DNA of 60,672 nucleotides, filler included, from Dirinaria sp. TL-2023a (taxonomy: Eukaryota), in the NCBI GenBank assembly GCA_051941275.1. It is 6 parts of 6 records of this genome, joined end to end, with 100 filler letters (N's around TTAATTAATTAA, not from the genome) between each part and the next. Parts side by side here need not be neighbours in the genome. Positions count along the whole stretch, not along the records: positions 1 to 10,049 come from JAVEBF010000982.1; 5 more parts are not named here. One strand, given 5' to 3'. Under the pieces are notes generated by a model. It did no database searches, was not told the DNA's origin, and was given only the letters and a program-made list of their open reading frames with translations. Below are positions 1-60,672 of the stretch, piece by piece (the stretch's first letter is position 1; the number at the start of each line of letters is the position of its first letter). The translations under genes and the position numbers were made by a program.

Positions 1-1601
1 ATTCTGTACAGCCTCGGCGCTTGCATACCAGATGCGCTGCTAGCGTCCTACCGAGGGCCGGGGTATGGGATGGCTATTCGCGAAAATGATAATGTGTCGA
101 CGGAACCGGAATATCAAGCGTCGCATTCTTCTACCGCTGCACCGTTCTTCGTCATCTCCGCGTCTAGATCTAGCCACTCATCTCGGGATGAGCCCACCAT
201 ATCGTGTCCACTATTTCATTGTTCTCTACTTGCGGCAGACGAGGGCGAGCTGATTGCCATACTCGAGATCGAGATCTATCTCTGAACGCACCGACTACTC
301 GAACTAAAATATCACACGCAACTCCTCGCCCGAGGGTGCGGTCGCTTTTAACCTCACAGTGAACGGTATCTTCAGTCTTCTTTTACGAACAACGATCCGA
401 AAATATTTATGTGTTCACTTTTTAAATTGCCAAGTCGTGGAATTTGGCCTCGAGTATCAATGCATCCGCGTTTGAATGTACCATGGTAGTGCCTTTTGGC
501 GTAGGCAGCTGTCTCGCATCCGGACATTCTCTAGCTTCATTTCGAGGATAACACCGGCTTTGCCGTTGACTGGCGATTCTCACCTATATAAAGTGGCAGA
601 ATATCCCACCCGAGTTAAGTTGGATGATCCAATTTCGAAAGAGATTATGAAAAGAGTGCCTGCATCAGAGCCATCCGCGTGATGCAATAGTGAGTAAAGC
701 GCCAAAACTTCAATAACATCAAACCCCCTTTCGAGGTGTAGAAGTACTCACCAATTACCATCCTTGAATACTTTAATTAGTTCCAGGACGGCTATCCTAA
801 GGTTCTAGGCCAAGGTGCCGCAAGATGAAAGTTGAGTTCCAAGCTTTTCACGGACAATCTCTTTCCTTGGGTTCACGTAGTCTTTTTCAATTTTCTCCCT
901 GCATCCAACTCTCATCGGACTGCAGAATTCTAGCGTCAAAAGCCGTCCTCACATCTTCGTGTACAGCAGATCCTAAGTCTCCTGGCTTGACACCCAATTA
1001 TCCATTCGCCCTTCTGAGCATTCTTACTCTCAGATCAACATTGATTATACTCGAGTTATTTCAAGTCTAGGGAGCGATCTATGGTTCGTTTGGGAAAGTA
1101 TTACCGCTCGTTCGGCGCAAGCCTGCCGAGTAGCAACTTCTTGCTTCACTACCCAATCCTTTCCTAATGTGTTGATTAATTCTCATTCTGTTCCGGAAGT
1201 GACGATATGTTGCTCAGTTATGCTTCACTCATTACTGGCGATTACTAGAGTTTATTGTCCCTTCGATCCCTACCTTGCGCTGCTAATGATCTCAAGTCTA
1301 CATTGAGATCTACTTTACCCGTTTTCCTTGTTGTATCTTAGGCCTCAAACAATGGCTCTTTGTTCGAATAAGTATACACAAGTGTTTAGTTCAAGCCTAG
1401 CAAGACAGGATTTGTTACAATGCTATTGTCTCCAGGTTCTTTGTCACCCCTTGTGGAAGTGATGGCCTTGTTCGGCTCTCACACATTTAAGGCGCGCAGT
1501 ATCTAGAGATATCTATATCATCGTTCTTGCATTCACTGTCCTCGACAATACTATATATCCATTATACCGAAATTCCAGCATCTTGCGATAATCTGCGAAC
1601 T

Positions 1602-3380
1602 ATGTCAGGCTTTGGAGGCGAACAAGTCAAGTCTCAGGAGCAGGCCTCCACAACAATGGATTTCGAGACAATGGATTTTGACAATCCATTCAACTCCGAG
1701 GAATGCATGGCTGATCTGCTGAGTGAGGATTATCTATACGCACATCCGTTCAGTAACTTTGACACCGGGATTCCGTACATTGACGCACAAGCGCCAATCG
1801 ACCAGTTTCCAGACCAATTATCCTGGCCCGACTCCAACTCACCTCAGGACAATGTCTTCGCTGAAGCATCTCAGTTTGGGGCCAACGAGACCTTCGCACC
1901 AGCAAACGATGATGCCAGTTACTATCCGCCAATTCCAATGCTAGACTCGATCACTCAACCTTACCACCTGCCAACACAACCTCTGTTTGATGTTCCACCA
2001 ATGCCTGGTATGCCCCAAGATCAACTTGCTCAGTACTATGCTGCTGCTGCCAAGTACTATGCCGACAAGGCACGAGAATTTGGACCTGTGACGGAGTCGA
2101 ACGGCCATGTATCAGGTGAAGTATCTGAAATCACAAACTCTACTGGAAGGGAAGCTCAAAGCAGTCAGGTCTCGATGGAAGTAGACGATAAGGGGGCAAC
2201 TGCGAAAGTTCTATCGGCGCCTGCCTTTCAACGACTTCCCAAGCGGAAACCGGCTTCCAACCCTGCAGCTAACGCTCGTGTCATGCAGGAGACTTTGACC
2301 AATTCAGGACTTCAGAGGTTCTCTAAGACCAACCCTGAGAATTTGAAAAGCCGAACTAGGAAGATCCTTGAATACGACCCAAGAGCAGTCTACAAAGAGA
2401 ACCGCGCTGAACCATTCGAGAACTGGGGCAACTGTTTCGGCTACACGATGGATTGTGAATTGCTTCCAGGGATGGCCTTTACCGTCGAGGAGATGAACCA
2501 ATATTTCTTCGCGCACCCTAGAGGTTTTCGAATGTGGATCCAGCGCAACCCTTCTGACTCCAAGCGCCGATATGGGCATTCCGCATCTGCCCGCTGCCGA
2601 ATCAAGGACTGTCCCGCCGACTACCGACTCATCGGCCAAGCACAGTACCGCGTCGCCTTCGACGAGCGCTATCAAGAGACTAACTACGACCCCATGCATT
2701 GCGCAATGTACTGCCACCTCTTCTGCCTCGAGAAGTTCTTCGACTTCCCAGCCCTCTGCGCCCAGCTGGACGTGCGGGCCGAAGACAGAGAACTTCCCAA
2801 AGAACCGGCTGGACGCAACCGGATGCTGTTCTCCACCGAAGAAGAAAAGGAGATCGCTCAAGAATTCATCTCCGCCTGTCAGCATGACAAAGTACCCGCT
2901 TCTTATCCTCGGGACGGAACGCATCACGGATCGCTGACGCACATGCTGGCTCTGAAGAAAGTCGAGCTGGAGCCGAAGCGTATCAGTGAGGCAAGGAAAG
3001 AACGCAATGCGCGCTCTACATTCGAAGTCCATCTTGGCGATTTGGAGCTCGAGAACGCCGAGCGCGCGAAAAGTCGTCGTCCGGAGTGGCAGACGCGGCG
3101 CAAGCCTCTGAACTCGCCTTCTTCAGCTTCAGCCCCGAAGCGGAAGCGTGTCGAAACTGATGACGAGGAAGAAGAGGTCGTTGCGCAGCCGGTGCGAAAA
3201 TCAGCTAAGAAGGCGCCGACAACGAAGAAAGGCGGTAGAAAGACTGCTGTACCTAAGTCCCGAAAGCGCCAAGTTGTGGAGTCAAGTGAAGATTCTTCTG
3301 AGGAATCGCTGGAACAGGGTAGTGAGGATGAGGAGTATAGGCCACCTACCCGCAGTCGGACGGTTAATAATCGTAAGTAG
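1602..3380 (+). CDS. Uncharacterised, probably nuclear protein: acidic/Pro/Gln-rich N-terminus, central globular Cys/His domain (possible PARP-type zinc finger), basic and acidic C-terminal tail
   Basis: Single intronless ORF; the first ATG is at 1602 (the track starts at TTG 1527). Central motif SARCRIKDCP...IGQAQYRVAFDE...YCHLFC; NLS-like PKRKR and KSRKR. Confidence 0.75.
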   Translation: MSGFGGEQVKSQEQASTTMDFETMDFDNPFNSEECMADLLSEDYLYAHPFSNFDTGIPYIDAQAPIDQFPDQLSWPDSNSPQDNVFAEASQFGANETFAPANDDASYYPPIPMLDSITQPYHLPTQPLFDVPPMPGMPQDQLAQYYAAAAKYYADKAREFGPVTESNGHVSGEVSEITNSTGREAQSSQVSMEVDDKGATAKVLSAPAFQRLPKRKPASNPAANARVMQETLTNSGLQRFSKTNPENLKSRTRKILEYDPRAVYKENRAEPFENWGNCFGYTMDCELLPGMAFTVEEMNQYFFAHPRGFRMWIQRNPSDSKRRYGHSASARCRIKDCPADYRLIGQAQYRVAFDERYQETNYDPMHCAMYCHLFCLEKFFDFPALCAQLDVRAEDRELPKEPAGRNRMLFSTEEEKEIAQEFISACQHDKVPASYPRDGTHHGSLTHMLALKKVELEPKRISEARKERNARSTFEVHLGDLELENAERAKSRRPEWQTRRKPLNSPSSASAPKRKRVETDDEEEEVVAQPVRKSAKKAPTTKKGGRKTAVPKSRKRQVVESSEDSSEESLEQGSEDEEYRPPTRSRTVNNRK

Positions 3381-4218
3381 GGATCTCCGGCTTGGGTGGT
3401 AATGGATTCTCTCAGCTATAGTCATTATCATGCATATACTCTAATCCATCATTGCTATCTCCACATCTGATCCTCTGTTCTCTCATTCCTTTGTCTCCAT
3501 TCTACACCAGTGATCAAGATTATGTCACCTCACGGAAAATAATAAAATATAAACAAAACCTCTCTAGTACTTTCATAAAATCTTCATATCATACCTACCA
3601 TCCGATATTCCTTACGCATGTTCCTTTCTCTGGTCTTTGCACTGGGCTCATCCTCCAATCCTTCATATACAAAAATGTCAGCCCGCCACCTATCTAAAAC
3701 CAAGAATTACTTCTCACAGACACTCGGTAACAGCGAGCGAAGGTCGAGTCGAAGATAGCGGCTAAAGGCCCAGTCGCATCGGCTAAACGATATCAAATCC
3801 GCTACAAAAAATATCATTCTTAGGTGAAAGACTCGAGATCAGTCACCTGTCGGACCTGAGCGGCCATTTCGATCAAGCAAATACTTTTCCTTCGTCTACC
3901 TCTGGCAGAATATTAAATTTTACTTGTTCGATCGGAAAATCACTCGGCTTTCTCATTGGAAAGAGATGGCAAAGCACAAACAATAACTTCATTCTGCTCA
4001 GCCTGTCACTCTCTGCTGAGCAAATACGTTTCTTTCTTCCTCTGTCAAGAGCGTAAACAATCTCTTCCGCAATCTAAAACTATGAAATATCGGCCTGAAG
4101 AAGAATTCATCTAACTCATGCTCATCTCAGTTATCGCTATCAACTGGATTTCCAAATTGCGGTGCAACAGATGGATACTGCTGCGCAGAGAGGATTGCAA
4201 TCTAATGAGGCTTACGTC

Positions 4219-5500
4219 AAAATTGTAGTCCTTATGATACACTGGAGCAGAAAGCACAAACTCTTATCAAATCGACTGCGCGAGTCGTGAGAACGGTCAT
4301 TCAGCATCATCCATATCATTCTTCAATGTATCTTTTTGATAATCGTTTGGTAAATAATGATGTCTTGATAATTTCACACAGTGGACGGTATTGAATAGTA
4401 CAAGAACCTAGCAAAAGATAACGAAGACTGACGTTAGAATTTTCCACCTTTGCCGCCAATGGGACTTGCAACCTGAAGCATTGGTGATTGGTTATTTCCT
4501 TCGTTAGGAGGGCAACTCAGTTGGGGTATACTCTACTGCCGACTTGACTATTCGTTGAATGACCGTAAAATATGTCTTATTGACTATTTATCTCAGAGCT
4601 CGCAGGGTTTAATACTGATCACAACGAGCAGATGATTAAAGAGCAAAAAAAACCTCGCTGATCTCCCTCACATGCATATTCTTGATCGAATCTACATGGA
4701 TACAGCCGTCAATAGCCGCTGCGAAAGCGGTCTTATCAGGATCGAAGGTAGCGCTATCTCATTAGACGATTACATCAGCCAAAATACTGGCTAGGTCATT
4801 GGTAATCTCGCATATTTCATAATACTGCTTTTTCGACCAGCGAATACGTTGTCATTGGGCAATTTCAATATCAGGCTAAGGATGCTGCCATAATTCGCTA
4901 TTCACCTTCTTTCAAGGAGCGAGGAGAATTTAATTAGTGGCTTGCACCTGCTACTGCAAATTGATCGGCAGCGACATTATTTAAGACCGATTTTGCCTTC
5001 ACTAATGTGTACAGTGATATTAAGACGGAAGGACTTCCTTGTCTCTGCTTCCATGTAAAGGGAATCTAACTCTGCTTTACCCCATCGCTCTGATATAGCG
5101 ATCTCATGTCAGACTTATTACTCAAGCAAAAACCTTCAAGATCAAGTGTAAGACTTTTGTGACAATCCATTAGAAATCTTCTGGGCTCGAAATATAAATA
5201 CCAGCATGGATGCAGCGCTTTAGCTGCTCTTGGATTGAATGAATTGCTTGGACGCGCTTCTTCAATTAGATATCTTCATTGGGATCTTTTACGGAAATGT
5301 TTGAAAATTGAGGTCAAGTTATGCGGGATAAACAAAAGGCCCTTGATGGTACAAGGACGAACTCAATCAATTGAACGAAAAAAGAGCAAGTCATCAGTCG
5401 GACTCGAAGACGAGACAATCCTAGAGACTATGTGAGGGTGTTCGTTTACTCTGTGGCCAATACGTACGACGACAGAAGGATCCTGCGAAGCATCGTGAAG
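4219..5500 (+). pseudogene. Possible heavily decayed NB-ARC/TPR (NLR-like) relic
   Basis: Motif fragments lie in the expected order but in broken frames: KIVVL plus degenerate P-loop-like DNA at 4219-4260, LIDYLSQSSQGLILITTSR at 4576-4632 (compare FLPRSQHGHVVITSR in the contig-2 NLR), and TPR-like GLEDETILETM / VANTYDD at ~5400-5475. Boundaries are approximate. Confidence 0.35.
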
Positions 5501-5676
5501 ATGCTGCTTAAAATGGAGACGCGTTTCGGTCGAGATTTAATCTCCGCTGACGATGAAGGTATTTATGTCACGCATATCAGAGAGTGGGTGTGTTTGGGAG
5601 ATAAACTAGTCCCATACCGCGACAAACAGATTAGTGAGCTGGATCTAAATCCTCTAGAGCCAAACGAGCTGCCTAG

Positions 5677-6240
5677 TCACAGCACCCAACGACTACAAGC
5701 GGAAATCATAGAAATAGTTTGAGGTGGCACTGGTCTGTACTCAGATTCTTCTGGACAACGGGACATGACGAGCGAGGTGCTCCTCTTGGTCACCGTTGTG
5801 TCCGCAAACATACCCTTCTTCCGAACGATTTGCGAGCTTTGGATTGTTGTCTTCAGATCGCTGTCGTTAAAAGTTCACAAGTAAAGATTTTCAAAAATCA
5901 GATGATCTCATCTCATTTCTCACGATCATTTTATTCACTCATCTTTCTTTTCGAAATCATTTTCGTTGTAATTTTGATCAGCATTACTATCCCATTTTCT
6001 GTATCATATGTATTGTTCAATCATATGGTATCGTCGTTGCATTAAAAGATACTGCATGTCTTTGATAAACTGATACATCAAAGGGACGTTCCTGAGTTGA
6101 TTCTCCATGGGGAAACTTTTCGACTAGCTATCGTAGCCAAAACCTATCTTGTTACAAAAGACCGCGCAGCGATCACCGGCATAAAATTCTGCAAGATCTC
6201 TGTCAGGAGACGACCTTGGTGTCGTGTCGTACAGCAGAGT
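5677..6240 (-). pseudogene. Decayed protein-coding sequence of unknown family
   Basis: One minus-strand frame runs from 6123 to 5680 (148 codons) with no TAA/TAG but six TGA. Read as Trp it gives protein-like EQYIWYRKWD...DEWIKWSWEMRWDHLIFENLYLWTFNDSDL. Confidence 0.5.
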
Positions 6241-7091
6241 CTTCCCTTACCTCTTTCTCCTTTTCCTCCCCTAAAGCCTTGGGGTTTAGATCCCAATCAT
6301 TGGGAATTTTTATCTGACTTTGGTACGATGTGGGCTGCGACCCATTTCTCTTATTCCCTTTATTCAAAAAGCTCTTAGCTTTGCCGTGAACGTTAATCTT
6401 TGCTGATTGAGCAACATGGTCCTTTGTGGGAGCTATATCCGAAATTCTCGACCGCTATCTGGAGGCAGTCGGAAATACAACGCAGAGCTTGGCTTTATAC
6501 AATATCAATTGGATGACTTGTTTCTTCACCTCAACAGCCGAAACGACACGATTCAAGACTGTAGAAAATCTCAGCACGGTCGTCACACTCTTTCGTTTTA
6601 CACTTATACTTTATAACACCTTCGAACTCTTACTCTGCTATTTATGCCGACGGTTCAGCAACGAACAGTCATCATTCTTAAGATTTCATAACACAGTGTG
6701 TTCTGTTTTGAGCAAAACAGTTGACTACGACATCAATTGAAAAATCTCTGCGATTGAGATGGATGTCTCATATCATCCAAACAAGCTGTGAACCGCTACC
6801 TCACTAGTTGGGCCACCCATTGCCTCCTCGATCAGAGTCACGGGGAGATAGTCACAAAGGGGTTAAGCCCGGTTCCCAGACTATGCATGTCGCCCGAGAG
6901 ACAAGCTTACTGTAGAAAGCCAAACACGGACGAAGAAAATACTCCCAGTAAGGCGAGCAGAGATGATCTTATCTACGGCAGGCTGGCAGAAATAGATGGG
7001 GATCAAAGATTGAAGACTTTCAAGCGTTTGAGACTTGCTCGAGGGATATTCGAATCTCGGCTGGGTCCTCACAGTCGATCATACATATGAT

Positions 7092-7523
7092 CAGGTTTTG
7101 CAGGCCCTCGCAACGCGCCGAATGCTTCCTAGACTGTTTGTTGGAACGGCTATCCCTTTATCCGAAGAATAGCTGCGTACGTGGCGCGCCGGAAACCCCT
7201 ACAACCCCGAAGAAGCGTCCCGCCTGAGTCTCGGCCCCGACCCAACCGACCAGAGCGAGAGGGAGCGAGTCAGTCGCCTGGTGCACGAACAACTCATTTC
7301 CAGGTACACCCACCTGTTTGGGCAACGGTCGCCCCGTTCGGATTGGGGCCACCTCAGCGATCTCACTCTGAAAGACAAACTGCCCGTTGAGGCCGAGTTC
7401 AGGCGCGCTCATGACCTGCAAGACACCCCACAAGTACGTTTAGACAGCAACCTACGAAGCTATTGTCGCAGATCAGAAATGATGTCAAGAGCAAGCCACA
7501 TGAATTCTCTGCACCTACAGTGA
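7092..7523 (+). pseudogene. GC-rich coding-like fragment with one in-frame stop; unknown family
   Basis: The frame of ORF 7281-7523 extends upstream to 7092, interrupted only by TAG at 7170-7172. No recognisable motif. Confidence 0.25.
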
Positions 7524-9300
7524 ATGAATGAAATTCATTCTTTACTCTTATGTGCTTGGTGTACCTTCAGGATGCTAATCTGGACATCAGCGGAATACCC
7601 TCTTATTTCTATCCGTCAGAAATCTTTCTCCAAGTTACGTTTGAGCTTAGATTTGATCACGATGACTTCTCGATGAGCCAGAGGAGACAGAGAATTGACG
7701 CAGCCTTCGCAAAAATGAAGAAGAAATGTCGGATAACAAGCTACTCGGATTTGATCAGTCCATCAGAAGCACCAAGGATCAATAACGAAGACAGAGTATA
7801 TATGATATCGATCCAAAAATCCTCTTCTCAGAGTCAAAGAGCAAACGACGATGAATCTTCATTTTTTCATACACTCATCTAGCTGATTGCGAAATGATGA
7901 AACAAAAACATAACACACAAACGTTTAAAATCAAAACGAGCATCAAACTCAAATAAAAAAAAAACCATTTTCATAATCGCAGATTTTAAATTGTATGACG
8001 AGAGCAGCATCACGAACATATTAAATAACTGGTTTTTGTCTAATTTTCATGTTTGTCGATTGATAAAAAACTAAATGCATTTTCATCACACTCACTCAAT
8101 CGATTTTACGATCGACGAAAAGATTCGCATCAATAAAACAAACAAAAAAAGTACGTCAATTAAAAATTATTATCTCAATGATACATGATATTATGAACGT
8201 GTGAAAGAATATGTTTTTGTTGGCCGCATTATACAATTACAAGCTATATTAGAGAAGGCTTTTGTCTCTGGCACTCCGCATTGAGATATTATTTTGTGCC
8301 GTGCCCTCTCATGATCTTAGTGTGTTTACAACAGGTGTTTCAAGTTCTATAATTTCGTTCTTGACACAGAGAAATGTCAAAGAGGCTGATGAAACAAGTC
8401 TGCAGCGCCTTGCGGGATCTTTTTTGATGGAAAAACAAACTTCAATGTCATCAATTTTATCAACGTTTTCATTTATCTAGTACGATCCAGAACTCAGATA
8501 TTTGTGAAGATCAATCAGACCCCAATTTTTACTTTATTCCAATTATTGTGTCTTTTCTATCAGCTCTCGAATGATATTTTATTTTGTTTCTTGCAGTTTT
8601 TTTTGATGGGTGCTTAATATTCCAACTGATCATCGGCTTTTCTAGCCGATTTAAAGTATTCATTCTATGAGCTATGCTCTTTGCTATGCCATCTGATATT
8701 CGGGGTGACAGTGACAGTTCAGATGAAGAGAGTAAGGATGCCTCTAAACAATCTTTTCCATACATCTATATACTTGTACGCTACATCGAATCCTTCAGAA
8801 TTTATCAACACAACAACTAATAATCAGGAGAATAAGTTACATCAAGGCGAACGTAGCGGTAATGATATTAAATCTATTTTGTTTCATTCTTTTAACTCCT
8901 TGGATGCCATCTGTTCCCTCAGCGGTGAAAATTATGTCTTGCATTCTGATCGCCAGCTTGAGAAATTTTTGTAATGAGCTTTTCCAGCCATCGACCTCAA
9001 CTCTTGCCAAGATACAGAGCTTAAAATTTTGATCCCTAGCTAGAACTTCTTTCTGATTGTGGACTAAAAGCGTCCCAACATTCAACCAAGCAAGATTATG
9101 AAGTGGTCAATGCCTTCTAAAAATTATGTACGAGACGCAAAAGCACTGTACGATTCTTAAGACTGGGTCAAGTCGAACGATCGATATCATTGAGAAACAA
9201 TTCAAAAACGCGAATACGCAAATGAAAATGTAGAAGGACATGAAGAGTGCAAGGTTCTGATTGAGTCACGAGAGATACTCACCTATCCACATTTCTAATG

Positions 9301-9600
9301 GATAGGAAATTCGATAAGCTTCATGAGCAGGGTAAAATGGCGTTTACAACGCAGCCAACGCCATTTAGCTATCCAGTTTTCGTCATATGACGAGATACCC
9401 CCGAAGGCCGCAATGTCAGAGCCGGTATAGACATCCGAGGTCTAAACAACATCACGGAAGTGGATACCTACCCTTTGCCTCTACAAGCCGACATCATTGG
9501 CGCAGTAGCTGGTTTCTCGTACAGCTACACCATCGACGCAGTGGGATGGTTCCATTAATTCAGCGTCAAACGCTCGGATAGATATTAGCTCACAGTGATT
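9301..9600 (+). mobile_element. Ty3/Gypsy LTR-retrotransposon reverse transcriptase relic (N-terminal part of RT)
   Basis: Translates DRKFDKLHEQGKMAFTTQPTPFSYPVFVI*RDTPEGRNVRAGIDIRGLNNITEVDTYPLPLQADIIGAVAGFSYSYTIDAVGWFH*FSVKRSDRY*LTVI, the typical fungal Gypsy RT motifs (PVFVV, DxRGLN, YPLP). Three in-frame stops; no YxDD, integrase or LTR seen. Confidence 0.85.
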
Positions 9601-10049
9601 CAAGCAGATTAAAGCTCTTAACTCACAACCTCGTGGTGGCAGCTCGAAGGCTATCCCAGATCTTTAGAATGAGTCGGGTAGTTGATATGGTCGTTTCGGA
9701 TGTAGAATAAGCAGCGATGTCGCTCTATTATACCCTATCACTTGAGGAGCATCAGCAGATTGCTGGTTTAATCCATGAACAAGAGCGCTCGGGAGCGACA
9801 GACGAAAGCAGAATCACACTCACGCTATCTCATAAAAAGAACTCGACAACGCAATACGCGGAATGAATGAAAGAGAAGTTGAAATCAGAAATGAGAAGAC
9901 TGACTAGGAAATTGCTACAGCAAGAGTTCGACATTATCCGCTTTAATAATGCAAATCAAAGAAATGGAACTGCGCGTTCATGCAATCGCAACTACACTGA
10001 CCATGATCATTTTCCGAATCCCCATTGGCACACGAAAATCGATGGAACG

Positions 10050-10149
10050 NNNNNNNNNNNNNNNNNNNNNNNNNNNNNNNNNNNNNNNNNNNNTTAATTA
10101 ATTAANNNNNNNNNNNNNNNNNNNNNNNNNNNNNNNNNNNNNNNNNNNN
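10050..10149. other. Artificial contig-joining spacer N44-TTAATTAATTAA-N44
   Basis: 100-nt spacer whose core puts stop codons in all six frames; identical at five places. Confidence 0.98.
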
Positions 10150-10406
10150 GGGATTTAGAGATTGCCTTCCCTCTTTGAGTCAATTGGAGGTCTCAATGGC
10201 GGTTCTGGTCAGTAAGGTAAGTGGGATGGTATGAGAGATCTGGTAAACGAGCGTCCTTTTTTTTTTTTTTTGTTCCTGCTAATGAACTACTATTACAATC
10301 ATCGTTTGTCTTATGGCCTGCATTGAACAAGCCATGACAAGCGAATGCTGGGTCTGTGCGTACATAGGGATTTCTAAACCCATGCTCGCGGTACAAGAAG
10401 GGCCTT

Positions 10407-12500
10407 TTAGATGCCGGAGTCGTCCTGGAATTCAATGGTCGCAGTATCGTTCCAGAGATTTGCAACATTCCCAACCCACTCGTCCCATTCGCGGCAGGTT
10501 TCATCCATCTTCAGCTGGTTCTCCCGAGAGATGTCCATCTTATCCTTATTCTCCAGAATCTGGAATGCGAGACCGCTAGATGCGTGCCACGCGATATGGC
10601 AGTGCAGCAGCCACGGACCGGGGTTGTCGGCTTTGAAGGCGATGACGATATACCCCCCTTTAGGGAGCAGAACGACGTCCCGCCGAGGCGGATTTTCGGT
10701 TTTCAATTTGTCCTTGATCTGCTCCAAGCTGCCGGGATACGGGTCGTGTTCTTGGGCAAGGAGGGCGAAGTCGTGCCCGTGAAGATGCATAGGATGGCCT
10801 CCTGGCTGAAACCCTCCACCCTTCTTTACGCCCTTAGCTAGGGTGATTACGAGATAGATCCAGGAGTCCTCGGTATGATTTAGGGTTACAACATCGAGGT
10901 AACTCGGATAAACTCCACCAGCTGGATCAAGGTTGCGGATTGTTGGTTCACTGAAGTTCAGCCATAATGGATCTTGATAAGCGGTCCAGTGGTTTTGATC
11001 GGGTGGATGGTACGGCTTGCCCTTGGTCGGAACGAGATGCACATGGTAGGAACCGTTCGCCGCTAAAAGCAATCAGCTAAATGCCATAACGCCTCTTAAG
11101 AAAGACTCACCCTCCTCATTTACTGGAGGTCCCACCGTCCAATGAAGCTTTGGGATCAAGCTAGTATAAGGCTCGTCCGAACAAGCCGTTGGAAAGTCGT
11201 TTGGAGAGGAGGTTGGGTCGTCAGTGCTCTTCGGCTCGTACCGTATAATGCCCGTTCTATTGTCCGGCGGTGTCCCAAAAGTACTACAGCCTTTTGCTGG
11301 AATTGTGCGCATCCAATAATTGCCATCTGATGATTCTGCGACTGGATTTGCTTCCACGATGACGTGGTAACGCTGACCTAGCGAGGCACTGTTAGCGATA
11401 AATCATATCGTTTGGCCACTCAATGACTAACCGATTGCAACAAGCACGGAACTCGTATTGTAGGGTTCGATCGGCACAAAGTCAGCTCCAATGACAGTGA
11501 CATTGTGGCCATCAATGGAGAAAACAAATGTTGTGTCCAATGATGTGTTTATGAGTCGTAGCAAATAACGTCTCCCTCTTTTGAAGACCTTGCTATATCG
11601 TTCAGGCTGCCCAATAGGAAGCTTCGGGTGCTTTGGATCCGTGTCATTGTATCTGCCTTTGCCGTTCAGCAAGATGTTCGTCATGAGTGGAGGAGTTCTC
11701 GTGTGTGCCCAAGCCCAATCCTCAAAGGCACTTCGATGATTCCAATCAGTCATCAGAATAGGCTCTATTGCGTCGTCGTAATTTGCTGATGAAGGTCCAT
11801 AAATGGTTATAGGCCCAGCTAAGCCGTCGGCATATTGTAGAGAATAGTGGCTATGATACCAAGATGACCCGTATTGTAACGCTTGGAACTTATAGGTAAA
11901 GTTCTTGCCAGGGGCAATTGGGCATTGGGTGACCCCATTGACACCATCCATTTCAACAGTGTTCCATTGTCGCAGACCATGCCAATGAATAGTGGTGCCA
12001 TTGTACCAGAGATTGTTGCGCACAGTAATCTCAATCTCGTCTCCCCAACAGGCCTGGATCCAAGGTCCGGGATAGGAGCCATTAAAGACCTTTCCATGTG
12101 GCATGCAGACGCCATCTGGGGCCAATGCCATTTCAGAGACATCGAGAACATACTTGCGTTTGATGCCGGTCGGCCAGTAATGTTCGTAATCGGTATCAAT
12201 GCTGAAACTTTTGCCTTCAGGCCCTTGAAGCCAGCAGCCACGATCATCCTTGTCATTGCAGTCTTTCCAGCCCTTCATGGCAGAGTAGTCGCACTTGATG
12301 GCGACATCAGGTGGGGGAGAGTCCTCTGGAGGATAAGGCGGGGTAAAAACTGGGCCCTTCTTGGGTAGGTGGATCTCTTCAGACACGGAATCTTGCGTGT
12401 GCAGTTGCTGCTGAGGTATTGGATCGAGACTGAATGAAGGCGAAGCCACAACATCGAGAAAAGAAACCAAACAATTGAGCCAAGATTCTAGCAAACGCAT
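10407..12500 (-). CDS. Laccase / multicopper oxidase (ascomycete type), 3 exons
   Basis: Copper-binding motifs TTIHWHG, WYHSH, HPMHLHGH and HCHIAWHASSGL; C-terminal DSGI plug typical of ascomycete laccases. GT-AG introns at 11431-11378 and 11110-11063. Confidence 0.95.
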
Positions 12501-13863
12501 ACTGAGAAAAGCTCAAGAGATTGTAGGGTCAAGCTATGATTACCAATAGTTCGGAGCTGAGCAGGCATCTCGAAGGGAGCTCAGGCAGGATCCAAGCTAT
12601 ATATTCTCTTAAATGGGGCTCATGGTGCAAGAGACGAACCTAGTAGTAATTGCTACAGCAAAGACTGCTTTCATACAACATCCTATTGGATAGAAGGATC
12701 GAACTTGCCTGTGTCACACTGTAAGGTTGGCAGAGCGAACGTGTCGTCCATTGTGGGTGTCCCTGTGACCCGATCTGGGCATACGCGTTGCTGATCTCTC
12801 TGTCATTCCGTAGAAATTATCTAGGTTCGGCAAATCAAAGGGCTTCATGAGCTCAAGATAGCCGAAAGATGACCCCTTTCGCAGTTCAGGCACGCCTCTT
12901 TCAGGAAGGAAGAGATTCTCACAGCTATCCCGCTCGATCACTCAGAAAGCAATGCGAGAGCGAAGGTCCAGCTCTGCCGATCAAAACCCTAGCAACGTAG
13001 CACAGACAGATTTGTGGCTGGCTGAAGATGATGAAAGAACACCTGAATGCGGTATTGGAATATGCTGATGTAATCGGAAATATGCAAAGACGAGATAGGG
13101 ATATGCCCAAAAGAAAGACGCATTGGCCAATTTTACTGTTACAGTAGAGGACGGAGAGTCGTGTACTTTACCTGATCAAATACAAGGATTAGATGACGAG
13201 GGTACGGAGTATCCACCAGTAGACTCGCACGAGTCCACTTGACAGCTGCAGCCAGCCAGCCACCACCAAGGATCAGATCTTCCTCAAAGTGAGCCAGAGA
13301 AAGTGGCTTCACAGGGTGAAAGCTGAAGAATTGAAACTCTCCAGTCGAATCATTTCAAATTAGCGAGCATTACTGAATACTGGCCCGCTTTCCGCGAAAG
13401 CTTGGCATGGCGTGCTGTGACGTGAGGGAGGCTCTTGGCCTGCCTCACCGAGTACATACAAACGCTTAGGTAAGCATGCCGGGTCTAAGATTCAGCTACT
13501 CCGTACGGAGAAGAAAACGGCCCGAGGGGTCCGTCCCATTTGAGCATGGAGGCATGCTACGATCTGAACGCGAGGCTATCGCAGGATACAAATGACCTCC
13601 AAGGCAGGCATCGAAAGCTTAAGAATGAAGGTAGCATCTAGGAAAACACAAGCCGAAGCTCCACTCGGCAAAGAATGATGCCTTGAAGTCGCAAAATACG
13701 CCAAAATGAGTTCATCCTTCCAAAACGAACTACGAATATCGCTGGAAATTTTAGCGCTACGTAACGCGATGTGCTTCTTCATCATTCGATCATGTCCTTA
13801 CTAAAGGACAAGAATGCGTGTGGCCTCATGCTATGAATGCAAGCGTTTGGTGGCAAGGCCGCG

Positions 13864-16800
13864 ATGGTAGGTGCCGGTTGCTGCATGACTCGCTTCTGAG
13901 TCTCACTCTCTAGGCTACCTCCAATACTCTGGAGACTACTGCTAAACGATTCGGACTCACCGAAGTCAGCCCTCGCAATAGCAATAGCAACTGTGTCGAC
14001 ATCGTCTTCGTTCATGGCCTGCACGGCCACCCTTATCACACCTGGAAGAGTAAGGAGAATAAGATCTTTTGGCCAGCTGAATTATTGCCTTCCGTGATAG
14101 AGCAGGAGAATGCAAGGATATTACTTTATGGGTACGACGCCGATATAGCCTCATTCACAGATGGCGCATCAAAAGATAAGATACACAATCATGCCGAACA
14201 ACTGGTTGCCGTCTTGTATGCAGATCGGCGAAAACGTGACGCAAATGAGCATCCCATCATCTTTGTCGCTCATTCTTTGGGAGGTCTTATAGTCAAACGC
14301 GCTTTGATTCACTCACGGGAGGTTAGTGGCAATCACACGATCCATCTACGATCCATCTATATTTCGACGTATGGAATACTGTTCCTTGGAACACCACACA
14401 AGGGTTCCGATGTTTCCAAATGGTGCTCTCGATTAGAAGATATCTGTGGCGCTACACTTCCGAGTTCGTCGATCAATACTCAACAATACCCTATAAGCGT
14501 ATTGAAAGCCAACAATGAGACACTTCAGAACATCGACCGTCAATTTGCTCAACTGAGTGACAGATATCATATTTTTTACTTCCACGAAGGGAAACCTACC
14601 AATATTGACGGAAGTTGGCAGTACATTGTTGACGAAGAATCCGCGTCCCCTAATACTGCGGATGTAGAACGTGCAACTATCCAGCAGCCTCATGCTCATA
14701 TGTGTCAATTTGAAAGCAAAAGTGCTCCTGGATTCGATCTGGTGGCGGAAGCAATAGGCCGTTATGCCGTCGAAGCGCTGGAACTGATTAGCTCCCGCTG
14801 GAAAAATGAGCACTCCGAACGACGTCGTGGGCAACATATTCAAGCCGAAGAGCTGCTCCGTGGTACAGTCCACGATATGTTCCAGGAGTCAAGCAACTTA
14901 GATGATCAAGCTATTAACTATAAGAAATCCAGCATTCTGATACCGTCCTACAGCGATACTCGTTCAGAGTCGCAGCCGAAGCGCCATTATATCGTGGAAC
15001 GACAGCGGGTCAAAGACTTTCTTGGACGTGAAGATGAACTTCGAAAGATCTTATTGCACTTCTCAACCGGTTCCACGCAACAGCCCAATGTCTTGGTTTT
15101 GTATGCACTTGGTGGCCAGGGAAAGAGCCAGATCGCACTCGAGTATTGTCAGCGTTGGCGTGAGCAGTACCGTGGCATCTTCTGGGTTAACGCTAGCTCG
15201 GAGGAATTGGCGTTGGAGTCGTATGCCCAGATCGCCAGGGCCTTAAAAAACGACCCTTCTGCGAAATTTGGAGAAGAGACGAATTGATTAGGCTAGTCAA
15301 AGATGATTTGGAGCACTGGAGCGAAAATTGGTTGTTAGTCTTCGATAACTACGACAATCCTGATCAATTTAAAGTGCATAGGTTCCTTCCCAGAAGTAAG
15401 TGTTATGCTATTGGTTGAATCCAGTCAAATAGCTTGTGCGCGTTGTATCAAATGTACTAACCCGACTTCTAGGCCAGCACGGCCATGTAGTTATCACCAG
15501 TCGCCGTAGGGACTTAGGTCGACTAGGCTTTTTGGTGGAGGTTCCCCCAATGGACTCTGAGGAGGGCGTTGGGCTCCTATTACGTGGACACGAGAGCCAG
15601 GACATTCGGGATAATTTTGACACCGCATTGAAGATTGTCCATCGACTCGGCGGTCTAGCATTAGCGATCGATCAGGCCGCAGCATACATTGGTTACAGAC
15701 GCATAGCACTGGATGCATTGGACGAATTTTTGACAGAGTATGATCTACAAAGAAAAAGGATTCTCTCGTATACTCCGGCTCCTTTCTGGGAATACTGTAA
15801 AGTGCCGATTCATCTAGGAGAAGATCGGGATCAAGCCATCAACGCCTTCACAACATGGGAAATGTCGCTCGAACAACTCAATAACGATAAATCCATTGAT
15901 ATGAACAAGGTGACTCGGTTCTTGAGTGTTTCTGCATTTTTTAATCCTACTGGAGTTGAAGAGTGGCTTTTCCGAAACCGCTGGGAAACCGATCAGACGC
16001 AATGGCTAGGCGATTTGGGCGCGACGGACAACGGCGCGAATCATGAAAATTGTTCTGATATGAGTAATGAGCGCACTCGGGACGCAAGGTCAGGATCAGA
16101 TAGGTACGGGAAGAATTATGAGATGACAAGCACAAAACTAGAAAGAAAACTGAATCGGCCGCTCTCTCCGCATTTGAAACTTAAAGGGAAACGGCGTAGC
16201 AAGAATCATAGCCGAGACGGCGATGGCAACAGACCTTCCACCCATTCGTTGGACCGCAAATGGGATTCGATGCATTTCTTGGATATAATTGACAAATTGC
16301 ACAGATTGTCCTTGGTGCAAGATGTTAAAAGGATCGGCCAAGGCGCCTTTTTTTCGCTCCATCCACTGATTCAAGATTGGCTACAACTTCGAGAACAAGC
16401 AAAGTCCCGCCGAGTTCACATAAGGGAGAGTTTAGAGATTGTGGCTTGCAGCGCAAGACTTTACTGCGAGCCCCATCCCACTGGTCTCGATCGAAGAATT
16501 GCGCTTTTGGCCCACATTGATGCATGCCTATCAAATGATGAGCGGCTATCCGAGCCCCAGTATCAAATCGGTAACGAAATAGAAAGTTGCGGTGGCGCCG
16601 ACGAGCTAGTAGAGTTTTATTGTCAGTTTAGTCGTTTTGAGGCGGCAACTATACTCAATAGTAGAAGTCTTAAGACACGAGAAGAAATCTTCGGAGAGAA
16701 ACATCCGGACACGCTATGGACCGCGCATAATCAAGCTGCAATTTTGATGAGCCGCTTCAAGTACCACGAATGTGAGGAGATGCTTCGCCAAACAATGCAA

Positions 16801-17469
16801 TTGGCAGAGAATGGACTTGGAAAGGAGCACCCCTTTACGCTAACGAGCAGGACGTTCTTGGCTGTGATGCTGGGGGCTCAAGGCAAGTACGACAAAGCTG
16901 AGCCAATAATTCGTCAAACCCTGCAACTGCAAGAGAAGGCACTGGGAAAGGAGCATTTAGATACAATACTAAGCATGAGCAACCTAGCGTCGATTCTCGT
17001 AATGCAGAAAAATAATGATGAGGCCGAGAAGCTATTCCATCAAGCATTACAATCAATTCAGAAAACGATGGGAACGGAGCATCGAGATACGCTGAATATC
17101 ATGGATCATTCAAGCAAGATTCTGCTAGCGCAAGACAAATACAATAAAACCGAGATGTTGTTTCGTCAGACTTTGACATTGAGGCAGAAAGTATTGGGAA
17201 GAGAGCATGAAGATACATTGGGGACTATGATAATGCTTGCATCCGTGCTGAAAAATCAAAGGAAGTATGATGAGGCCGAGGTGATATTTCGTCAGACTTT
17301 AACAATGAGGCAGAAAGTGCTGGGAAGAGAGCATGAAGATACGCTGAAAAGTATGAAGAGGCTTGCAATGATTCTGAAAACACAGGGCAAACATGACGAG
17401 GCCGATGAGATGGACCGCGGCAGGCTGGAACTTGAGAACGCAAGACGCACAAAAACTCAAGATGCATAG
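13864..17469 (+). CDS. Fungal NLR-like protein: SesB-like alpha/beta-hydrolase effector + NB-ARC + TPR repeats; frame break at ~15277 (possible pseudogene)
   Basis: ATG 13864, intron 13867-13913, then VDIVFVHGLHG and IFVAHSLGGLIVKRAL (hydrolase). Walker A ALGGQGKS; Walker B WLLVFDNYDNP lies in a different frame. Intron 15396-15472, then GHVVITSR, GGLALAIDQA, LHPLIQDW and ~6 x 42-aa TPRs (LGxEHxDTL). Confidence 0.9.
17161..17346 (+). repeat. Near-identical 126-bp-period TPR-coding repeats
   Basis: tttcgtcagactttgacattgaggcagaaagtattgggaagagagcatgaagataca at 17161 recurs with few substitutions at 17287 (period 126 nt = 42 aa). Confidence 0.9.
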
Positions 17470-19205
17470 CTATTCCAACTTGTCTAGAGAATCAAATGCT
17501 TTAAAAATTCGAAGGTGAGACGAGAAAGTGAGTAGAAGATCTCTCCTCGTTTTCTCATGCTAAGCGATTACTCAGAGCATCAGATAATATACCCTCAAAA
17601 GATTGGTACAAACGCTCAGCGCCATTGCGACACGAGATACATGATCAAGTTTGGGCAATGTAGTATTCATCTCTTGCTTCACCACACAGCTCTATGCCAA
17701 GTACCTGGCTGCACTGAATTTACATGGCTCTTGCTCGATAACAGTGCCTTTCACGAGAAGTCGACACCCATCAAGCTTGAATTGATCCTACGATCTCAGG
17801 AAGGGTGCTGTACGGGATAGGTCCTTGTTAGGCCATCAGTCTCGCCGATGCAATGCTGGCCAAGAGCCGATTAAATATCCTTATGTACTCGACGATAGAG
17901 GTCTCCTGCCTGAAGCTTCGAGCGCGTATGAATCGTTACTAGCGCATTCATGCTGTGCTCCCTGCGAAAGAGGATATCGAAGTTTTATACAGTCAACCTT
18001 ACTTCTCCGTGACTCTGCTCGTATTTGAGCCCTTGCAGTGGGTACGTCCAAACTTATGATTTAATTTAGTTCCGCCAAGTGATTCTGTCAGCCGCATACA
18101 TAGATTTGGTGGAACACCCAGGGTGGCAATTGATGTTCGACAACGGAGCCTATAAGATGTTTTATTCTATGCGATGGCAAGCACGACAGCACACAGACGC
18201 TCGATGCAGCCTTCAATTCTGGGAGCCTAATTTTCCTAGCAGCCTTCCTTCAATACCCACTCCTTTTCCAGACATAGTCCGGGGATCTATATACCGCAGC
18301 TACTCAGTGCCTGCTAGATTGACATTCTGGACTTGTAGCAGTAGCTCGAGTATAGCAGACTTCTATCTTGTTGAGATTCGCACTGGACGTCAAATCAGAT
18401 TTCGCCCATCAAGACAGTACGAAAGGGACAGAGGAGCCTAAAAAGCCAAAGAGCTCGGACCCTAATGCTGGTACCTACATCACATCGTTTCTTCCCACGA
18501 ACGGCAAAATCCATCGAGCAATAAGACCAATGTGATCAGGCATCCCGGAGAAGGAGAGAAAGGGGGAAAGTATGATTATTCGACGCAAAGCCGAGCTATA
18601 GGATATATACTTATCAAAAACTTTTGTTTCTTAGGATACATGATCCGAGACTTTAAGGAGGAGAGTCTAACAATCACGTCAATATATTTTGAATATATAC
18701 AAAGCTAGTCATGACAATCCCCAAAACACATCGCAACCATGAAGAGCATCTGCCACGCTTGGAAGAGGAATTTGAGCATTGAGGGAGGTTTGAGCATCCG
18801 GTATGTTACGTAGAGACAAATCCTCCCACTCAAACTCCGAAATCGAAGTAGAAGACGTTTCAAGGACTCTTAAGGCTGTCTGACAGAAATCATAACAATG
18901 CCTAAATAACATATCTGAGCAGCACCATCGTTTCGTCCTTATTCTACCCTTTACAAAAAACCAAGAACCACACCCACACGCCCACCCACCCCCTTGTACT
19001 CTTAGAGAATACTCTTCAACAGAATTAGACATCCCATCCTATCCCGTTCCCCCAATTCTCGCCAAGCACCAACTTCCCGAAACCAAACCACAAACCCCTG
19101 ATACTTCGCCTTCTCCCTCGCAGCCAAGAAACCTGAAAAAGGACAAGATTGCGCATCCCGAATATCTTAACCGTACAGATATCAGCTTCCATGAATAATA
19201 TGGAG

Positions 19206-19687
19206 TTGGCGTGTGCATGTGTGTTGCGAAACCTTGACATTCAAAATTCTTTCTCTCCACTACATATGTATTGATCACTACTTATTATCGTCTATCAATG
19301 TCTTCCTTTTTAACTCGATGCTTCAGGATCAAAATTGCACAAAATCCATCTTTTTCTATCGTCTTTTAACACTCAACGATCTGTCGATTTGACAGTGGCA
19401 CTTTCATAAAGAGTCGGTTCATCGACAGTTCGTGAAAACTTTATTGTGCTAAAATCCCGTTCTTTCGCTAGCTAGCTCTAGAGACGAGCGACTACATTGG
19501 ATCCTGAGACAGCAAAAGATCGAAGATGATTTATTTGATAGATGAAAAATATTGTTGACACTGAACGAGAGTGATGTGATGGCAGTGAAATTTCTCAGAA
19601 AGATAAAAGAGAAAAAAAAAAAGATACCTTGTAGACTGCGTAGAATTTCGAGATGTCAAGGTTTCGCAACACACATGCACACGCCAA
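19206..19687. mobile_element. Non-autonomous foldback / MITE-like element (482 bp) with perfect 35-bp terminal inverted repeats
   Basis: ttggcgtgtgcatgtgtgttgcgaaaccttgacat (19206-19240) is the exact reverse complement of 19653-19687. AT-rich non-coding interior; no clear target-site duplication. Confidence 0.7.
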
Positions 19688-20188
19688 ATGTAAAACAAAT
19701 TGCATCGGGAGCATTGTTCACTCCCTTTAATTTTTTTATTTTTATTTTTTGGCAAAACCAGGAATATCTAAAGTATCTTGGTTGAAAAACACCAGGCCAA
19801 TAAAATCTGCTTCAGCTTGTCGATGCTGCAATATCTACTCCCTGCTCTTCCCTGGCCTTCGAAGAACTCGCACTTAATCACTAACAAATTCATACCTCAC
19901 GGCACGGCGCTGAACGCTCGACCAGAGGACATGGCTCTCCTTGCTGTGTAGAGTGACATAGAATTTCAGATCCCTGGACTCGAGCGAACTGTCGTCGTTA
20001 AAGCCTTGCATCCTCAAAGCGTGCAGGTGTATGAGCATCGAGGAAATCTTGTGGAATACCTATTGAATCGCTAATTGATCCTTTAACTCCACGAATTTGC
20101 ACTTTCGGATGTAGCTAGCATTTATCATTGCAACCGAGGGAACCCTAACGAGGATGTGGATAAGGAAAGAATAAGCGCATCGTAAAAC

Positions 20189-20288
20189 NNNNNNNNNNNN
20201 NNNNNNNNNNNNNNNNNNNNNNNNNNNNNNNNTTAATTAATTAANNNNNNNNNNNNNNNNNNNNNNNNNNNNNNNNNNNNNNNNNNNN
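20189..20288. other. Artificial contig-joining spacer
   Basis: N44-TTAATTAATTAA-N44. Confidence 0.98.
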
Positions 20289-20721
20289 GCCACGCGGATG
20301 CCAAACCCGAGCCCAGAACCCAGACTCCCAGACCCAGACTCCCCGACCCAGACCCCTTGCCTTATGGCACATGACGACGTGCAGGATGCTGGACACCACC
20401 TGTTTGGCTCGGTATCGGCGGTGGGGCGAGCGAGGCCTTCCTGGCCAGGCGGCCGGCCTCTTTCTTCCCGCTTGACTTCTTCCTCTTGAGCGATGGTGGC
20501 GTGCGCGCAGGCTTCAAAGGCGTCGAAACCGTCAATCTCCAGGACGAAGCGGACCTATAGCTTTTTTTTTTTTAACGATCAGTAAAATGGTGGAGGGTAT
20601 GGTCTAGGGAGAGGTTTTTTTATCAAGGTGAGAGATAGTTCTGGGTGCATCGGATTTGAGAGGGGGGTTTTCTTACCGAGGAGGCAATGGAGGAGGGACG
20701 TTCACTTGATTTCATGGACAT
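20289..20721 (-). CDS. Possible 5' end of a gene truncated by the contig edge
   Basis: ATG at 20721, GTAAGA donor after 45 nt, TAG acceptor near 20555, then GC-rich open sequence to the contig end. No recognisable domain, and the frame is uncertain. Confidence 0.25.
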
Positions 20722-21856
20722 TGTGGATGAAGTAGCGGCTATCCTGATTAATGGTGATGCTGATGGATTTGATGGCAGTGGTGATGTGGTGGTTCTTAAG
20801 AGTATAGTTGGTTGGATTGGATCGATTTGATGTAGTGATGATGTTTATGCACGTCGCGATGCGAGAATGGAGGAAAGTGATATCATGGTAAAAAAAAATG
20901 GAGGTGAGGGGGGAGTATACTTGTATATACAGGTCTGAAGAGGTAGTGAGCGACGTTGAGAGAAATGAGGGAATTGATGTTGGACCGGGAAAAGCCGAAG
21001 AGAGTATTTTTTCCTATTTTGGAAAGAACATTTTGAGCACATGACTATGTGCAAAGCACGTTGAGCGCCACTAGTTGCCGCAGATGTGGTATTTTGTTGG
21101 AAAGCATGAACCGGCTTTGGCGGCAGACAACCAAGAGAAGTAATTCTTTTGGACTGGACTTTTGCCTTTGGGTTGGGTATCTCAGACACTTTCACCATGT
21201 TTGAGGCTTGCTACCATGCCCATGCCTTCCTATCGCCAGGAATGTAGCTTGGAAACGGAGATTCGTTGAGCTTTAAGGTAATATATTATAGCAATGAAGT
21301 ATCAGTGTTGAGCGCAAATATCAATTGAGGAGGTTTAGAGAGATACTCTGCCTTACATTGGGAAGTAGAGGTGGTAGTACGAGCTGAAAACCTTGTTAGG
21401 CACTGGGGGAGGTGTTGAGCACTAAGATAGTGATATTTTTCTTGTCAGCAGTTTCTGCTGTTAGCTAAACCACTTTGACGTTATCGGTACTGTGCGAAAA
21501 ATCTTAGAACCAGTGCTGCCGAACTCGGATCAGAGACCAATAAAGTAAGCCAGCCAGCTGAGTCTTCCATATGTACGCTTCGGCGCGGACTTTTGGAACA
21601 AGGCCAGGCTCTGCATGTTGGTCGGTCGATCTACTGTGTCACCATAGTAGTCGCAAAGAATGAGATGTGTGTTCGGCTAGCTATCATGTCCGAGTAAACT
21701 GAATTCACTTACAGTTATCGTCTGATGTTTTCACGGTTTGTTTGGGAGGTAAAATTAGCAAGCTATGATCGTTTGAGTAAGCAAAAGCCGACTAGAATTG
21801 AACATAGCTCCGGCAAAATGCTGGACTGCAAGCAAAAGGTTTTGAGCGGGTATCTC

Positions 21857-23062
21857 TTAAGCAATCTTGCGACCGACGTTTCCAATGCCTTTGCCGACGA
21901 TACTTAACATTACATCACCTTCTTGATTTGATTCTCTCAGACCCCAGCCACTTGTTCCGAACGCTCTTAGATCACGGCCGAATGAGACCAATTCTTCATT
22001 TCCAATGACCTCTCGTCCCACCTGGAGCCTACCAACGTCTTCTGAACCCATGGCCATGAGCGTGAGCACGGTTGGAGCTGCTGCCAATGAGATGCTACCT
22101 CCAAGGGCAATATTGTCAAGTAGCTGAAAGGCACACTGTTGCCCAAGGTCCTCTGGCGGCATGCCCCCACTTGGAGGCGAAGCAACATCCGCGGAGTACA
22201 GTGAGCCAGTAGTGGATTCTGCGACCAACGACAGACCAAAACCAATACCGGTTTTCTTCTTTCCATTTGGATCTGCTTTATTCGTCGAAGGTAATAAAGG
22301 TGCAGAAGAAACATCGGAGAACACGTATGTATCCCCTGTCATAGGGTTGAGAACGCCTCTAGCGGCCTCGATCATTCGAGCATTATTCGATGCGGAGACA
22401 CCGGTAGAATAAGCGACTCCTCTGATCTTCTTTATTCGCCCAGAGTTTAGCAGATGGATTGTCTTAGGAAGCCGAACTTGATGCCCGAAGACAAGCTGAA
22501 CCTCACCCGCTCCGCCTTTTCCGCCTGAACCAAGATTGGAACGCCTTAGTATCCTCAATTCAATGTTATTAGATATACCGAAGTTGGCATACAAAGGTAG
22601 AATAGCAGTCCGTACACTGTCCACGGACATATCCCCGGCTGGAGTAGCAGCGGTGACCACGCCAGGACCTGTGAAAAGGATGTTGATGGGTGCTTGAGAG
22701 AAAGGAGCTAGGAGACATAAGGGGAGTAGGAAGTAGCTAACGCCTCTTGTACAAGCCGCAGGAAGCTCGTGTTTAATGACTCCTCCGCTTGCTCCTGACC
22801 CCGGTGCACTCCCTGTAATCAAACCTGGTCGGTAGAGCAACGTTGTGCCGGTATAGGAAATTTCAATGTTTGATCCATTTGTAACAGCTTCAAGAAGACG
22901 AAGGAAGGAAATTTCGTGAGGTGCGAGGCCAGGATTAGTATGCGACGAAGGTCGAATTTGGGATATATGGACAGCACGGCCTGTCAGAGTGGAAAGGACG
23001 AGGCGGTGAGTGAGTGCCTTCTGGGTCTTGAACTTTATGGGCACCTGCGGTGTGCTTGACAT
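21857..23062 (-). CDS. RCL1: RNA 3'-terminal phosphate cyclase-like protein (18S rRNA biogenesis)
   Basis: 401-aa intronless ORF: RLVLSTLTGRAVHISQIR, PGLAPHEISFLRLL, TNGSNIEISYTGT, PPEDLG, C-terminal GIGNVGRKIA. Confidence 0.95.
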   Translation of the reverse strand: MSSTPQVPIKFKTQKALTHRLVLSTLTGRAVHISQIRPSSHTNPGLAPHEISFLRLLEAVTNGSNIEISYTGTTLLYRPGLITGSAPGSGASGGVIKHELPAACTRGVSYFLLPLCLLAPFSQAPINILFTGPGVVTAATPAGDMSVDSVRTAILPLYANFGISNNIELRILRRSNLGSGGKGGAGEVQLVFGHQVRLPKTIHLLNSGRIKKIRGVAYSTGVSASNNARMIEAARGVLNPMTGDTYVFSDVSSAPLLPSTNKADPNGKKKTGIGFGLSLVAESTTGSLYSADVASPPSGGMPPEDLGQQCAFQLLDNIALGGSISLAAAPTVLTLMAMGSEDVGRLQVGREVIGNEELVSFGRDLRAFGTSGWGLRESNQEGDVMLSIVGKGIGNVGRKIA

Positions 23063-23450
23063 TCCTATGCTATGAGTGCAGTACCTTAGGATGTTTGTGC
23101 GTAGTTACAGGACGTAAGTAGTGAAGAAAGTTGAAGCGACCAAATACCCAACCTGATTGGGTCTCTGACCCATTTCTGCAAGGCTTGGCCAGTGGTATCA
23201 TTACACTAGTAAGGTAAAGTAGTCGTTACTACAAAGCTATTATCGATAAGGATTGAAGAATTGGTGAGAATTGGTTGTTGTTGTCTATCGCCGAGGTTCG
23301 GATCAAAGACTTTCCCGCTAATGAGGGATTAAGATGCCACTCACGCCACTACCATACTTTATATACTGTACCTTTAGTAATCAGCGAATGGTGTTTGAAG
23401 ATGTCCTTCGTCCAGATTCCTAATTGTCACCTTTGGTTTGCGCAATCAAG

Positions 23451-24082
23451 ATGCTATCAAGTCCACTGAATCTGCCAAGATGGCAAGCTGTTCCTCTCCT
23501 CGTGTATCCTATGCGTTGAACTAATCTTTGCAGGCTCGAGGAGAATTCTCATTTGCTACAACCGCCCATCAATAACTACTGTGTTTACAACAAGGACGTG
23601 ACCGTCATGGTACACATGCATTTGGATCTTCAACAAAGCCGTCAAGCGCTGATACTTACTAGATCGTTGGCGGACCCAATGCGCGAACGGATTATCACAT
23701 CAATGAGACTGCCGAGTGGTTCTACCAGTATAAAGGATCGATGCTGCTTAAGGTGGTCGATGAGGGCAGTTTCCGGGACATCGCCATACACGAGGGAGAA
23801 ATGTTTCTCTTGCCTCCAAATACGCCCCACAACCCGATTCGCTTTGCAGATACGGTTGGTATAGTCCTTGAGCAGCCACGGCCTGCAGAGAGTAAAGATC
23901 GCTTGCGCTGGTATTGTCAGAATTGCGGGAATATGGTTCACGAGGCAGCGTTCCACTGCTCGGATCTTGGAACTCAGATTAAGGGAGCTGTCAATAGCTT
24001 CAAGGAGGATGAGGAGAAGCGGAAGTGCAAGCAGTGCGGAGAGACTGTGGAGATGGTTCCTCGAGGAGTTGTCCAACCTTGA
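23451..24082 (+). CDS. BNA1: 3-hydroxyanthranilate 3,4-dioxygenase (kynurenine pathway to NAD)
   Basis: Spliced product [25 protein letters not shown]...[24 protein letters not shown]...[14 protein letters not shown] with CxxC/CxxC rubredoxin-like site. Introns 23483-23533 (GC-AG) and 23610-23662. Confidence 0.95.
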
Positions 24083-27000
24083 AAATTGTTGTGGAACACG
24101 TACATTGCTGTACTTGAAAATCAGCAATTTGATTCAATCGTGATTAAATTGCTTTACCCATGCTATTAAAGAGTGCGCAGGGTGAGTCTGGTTGGGGCCA
24201 AGAGTGCTAAGGCTGTCACTTAGCAATATCTCATGCGAATTTGTAAATTACTATGACAGCAGCTTATAAGGTATTTTGTGTAAAATACGGCTCAATAAGG
24301 AAAGGTTGATACCTTACGCTTATCTAAAATAAGCGAACTCTTGTAAATAGGAATAGCGCGCGGTACGTGAGCCACCATCTCACTCGTGCAATGCATTGTC
24401 ATCAATATCCTGGCAAGGATAGAACTCATCAGTCGTCGAAGTGTACAGCTTCCAACGCTCAGAGCGAGTCCTTCGCACTGTGTTATGGCTAGTAACATTC
24501 CAATCTCCACTACTGGCCCCCAACTAATCACCCCTCTTTGTGGAACTTGACCTCATAATGGGCCATGATAAGGTGAGCAGTCTCTCTGGCAAGGTGGTGA
24601 CCGCGTTGCGTCTGTCACTTATTTCCTAAGTTCATACATATGATAAGGCGGACTTGCACTCTGAAAGCTGCTGATCAGTGGTAATACAGACTGGGAAAAA
24701 CTCATGCCTCGCCAGCCTTCCTTCAAGATTTCCACCGATTTCGGTAGGGAAAGCCGTATACCCTGAGTCACTACCACTTTGAGTGAGTGAATTTGACATC
24801 ACTACAACAAAAAGATAAGGACATATGAATAGGGGAGTACCTCCAGAAAAGGAACAGAGTAACAAAGTGCACAGTAAAGTTCATTGGGCACATTTTCTGC
24901 TCTCTACTTGAGATTCGAAAAACGCTGGACTTTCTTCCTCATTGTGAGGCTAACAGCATGCGCAGCCTGCTGCAATACCTTACGTACAGTGTGCTCAGGT
25001 TGAGCTACCAATGACCATTCAAGAATAGGTGATGTTCCCTATTGGGAATGCCAAGATTCAGTCAGCCAGTCTATTGTAGGTCCCCCTCACAGTAAACGAG
25101 AATGCATTATCACTTGCCAAAACAGGATGCTTAACCAGAGAGATGTGAGTAATGGTGAGTGTAAGAGCAGGTAATCTGAATAACAGCTTAATGCCGAGGT
25201 CATTCCACACTTAGCCTTAGCAAGAGTAGAACCAAGGGTGTTAGTGTCCAATCTCTGTTCCAGATTTCGAGAGCTAAAAGACCTCGAACAAGACGATATA
25301 TTACGTCCGTGCGATCGACTTTAAAAAAATTGTCTATTCTGAGAAACCAACCTTTCCAGCATCCGAGCACTGGTCCGTCTCATGAGCTTCCCTATCAATC
25401 GACCTGCGGCAAGGGTCATGCCAATTAGGTATATTATGAGTAATGCCAAAGGCTGACCGACAGACTTCCACGATATTACTTGCAAGAAGCGCTGCAATCT
25501 GCAATGCTGAACTGACCAAGACGTTCATACTGAGTGTATAACTTGTCTTTTCATGGCAAATTGTAATCCAAGCGGTTGATAGGGATCTATCCGGACATTA
25601 TAGCCAAGAGGCAAGATTCGATATTTCCCATCTTCGGTGATGGTACGAGTCAAAGTTCACTGTGCGGCATGGAGTGGCACAATCTGTAGTTGTCAGCTCA
25701 AAACGATATATGCTTTGGGTTGTTGTAGTCGTGGTCGACTAGGCGATCTTCGCGTTAGTATGGCCTTTTTCTTCAGGTCAAGAGTGCAAGTACCAGTGCT
25801 TTGGAAGACGCTGTGCCTGAGCTGTCTGATGGGCGCCCCAACCGCTTACGAAAATTCCGCTTGACGCTGCCGTGTGTCGATCGGTCGAGATGTCCTCAAA
25901 GCGAATAACGCAGTTGGAATGTGTTAAGAGTGGGTTGATGATGACCGGCAGAACTCGGATATGTCCTGGATCCCCGGAAATGGGACGCATACTCTGTTAT
26001 GCAAAATCTCTGTATTCTCTTCGTCCTATTCTCTTTACGTAGAGCAGTGGCTCTATGCGAAATCTCTTGTTGAATGTTTTCAATTTTTGTGAGACCTTTC
26101 TGTGCTGGAATCTCGCACCATTTATCGACGCTGTAGTGCATCGCGCGATGTGGGCTCCCAGACTGGCAATATTATTATCTTCATTAAATTTTCTCTCTGG
26201 TGGCCATCATTTAACTTAGGCGCATCCCTACGGAATCATGACCAGTATGGCATACTACTTTCTCCTTCAGTAGGTTCCACAATTCTCTTATCGGTCTTGG
26301 ACCTATCTATTCGTTCTCCTCTTGTCATCATTCTTCATTGGCGACCTGGTGGCTCACGAGACACCACGAACCAGTGCTTAGCTTTAAATTTCTCTGGACT
26401 CAAGGATTGAATTCATCAATGCGCTGTGGCTCAAGTACCGATCATTTCTCAAGGCTTTCTTTGATGCTATGGGCATACTGGGCGGCAGTCCAGAAGCCCC
26501 GAAAACCGAGCGGCGTCTGTAAGGACGCATGTGGCATGGTGCAAACAGGAGGCAATCCCGGCCTCGGGCGCATGCACCTTGCTGATACACTTGCGGTGTG
26601 TCAAGGGCTTGGTATGACAGTTTTAGCCTACGGCAAGGCATTGATCGCTCTCCACGGTGGCTCCGGAGTGATCAAGAGCAGTCGCGAGCTCGACGATGCC
26701 AGGTGATTGTCGCAGGAAGAAGGAGGACAATGAATGGGAGGATGTCGATACATTATTATTGGGCTGATGCAGATGATAAGGGCAGGACGTGCCGGATAGC
26801 GGAGCAAGGAAGGTCAACGCGCTAGGGGAACGGTTTAGAGCGAAAGGATCTGATTCGTTCAGTCTTGGCTCGCCCGGGTGGAAGACTTTAATCGATGAGT
26901 TGCACCTGCCACCATCAGCTTTTTCTTTCTTCCATCAACCTCTGCTACCGCTTCTTCATCAACCATAATCTGTGTGATCGATCTGGGCTGAGATACCGAT

Positions 27001-27414
27001 ATTGCAGCTATCTTCGAGTACCTCGCCGCTCTTTCCATAGTGTACCGACAGTACTAGGTAGCAGCAATATATTGTTGGGCTTCTTCAATGTAAGTGATGG
27101 CTGTGTCTCCAGCTTTTCCTACTCCGGCAGGTTTTAAAGCCATTACGCGCAACTTTCTGGATCCGCGATCATCACCCGCGCACATCAAACTTCACCTGCT
27201 CACAGCACTTCTCCACATTCACTTTCCTCCGCAGCTGCGCAGCTCTCATTTTTGATCGCTGTTATTCTCTATATCATTTCCTGCAAGACTGTCTATGCTC
27301 AGAAGCTCTACTTTGTCGTATGTGCTGCTTCGGTTATTGGGCACGCGTATAAGCTTACAAGATCTATCTCCAGCAAACCGTGCGAGATCCTCAACTCAAC
27401 CAGTCCGCTGCATT

Positions 27415-29532
27415 ATGGCCGAAGAAACCAAGGCTGCAACCTCCTCAAACCCATCTACTGAGCCTAAAGAACCGATCAACACTGGAAACTCTGTGGACAT
27501 GAGTGCAGGGAGTGAAACGAAGTTGACTAATGAAGGTATGAGTCTGGATGCGCTTTCCCGATCACAACACATCACAGCTATCGACTCGGTATAACATGTA
27601 CTGACCTTTTCCTCTAACAGAACCAAAGATCAATGGCAGTGCCGAGCATACGGCCAACGAAATCTCTGACCAAGTCGATACAGCTGCTGCAGGATCTGAA
27701 GATACCGAAATGAAAAACATGGAGGCTGTCCCTGACACTGTTGCTTCAGGCTCGGAACAGGCTGCAGTACCAGTAACCCCTACTGCAGTCTCAGCCAAGA
27801 AAGCCAGCAATGGCTCCAGTAAGAGGAAGTCTTCCGGTGTTCCGGAGCACAAGACGAAGAAATTGAACAAGAAGAGATCGAAACCGGCTATCACCCACTT
27901 AGACGCGCAACCTGGAGAGTATTATCTTGCTCGGATGAAGGGTCATCCTCCTTGGCCATCTGTCATCTGTGACGAGGAGATGCTACCCCAGAGCTTGATC
28001 GATACCCGCCCAGTGACAACCAAACTACCAGATGGTACTTTCAAAAAGCCCGAGTATGCGGAAGGAGGCAAGCGTGCGCATGAGCGGACCTTTCCCATCA
28101 TGTTCTTGTAAGCACACCTCTCACATGACTTCTCATCAGTGCTAACAGAGATAGACAAACCAACGAGTTGTAAGTCTCAAAGCTACAATCGAGCATCTCC
28201 TTTCCATGTCAATAACGCTATCTGGTTAACACTTCTATAGTGCCTGGATGCCGAATACTGATCTTACTTCTCTCGACCCAACAACTTGTGCTGGTGTAGA
28301 CCCGAAGGGCAAGTCTAAGGTACTTGTAGCTGCTTACGAGAAAGCGTCAGAGAATCAGAGCCTTGATCACTTCAAAAAGGTTCTTCAGGATCATCAGGAA
28401 GCGTTACAAGCTGATGCCGAAGCCCAAGCTGAGCGTGAGGCAAAAAAAGCTAGTAAATCTAAGAGAAAGAGCGTTGACGCCTCTGCATTGACCGAAGATG
28501 CCGACGAGATGGAAGTTGATGAGGCTCCGGAGGCTGCTAAGCCCAAGTCTAAGAAACGTAAGAAGGAGGCTGCCGACGGCGATGATGGTGAAGAAAAGGT
28601 GAGTTATCTCTTCCTGCGCTTCGTGAGAAGGAACGCTAACGATCCTATCAGCCTGCGAAGACTCCCAAGACGAGCACAAAACTCAAATTATCTACTCCTA
28701 AAACACCTGCTACCGAGCCTACCAAAAAGAAGGCACCCGCTAAACCAAAAGCTTCTACGGGTAAGAAGGCAGCAGCGAAGGTCACCAGCGATGAAGATGT
28801 AGTCGATACGCCAAAAGCTGAGGAGAAGCCGCTCACTGCAGAGGAGAAGAAAGAAAAGAAGGAAAAGATGGGTCAGTTCGTTCAGACCGTGACTCAAGTT
28901 CTGGATGTCTAACCTTCTCTAGTCCTCTACTACCGGCACAAACTCCAGCGTACCTTCTTGTCACGAGACACCATGCCAAAGGAAGAAGAGATGAAGGTAT
29001 CACTAGAAGATTCTTGTTCCGTGTTACTTTCACTGATCACACGCAGCCTATGTCCGACTTCCTCAAGGAACTCGAGAACTATCCAGATCTTGAAGGAAGC
29101 ATTATACGCACAACAAAGATCCACAAAGTTCTGAAGGCTATGCTCAAGCTGCCTTCTATTCCTCTTGACGAACAATTCACATTTAAACAACGTGCCCACA
29201 AGCTACTCGACAAATGGAACGATATTCTTATCAACGAGCCTAATCCGCCTGTTGGTGATAAAAACGAGGAGTCGAAACCCGAAGCTAGTACAGCAACTAC
29301 AAATGGCGAGAGCAAGGACGTTGAAAAGCAGGCGAAGATTTCAGAAGCTGGGAAGGCTGCAGATGCCGCTGCACCGGAAGAGGAAGACAAGAAAGAGACC
29401 GAGAGCAAGATTGGCACAACCACTGAGGGAAAGAAAGATGCCGAGAAGGTCGTTGAGGGAGCAAATTCTGGCGCACCAGTTGAGGTGCATCAACCCTCAG
29501 CTGTCGAGGCCGTCGAGGAGCCCGCTGCATGA
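27415..29532 (+). CDS. PWWP-domain chromatin protein (Pdp3-like) with C-terminal TFIIS-N-like helical domain
   Basis: YLARMKGHPPWPSVICDEEMLP (PWWP) and IIRTTKIHKVLKAMLKLPSIP...RAHKLLDKW. Multiple GT-AG introns, including a 15-nt microexon at 28155-28169. Confidence 0.9.
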
Positions 29533-30326
29533 GCATGCTCTGTTGCTCGCTAACATTGTCCTCGGCGGTATACACTAATTCTTTCCGACAATCATCTGCA
29601 GCCTGAGTGTTGATGCGGTAAAATGAGCATCAAATTTGATAGGCTTATTAGGTACGAGATGGGTTTGCGTGGTTTTTACAATGAATGCATACTTGCTGAG
29701 CTTTGATTGACTGGGCCCTGCCTCTTTTTTGGAGCAGTGGAATGGACTCAAAGCAATCAGCAATCAGCAATCGTATGGTGAAAAGAGACAGATTGTGCAT
29801 GGTGATTACTTATCCGAGCTCATTTTTGTACGTAAGAGCAGATACCTCTGCAAGGCCTTCGGTCTCTGGCACCCTCAATGGAAAGAGAGACAATTGATTA
29901 ATCAATCAAAAAGTTCATATGCCTAATCTGTAATCGGTAATGTTAATTCATTGCACAGCCTGAGTCGAAATCTAACAATTACATTACTGAAAAAGAGTCT
30001 GGGATGCTTTGGCTGTCTGCTCACTCTTGTATAAAGTAAGTACAACAGTATCTGTCGAGAATTGAGATTCTATGCACCAAGCTGCAATCGTTTGGAGATC
30101 AAGAAGCCGACAAGATCCTGCAACCAGCAGAGCATCAATCCAAGAGCATACTGTACACAACCCAAAACCCACACTTCAGCACCTTGGTCTCCAGTTGTTG
30201 TGCCCATATGCATATAAAACAGAACAAGGACTCCATAGGGTATCTCATGCGTTTTCCCAAAGAAAAAAACCCCCTCCCGAAAACACCATAAAGAACCCCG
30301 AAACAGTCGAACTCTATTACTTATCC

Positions 30327-30426
30327 NNNNNNNNNNNNNNNNNNNNNNNNNNNNNNNNNNNNNNNNNNNNTTAATTAATTAANNNNNNNNNNNNNNNNNN
30401 NNNNNNNNNNNNNNNNNNNNNNNNNN
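30327..30426. other. Artificial contig-joining spacer
   Basis: N44-TTAATTAATTAA-N44. Confidence 0.98.
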
Positions 30427-31198
30427 GGGTGGTTTTAGGGTGCTGTATACTGCTGCGGTACGAAGTAACTATGAGATCGCGAATGAAATCCTATTGCTGC
30501 TGTTGATGCTGAGAAATGAGCATGTATGTTGGGGGGGTTTTGGGTCTGATTCTTTTTCAGCCATGACAACCCGTGTAGCAAGCACATCTATGAATAAATG
30601 GTACCGTATTCACCAACATGAGAGAGAGGGATAATTGCACGATTGCAGCGGGATTCGAATTTCAAAAGATCGGGATTCGATGGATGTTGTATGTATGTAC
30701 CGTATATGATTTCGGTGTAAGGAGGAAGAAAAGATTGGAAAAGAAAAAAAAAAAAAAAGCTCTTGCCAAGACTAACCCCATCTTCGCTCACACCTCTCCT
30801 CTCCTCAATGACATGATTTTGATTGATTAAATAGACGGATAAATCAATGTTGCATATATCAATCAATCAAACACATACAATTATAAAGCATGACTACTGC
30901 AATAGACGGGTACAGGGGGAATATAGATATCAAAAGGACTTGCCGTTTTGTTCTTATCCAGTAATCGCACCTGTTCAAATTCTCCCTTTCTGTCCTTTTT
31001 ATCTACAAGGGATATTGTAAACCCCCTATTCGGTTTACATTATATATAAATCTTTCTCTCTCCTTCACTCACCGTCCCCTTATCCTCTTCACCTCCTCCC
31101 TTTGCCCTTCCCCCCTTTCGCCACGCATTTCATTGCTCATGATTTGAAATTACTTACAAACGCATCTAGATATGCATATATGCATATCCATCCCAAAA

Positions 31199-31233
<35 letters not shown>

Positions 31234-31805
31234 AACTCCCGCTCCCAGGAACAAACAAAAAGAACCGCTATGCCCACGCCATGCCATCAAAAAAACATAT
31301 AACAATACGTAACCATGTAACGAATGTCGGGGTATCTGATTTGATTGAGACTGAATCGGATTTGCGAGGTAAGTGTAAGTCGTTTCCTGGAAACGGATCC
31401 TCCTCTTCCTTTGACATCTGATAGAAAGGAGGTTTTGGATACATTGAGATTTGCGTTTAGGACTGGGCGCAGAATGCGGGGTAGAGGAATAGGGATCGCA
31501 TCGGCCGTTCATGGTTTCGTGAGGAAGATTGGGTTTTCAGTGGCTTGAGCTCTTGTGGATTGGAAGATGGGTGTCGCTACTGGATACTGGCAGCCGAGGT
31601 GTTGCTGCAGGTGTCAGGTTGGGGACAAAGGGTATGATCCTTTTTGGCTGTGCGATCCTATCCTGCTCATGGAAAAGGGGATATGGGGTTTTCTTCTTCT
31701 CCGATCCTTGTTCAGGTGCCCGCATTTGCAGATGCGGTTCTGGGTGGGAACTGCATGATATACTTTCTTCGGTCTTGGGTCCGGAGTGGGGGGACGGTGT
31801 TCGGC

Positions 31806-32621
31806 TCAGAAAGTGCTCCAGTTCCAATCCCGCGGCACACTGCTAGCGACGCTCTTCTGTGCCTCGCGGCGGCTATTGATCCCCACAATGGGCGTGCTGG
31901 ATTCCTCCGTCCCGCCTGAGATGCTGTTCGCGCGCGAGATGCGCGCGGCTCGCCATTTGCAGTATTGGTTGTGGCAGTGCTGGCAAGCACGGCATTGCGG
32001 GCCTTTGGGATGGAATTCGGCGTCCTGGTTGAGCGGGATCGTGAAGGAGGAGTGCGTGTTGCAGAACACGTGCCCGCAGTATCGGCAGTGGTGGCGCCGT
32101 TGCAGGAAGGAGAAGGACGTCTGGCAGATGGGCGCGTCGCAGATCAGAGCATTAGCGTCCGGCTTCCAGTGTTCGCGCGTCGGTGGGCCAGTTATGGGCC
32201 CCAGGTCGTCTGTGGGGATTGACTCGTCCTCGCTAACTTTCCCCAGCGCTTTTTTCTTGCTCTCCGCTGTCGAGCGCCGGCTTACGGGTCGGCCGGTCGT
32301 TGTGCCGTCGAGACTGTCTGTGCTGCCGTGCACGCTTCGCGGCGGGGTCAGGGGTGATGGGCGGTGCGGTCGCTCAGTAGGGCGTAGGACGGCGGGAGTG
32401 TACATGGGCGACTTTGGCCCTCGTTGATGGAGCTGCGATAGGGGATCGGCGACGATTTCATTCTTCCGTGGTGAGGACGGCGACAGATTGACCGGTGTGC
32501 CTGTAGCCGATTCGATGGGGGACTGGTGGGCATATGGCCCAGGCATGTGGGGGAGTGTATGGCCATGGGAGTTGGGCGGGGTGGTGTATTGTTGCTGCGC
32601 GCGTGCCATGATCGTAGCCAT
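31806..32621 (-). CDS. FYVE zinc-finger (PI3P-binding) protein
   Basis: WKPD motif, RRHHCRYCGHVFC and CRAC; first ATG at 32621; C-terminal DWNWSTF. Confidence 0.92.
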   Translation of the reverse strand: MATIMARAQQQYTTPPNSHGHTLPHMPGPYAHQSPIESATGTPVNLSPSSPRKNEIVADPLSQLHQRGPKSPMYTPAVLRPTERPHRPSPLTPPRSVHGSTDSLDGTTTGRPVSRRSTAESKKKALGKVSEDESIPTDDLGPITGPPTREHWKPDANALICDAPICQTSFSFLQRRHHCRYCGHVFCNTHSSFTIPLNQDAEFHPKGPQCRACQHCHNQYCKWRAARISRANSISGGTEESSTPIVGINSRREAQKSVASSVPRDWNWSTF

Positions 32622-34079
32622 GTTCCTATGGGCTTCTTTGAGGGACGGCGGAGGAAGCTTGCACGCTTGCACGGGGGATACTGAATAGATTCCTTATCGA
32701 GGACTTGCTTTGTGCCAGTTGCGCTTGGGCAGAGGTAGGTGTGTGTGTGTGTGTGTCTATGTGTAAGATGTTGGTAATCTGAATTGTTACCTTACTTTAT
32801 GCAATGCCGGGTGGTCTTGCACACATGACAAGAATGCCGAGGAGACGATGTTGCATCTGGGGTTGTACAAGGGTGAAAAAGGGTGAAAAGGGATGGAACC
32901 ATGGGAAGCTGCGACGGAGTGAGAACCCTCTTGGCCCTCTTGGGCTTTGTGGTGATGCGAAAAGTCAAGTACGGTAAGGTAGTCGGTAGGTCGACTTTTC
33001 ACTCTCTTCTCCCACACCCTGACATGTGATTCCGGACTTCGATGCGATTTCGGATGACAGGCCGCAAAACAAAATACAAGGAGAAGCGAGCAATCACGAT
33101 CACAACTCTGTAAGGACTGAATAGTAAGTACAGTAATTATCCTCTGTGCAAAAACACGCACAGTGGTGGAGAGCGGTGGGAAGGGATGGGATGAAAATGG
33201 AGGGGTGGAGGAGGAGGAGACAAAGGAGAACAGCTTGGACATGATTTCGTATTACTATGTAATGTACTACTATTGCTTTTTCACAGCGACAATCAATTGG
33301 GGACCCTGGGGGATACGGGATGCTCGGTGCTAGTGGCGGATATACTTTTTAGTCCAAATGACCCGCCTCCATGGAAGGCCGCTAGATGCCCACCTGCATG
33401 CGATAGAGCTGCCGTTTGAAAATCGAAATGTCGAATCAAACCCCCCAAACCCGAGATCGCGAGCGCAGGATGCATTTCTGTGGCTGCCGATTTTTGCCCA
33501 CAGAACCATCGAACACAATCGCCTGTCGCTGCTCAGATCTCAAATGATGCATCGTTGTTACCCCGCGCTTTTCATGTCATTTTGCCCTCCTCCCGACAGG
33601 GCAATCCTCGCTATCTCGCGAGTCGGGTGAAGACGGATTGAGTTTGATCTTCATCATGCCAGCAAATATTTGGGGTGGTTCGAGCAATGCAGGGATCCCT
33701 TTGAACCCGGTCTAGCGTTTGGCAAGTGACATGGGCTCTGATAAACACGCAGAGACGCCGGGGCGGCAGATCGTTATTCCGCCATACCATGAGTGGCCAA
33801 ACGGCTAGGTACTGTGCCGGTGAAGTAGGCGAGGTAGGTAAGGTAATGTACACACAGTATGTACTTACAGACGGTAAGTGGCTTACAGGCTTCAGCCATA
33901 ACCACAGCCAGTGAAACTTGGTGCCGCTGCGTGTCATCAAACGATAGTGAGGCTTGAGGCTTAAGGTATTAGGTACTCGTACTTGTATTTTGGCCTATCT
34001 ATGTACATATGCTAAAATCCTGAAAGACCAGTTTAAATTTTAACTCAAAATTCCCGCTCTTCATGCCATGCCAGTGCAG

Positions 34080-34085
34080 CCTCGG
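34080..34085 (+). promoter_or_regulatory. CCTCGG (FarA/FarB-type fatty-acid-response core) upstream of the GST
   Basis: CAGCCTCGG, 166 nt upstream of ATG 34251. A single hexamer match that could be chance. Confidence 0.3.
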
Positions 34086-34250
34086 TGCCTGAATTATTCG
34101 AACTTGACGCAATTAGCCTGCACTGTCCAGACAGTCATTTTTCAATTTCATCCGCGACTAGCCGTAATCAGAGGATCTTCCTTCAACCGGGCACTACTAC
34201 TGTCCCCCTTTTCCAGATCATCTTTATTCCATACCAGTACGTCGCTGGAA

Positions 34251-35219
34251 ATGCCCAACTACTCGCCTACGAACGGCTCATGGCGCCACCGCCTTGGTGA
34301 GCCTGACTACCCGGCCGAGGTAAACCGTTACCATCTGTACGTCGGTCTCTTCTGCCCGTTTGCGCATCGAGTCATCATCACCCGGCAATTAAAAGGGTTG
34401 GAGAATCTAATATCGATGGATATTGTGAGGGGATACCCGAAGGAAGGGGGCGGATGGCGGTTTCCCTCGACGCCCGACGAGTATCCAGGGGCTACGATCG
34501 ACCACCTATTCCACTCCAAATTCCTTTCTGAGGTTTATTTCAAGTCTGATCCAAATTACGAGGGGAAATATTCAGTGCCTGTACTGTTTGATAAGAAGAG
34601 AAATCAAATTGTAAACAACGAAAGCGAGGACATTATGCGCATGCTAAACACAGCTTTTAACGACCACTTGCCGGATGGGAGTGAGCAGCAAAAACTGAAT
34701 TTCTATCCTCCAGAATTACAGGGCAAGATTGATGAGGTCAATAGCTGGATGATGCCGAACCTCAATGAAGGCGTCTATAAAGCTGGATTCGCCGCCACGC
34801 AGGAGGATTACGACAAACACTGTCCTGTGGTCTTCCAAACATTAGATCGCCTTGAAAATATGCTCGAAGATCAAGGAACCATTTTTATTCTGGGGAATAA
34901 TCTGTCTGAAGTTGATATCAAGCTCTACACGACGCTTGTCAGGTTCGACACCATATACCAGCAACACTTCAAGCTGATGTTAGGGAGCATACGACATAAT
35001 TATCCAAAGCTGAATCGTTGGTTGAAGAATATGTATTGGAACGTGCCAGGAATCAAAGACACCACCAATTTCAAGCATATCAAGGAAAACTACAGCAAAT
35101 CCCATCCCGATCTTAATCCGAAAGCCATCACGCCCATGGGCCCCGTGCCCGAGGTGGAGCCGTGGACCGAGCACGATCAGGTTTGGAGATTGGAACATGC
35201 TGAACAGGCCAAGTTGTAA
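34251..35219 (+). CDS. ECM4: Omega/xi-class glutathione transferase (glutathionyl-hydroquinone reductase, Ecm4/Gto family) with C-terminal PTS1 AKL
   Basis: RYHLYVGLFCPFAHR, YSVPVLFDKK, IVNNESEDIMR, NEGVYKAGFA, TLVRFD, HIKENYSKSH, NPKAITPMGP. An upstream in-frame ATG at 34068 gives an alternative start. Confidence 0.92.
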   Translation: MPNYSPTNGSWRHRLGEPDYPAEVNRYHLYVGLFCPFAHRVIITRQLKGLENLISMDIVRGYPKEGGGWRFPSTPDEYPGATIDHLFHSKFLSEVYFKSDPNYEGKYSVPVLFDKKRNQIVNNESEDIMRMLNTAFNDHLPDGSEQQKLNFYPPELQGKIDEVNSWMMPNLNEGVYKAGFAATQEDYDKHCPVVFQTLDRLENMLEDQGTIFILGNNLSEVDIKLYTTLVRFDTIYQQHFKLMLGSIRHNYPKLNRWLKNMYWNVPGIKDTTNFKHIKENYSKSHPDLNPKAITPMGPVPEVEPWTEHDQVWRLEHAEQAKL

Positions 35220-35501
35220 AGAGTTCAGATCAAATTGGCACTAATTCGCATATACTGGGATCCTCAATCGTGCGCTGCTTGCTTCTCACTTCTTGAGCGG
35301 CATAAGTATATGCCGTATAGCAAAGCAGCGTTCAATTTGTATCTTACCTAGCTCGAAATTCTCACGTCTTGGTGAAGGGATGCTGCCTTGGGTTGGTATA
35401 CCTGCGACAGAAATGCATATTGTCTACTGTTATCTTGACGCTCGCATGCCTTAGGTAGGTAAGTTTTCGTACTCTCTACATGTAGCATGCCAAGACCTCA
35501 G

Positions 35502-35507
35502 CCTCGG
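35502..35507 (+). promoter_or_regulatory. CCTCGG (FarA/FarB-type core) upstream of the fatty alcohol oxidase
   Basis: CAGCCTCGG ~120 nt upstream of ATG 35628; fits the function of the downstream gene. Confidence 0.4.
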
Positions 35508-35548
35508 CAAATCTCATTCCTTCAATCCCCGCTTTCGGCTTTCCGGTC

Positions 35549-35590
35549 CATATCAGCTCCAAGCTGGTGCATATCAGCTCCAAGCTGGTG
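35549..35590 (+). repeat. Perfect 21-bp tandem duplication
   Basis: catatcagctccaagctggtg x2. Confidence 0.95.
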
Positions 35591-35627
35591 AAGTATCTGG
35601 TACTTTGGGCTCGCAAAATACAAAAAT

Positions 35628-38078
35628 ATGACTAGTACGGAGCTAAACCTCCTCGCACCTCTCGACAATCCACTGCCACCGCCACCAGAGGGAGAGGTTC
35701 TTACAGCGGCGCAATGGCGAACCCTGCTAGCGATAGCCGATGCCGTCATTCCGTCCATTGAGGTCTCCTCGACCGCGTCGAAGGAAAAACTTACTATCCA
35801 GGCATCTGAGTACGCCTCAGCCGTCGACCAAATCCAAAAGACTATACCCGTCCCTACAGAGAGCCGCACTGCTCGAAATTACCTACAAGAGAGTGCAAGC
35901 TCGACGCCAGGCTTCAAAGAGTCGATACATCGGCGCTTTGGTCATTATATGAGAGAAGATGCCTTGAAGGGAATCAGAGTGGTATTATCCGCACTAGAGT
36001 AAGATGGCCTACCAAAGAAACGACTGACCGTGCAATGTTTTAATCGAGTCCCCAGTACGCGAGCAGGCTGTCTGCTAACCACAGGGTCAACCACTTCATT
36101 CCACCTCCAGCCGGTCGAAACCCGCCAACAGATCTTACAGAGCTGGAGCAAGTCTTACGTGCCCGCTCTTCGGCAGACAGCCAAATCTCTCTGCTCGCTT
36201 TGTATAGCAACATGGAGCCAGCATAGCACGACCTTGGGCCCTGTGCTCGGCTTTCCGAAAGTACCCGTGCATGGAAAGCCCGGCAAAGGGTTCGAGTATT
36301 CTTTCATCCAATTTCCACCGAGCGATCAACCTGAAGTCCTTGAGACGGATGTGGTCATTGTCGGCAGCGGCTGCGGTGGGGGGGTGTGCGCGAAGAATTT
36401 TGCAGAAGCGGGCCACAGAGTCATGGTTGTCGAAAAGGCATACCATTATCCTCCCGAGCATCTGCCCATGTCAGAAGCTGACGCCCAGGTTCACCTTTTC
36501 ATGAATGGAGGTATGGAAATGTCAGACGACAACAGCATCGCCGTTATTGCAGGCCAAGCGTGGGGCGGAGGTGGGACGGTAAATTGGTCTGCGTCGCTGC
36601 AAACTCAGGGATACGTGCGTGAAGAATGGGCAGATGCTGGTCTTCCATTTTTCACTTCTTCCGCCTTTCAAAATTGCTTGGATCGGGTATGTGGCCGGAT
36701 GGGTGTTTCTACTGACTACGTTGAGCATGGGACGAACAATCACATGCTCCATGAAGGGTCTCGGAGATTGGGATACGGGCCTAAAATTGTTCCTCAGAAC
36801 ACTGGTGGCAATAAACATTACTGTGGCTACTGCACCTTAGGGTGTGGCTCTGCTGAGAAGCAGGGACCGATGGTATCCTTCCTTCCCGATGCTGCACGCG
36901 CAGGGGCACATTTCATTGAAGGGTTTGATGCAGAGAAAGTACTTTTTAAAGACATACAAGGAAAGAAGACTGCGGTAGGAATCAAGGGCCTGTGGCGATC
37001 TCGAGACACGAACGGCGGTGTCAGCGGCAGCGACAAGACTACTCGCTCGGTGGTCATCAACGCAAAACGTGTGATTGTGTCCTGTGGATCGCTTCAGTCA
37101 CCTCTACTTCTTCTTCGTAGTGGTCTAACTAATCCTCAAATTGGCCGCAATCTGCATCTTCATCCTGGTCGGTCGCTCCCCTTTTCTTTGTATGAAGGAC
37201 TAAGAACTTGTCGAGGAGGATACTCAGCAGTTGTCGCCATCTGAATTTAATATGCTGACTATATCACAGTGACCATCATTGGCGCAACATATCCCCAACC
37301 TACCCTTCCCTGGGAAGGAGGCATCCTCACTTCATTGACGACCGCGTTCGAAAATCTCGATTCGGCCCACCATGGCACCAAACTCGAAGTCGTGACCATG
37401 CTGCCATCTTGGGTCCTGCCCTTCCTGCCCTGGGAACCTGGCCTCGATTACAAGCTCTGGGCCTCCAAGTTTTCACACATGACCGGTCACATTGCGCTTG
37501 TTCGAGACAAGAACACTGGTCGTGTTTATCCCGACCCTGTCGACGGACGTTGTCGCATTGCGTACACGCCGGGCAAGTTCGAACGTCAAGCAGCGATGGA
37601 AGGATGCCAGGCGTTGGCGAAGATTGCGTATGAGATGGGTGCGACGGAAATATTTGGCACGGTGAAGAATTGGCCTAGATATGTCCGTGCGGCTCCTCAA
37701 TCTTCGACCAGCTCGGAAGACAGCCCCGCCGAGGACGTAGGCATCAACGATCCCGATTTTCAATCCTTCCTCGCCTCGATCCGACGTCTCGGCCTTAATC
37801 CACCTGATGCGGGATGGGGAACAGCGCACCAGATGGGAACGTGTCGTATGTCTTCGTCCGAGAAAGGCCAGGGCAGGCAGCCTGGCGGCGTGGTGGATCC
37901 GAGCGGCCAAGTATGGGGTGTCGAGGGGCTCTTTGTCGCCGATGCCAGTGTGTTCCCCAGCGCATCGGGGGTCAACCCGATGGTGACGAACATGGCCCTC
38001 AGCGATTGGATCAGCCGGGGGGTCGCGCGGGGACTGAAGGAGGAGACGAGCAAGGCCAAAGTGGAGGCGCGCTTATGA
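35628..38078 (+). CDS. FAO1: Long-chain fatty alcohol oxidase/dehydrogenase (GMC oxidoreductase) with PTS1-like ARL
   Basis: VVIVGSGCGGGV (FAD binding), GGGGTVNWSASL, HYCGYCTLGC, IGRNLHLHP, TAHQMGTCRM, ADASVFPSASGVNPM. Introns 35999-36055 and 37168-37269. Confidence 0.93.
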
Positions 38079-38609
38079 GGAAGAGCAGAGACTTCAACAG
38101 GATGTAAATGACGGAGGATTTTGTGTTTCGTGCGGCGCTCCAATGGGTCGGAATGCAGACGATGGCTGCTTTCTTGCCATCACACTCTCGTTCATGTATT
38201 TATTTGGGGGTTCCTTTCCAGCGTTATATAACTCAGCTGCCCATTCAACCCGATCACGGCACGTCCAGAATCCTCGCAAGCATGGTATTGACAGGACTGA
38301 ACCTAGCAATCCAATGCGTACTGAAGAGAGCTCCGCCAGCAGCTCCAAGGTCCGCACTGCAGCTTACGATGCTCACGTGACGAAATATCTGCTTACATAA
38401 TGCAGATCTCGATGAACCGAGACCAGGGTTCCCAGGTGACGCCGACTTGCATAATTTGGGAGAGCAAGATTGCATTCGTTCCCGCGGTTTGCATGATCGT
38501 TTCTACTCCTTTGGCCCGTGCCATTATTCCTGACCTTCTGTTAATTCACCAGCTTGACTTCGTCGCCAGTGGCAGTAGTGATCAAAGATATCATGAGCGG
38601 CTACATTGA

Positions 38610-38610
<1 letters not shown>

Positions 38611-38641
<31 letters not shown>
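38611..38641. repeat. (ATT)10 microsatellite
   Basis: Read directly from the sequence. Confidence 0.95.
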
Positions 38642-39318
38642 GCTGAATACCTTATGAATTGAAAGTTCAAAATTCGAGAACCGTCCAAGTAGTAATATTG
38701 CAACGGCGATGCTAACCGAGAAAGGGCCCCCGACTAGAAATGAGAAGTGATGCTTGCAGGATCGGCCTGAAAAGGGAGTAATGGTAGTCGAGGTAGTAGT
38801 AAGGTACCTTAGTGTGTGGATTTCTAGGCGTGAACGAATCAGGCAATGCAGTGTGGCTCGAGCTTCGGGCCGGTTGTCTGGGCCTGGGCGACGGGAATAC
38901 GAATGGGGATGGAATCATTTGCCAGGACTTTCCCATTTCTGATTAATTTCATCCCATGGAACATGATGGACCTGCTCCACGCCTGGCCACGCCATACAGG
39001 GAATCGGAACGCCCTATTCTCCGCTGGCCTATCGTCTCGGAAGATCTTCCTAGCCATTTGGCTCCTAAGTCCTAACCATGTGCGATTCACAGTACTGGGC
39101 CCTGCAGAGCCTTTCGTCCTTTTTTTTTTTTTTTTTCATTTACCGAGCACTACCATCGTGCATGACGTTGCTGTTGCATCTTGATACCTGTTTCCGTGTT
39201 TGACATCTGCATCATTCTGATCATAGCAATTTCGCATACAGCACTTTTCGAGTGACGGGAAATAAGATTTTATTTCTCACTTTATTTCTCGATCTCTCAC
39301 CATTCGTCTTCTCTCATC

Positions 39319-40354
39319 ATGCAGAACCCCCTCCGTCGCCCAAGGAGCAGTGCTCCGCCAAGGCAAGCTGCAGAGCCTCGCAGCGAACGAACACAGCGCG
39401 GCGATCCCAACGGCGATGGCTATCTCAACAGGGACGTACGAGCTCACCTCGTGGCCATGTCGGGCGAGTTCGTTGGCACGACATTGTTCCTCTACTTCGC
39501 CTTTGCAGCCACGCAGATCGCCAACACCTTGACTCCCGCCACAGTCCACACCCTCGACCAGCTGGTCTTCATCAGTCTCGCGTTCGGCTTTTCCCTCGCA
39601 GTGACAGCATGGGTGTTCTTCCGGGTCTCGGGCGGTCTATTCAACCCGGCTGTTCGTCTCCCCAAAATTCCTTCACTCCCAAAATCTTCAGGTTTTCGAT
39701 GCATCGCTGACTCTTGGGAACAGGTGACATTGGGAATGGTACTCACAGGCACATTACCAGCTCTGCGCGGCGCGCTGCTCTTCCTTCCCCAGATGCTCGG
39801 CGGCATGGTGGCGGCCGGGTTGGTGGACTGCATGTTCCCAGGGCAGCTGGCGGTACAAACGGCGCTGCAGAACGGGACTTCGATCGCGCAGGGCCTGTTC
39901 ATCGAAATGTTCCTGACCATCGAGCTGGTCATCACCGTGCTATTCATGGGCGCCGAGAAACACAAGGCGACATACATGGCGCCCGTCGCGGTGGGGCTTG
40001 CGCTCTTCGTCGCAGAACTTGCAGGTAAAACCCCGTTTTTCCCCCGTCTTGTTTCTAAAACAATCCAATTCCACCCCCCTCCCCCCTTTCTCCTTGCTTC
40101 GCTAATCCCTTATCCTCCAATACAAAACAGGCGTCTTCTTCACCGGTGGCTCTCTGAACCCAGCCCGCTCCTTCGGCCCCGCCGTCGCCAACCGCAGCTT
40201 CGAAGGTTACCACTGGATCTACTGGCTTGGCCCTTGCCTCGGCGCCGCCGTCGCGGGCGGCTACTACAAGTGGGCCAAGTTCAACGAGTACGAGGGCGCC
40301 AACCCGGGCCAGGACGATTCCCATCAGTCGGAGGAGGATGATAAGGATCAGTGA
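39319..40354 (+). CDS. AQY1: Aquaporin (MIP family, classical water-channel type)
   Basis: [49 protein letters not shown]. Introns 39652-39723 and 40025-40130; stop TGA 40352-40354 overlaps a possible GTGAGT donor. Confidence 0.93.
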
Positions 40355-40453
40355 GTTGCTGCTGCTGCTGCTGCTCCGGGGGGGAAAAAGGGTTTTGAAA
40401 AAGGAAGGGGGAGGGGTTATATGGATAGTTTAGTTGGATTCACGGTACATATA

Positions 40454-40553
40454 NNNNNNNNNNNNNNNNNNNNNNNNNNNNNNNNNNNNNNNNNNNNTTA
40501 ATTAATTAANNNNNNNNNNNNNNNNNNNNNNNNNNNNNNNNNNNNNNNNNNNN
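40454..40553. other. Artificial contig-joining spacer
   Basis: N44-TTAATTAATTAA-N44. Confidence 0.98.
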
Positions 40554-41494
40554 CTCTAGCCCTCTCTCCCCCTCCACCCGCAATCAAATCAAATATCCCT
40601 ACGCTTCAGGATTTGTACTCCTTGCCGACCTTCTCATTTTTGTCAATAATACCCTTTACTTACTGTACGGAAAAGCAGCTTCGTTTTGAGAAACTTTAGT
40701 ATGGCTACGCTAGTATGAGATGAGGTCTGACTGGTGGTCAAGGTTTAGGGAAGAATTCATATGAGTGGAGTAGAGGGAAGGGGAGATCGTAAGGAGATTT
40801 CGACGGAGGAAAAAAAAAAAAAAAGGGGGGGGCTCTCAGGTCGCCAAACTGATATAGAGAGTAAAATGAGCAAGTCACGCTGTAATAGCGAGACTGAGAA
40901 GCAATAATAAGATGAACAAGTGACATATGCTATATTATCTTTTCAAATGGTTCGCATCGGCATTATAGATGAGCGGCATTACCTTACTGACCGTAAACCC
41001 TGGTTCTTGGTCGTTTCTGGAGAGGGGATACATCTTGTGCTGTGCTCTATGTTTGGAGATCATTCGCGCAAGGATTGTTCTAGGTATAAGGGGCGTCTTT
41101 GAGTATGGAAATTAATATGAGATACCTTAGCTATCATAGAAAGAACCTTAGATGTTGAGTCTCTTAAGCCCTATTGAAGCCCTAAAATATAGCGTCGCGT
41201 CCGGAAAACCGCAGTTTTTTGTGTCTGTCGTTGATAATTATAGCCCTGTGAGAACCCTAATATAATCTTGGTTGCGAGTACGACATGGATGACGGAGCTA
41301 AGGAAAGATAGACAAGCATAGAAAGGGAAAACCAGTATGAGTTTTCCAAAGCAAGCCACTTAAACTCATTCATCCAACCTATCTAACAACAAAGCATTCA
41401 TCTACCATTCTCCCGGTAGGAAGCGAAACGCCCCATTCAGCCCACCGTCGCTTGCAATGCCATGTCAGGTCCCAAAATGCATATTAAACATTAT

Positions 41495-43136
41495 TTACAT
41501 TGCCATACCCACGACATTCCTCCCAGCCGGACTCGGCACTGCGCTTGGATGGGTTTGACGCGAGGATGTGTCGCTGCTGCGGCGGAAACCTCGCAGGCTC
41601 TTTACTCCTGGGGCTGGTTGTTCTTGTTGCTGTGGTCTCTGGGGATCAGGATCGTTATGCATCGTCTGCGTATAGTAGCGCGCTGTTGACGTTCCAGAGT
41701 AGGGCGAATACAGTTCCGTTGATGGTTCTGGGCCAGCGAAGGGCGGGTGATCATCAAGGGAGCTCGAATCTGAGAGGTGGGATATATGGGCGCGGGATGC
41801 ATCTTTCGAGTCTTGCGTCGTGCGGTCTATCGCGTCGAAGGTGTTGGAGCCCCGGTCAACGACTACCGAGGAGGTCTGGTGGGGAATCGTAGGAACGGGG
41901 ACTGAGCCTCTAATTAGGAACGGTATGCTCTGCTCATTGATCAATCCTTACCCGAGTCGTTAGGTGCTTGGCTCGGCCCTTGACCTGGTGTCCCGTAGCT
42001 GCTTGTTCTTGATGGATAAGGCCGGTAAGTCGAGAAAGGACGTGATGCAGGCCCTATAGTGAACTCGCCTTCTTCTTGGATTGACGAGCGGTCTCTCCCC
42101 ATAGGTTCAGTTCCTGATCTGACCGCCCGTGTGGAAAAGACATTCTCTTCTTGAATTGATGACCGTAGTGATCGATTGTTGTCCCGTATTGTTGAATCGG
42201 ATTCCCGACTAATGATCGACGCATGTTGAGATTGTGGCTCATGATCAGGATATTCCAGCTCTGAAACTGGTCTTATTGAATCACGAGTCGCGTTGTGCTG
42301 TGGTGCAGCGGTGGGGATGTAGTGTCCACCATACTGTGAGTTGCGAGGAAACGAAGACGACTCGGGGCTTCGTTCAGGCGTTTGCTCGGGGCTATGATTG
42401 TCGCTCGAGCTTCGCGAATCCCAACCGACGCTTGATGGGCGTGAGACGGCTCCGGGTGACGGTGGTACGTTGAGAAGCATATTCACGGCCGGATCGTGAT
42501 TGATCCTACCACTTATCTCCGCGTCGGAAGGTTGCAGTGTGGACCTAATCGGATTCGGCACTTGGCGTTTCGGTGTTCGAGGGCGGTCGGTATCCGCTGT
42601 TGATATGACTGTATGCCGAAGAGGAGACGCTGTTCTTGCCTCCAAAGGTAATGTTACTACGCTGCTCATTGGTGACGGCCCCCTCTTGTCTGGTGAGTTG
42701 TGACTTCCGAGCAAAGTATTCGATGCCGATGAGTCGCGGTCCGAGCGTTCTTCTGCTATCGACGAAGGTCTCGATTGTGCCACACCCCCGAAGTAGCCAG
42801 ACTGAATCGCACGTATGCCAAACAAGTCTCCCTCATCCAGTTCTCGTTTATTCAACTCCACTCGTTCTTCACCTCCGCTTAAAGCATCCTCTTCGGCCTT
42901 TTTTGTGTACTTTTTTAGCCTAGAGTTTGGTTAATGTACCGCGCGCGGCTGCCTGAGTTCGAGAGCGTACCTTCGCTTGCTGAAGTAGACCTTAATTATA
43001 CCCGCGATGATGACGAGGGCAAAAAGGGATCCAAGAACGATTCTATCCATGGCTGATTAGCACTTGTCATGAAAGTCAGGTAGGGCAAGCCATACGCGTA
43101 TTTGTATGCCAACTGCAATGACCCAAACCAACCCAT
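41495..43136 (-). CDS. Uncharacterised single-pass membrane protein with long Ser/Pro/Arg-rich disordered tail
   Basis: Spliced MGWFGSLQLAYKYAIVLGSLFALVIIAGIIKVYFSKRRLKK (TM helix plus basic stop), then DEGDLFGIRAIQSGYFGGVAQS. Three GT-AG introns link it to ORFs 41941-42861 and 41495-41944. Confidence 0.8.
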
Positions 43137-43889
43137 AGTGGTCAACGTGAATCCAGCGTTTGTAGGTGATAGAGATCTGCCGATTGAGATCCGTGGGAAG
43201 CTTTTCTAGTAAGCGCGGTGACCAGGACACTTTTCAGTGAGCTCGACAAGGCGCATGAAACTTGGAGCGGTGGCTTGATAATTAGAGGTGCCTCGAAGTC
43301 TGAGGGTCAGAAGGGTGGGGCTCAGAAAAAGCCCGAGTGAACATTAAGAGTACAAGTCGCAAGCGAGCGACACTGAGCAGCAAGCTCGTACGAAGCAGCA
43401 AGAGAGAGACAAACGAAAGGTAGACGCAGCAGACGCAGGGGTGATGACAAGGTATGAGAGCGAACGAGTGCTGCACGTTCTTGCAACAAGATCTAAGGAG
43501 AGCAGGATCTGAATACGGGGTAATTGTAGACGCTGCCCAGCCCTCCGGCGCGAGTCTTCCGGGGATGCTGTGAATAATAATACAGCAGTCATGGTGGTGT
43601 GCTTGAGCACCAAAACACGCCGAGCCCACCAGCGCACTGTCTGTTCACTGCCCGTCTCACCGGTAGCTCGTGAGCGAGTGAAAAAACCAGTCCGGCTCGC
43701 CGTGTTCCAAGGGTTTCACTAATCACTGTCCCATCAGGCGGCAGCAGCCCCTTGTTGAGGTGTTGAGACTAATTTTGAGAACCACATCAAGGCAAGCTTC
43801 CATACGCCGGTTGTGAGCCAATCGTCATATCTAGTCCGCCTTGAACCCTAGCCCCAACCTGCAGCAACCTCCTTAGGCTCCTTCCCACC

Positions 43890-43922
43890 CCCTCAGGCTA
43901 CCCTCAGGCTACTCCCAGGCTA
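43890..43922. repeat. 11-bp tandem repeat x3 upstream of the membrane-protein gene
   Basis: ccctcaggcta ccctcaggcta ctcccaggcta. Confidence 0.85.
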
Positions 43923-44707
43923 AACACCGCTTGTGGCTCGAACTATTTTAGGTGCTTCCTGTCCATGTGCGCCTTCCTTTCTCCCCTGGAAACAACAATA
44001 ATAATAATTTGCCACTCCAGCCTCTGCCTTTGATACCTGTCTCTGTCCATGGGCTACAGTGTATATGTATGTTTCAATTGTACGTGGTCACCAGTACCAG
44101 CCCAGAAAGCCACGGTCGGCACAATCTGCAGAACGGGAATGCAGGCTGCAAGTCCAGTTTCAACGCGGCCACACGGAGTGCGGACCTTGATGTTGCGGCG
44201 TCGCAGAGAGCAAGATAGGGGTCGCTTTGCAGTTTGCAGTTCCGAGGTAGTTGGTGTGCTCGACTCGACTCTGAGTGGACCTTGGCAGGGATTTTCAGGA
44301 ACAGGCTTAGCGCCATCCCTTCGCTTGAGCCGTAGCGCTTAAAAACGCCATTTTAAGGGGTCTTTCCGTCTGATCCTCCGTCCTCGGCTCATCGTCTGCA
44401 GGTGCGCGGTTGAGAACACGGGGAAGAGGCCAGCCATTAGAGTCATCATTAAACGGTTGCAACGCCACAAATATTATGCGCAAGACTCAAAGACACGTAT
44501 TTAACATACCAAGGTTGCCTAAGTCATTCATCTTTTTGAGGATTCTGTGTGAGAGTCAAAGGTGATGGAGCATTTGGATACCTTGGTCGTGAATTGTTGG
44601 ATAAATGGGCAGGAGGTTTAAGGCCTCACCCTACGAATATCCTGCTAGGCTCCACGATTGACGGTCTTTTCCACAGTCGTGTCCCTTTCCTTGACGTTAG
44701 CACTGCC

Positions 44708-45649
44708 TCAAAGCTTCCACCTTTGGGCGAGTTCGATGCCTTCTCCTAATGTCCCAACCCGGGCATCGATGGCATATCCCTCTGCTTCCAACCGCTTGCA
44801 CTCCGCATAGAGATCCTTCAGTGGCAGCGAGAAGACCTCGATAAACTCATTCTCCTCCAATTCCGGCTTCAGGTCCTGGTTCTGCGGCAATGACATGTCG
44901 ACAGTGACATGTACCATGTTTAGGTTGGTATTACAGAACCCCGGATCTGGGCGTGAGACGTGGTTAGACATGTTTCCGGCATAGAGAATGTAACTGTGAC
45001 AGACCATTGAACATCACCGGACTGATTTCCGAGGTGACGCCATGGTAGCCTGTTTCCTCCTTCAATTCTCGGACCGCCGCTTCTGCGGCGCTTTCTCCCT
45101 CGTCGACTAGGCCTGCTGGTATCTCGATGACAACTTTGTTGATAGGTGGCCGAAATTGCTTCTGCAGCAGAAGCTCAGGACCGGAAGCCTTTTCAAGGAT
45201 TGCCACGATTCCGACGCCGTCGATCTCTGACGCCTTGGGGCGAGTCTGGAGAAGCCAAAAAATTATCACGAAAATTCCGAACCCGGTATGACATGCTTCG
45301 TTGGGCAGATCAATCCCTCAATCAGGGTACAATAATAAGTAGAAAAGTAATCTCAAAGCAAATGTATCATGCCGTTCTCCAAACTCACCGATCGCTCGGC
45401 CGATTCCCATGTTCGCTCCTTGCCTAGAGGATCCTTATATGTGGTTCTTCGCTGTCGTCAGTAACTCCTGTAGAGAAAACTTGGGCGTGTATGAAAGAGC
45501 GCACAATACTAGCTTCGTCCATCGAGCGTCTCTAATCATCTGGGCTAGTGATCAATGACTGCTAGTTGAGGGTTCCCCACGACTGGACATACTAATGGCT
45601 CCGTTTTCAAAACCTTAGCATCCGATGCTTTTGGATTTATGCCTGACAT
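44708..45649 (-). CDS. YSA1: ADP-ribose pyrophosphatase (Nudix hydrolase, Ysa1/NUDT5 family)
   Basis: Nudix box EIPAGLVDEGESAAEAAVRELKEETGY, plus TYKDPLGKERTWESAER, QFRPP, DPGFCNTN and PELEENEFIE; multi-exon. Confidence 0.93.
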
Positions 45650-47311
45650 CGTGTATTAGTTTTTTTAATTTTAGGGCTTGGAAGAGCTCGAGCGCTCGAT
45701 GGAATTGATGACGCAGTGTCCGTAGGGGATGTCGAAATATGCCACTAATTAAGCGAGGACTAGAGAATAAGGTCCCTTACTCTGTATAACTCAGAACTAC
45801 CCATTGGAAGAGGTGCACATGGATAATTATCGCTCATTTGATGTCTTTTCACACGTACCATGGCATTCAACCTATACGGAAGCACTCTTTTCTATTCTGA
45901 AAATTCCACTGATTGGTGCAGCCTGTAAAACCCTCAAGGTCTAAGCCACTACGTCAATTGGACAATACAAGCAAAATCTAGTCCAGGCCGCTTCCCATGC
46001 CGGCAAATCAGTGCCGTCTATCATATGAATGACATTTTTATGACCTTTTCCAACTCTGAAGCAGCTTTCCCATTAAACCTATTCCCGTCTACATATCATG
46101 GCTTTGCTCGTGATTGTCATCGGTAGATAGTATCAGCAATTCAAGTACAGGAAGTACGCCGCCGTATGTACTGGTAGGGCGCTGGCAGAGAGCAGCTCAT
46201 CATACATTGTCTCGATTTACTCGCCATCATATGCCTATATCACCTCATATTCGTTGTAAACGTCTAAAAGTGACTTCAGAAAAGCGGCTGTAGATGCAAT
46301 TCGAGGCTCCAAAATGCTTTATTCATACCAGTGGTGTCGATTGCGAAAGACTATGCTAGATGGCGCAACATCTGTAATATGAGTTGCAGCCAAGCATAGC
46401 CCTCTTGTGACTGAGAAGCTCTTCGAAGGAAATGGAATAGTAGTGAAAAAGAATGAAATTGTAGATGACTCGAAGTCGATACTACCATAAAGCTGAGGTC
46501 GTTAATACCGTCTAGGGAAGTTCGAGTCCCAAGCACTAGCTGCAAATATCAAAATGCAGGTGGGATTTCTTCCCTGCAGCTCGCCGAAACTTCAGATCGC
46601 GACGGGTACTACTTTGATATTAGCTAACCACGCCCGCATAGCTACACTTGAGGCATGGAAATAAACCGCTAAATCTGTGGTTATTAGCATACCGACCTGG
46701 TAAAGTATTTCAGGTTCGGGTGTTAGAGCAACACTGTGGAAGGTTAAACAATGGTTTTGAAATCTTAGGTCTCCCCGTATAAGACTGTCTGCTTTTCAAT
46801 TATCACAGTCATTGAGCTCTTCCCTCGATGGTTGGACATAGCAAATGGGCTCTATTCGATACAAGTCGACCAGGCTGTATCTGTACAGATGTGTAGATCG
46901 AATGAAGGGCTCTGGACTCCACGCGAGCGGAGAAATTGAAGGAAGAATTATATTACTTGAACCATGCAGCGTAAAGATTCAAGATCTATACCTGCTTTAG
47001 GCTGAAGCATTTTTTGAATGATTACAATACAGACTTAAGCAGTGGGTACGGAGTTCTGGCGTAGAAGTGAGGGAGTGTGATAGCGCTGCCCCGACATTCT
47101 ACCGAGAGGTTCTCGGCCCGGATTGCCGATATTGAAATGGAAGCAACAGAATTAAGGTAGGTTGCTATCTTGAGGTAGAGATGCTGGCTACTCATATAGC
47201 TGAGGTGGCCCTTTGACGGCTGCACGATCCTAATCCCAGGGACGTGATACAACAACCAGAAGCCTATGCCGAAGAAGCGAAGAGCAGGGGGGTGAGTGCT
47301 TCGAGTACAAA

Positions 47312-50286
47312 ATGGCTTCGCCAACAGCGGTCGAGGACCAGGCTAGACTGCTGGATGATGCGAAGATCATGGTCCGCCAGCAGACACAATTGATGCGCAA
47401 ATGTTTGGAGACGCCGGGCAAGCTCATGGACGCTCTTAAATGCAGGTACGCGCAAAAAAAACTAAACTCCTAGAGTGGTTCTGCGCTGACCAAAGCTTCC
47501 ACGAATAGCTCTACGTTAGTTTCTGAACTCAGAACGAGTAGCTTAGGTCCAAAACAATACTACGAGCTCTACATGGACGTGTTCGATGCTCTCAGGCATT
47601 TGTCGTTGTATCTGCGCGAGTCTCACCCTGTCAACCACCTTGCGGACCTCTATGAGTTGGTTCAATATGCCGGCAATATCGTTCCTCGCCTCTATTTGAT
47701 GATCACAGTAGGAACGGTGTACATGGCCATTGAGGATGCACCTGTTAAAGAGATAATGAAAGACATGATGGAGATGAGTAGAGGGGTCCAACATCCAATA
47801 CGAGGGCTTTTCTTGAGATATTACTTGTCCGGGCAAGCAAGAGATTGTTTACCACAAGGGGACGGAGATGGACCGGAAGGCAATCTGCAAGACTCCATCA
47901 GCTTTATACTGACAAATTTCGTCGAGATGAACAAGTTATGGGTCAGGTTGCAGCACCAGGGGCACTCGAGAGAAAGAGAGCAAAGGACGAAGGAGAGGCA
48001 AGAGCTCCAGTTGCTAGTTGGTACCAATCTGGTAAGACTCAGCCAGCTGGTGGACCTAGAAGCGTACAAAACCGTGATACTCCAACCCCTGCTGGAGCAA
48101 GTCGTACAGTGTAGGGATGTACTGGCGCAAGAATACTTACTAGAAGGTCTGGGCTGCGTTTCCACGTGTGCGCTTCCACGTTGCTGACAGGTGCAAAACA
48201 GTCATAACCCAAGTTTTTCCTGACGAGTTCCATCTGAATACTTTAGATCAGCTCCTCTCAGCTATAGCTCGACTGAATCCGCACGTCAACATTAAAGCCA
48301 TCGTCATTGGACTCATGGACAGGCTGTCATCATATGCGGTACGGGAATCGGAGTCTGAGCCGAAAGATGACAGGCAGAAGATCGAGACAGATGCCACCGC
48401 ACGGCTATTGGAGAAATTGAAGATCTCGAAAGCGTCAAAGGAGTCTAAAGGACCGAAAGAATCGGGCGCAAAGAATGATAATTCCACTGGTAAAGTACTG
48501 AATGGCGAGCAGGCCGATAGCAATAAGCCGGCAACACAATCCCCGGATGAGACGGAGAACCAGCAGCCGAAGGAGACGGATGCTGCTCCTAATGGCGATT
48601 CGGAGACAGTAACTCCGAAGAACAACAGAGGCATACCAGAAGATGTCAAACTTTACGAGATTTTCTATGGCCAGGTTACCAATCTTGTCAATGCGCAACG
48701 TCTACATATACATGATACCATGGCCTTGCTTGTTTCTCTTGCCAATCTAGCTCTGTACGTTCCATGAGTTGATTGTAATTAAGACCGTGCTAATATATCC
48801 ACCAGTAATATCTATCCAGAACGACTCGGTAGGGTAGCGGTAAATTTTCCATGGCGATTGAACTGATCAGATGCATAGAATATGTTGACCAGATACTTTC
48901 TTACGCGAATGAGAAAGTCTCACAATACGCAAACAGCGCCGACCTCCATTCTGCACCAACCCAATCTAATATACTCAGTCTGCTCCTCGCTCCGATCAAA
49001 GCGTACTTTTCTCTATTCACCGCGCTCGCTCTCCCAAGCTATGTCCCCTTGCTACACGCGCAACCATACCCAACTCGTCGTTCTGTCGCTGGCGAAGTGG
49101 CTCGGAACATTATACGGGATCAGACAGTCATTTCTACACCGGAGAACCTTGAAGGTGTGCTAGGTATCCTACGTGTTCTCATCCAGGAAGGCATGCAACA
49201 ATCGGGAGGCTATCCCGGTATTTCAAGCCAACGAAGGGGCGCGGAGACAGACGAGACAATGACAGAGCAAGGATGGCTTGCCAGGATAATACACTTGGTT
49301 CGCACTCCTGACAATGACACACTATTCAAGCTCCTCCAAATCTGCAAGAAGGCATTCGCAGAAGGCAACGATCGTATTAAATATACTACTCCTGCACTCC
49401 TTACTTCATCGCTTAGGCTAGCCCGAAAATACAAGAGCCGAGAACATTATGAGGACAACTGGCAGTCGCAATCATCAGCTCTGTACAAATTCATGCATAC
49501 TCTTATCTCAGCGCTTTATACCAGAGTAAACGGCACTGCTGATCTCTGTCTACGCCTGTTTATCTCGTGTGGTCAGGTTGCCGATCAGTCTGGCTTTGAG
49601 GAGGTCGCTTATGAATTCTTCGCTCAAGCGTTCACGATATATGAAGAGGCAGTCAGTGACTCAAGAGCACAATTCCAGGCAGTCTGTGTAATCGCTGCAG
49701 CTCTCCACGGCACGCGAGGATTCAGTAAAGAGAACTACGACACCCTTATCACGAAGTGCGCGTTGCATGGAAGCAAGCTACTCAAGAAGCCGGATCAATG
49801 TCGCGCGGTATATCTCGCTAGTCATCTATGGTGGGCTGTCGAGATACCGGCAAAGGGCGAGGACGATTCGAAAAATGTACGTAGCCTATCATCTACTAAT
49901 CAGGGCGTCCACTAACAGACTGCCAGCTTTACCGAGATGGTAAACGTGTGCTCGAGTGCTTGCAGCGCGCTCTCCGGGTCGCCGATGCATGTATGGATAC
50001 CGCTGTTTCCGTGGAGCTGTTTGTGGAAATACTGAACCGATACGTTTATTATTTCGATCAGCAGAATGAGACGGTAAGTTTTGCGTCTAGAACCCCGTAC
50101 ACGCAACCTGCTGAACTTTTGAAGGTCACGACGAAATATTTGAATGGGCTGATCGAGCTCATCCATTCGAATCTGCAAACAAATCAGGAGAGCTCGTCGC
50201 TGGAAAATCCGAAGCGGCATTTCCAGCGAACGCTTGATTATATATCGTCGAGGGAGTATGAAGGCGTTGTAACACAAGCCAAGTAA
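47312..50286 (+). CDS. VPS35: Retromer subunit Vps35
   Basis: [83 protein letters not shown]; multi-exon. Confidence 0.97.
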
Positions 50287-50564
50287 CTGCTCATGGTGGC
50301 AGCGCGCCAGGCGCATATTCTTTTGAATGTACAAAGTTGATTTTTTGAAACCGATGAGATAGCTTTTACTTCTTAGCGATCAGCTCCTAAGGGGGTATAT
50401 TATCTATCATTGGGCCAATCATACGTCGTCAGCAAATCGAAAAACCGTACCACGCTCACACGATCATGACAAACCCCTACTCCTTCCTCTCCCAACCACG
50501 CCTCTCCCAATCCCACTCGCGCTTCTCCCAGCCGTTGCACCGCCTCTGCCCGCCCCTCTGACCC

Positions 50565-50664
50565 NNNNNNNNNNNNNNNNNNNNNNNNNNNNNNNNNNNN
50601 NNNNNNNNTTAATTAATTAANNNNNNNNNNNNNNNNNNNNNNNNNNNNNNNNNNNNNNNNNNNN
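50565..50664. other. Artificial contig-joining spacer
   Basis: N44-TTAATTAATTAA-N44. Confidence 0.98.
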
Positions 50665-50755
50665 GGTCTAGGGGGGGAATCCGAGTGGTGCGCTGGATGT
50701 AGCGAATTGGAACAGATGCATATTGATTTGATCGAGGTTTTACAAAAAATTTCCG

Positions 50756-50759
<4 letters not shown>

Positions 50760-50795
<36 letters not shown>
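50760..50795. repeat. (TC)n microsatellite, ~17 units
   Basis: Read directly from the sequence. Confidence 0.95.
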
Positions 50796-50799
<4 letters not shown>

Positions 50800-51153
50800 G
50801 GATTGAAATTGTATTTGATTTGATTTGATTTTGCTGGGGAGATGCTGCAATGTCTATGTTAAAATCAACAATAAATACCAGACCGACGAGGGAGGTTTTC
50901 TTTTTCCCCTTCGGTCGCCTGGTATTCGCATGCATGCCCTTCTTCTAAAAGAACCAAAAAAATCTCTAAGACCGCCCGACCAACCCACCAATCAGTAACA
51001 TGTAATCTAGCCGGGGAAAAAAAGGGGGGGAAAGTACATGTAGAGTAGTACCCAGCGCCCTGAATAAAAGCACCTGAACTATAAGGTAGGTACCGATCAA
51101 TCCGTCCCATTTCTCCCCATGTATCTTACGAAATGGATCAGGAAAAAAAAATA

Positions 51154-52799
51154 TCATCCGCTGAACTCCTTGACTGCTCCCTTCTCCTTTCCCGGCACTA
51201 ATGCCAAGGGCACGATACCGCTGACGTGCATATCGGGGCCGTACACGTGCATGTTGAGCTTCAGCTCTTCGCCGACGGCTTTGATGTTCTTCAGGCCTTC
51301 CTGGTAATTGGGCCCGGCGCGACGGACCCAGATCTGGACCTTGTGCTCGATCAAGGTCGGCGCGAACTCCCGCAGGGCACGGATGACACCTTTGAATGTG
51401 GACGCAACCTATTTCTCCTGTTAGCCCCGTGTTCTGCGGGATTTCCGGATAGAACGACTGAATGAATCGGATACGTACATTGGTGAAGTTGGCAATACCT
51501 CCGCCGATGAACAGGACTTTGCCGTCAGGGTGCGTTGGAGCACGCAGCATGAGATCCAGCACCGTACGAGCGTAGTAGTATGTTTGTGTTTCCGTCGGTG
51601 CACCGGAGTATTCTCCGTAATTGGCAAGTTCGTCGGCAAAGCCAGCAGAAGCAATAGCATCGGCGTAAACGACGGACGCACCGCCACCAGCAACAAGTGT
51701 CCATACACGGCCTTTGGCGTTCAAGACGGTGAGCTTTAAAGATGCGCCGGTTTTCGCGTCTAATTCAGCGATGTACTGCTCTTCTTTGCTCATTTCCCGT
51801 CCGAAAGGTGCCGGGAATTCCATAGGTGGTCCTGCATCAATGCTGACCTTGGACTCGGTCTTCGCTCCGGGGATTCCGAGGGCAGCAGGGCTACGAGCCA
51901 CGGCCCATTTGACGCCACATTCGAACTCAGCGGTTTGGTCAAGCTTGGCAGCCAAATCCAGGAAATGAACCTCAGCCGAAGTGCCAACGGAGTTTGGAAT
52001 GACGACAAGAGGGTTGATTTCCAGATATGTAAATTGGCAGTCGACGTAAACCGCATATAGTCGAGTGATAAAGTCCACCAAAACGTTGTGGACGCCCTTG
52101 GGTACTTTCTTTAGCAGTGTTGATGCGAGCTCTTCGTTCGAAGGGTATTCGGAGAGATCGACGGGAATGAGGATCTTCTCGGCTTTGGCATCAACATCGC
52201 CCACATCGACACCTCCTTCGTGGGTAAAGAGAATCCAGTCACCCTGTGGAGGAATTAGCCATGCCCCGGAACTCCTCTGCAGCTCAACAATGCTGCCCCG
52301 CAGCGGCTCCAGTGCGCATGCATTCTTGGCAGGGTTCTTGTGAGTTGTTCCTACTTACATCTCGGACAGAATTAATGTTGATGTAGTATTCTGTATCTTG
52401 AGGATGCGGGACAAATGGCTCGACGAGAAATTGTCTGAGCACACCCGAGACGGTTTCGACCTGTTGCTGTTTTCCAGCTCGGGCCTCGATCCATGCTCTT
52501 GATTCGGCCCACGTTTTATTCAGAGCAAGCAAGCCGCTCTTGCCGCGACGCTTGATCAATTGGTCGGGCTTTGCGACGAATTTGGCGTCTGGCGCAAGAA
52601 GCCATGGATAGGTCGACTCCGCTTGATCCAAGACCGAGGCAGGGGAAGCATCTTCGGGAAAATAGAGAGAGGCGAGCTTTGAAGGAGGGTTGTGCATGGA
52701 TGTAGCGGGCAACGGCGACGGTTTAATAACAGGAGCTCTGGTCAGGTGATAATTGAGGATGGCCTTGCCATCAGCCTCGAGGATTGATTTGGCGGCCAT
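51154..52799 (-). CDS. ACL2: ATP-citrate lyase, small subunit (homologous to the N-terminal half of animal ACLY)
   Basis: [83 protein letters not shown]; two introns. Confidence 0.97.
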
Positions 52800-53978
52800 T
52801 GCGGTGTGAGGATATGAAGTTTCGGAGCGTTAGCAAGCAGGTATGATGCTAGATTGTGTGTTAGTTAACAAAGAGGTGTACCAGTTGAATTCGTCCATCG
52901 ATCCAGTACCTACCTACCAGTTGAGTCCACTCGCAAGTTCGACCAGACCGACCAGAGGAAAATACTGCGCTGCTGTGAGGAGGATTAGAAGGAGTCGAAA
53001 GAAAAGTTGTGCGAGTACATACGGTAAGTGTTGAGTTAGTGAGCTCGGCCAGTTTGTCTTACTCAGGCGTGTCAATCAGTGTGGGTTGCCTTAGCTTTCC
53101 TTGGCTCCCTGCGAACTCTGAACCCTTCGAACCTTCCCACTCCGTTGAATTGGTTCAGGTTCGGTGCTCGGGCGCCCAGAGAATACTTTGACACGCTAAC
53201 CGTAGATCCCGGCCGAATTACCCCGGTCCCGAGGGATCACCGCTGACAGTTTACTCGGATTCCGAACTTGGCACAAGGTAAGGTAATTGATGGACGGTAC
53301 GATGTGGAGATTATGGACTGAGATCATGACATTGGGACAAGATTGAATCAACTAAACACGCGCGCTCTACTTATCCTCTTGACAAATTACAACTGTACGT
53401 GGTCCTAGTAATTCTGCATTCGAGCCTGGAATAAGTAATAATGATGATGAGGACGACCGAGTAATGCGCCGGGCCGACCGAACTCCATCCGGCTAGTTTA
53501 GCGCTTAGTGTTCCCCAGCTTACAGCTTACTACTGCTCAACATAATTTAATGTAAGCTGCGTGCAAAGTGCAAAGTGCAAGAGCAATCAAAGGAACCCCC
53601 CCCCAGTTACAAGAAATTCCCTTTCTCCATCAGAGAGGTCTGTGAACTCGTCCTTCTTTGAACAACCCCGCTGCTGCACGACACTTTCCTTTCCATACCT
53701 CCTCCGTTTTCCCCCCCACCAACTGATACACATTTCTCGTTCAAGGCGGGCTGAAAAATTCGCTATCCCGAGTCTAAGCCACCTATACTCCCCGTACCCA
53801 ATCGAACCGCTCCCCAACCGGAGCTGCAGGTCTCGGTAAGCTTTCCAGAGAATCTCTCCGGACAAGCTATCTAGTACACCTTTGCCGTACGTGAGTGCTC
53901 CGTATTCACCTCTCTTGTTCCTGTTCCTGTTCCGACCAGCAGCTCATCCCTTTCCTCGTCCGCCCCTTGCTGACCATC

Positions 53979-56235
53979 ATGCCTTCAGCGGAACCACTCA
54001 CAAACGGCCATACCAGCGCCTTGACTAACGGCGAGAAGATGGCGTCTACACAAGTCCCAGTGAATGCCAATGCGGTCAGCGGTGCCCCTAACGGCGTCAA
54101 TGGTACGAAGGCCTCCACTGCCAATGACAGAATACAACGCTTCTCAGCTCCAAGCCGATCCCTGAGCCCACGCCCTGAACATACCCTTTTCCATAATAAA
54201 ACACGATGCTTTGTCTAGTAAGGCTCCAGTCGCCGACGATTTGGAAATGGGGGAGACTAATAGCTTGATTGAAGTGGACTGCAACCTCGCGCTGTCCAGG
54301 GTATGCTGGACTTCGACTTTATCTGCAAGCGCAAGACTCCGTCAGTGGCCGGCATTATCTACACTTTCGGGGGCCAGTTCGTGAGCAAAATGTACGAAGA
54401 ATAATCTTATGGTTAGGCCAAGAAGCTGACTTCCTTTCTACCAGGTATTGGGGAACCAGCGAGACCCTATTGCCGGTATACCAGGATGTCCAGAAAGCCA
54501 TGGACAAGCATGACGACGTTGACACAGTCGTCAACTTCGCCTCTTCTCGTAGCGTTTACAGCTCGACCATGGAACTCATGAACTATCCGCAAATCAAATC
54601 CATTGCAATTATCGCCGAAGGTGTCCCTGAAAGACGAGCTCGCGAGATCCTGCATGTCGCAAGTCAGCGAAACATTACAATCATTGGGCCCGCCACTGTT
54701 GGAGGTATCAAGCCTGGGTCCTTCAAGATCGGTAATACCGGAGGAATGATGGACAATATTGTGGCTTCGAAGCTCTACCGTAAGGGATCTGTCGGTTACG
54801 TGTCGAAGTCAGGCGGTATGTCAAATGAACTCAATAACATTATCTCCAATACGACGGATGGTGTCTATGAAGGCGTAGCTATTGGCGGAGACCGCTATCC
54901 CGGCACAACCTTCATTGATCACATTTTGCGGTATCAGGCGGACCCAGAGTGCAAACTGCTGTTACTGCTTGGTGAGGTTGGTGGCGTAGAAGAATACCGC
55001 GTCATTGAGGCTGTCAAGAATGGTACCGTCACCAAACCTATAGTGGCATGGGCAATTGGGACATGTGCCAGCATGTTCAAGACAGAGGTCCAATTCGGCC
55101 ACGCTGGTTCTTTTGCGAACTCTCAACTTGAGACGGCTGCGATGAAGAACAAGAAGATGAGAGAGGCGGGCATTTATGTGCCCGACACTTTCGAAGACAT
55201 GCCCAGTCTGCTCGAGAAGGTCTACAAAGGCCTCGTCGAGAAGGGCACCATTAAACCTCAGCCAGAGCCCGTTCCGCCCAAAATTCCGATTGACTACTCT
55301 TGGGCACAAGAGCTTGGCCTCATTCGAAAGCCCGCAGCGTTCATCTCCACCATCTCCGATGACCGTGGCCAAGAGCTGTTGTATGCTGGTATGCCGATCT
55401 CGGATGTTTTTAAAGAGGAGATTGGCATTGGTGGTGTTATGTCTTTACTCTGGTTCCGACGGCGACTTCCGGATTATGCTAGCCGCTTCCTAGAGATGGT
55501 CCTCATGTTGACTGCTGACCATGGTCCTGCCGTGTCAGGTGCAATGAATACGATCATTACGACCCGAGCAGGAAAGGATTTGATCAGCGCTCTGGTGTCT
55601 GGTCTGCTCACTATTGGCTCAAGATTCGGTGGTGCTCTGGACGGTGCTGCGGAAGAGTTCACCAAAGCTTTCGATAAGGGTCTTAGCCCTCGCAATTTCG
55701 TTGATGGCATGAGGAAAGAGAACAAATTAAGTAAGCTATATTGTATATCATGCTCGAATTTTACACACAAACTGATTCTGTCCTAGTTCCCGGTATTGGC
55801 CATAGGGTCAAATCCCGGAACAACCCCGACCTCCGGGTTGAGCTAGTCAAAGAATTCGTTCACAAGCGCTTCCCGAGCACCAAGATGCTGGATTATGCCA
55901 TTGCGGTTGAGACTGTTACAACATCTAAGAAGGACAACCTTATCCTCAACGTTGATGGCTGTGTTGCAGTCTGCTTCGTCGACCTGATGCGGAGCTGCGG
56001 AGCCTTCAGCCCGGAGGAGGCGGAGGACTACATGAACATGGGTGTCCTCAATGGCTTGTTCGTTCTCGGAAGAAGCATTGGTTTGATTGCACACTACCTT
56101 GACCAGAAGCGCCTGAGGACCGGTCTCTATAGGCATCCATGGGACGACATCACATACCTGTTGCCCAGCCTCGCGCAAGCAGGCGCTGCAGGCGCTCCAG
56201 GCAATGAGGGTAGAGTCGAGGTCAGTGTAGGCTAA
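53979..56235 (+). CDS. ACL1: ATP-citrate lyase, large subunit (homologous to the C-terminal half of animal ACLY)
   Basis: [46 protein letters not shown] (phospho-His), [29 protein letters not shown]; three introns. Divergent from ACL2, as is usual in filamentous ascomycetes. Confidence 0.97.
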
Positions 56236-56926
56236 GATGTTGAATCGTGACAGGATCCGGTTGCGTGGCGTTGGTTGGACCCTTTCATTCTGGAAGGCCT
56301 TACAGCGGTTCAAAGGACTGATCGCTTCGCACATTGTCTATCAATGGCAGAGGCCTTTAGGTAGGCTGGGAAGAGAGCATAGAGGTCATTTTGACAACTG
56401 CGTGTTCGCAATAGCATAGATTTTGATATTTTGGTAGAGCACTAAAACCCCAAATTCAACAAAAGTGCTGAAGATGCCTCTTAACAAAGTACCCTACTAA
56501 AGTGTTACCATAGTCAATTACAATAATAAGCATGATACATGGTATGAAGGCAAGGCATCTTGGGACGAACACTTGTGTTACTTATTGGGGTAGAATGCTT
56601 GTGTATAGCTCATGGCGCTAAGGAAAAATAACATACCAAACATGAGGTGCTACCTTACTATTGGTATGTAGCTCATGTTAAAGGTACCTTGAAGTGATGC
56701 GGACTCGCATGGCAACAACAATTGTTTATGAAGCTTTCTATATGATCTCAACAGACGTGACGCATTCATACTCAGCTCTTGCCCTTTCAAGAAAAGAAAG
56801 ACCTACGAATACTTAATTAGGTGCCTTCTCAAAGCACGCGACTACCTTTCATAATACTTCGTCAATCCTCACATCTCAAGGCTGTTTGCACGGACCTTAC
56901 ACACCACACGCAAGACCATTTCCAAC

Positions 56927-58197
<1,271 letters not shown>

Positions 58198-58689
58198 ACG
58201 AATAGACTTTGGCTGCTTGCGGCCAAATGCATAGAGAGAAGCATGATTTCTAGCATATCCAATGGTCTGCTCCGTTTCCGTTGCTACTCAGCGGTTGGTA
58301 GACGTAGCAAGTGAGTGGCGTCAACATCAGCTCAAAAATTCGTAGATGATTCTAGCTTTAGACGATTGTCTAGAATGTTTCATTTCCCGTCTGAGTCGCA
58401 TTGAAAGCGTGTGGGCGCCTCTAAGCCGATTCCTCTGGCGGTCTTTTGTATCAAAAATTGCCCAAAGGTGCACTGGGTTATTAGCCATTCAAGCGAGGCC
58501 AGTACCTGACTTGCTCATTAGCGAGTTGCAATCATTTTGCTTCCTCGATCGTGATACTGATACAGCTTTCACAATCTGTCTGCTTCATAATCGCTCTCCA
58601 ATAGTGGACTACCCAAGGGTAGTTCATCGCTATTTTGTTCATCCGGTTGACTGAATTTGGCTCCTGTTCTGCTTGACATTCTCTTTGAA

Positions 58690-60619
58690 ATGAGCACCCT
58701 GCCGGAGCATAAGATAGTATGTACGATGCTGTCTCTACCAAGGGCCTAGAGGTAGCTCTGTGCGTGCGACTACTCAATTACCTTGTATCCTAACTTGCTC
58801 ATCAGACTGGACAAATGTCCCAGGGATGTCTATAGTTCACTCCTTGCCTAAAAAGCTTCGATTCGCCCATGCAGGCGCCGGTCAGGGAGAAATCGATTTT
58901 GACGGGCTCATCCGCGTGATTACGAAAGAACCATTCAGGCTGACATCTCGTACTTATAAGCAATTGAGAAGTGCTGGGCCACCTACTAGTACAGACGCTA
59001 CTCACAGCGCTCCTAGCAAGACGAGGGAGAGCCTGGAGTCGCCCTCACTGATCCTTCCACTGAACGTCTTGGAAATACAAAGTGAGCCCAATGGAGGCTT
59101 GCTATTTGACAAGCATCATGAAGATCAACCAGTCCCACCGGAAATAGCCAAAGCGGGGAATCGTCGTATAAGCCGGTCGCCTAAGGCCATAAAAACGTAT
59201 CTAATGCGGACTAAAACGGCACATGAACAAAATCTATCTACAAGCAATGCCAAAGCCCATCAACAGGGAACATCAAAGACACATAATGATGGATCTCCGT
59301 CCTGTATCGACGAAGCCGAGCATTTATCATCTACCCCACCACCGCAGGACGTTGAGACAAAAAGGCCTCTCACAAATCAAGGAAAAGCCATGAAACATTT
59401 TTTTTGACAATGGTGATCTCCGGGCCATTAAAAAGGCAAGGTCGAGGAAGAGGCGGCGCAAAGTACCTAGCCTCGTTAAAGACCTAGCTTTAGTAAGAAG
59501 CGTTGAGATATCCCCTACATATCCTGTAGTGAGTGATCATGCACGGGATCGTTATATAAATATAGCTAAACAGCATCATCAGAAGAGCGCAGCAGATGTG
59601 AGGACGAACACTGCCAACACCGGAAAGGTACGCGCTCCTGGATCGACAAAGGAAACCAATCTTTCGAGAAAGACAGGGAACGGGACGAAGAAGACACAAA
59701 ACAAGCCACGGCAACGCCTCGAACCTTCTTCCATTTCTGATGACATTTGCGTCAAGGACTTTAAATTTCCGACGATTCCTACTACACCAAAGTCTAAATG
59801 TTCGACCGAATGGACACCTGGCAGTGGGTTCCAGGGCATGTCTCTCGAACCACAAGGCCGTGTACCTTTTACGAAGCAACAGCCGAGACGGAGAGCCCAA
59901 TCCAAGGCTCATCCTCCAGAAAGCGGACTTAATCTTACCAAACACACCTCACCGACAGAAAACGACGTAGCTCCTCGCTCCATGAACCAACCTGTTCCAA
60001 TAGGACATCCTCATGTGGCGGAGAATACCTATCCGCAGCCGCAAAAAGCAACCACTTCTCCTCCTCCTCCTCCTCCTCGTCCGCCTATAGACTCCGCATC
60101 CTCGGAAAGAAACGGAGCCGATACCCAGGCAAGACAATCACCAACAGCAACAAAACCTGCCACAGCACAGAGTACACGAGATCCAGCATCTGCAGTACCC
60201 GAAATCCATCATCAACAAGACCGAGGAGAAAACCAAACACGCTCTCCTTCCACAACATCAAACGGACCACCCTCCCTCGAGTTGGACAATCACACATGGG
60301 CACCATCCCATCCTCAACACCCGAACCGCATCAGAGAAAATCCACCACAACAACAACAACCGCACCCAAAACCCATATCCCTTCCTCACCAAAACCCCTC
60401 AAACCACATCCCCAACTCCCTTACCTCTACGCCGCATACGCGCATCCCCGCTCCTCGCCACTCTCGCAAGCACATTCTCCATCCCCGACAGAGCACGAAG
60501 AAGAAATGTGCATCTCAGAACCGGTCCTGCAACCCGCAGCGCCTCTCAAGAGAGGCATGATGACTCCCACGGATCCACAGGGTTCGGCTGCAGATTGTGG
60601 ATTCGCGGGTTCAGAATAG
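58690..60619 (+). CDS. Hypothetical, largely low-complexity protein, apparently broken by one or two frameshifts
   Basis: ATG 58690 with intron 58721-58805 gives MSTLPEHKIVYWTNVPGMSIVHSLPKKLRF. Removing one T from the T8 run at 59398-59405 fuses ORFs 58760-59407 and 59529-60560; the end (60560 or 60619) is uncertain. Confidence 0.55.
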
Positions 60620-60672
60620 AAGAGGATAATAATGAAGGTGTTTGGGGGGGGGGGGTCATACATATATATATC

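Follow-up and report, generated by a model that had tools for sequence, protein, structure and literature searches.

What process removes nearly all CC and GG dinucleotides from a stretch of DNA while leaving CpG and CpA in place? This question is raised by positions 7861-8220 of the window, i.e. the whole 60,672-nt stretch of DNA from Dirinaria sp. TL-2023a analysed here, which consists of six contigs of about 10 kb each with N linkers between them and whose bases 1-10049 are contig C982. A sequence-only reading had counted one CC, one GG and 14 CG in this patch, with CA and TG abundant, and the count was borne out (33 CA, 19 TG and 24 TA at 28% GC). Mononucleotide shuffles predict 14.2 CC plus GG, and two or fewer were reached in 0 of 20,000 of them; among the 200-nt windows of the 60 kb, the focal patch has the fewest CC/GG. 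Delimited as a feature, it covers 7822..8222 (unstranded), where just two CC/GG pairs remain, CpG and CpA are retained and TpA is low. Under a broader Poisson null with correction for 168 windows, p rises to ~0.06, and composition alone is therefore borderline, so that the focal case is carried by homology and the genome-wide pattern. DNA searches of its own genome with the focal stretch returned only the stretch itself, and the sole usable DNA alignment of the locus (59% identity over 102 nt) contains no informative CC site. As no copy is near enough for polarisation at the DNA level, the case for the focal locus is made from its composition and from protein comparison at ~38% identity.

The genes in the window are fungal, and they come from a fragmentary assembly of 27.7 Mb in 3,105 contigs. 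A Vps35 fragment shares 86% identity with Heterodermia speciosa and 81-84% with Lepraria, Stereocaulon, Varicellaria, Bachmanniomyces and Trapelia, and in a one-gene tree of 25 rows the host lies within an 11-row clade together with Heterodermia, at a support of 93/87 (not starred). To judge from these sequences, the host is a lichen-forming Lecanoromycete, which we take, from Vps35 as a single gene, to be positioned possibly near Caliciales. Unrelated neighbours in the window include a gene at 13914-17469 that combines an alpha/beta-hydrolase, an ATPase and TPR repeats (126-nt repeats, 75% identity, CC not erased), a layout that we would label NLR-like; an open frame of 629 codons at 1491-3380 without a Pfam match; and, at 50969-55783, both ATP-citrate lyase subunit genes, divergent on opposite strands, which is an ordinary arrangement in filamentous ascomycetes. 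Rfam gave no match anywhere in the window.

Is the loss of CC simply a property of AT-rich DNA in this genome? Our background control drew on larger contigs, from which 30 stretches totalling 283,634 nt were chosen mostly by contig rank. A CC observed/expected ratio (o/e) of 0.4 or less was found in 8 of its 1,415 200-nt windows, whereas 16 of the 30 reverse transcriptase (RT) loci described below fall under 0.3, i.e. repeats and background do differ in the way predicted by the earlier reading. Equal depletion in AT-rich background DNA was not found: the 34 windows with a GC content of at most 0.38 pool to a CC o/e of 0.88, with only four windows at or below 0.33, which leaves the matched control thin for a focal GC of 0.28. 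One erased background patch (L053, 950-1450, on contig C100) is homologous to a pseudogene piece in the window (7065..7262, + strand), which is itself GC-rich and CC-normal; three further erased background patches could be assigned no homolog. CC-erased background at L053 8350-8650 and L102 9550-10000 has no match in the ~0.68 Mb of DNA compared.

Standard RIP indices indeed miss the pattern, as had been proposed. With thresholds of at least 0.89 for TpA/ApT and at most 1.03 for (CpA+TpG)/(ApC+GpT), the focal patch scores 0.53 and 1.37, both on the 'no RIP' side, and the composite RIP index is negative for the focal patch and below zero in all eight erased loci tested. A CpC index, (CC+GG)/(TC+GA), separates erased copies (0.002-0.044) from intact ones (0.75-0.76).

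Direction and context of the underlying changes can be read from intact and decayed copies of the same transposon. Two Gypsy elements (L037 and L038), whose pol frames run without a break over 1,313 and 1,315 codons, were used as references for five close pairs, i.e. four of the eight alignments to L037 (those of at least 86% identity, the four dropped having 67-77%) and an in-contig duplicate of L038. Over 2,937 nt, these pairs carry 271 C>T/G>A changes as against seven in the reverse direction and four transversions (278 transitions versus 4 transversions). Changes were found at 218 of 357 CpC sites (61%), 34 of 374 CpT sites (9%), 18 of 352 CpA sites (5%) and one of 294 CpG sites (0.3%), the difference in rate between CpC and CpA having a p of 7e-63; both strands were changed in all five decayed copies. 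With a looser filter, passed by 13 of 47 alignments that overlap one another, the order stayed the same (365/593, 81/606, 33/531 and 12/544). Sorting C>T changes in aligned transposon copies by their 3' neighbour, the procedure by which the sequence-only reading had proposed to check its idea of a repeat-directed C>T mutator preferring CpC, thus yields CpC>TpC as the dominant change, rather than CpA or CpG, and supports that idea.

The same alignments reveal which C is hit. Isolated CC became TC in 160 cases, remained unchanged in 56, and turned into TT in eight and CT in two. The 40 isolated CCC became CTC (27), stayed CCC (9) or became TTC (3) or TCC (1), i.e. 4/31 against the even split expected under equal rates (p 3e-5), and from this excess of CTC we conclude that the target motif is C*CD. 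The 5' base has a small effect, mild for T (TCC 75/103 versus ACC 58/102 and GCC 43/76). The L038 duplicate (contig C1265, 616-1324 versus 6501-7209) repeats 709 nt from the 3' end of the element itself, in CpC-mutated form and directly upstream of the intact Gypsy; there are 45 one-way changes in one copy, 43 of them at CpC, and none in the other. Pairing-based RIP usually mutates both partners, and this one-sidedness is compatible with the intact copy having been inserted later, but also with a mechanism that involves no pairing. In the L022/L035 pair, 14 changes on one side face 14 on the other.

How widely is this signature spread over repeat families? Searching the genome with the PF00078 profile produced 32 matches, 30 of which were taken as loci, with a whole-locus CC o/e below 0.3 in 16, of 0.3-0.75 in six and of at least 0.75 in eight. 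The 16 erased loci have o/e values of 1.44-2.27 for CG, 1.32-1.72 for TC, 0.54-0.76 for TA, 0.87-1.14 for CA and 0.82-1.22 for CT. Stops occur in 28 of the 32 relic loci and are TGA in 127 of 163 cases; opposite Trp, TGA was counted 70 times, TAA eight times and TAG never. In diverged LINE pairs, too, CpC is the context with the highest rate. Pairs of which both members are CC-depleted differ mostly at CpT and CpA (CT 56, CA 28, CG 8 and CC 4 for L016/L017; CT 46, CA 26, CG 11 and CC 1 for L013/L021), so that raw counts on old relics would read as CpT RIP; when CC is exhausted, CpT comes next as a target, followed by CpA.

DNA-type repeats are represented by a MITE (termed a foldback in the sequence-only reading) on contig C983 at 19206..19687 (unstranded), with perfect 35-bp terminal inverted repeats; its family numbers some 40 copies (107 matches). 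The milder loss of CC/GG claimed for its interior (19261-19620) was confirmed, with 10 CC plus GG where shuffles predict 22.8. Among 30 copies, pairwise C/T differences (from pairs that are not independent) again put CpC first (0.62, versus 0.31 for CpT, 0.20 for CpG and 0.18 for CpA), and CC o/e is 0.36-0.77 in the interior versus 0.68-1.27 in the flanks. Since the window consists of separate contigs joined by N linkers, this MITE interior and the focal patch are unlinked.

Does the focal patch itself bear this scar? It largely coincides with a decayed reading frame on the + strand (7931..8245), whose 105 codons include no Pro, one Gly, five His and two stops. When the + frame 7571-8263, with stops entered as X, was compared by phmmer with 1.84 billion proteins, six matches emerged (P0172-P0177; best E 1.6e-8), all of them unnamed ENA proteins and all aligned to query residues 121-223, which correspond to the erased patch. 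P0172 and P0177 have an ordinary content of Pro and Gly, whereas P0173-P0176 contain neither of the two and retain His and Gln, resembling the focal frame; at the level of these proteins, a scar like the focal one thus seems to be present in other assemblies as well. Opposite a Trp in both intact-looking homologs, the focal frame has a TGA stop (8186..8188, + strand), the TGG>TGA product of CC>TC on the minus strand. Opposite other conserved residues it reads TCA for Pro (8096), GAA, GAT and AAA for Gly (8117, 8180 and 8147) and AAA for Arg (8135), and it keeps CAT/CAC at 8078, 8084 and 8093 and CGA/CGC at 8057 and 8126. The remaining columns, including a TAA at 8072, depart from the CC>TC rule, as is expected at 38% identity.

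Searched against the genome of the lichen fungus, P0172 has 14 matches at E of 0.1 or less, of which 13 are credible; the one excluded from the family count (L134, E 0.085) lies within a long unrelated frame. Five of the 13 copies (L121, L125, L126, L130 and L133) are CC-poor or lie within erased blocks, and the other eight are not. The focal stretch has no transposase or RT domain and no terminal repeats, and Pfam is blank for it in any frame as well as for its homologs; nothing credible was found by Pfam in six frames of 7500-8800, 5400-6800 and 6700-7800 and in three of 8700-10048. The flanks of family copies contain no transposase and, except for L121/L133, no shared termini or flanks. No longer relative of P0172 emerged from 180 candidates, the ESM Atlas gave no usable match, and a metagenome scan with the family alignment produced 593 pattern matches, none of which was confirmed. 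By its protein matches, we take the focal stretch to be the decayed copy of a coding repeat that is old and dispersed and not shown to be a transposon. RIP pairing in Neurospora needs 400 bp and 80% identity (PMC4943192), for which the family copies are now too diverged, and the partner of the focal copy would therefore be old, lost or unassembled. One focal-family copy (L215, contig C1105, ~4500-6090) is CC-erased upstream and continues downstream into an intact frame of 242 codons, i.e. the erasure has a sharp edge within one gene.

Two further witnesses invoked in the sequence-only reading could not be upheld as independent ones and were dropped. The 150-nt run at 5842..5991 (unstranded) does lack CC/GG entirely between 5843 and 5990 (shuffle p 3.5e-4), but chance alone would produce about 0.9 such windows in the scan, which makes it non-significant after correction; no copy or identity was found, and it is at most a possible trace of RIP. 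The same contig has more short runs without CC/GG, one at 6653-6761, with no copy in the DNA compared, and one at 9793-9860, which falls inside the duplicate described below. The Gypsy RT relic (9283..9585, + strand) does have its TGA in frame at 9388-9390, along with a TAA at 9556, and its CC is not erased; a 95% identical copy, however, has CGG rather than a Trp codon at 9388, so that a GG>GA step is seen, and a Trp origin of the TGA is plausible by inference. Two more distant Gypsy relics also have a stop at this codon. A counter-example is provided by a duplicated stretch (8765..10049, + strand; 1,285 nt with 95% identity to contig C1895), whose differences show no CpC bias (8 of 185 CC sites, 22 transversions) and which may represent either an allelic haplotype or two copies spared by the mutator.

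Beyond this genome, the best 80 of 604 metagenomic Gypsy loci contained no window with a CC o/e below 0.45, which says little about the spread of the signature, since these loci were selected for intact motifs. Among the same 80, one locus (L142) is of the plain CpA type (CA 0.29, TA 1.59) and two (L179 and L207) have CpG-poor windows, so the method does detect other signatures. Two metagenomic loci from other organisms have unusual compositions: L146 (2401-3200, Gypsy) with CC 0.52, CT 1.57 and TC 0.65, i.e. the opposite, CC>CT-like polarity, and L190 (4601-5300) with a milder signature of the like kind (CC 0.45-0.60, CG 1.48, TC 1.41 and TA 0.54).

How does this compare with known systems? 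With the RID-dependent RIP of Neurospora crassa and with RIP in other Pezizomycotina, the process shares massive directional C:G>T:A change that is limited to repeats and affects both strands, sharp edges and dead transposon frames, and a putative RID/Masc1-like methyltransferase is encoded in the genome. In contrast to Neurospora RIP, it acts on CpC (C*CD) instead of CpA, brings no enrichment of TpA, creates TGA stops in place of TAA or TAG, and is missed by CpA indices. RIP in Magnaporthe oryzae, Botrytis cinerea and Sclerotinia sclerotiorum likewise has a non-CpA context in ascomycetes with RID, but there it is CpT with CpA, which here are secondary only; Amselem et al. 2015 describe CpA, CpT and CpG signatures, with no 'CpC' in the accessible text (PMC4352252). 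DIM-2/DIM-5/HP1-dependent RIP is also a repeat-triggered C>T change brought about by a C5 methyltransferase, but is described as having a still stronger CpA preference (Gladyshev and Kleckner, 10.1101/115501), and DIM-2 was not seen here. C>T-eroded transposons and sharp gene/repeat edges are known from lichens, i.e. from Cladonia rangiformis (PMC12542154), Xanthoria (PMC13486527) and Endocarpon pusillum (PMC3897900); as far as their available text goes, lichen reports rest on GC content or CpA-based indices or mention RIP briefly (PMC12542154, PMC13486527, PMC13535494, PMC3897900). The Endocarpon indices are given as 1.47 and 0.70, whereas the erased repeats here fail such indices, and Cladonia repeats are given as 10-20% GC, as against 30-38% for the erased repeats here. 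CpG decay (MIP/Masc2, DNMT5 or the TpCpG type of Microbotryum) resembles our case in the loss of C to T in repeats, and a DNMT5-like gene exists here, but CpG is the least mutated context and over-represented in relics. Both CpA RIP (CpA 18/352 versus CpC 218/357, TA o/e 0.54-0.76) and CpG methylation decay (CpG 1/294, CG o/e 1.44-2.27) are thus ruled out as explanations, in agreement with the earlier statement that neither Neurospora-type RIP, with its CpA preference and TpA gain, nor methyl-C decay, with its CpG loss, gives this pattern.

Candidate enzymes were sought with the PF00145 profile, which has one strong match in the genome, an 866-codon open frame on contig C1379 (E 6.8e-30). This gene, which is cut at the contig end in this assembly, has an invariant PPCQ motif, which like its SPAHT motif is common to six relatives, and its nearest named relative is from Alectoria fallacina (65%). 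From the motifs we take it to be putatively RID/Masc1-like. A weak second match, on contig C712, runs on into an SNF2 frame of 1,657 codons; we presume this gene (L228, 741-8095), with its methyltransferase motifs and SNF2 frame, to be DNMT5-like. In repeats CpG is retained better than any other context, which could be due to protection or simply to exclusion. Of the three homologs that the sequence-only reading had suggested inspecting, RID-like and DNMT5-like genes are thus present, and DIM-2 was not found by PF00145, BAH or RID-relative searches, which in a fragmentary assembly is not proof of its loss; the six long RID-domain relatives share the C1379 motifs. BAH loci number three, two of them confirmed as BAH only.

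Taken together, directionality, context and action on both strands are observed, LTR, LINE and DNA-type repeats are all affected, and genic DNA is spared. The process works like RIP and fails the CpA test of canonical RIP, and we consider it quite likely that the fungus has a repeat-directed C>T mutator of the RIP kind, i.e. a RIP-like defence with an altered target, which also hit the focal patch. Such a mutator would convert the first C of CC, best in C*CD, on both strands, and would act more slowly at CpT and CpA and almost never at CpG; 7822-8222 would have been struck while a near-identical partner copy still existed. As in Neurospora, a RID/Masc1-like methyltransferase may mark C after premeiotic pairing of repeats, with the marked C then becoming T by methylation followed by deamination, or by direct deamination, and the 3' context might be set by the RID-like enzyme or by a partner deaminase. 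The expected outcome would be Trp>TGA, Pro>Ser and Gly>Asp/Glu, with frames killed, GC staying near 30-38% and TpA low. By the same analogy we infer that the process may be RIP proper, i.e. premeiotic and RID-dependent. A further and doubtful, if real, possibility is that the 3'-base preference of RIP is evolvable in a single factor, and that in a DIM-2-free Lecanoromycete lineage C*CD is read by a RID variant or by a partner deaminase. The way in which C is converted to T in RIP is not yet settled, nor is the source of the CpA preference, RID or a separate deaminase; a two-step model is on record (10.1101/115501), and RID catalysis is reported as undetected in vitro (PMC13297926).

Could repeats be hit without pairing? 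Vegetative, heterochromatin-directed CpC methylation by another methyltransferase, e.g. an unassembled DIM-2, followed by slow deamination, would account for the one-sided mutation of the L038 duplicate and for intact and mutated copies side by side in the genome; the fragmentary assembly could hide DIM-2, and Dim2-driven mitotic mutation is reported in Zymoseptoria (PMC8016269). We nevertheless regard this as unlikely, because DIM-2 is absent from two PF00145 searches as well as from the BAH and RID-relative ones, the change of 61% of CpC sites while only four transversions accrued points to bursts, erased patches are small, isolated between genes and sharp-edged, and DIM-2 is reported to prefer CpT in methylation (PMC13297926) and CpA in mutation (10.1101/115501).

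Very unlikely is a dedicated cytidine deaminase, AID/APOBEC-like or of an unknown type, that edits repeat DNA at CC without any methyltransferase. CC is the classical APOBEC3G dinucleotide, but APOBEC3G edits the second C, on one strand of reverse transcripts and in retroelements only, whereas here it is the first C that changes (CC>TC 160 versus CC>CT 2), both strands are affected in every copy and so is the DNA-type MITE, which rules out editing of the APOBEC3G type. For a deaminase speak the preference for CCD over CCC, which points to a protein that recognizes three bases or more, and the two-step model, in which a separate deaminase setting the context has been proposed (10.1101/115501).

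That the focal patch is a mere AT-rich spacer or a chance low-CC window, apart from the mutator, is highly improbable: the scan-corrected Poisson value, a genome search without a DNA-level copy and family copies with no transposase beside them would allow for it, but homologs span exactly the erased patch, the codon changes and retentions in it are of the kind listed above (W>TGA, P>TCA and G>GAA/GAT/AAA, with CAT/CAC and CGA/CGC kept), other family copies lie in CC-erased blocks and AT-rich background keeps CC. Damage by UV, to which dipyrimidines might be subject in a lichen growing in the sun and with which CC and CT as dipyrimidines and the mild effect of a 5' T would agree, is effectively refuted by the context table, because UV mainly mutates a C preceded by a pyrimidine and produces CC>TT, whereas TCA changed in 5/100 and TCG in 1/95, tandem TT arose at 8 of 226 isolated CC, TC is enriched instead of depleted and genic DNA is spared. 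Chance and UV together are hardly more probable than chance by itself.

In the published literature that was searched, we found no report of CpC-dominant RIP, and an earlier case is possible, since Clutterbuck is said to have described varied RIP contexts among 49 ascomycetes in 2011. A CpC index has been defined, with CpC figuring only as one of four possible classes in the text available (PMC2621366), elsewhere CpA is dominant (PMC5737583) or AT-rich regions are characterized by a rise in TpA (PMC4943192), 'CPC' in PMC5602860 is a strain number, and the accessible parts of two further contributions to the RIP literature contain no CpC-dominant case (PMC5555474, PMC5381539). A kingdom-wide survey based on CpA indices and AT-tetramer screens describes RIP-like defences as sharing a CpA preference (PMC12543289).

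A variant occurring in nature in which the order of contexts is nearly reversed (CpC >> CpT > CpA > CpG) provides a handle on the context setter: a gene swap into Neurospora should shift the context if RID decides, and would show which protein mutates. Some lineages thus escape CpA-based indices and AT-tetramer screens, with consequences for what is concluded about genome defence and sexual cycling in lichen fungi. If the 3'-base preference of RIP is indeed evolvable in a single factor, a hidden class of fungi that are scored 'RIP-negative' by CpA indices would have an active repeat defence.
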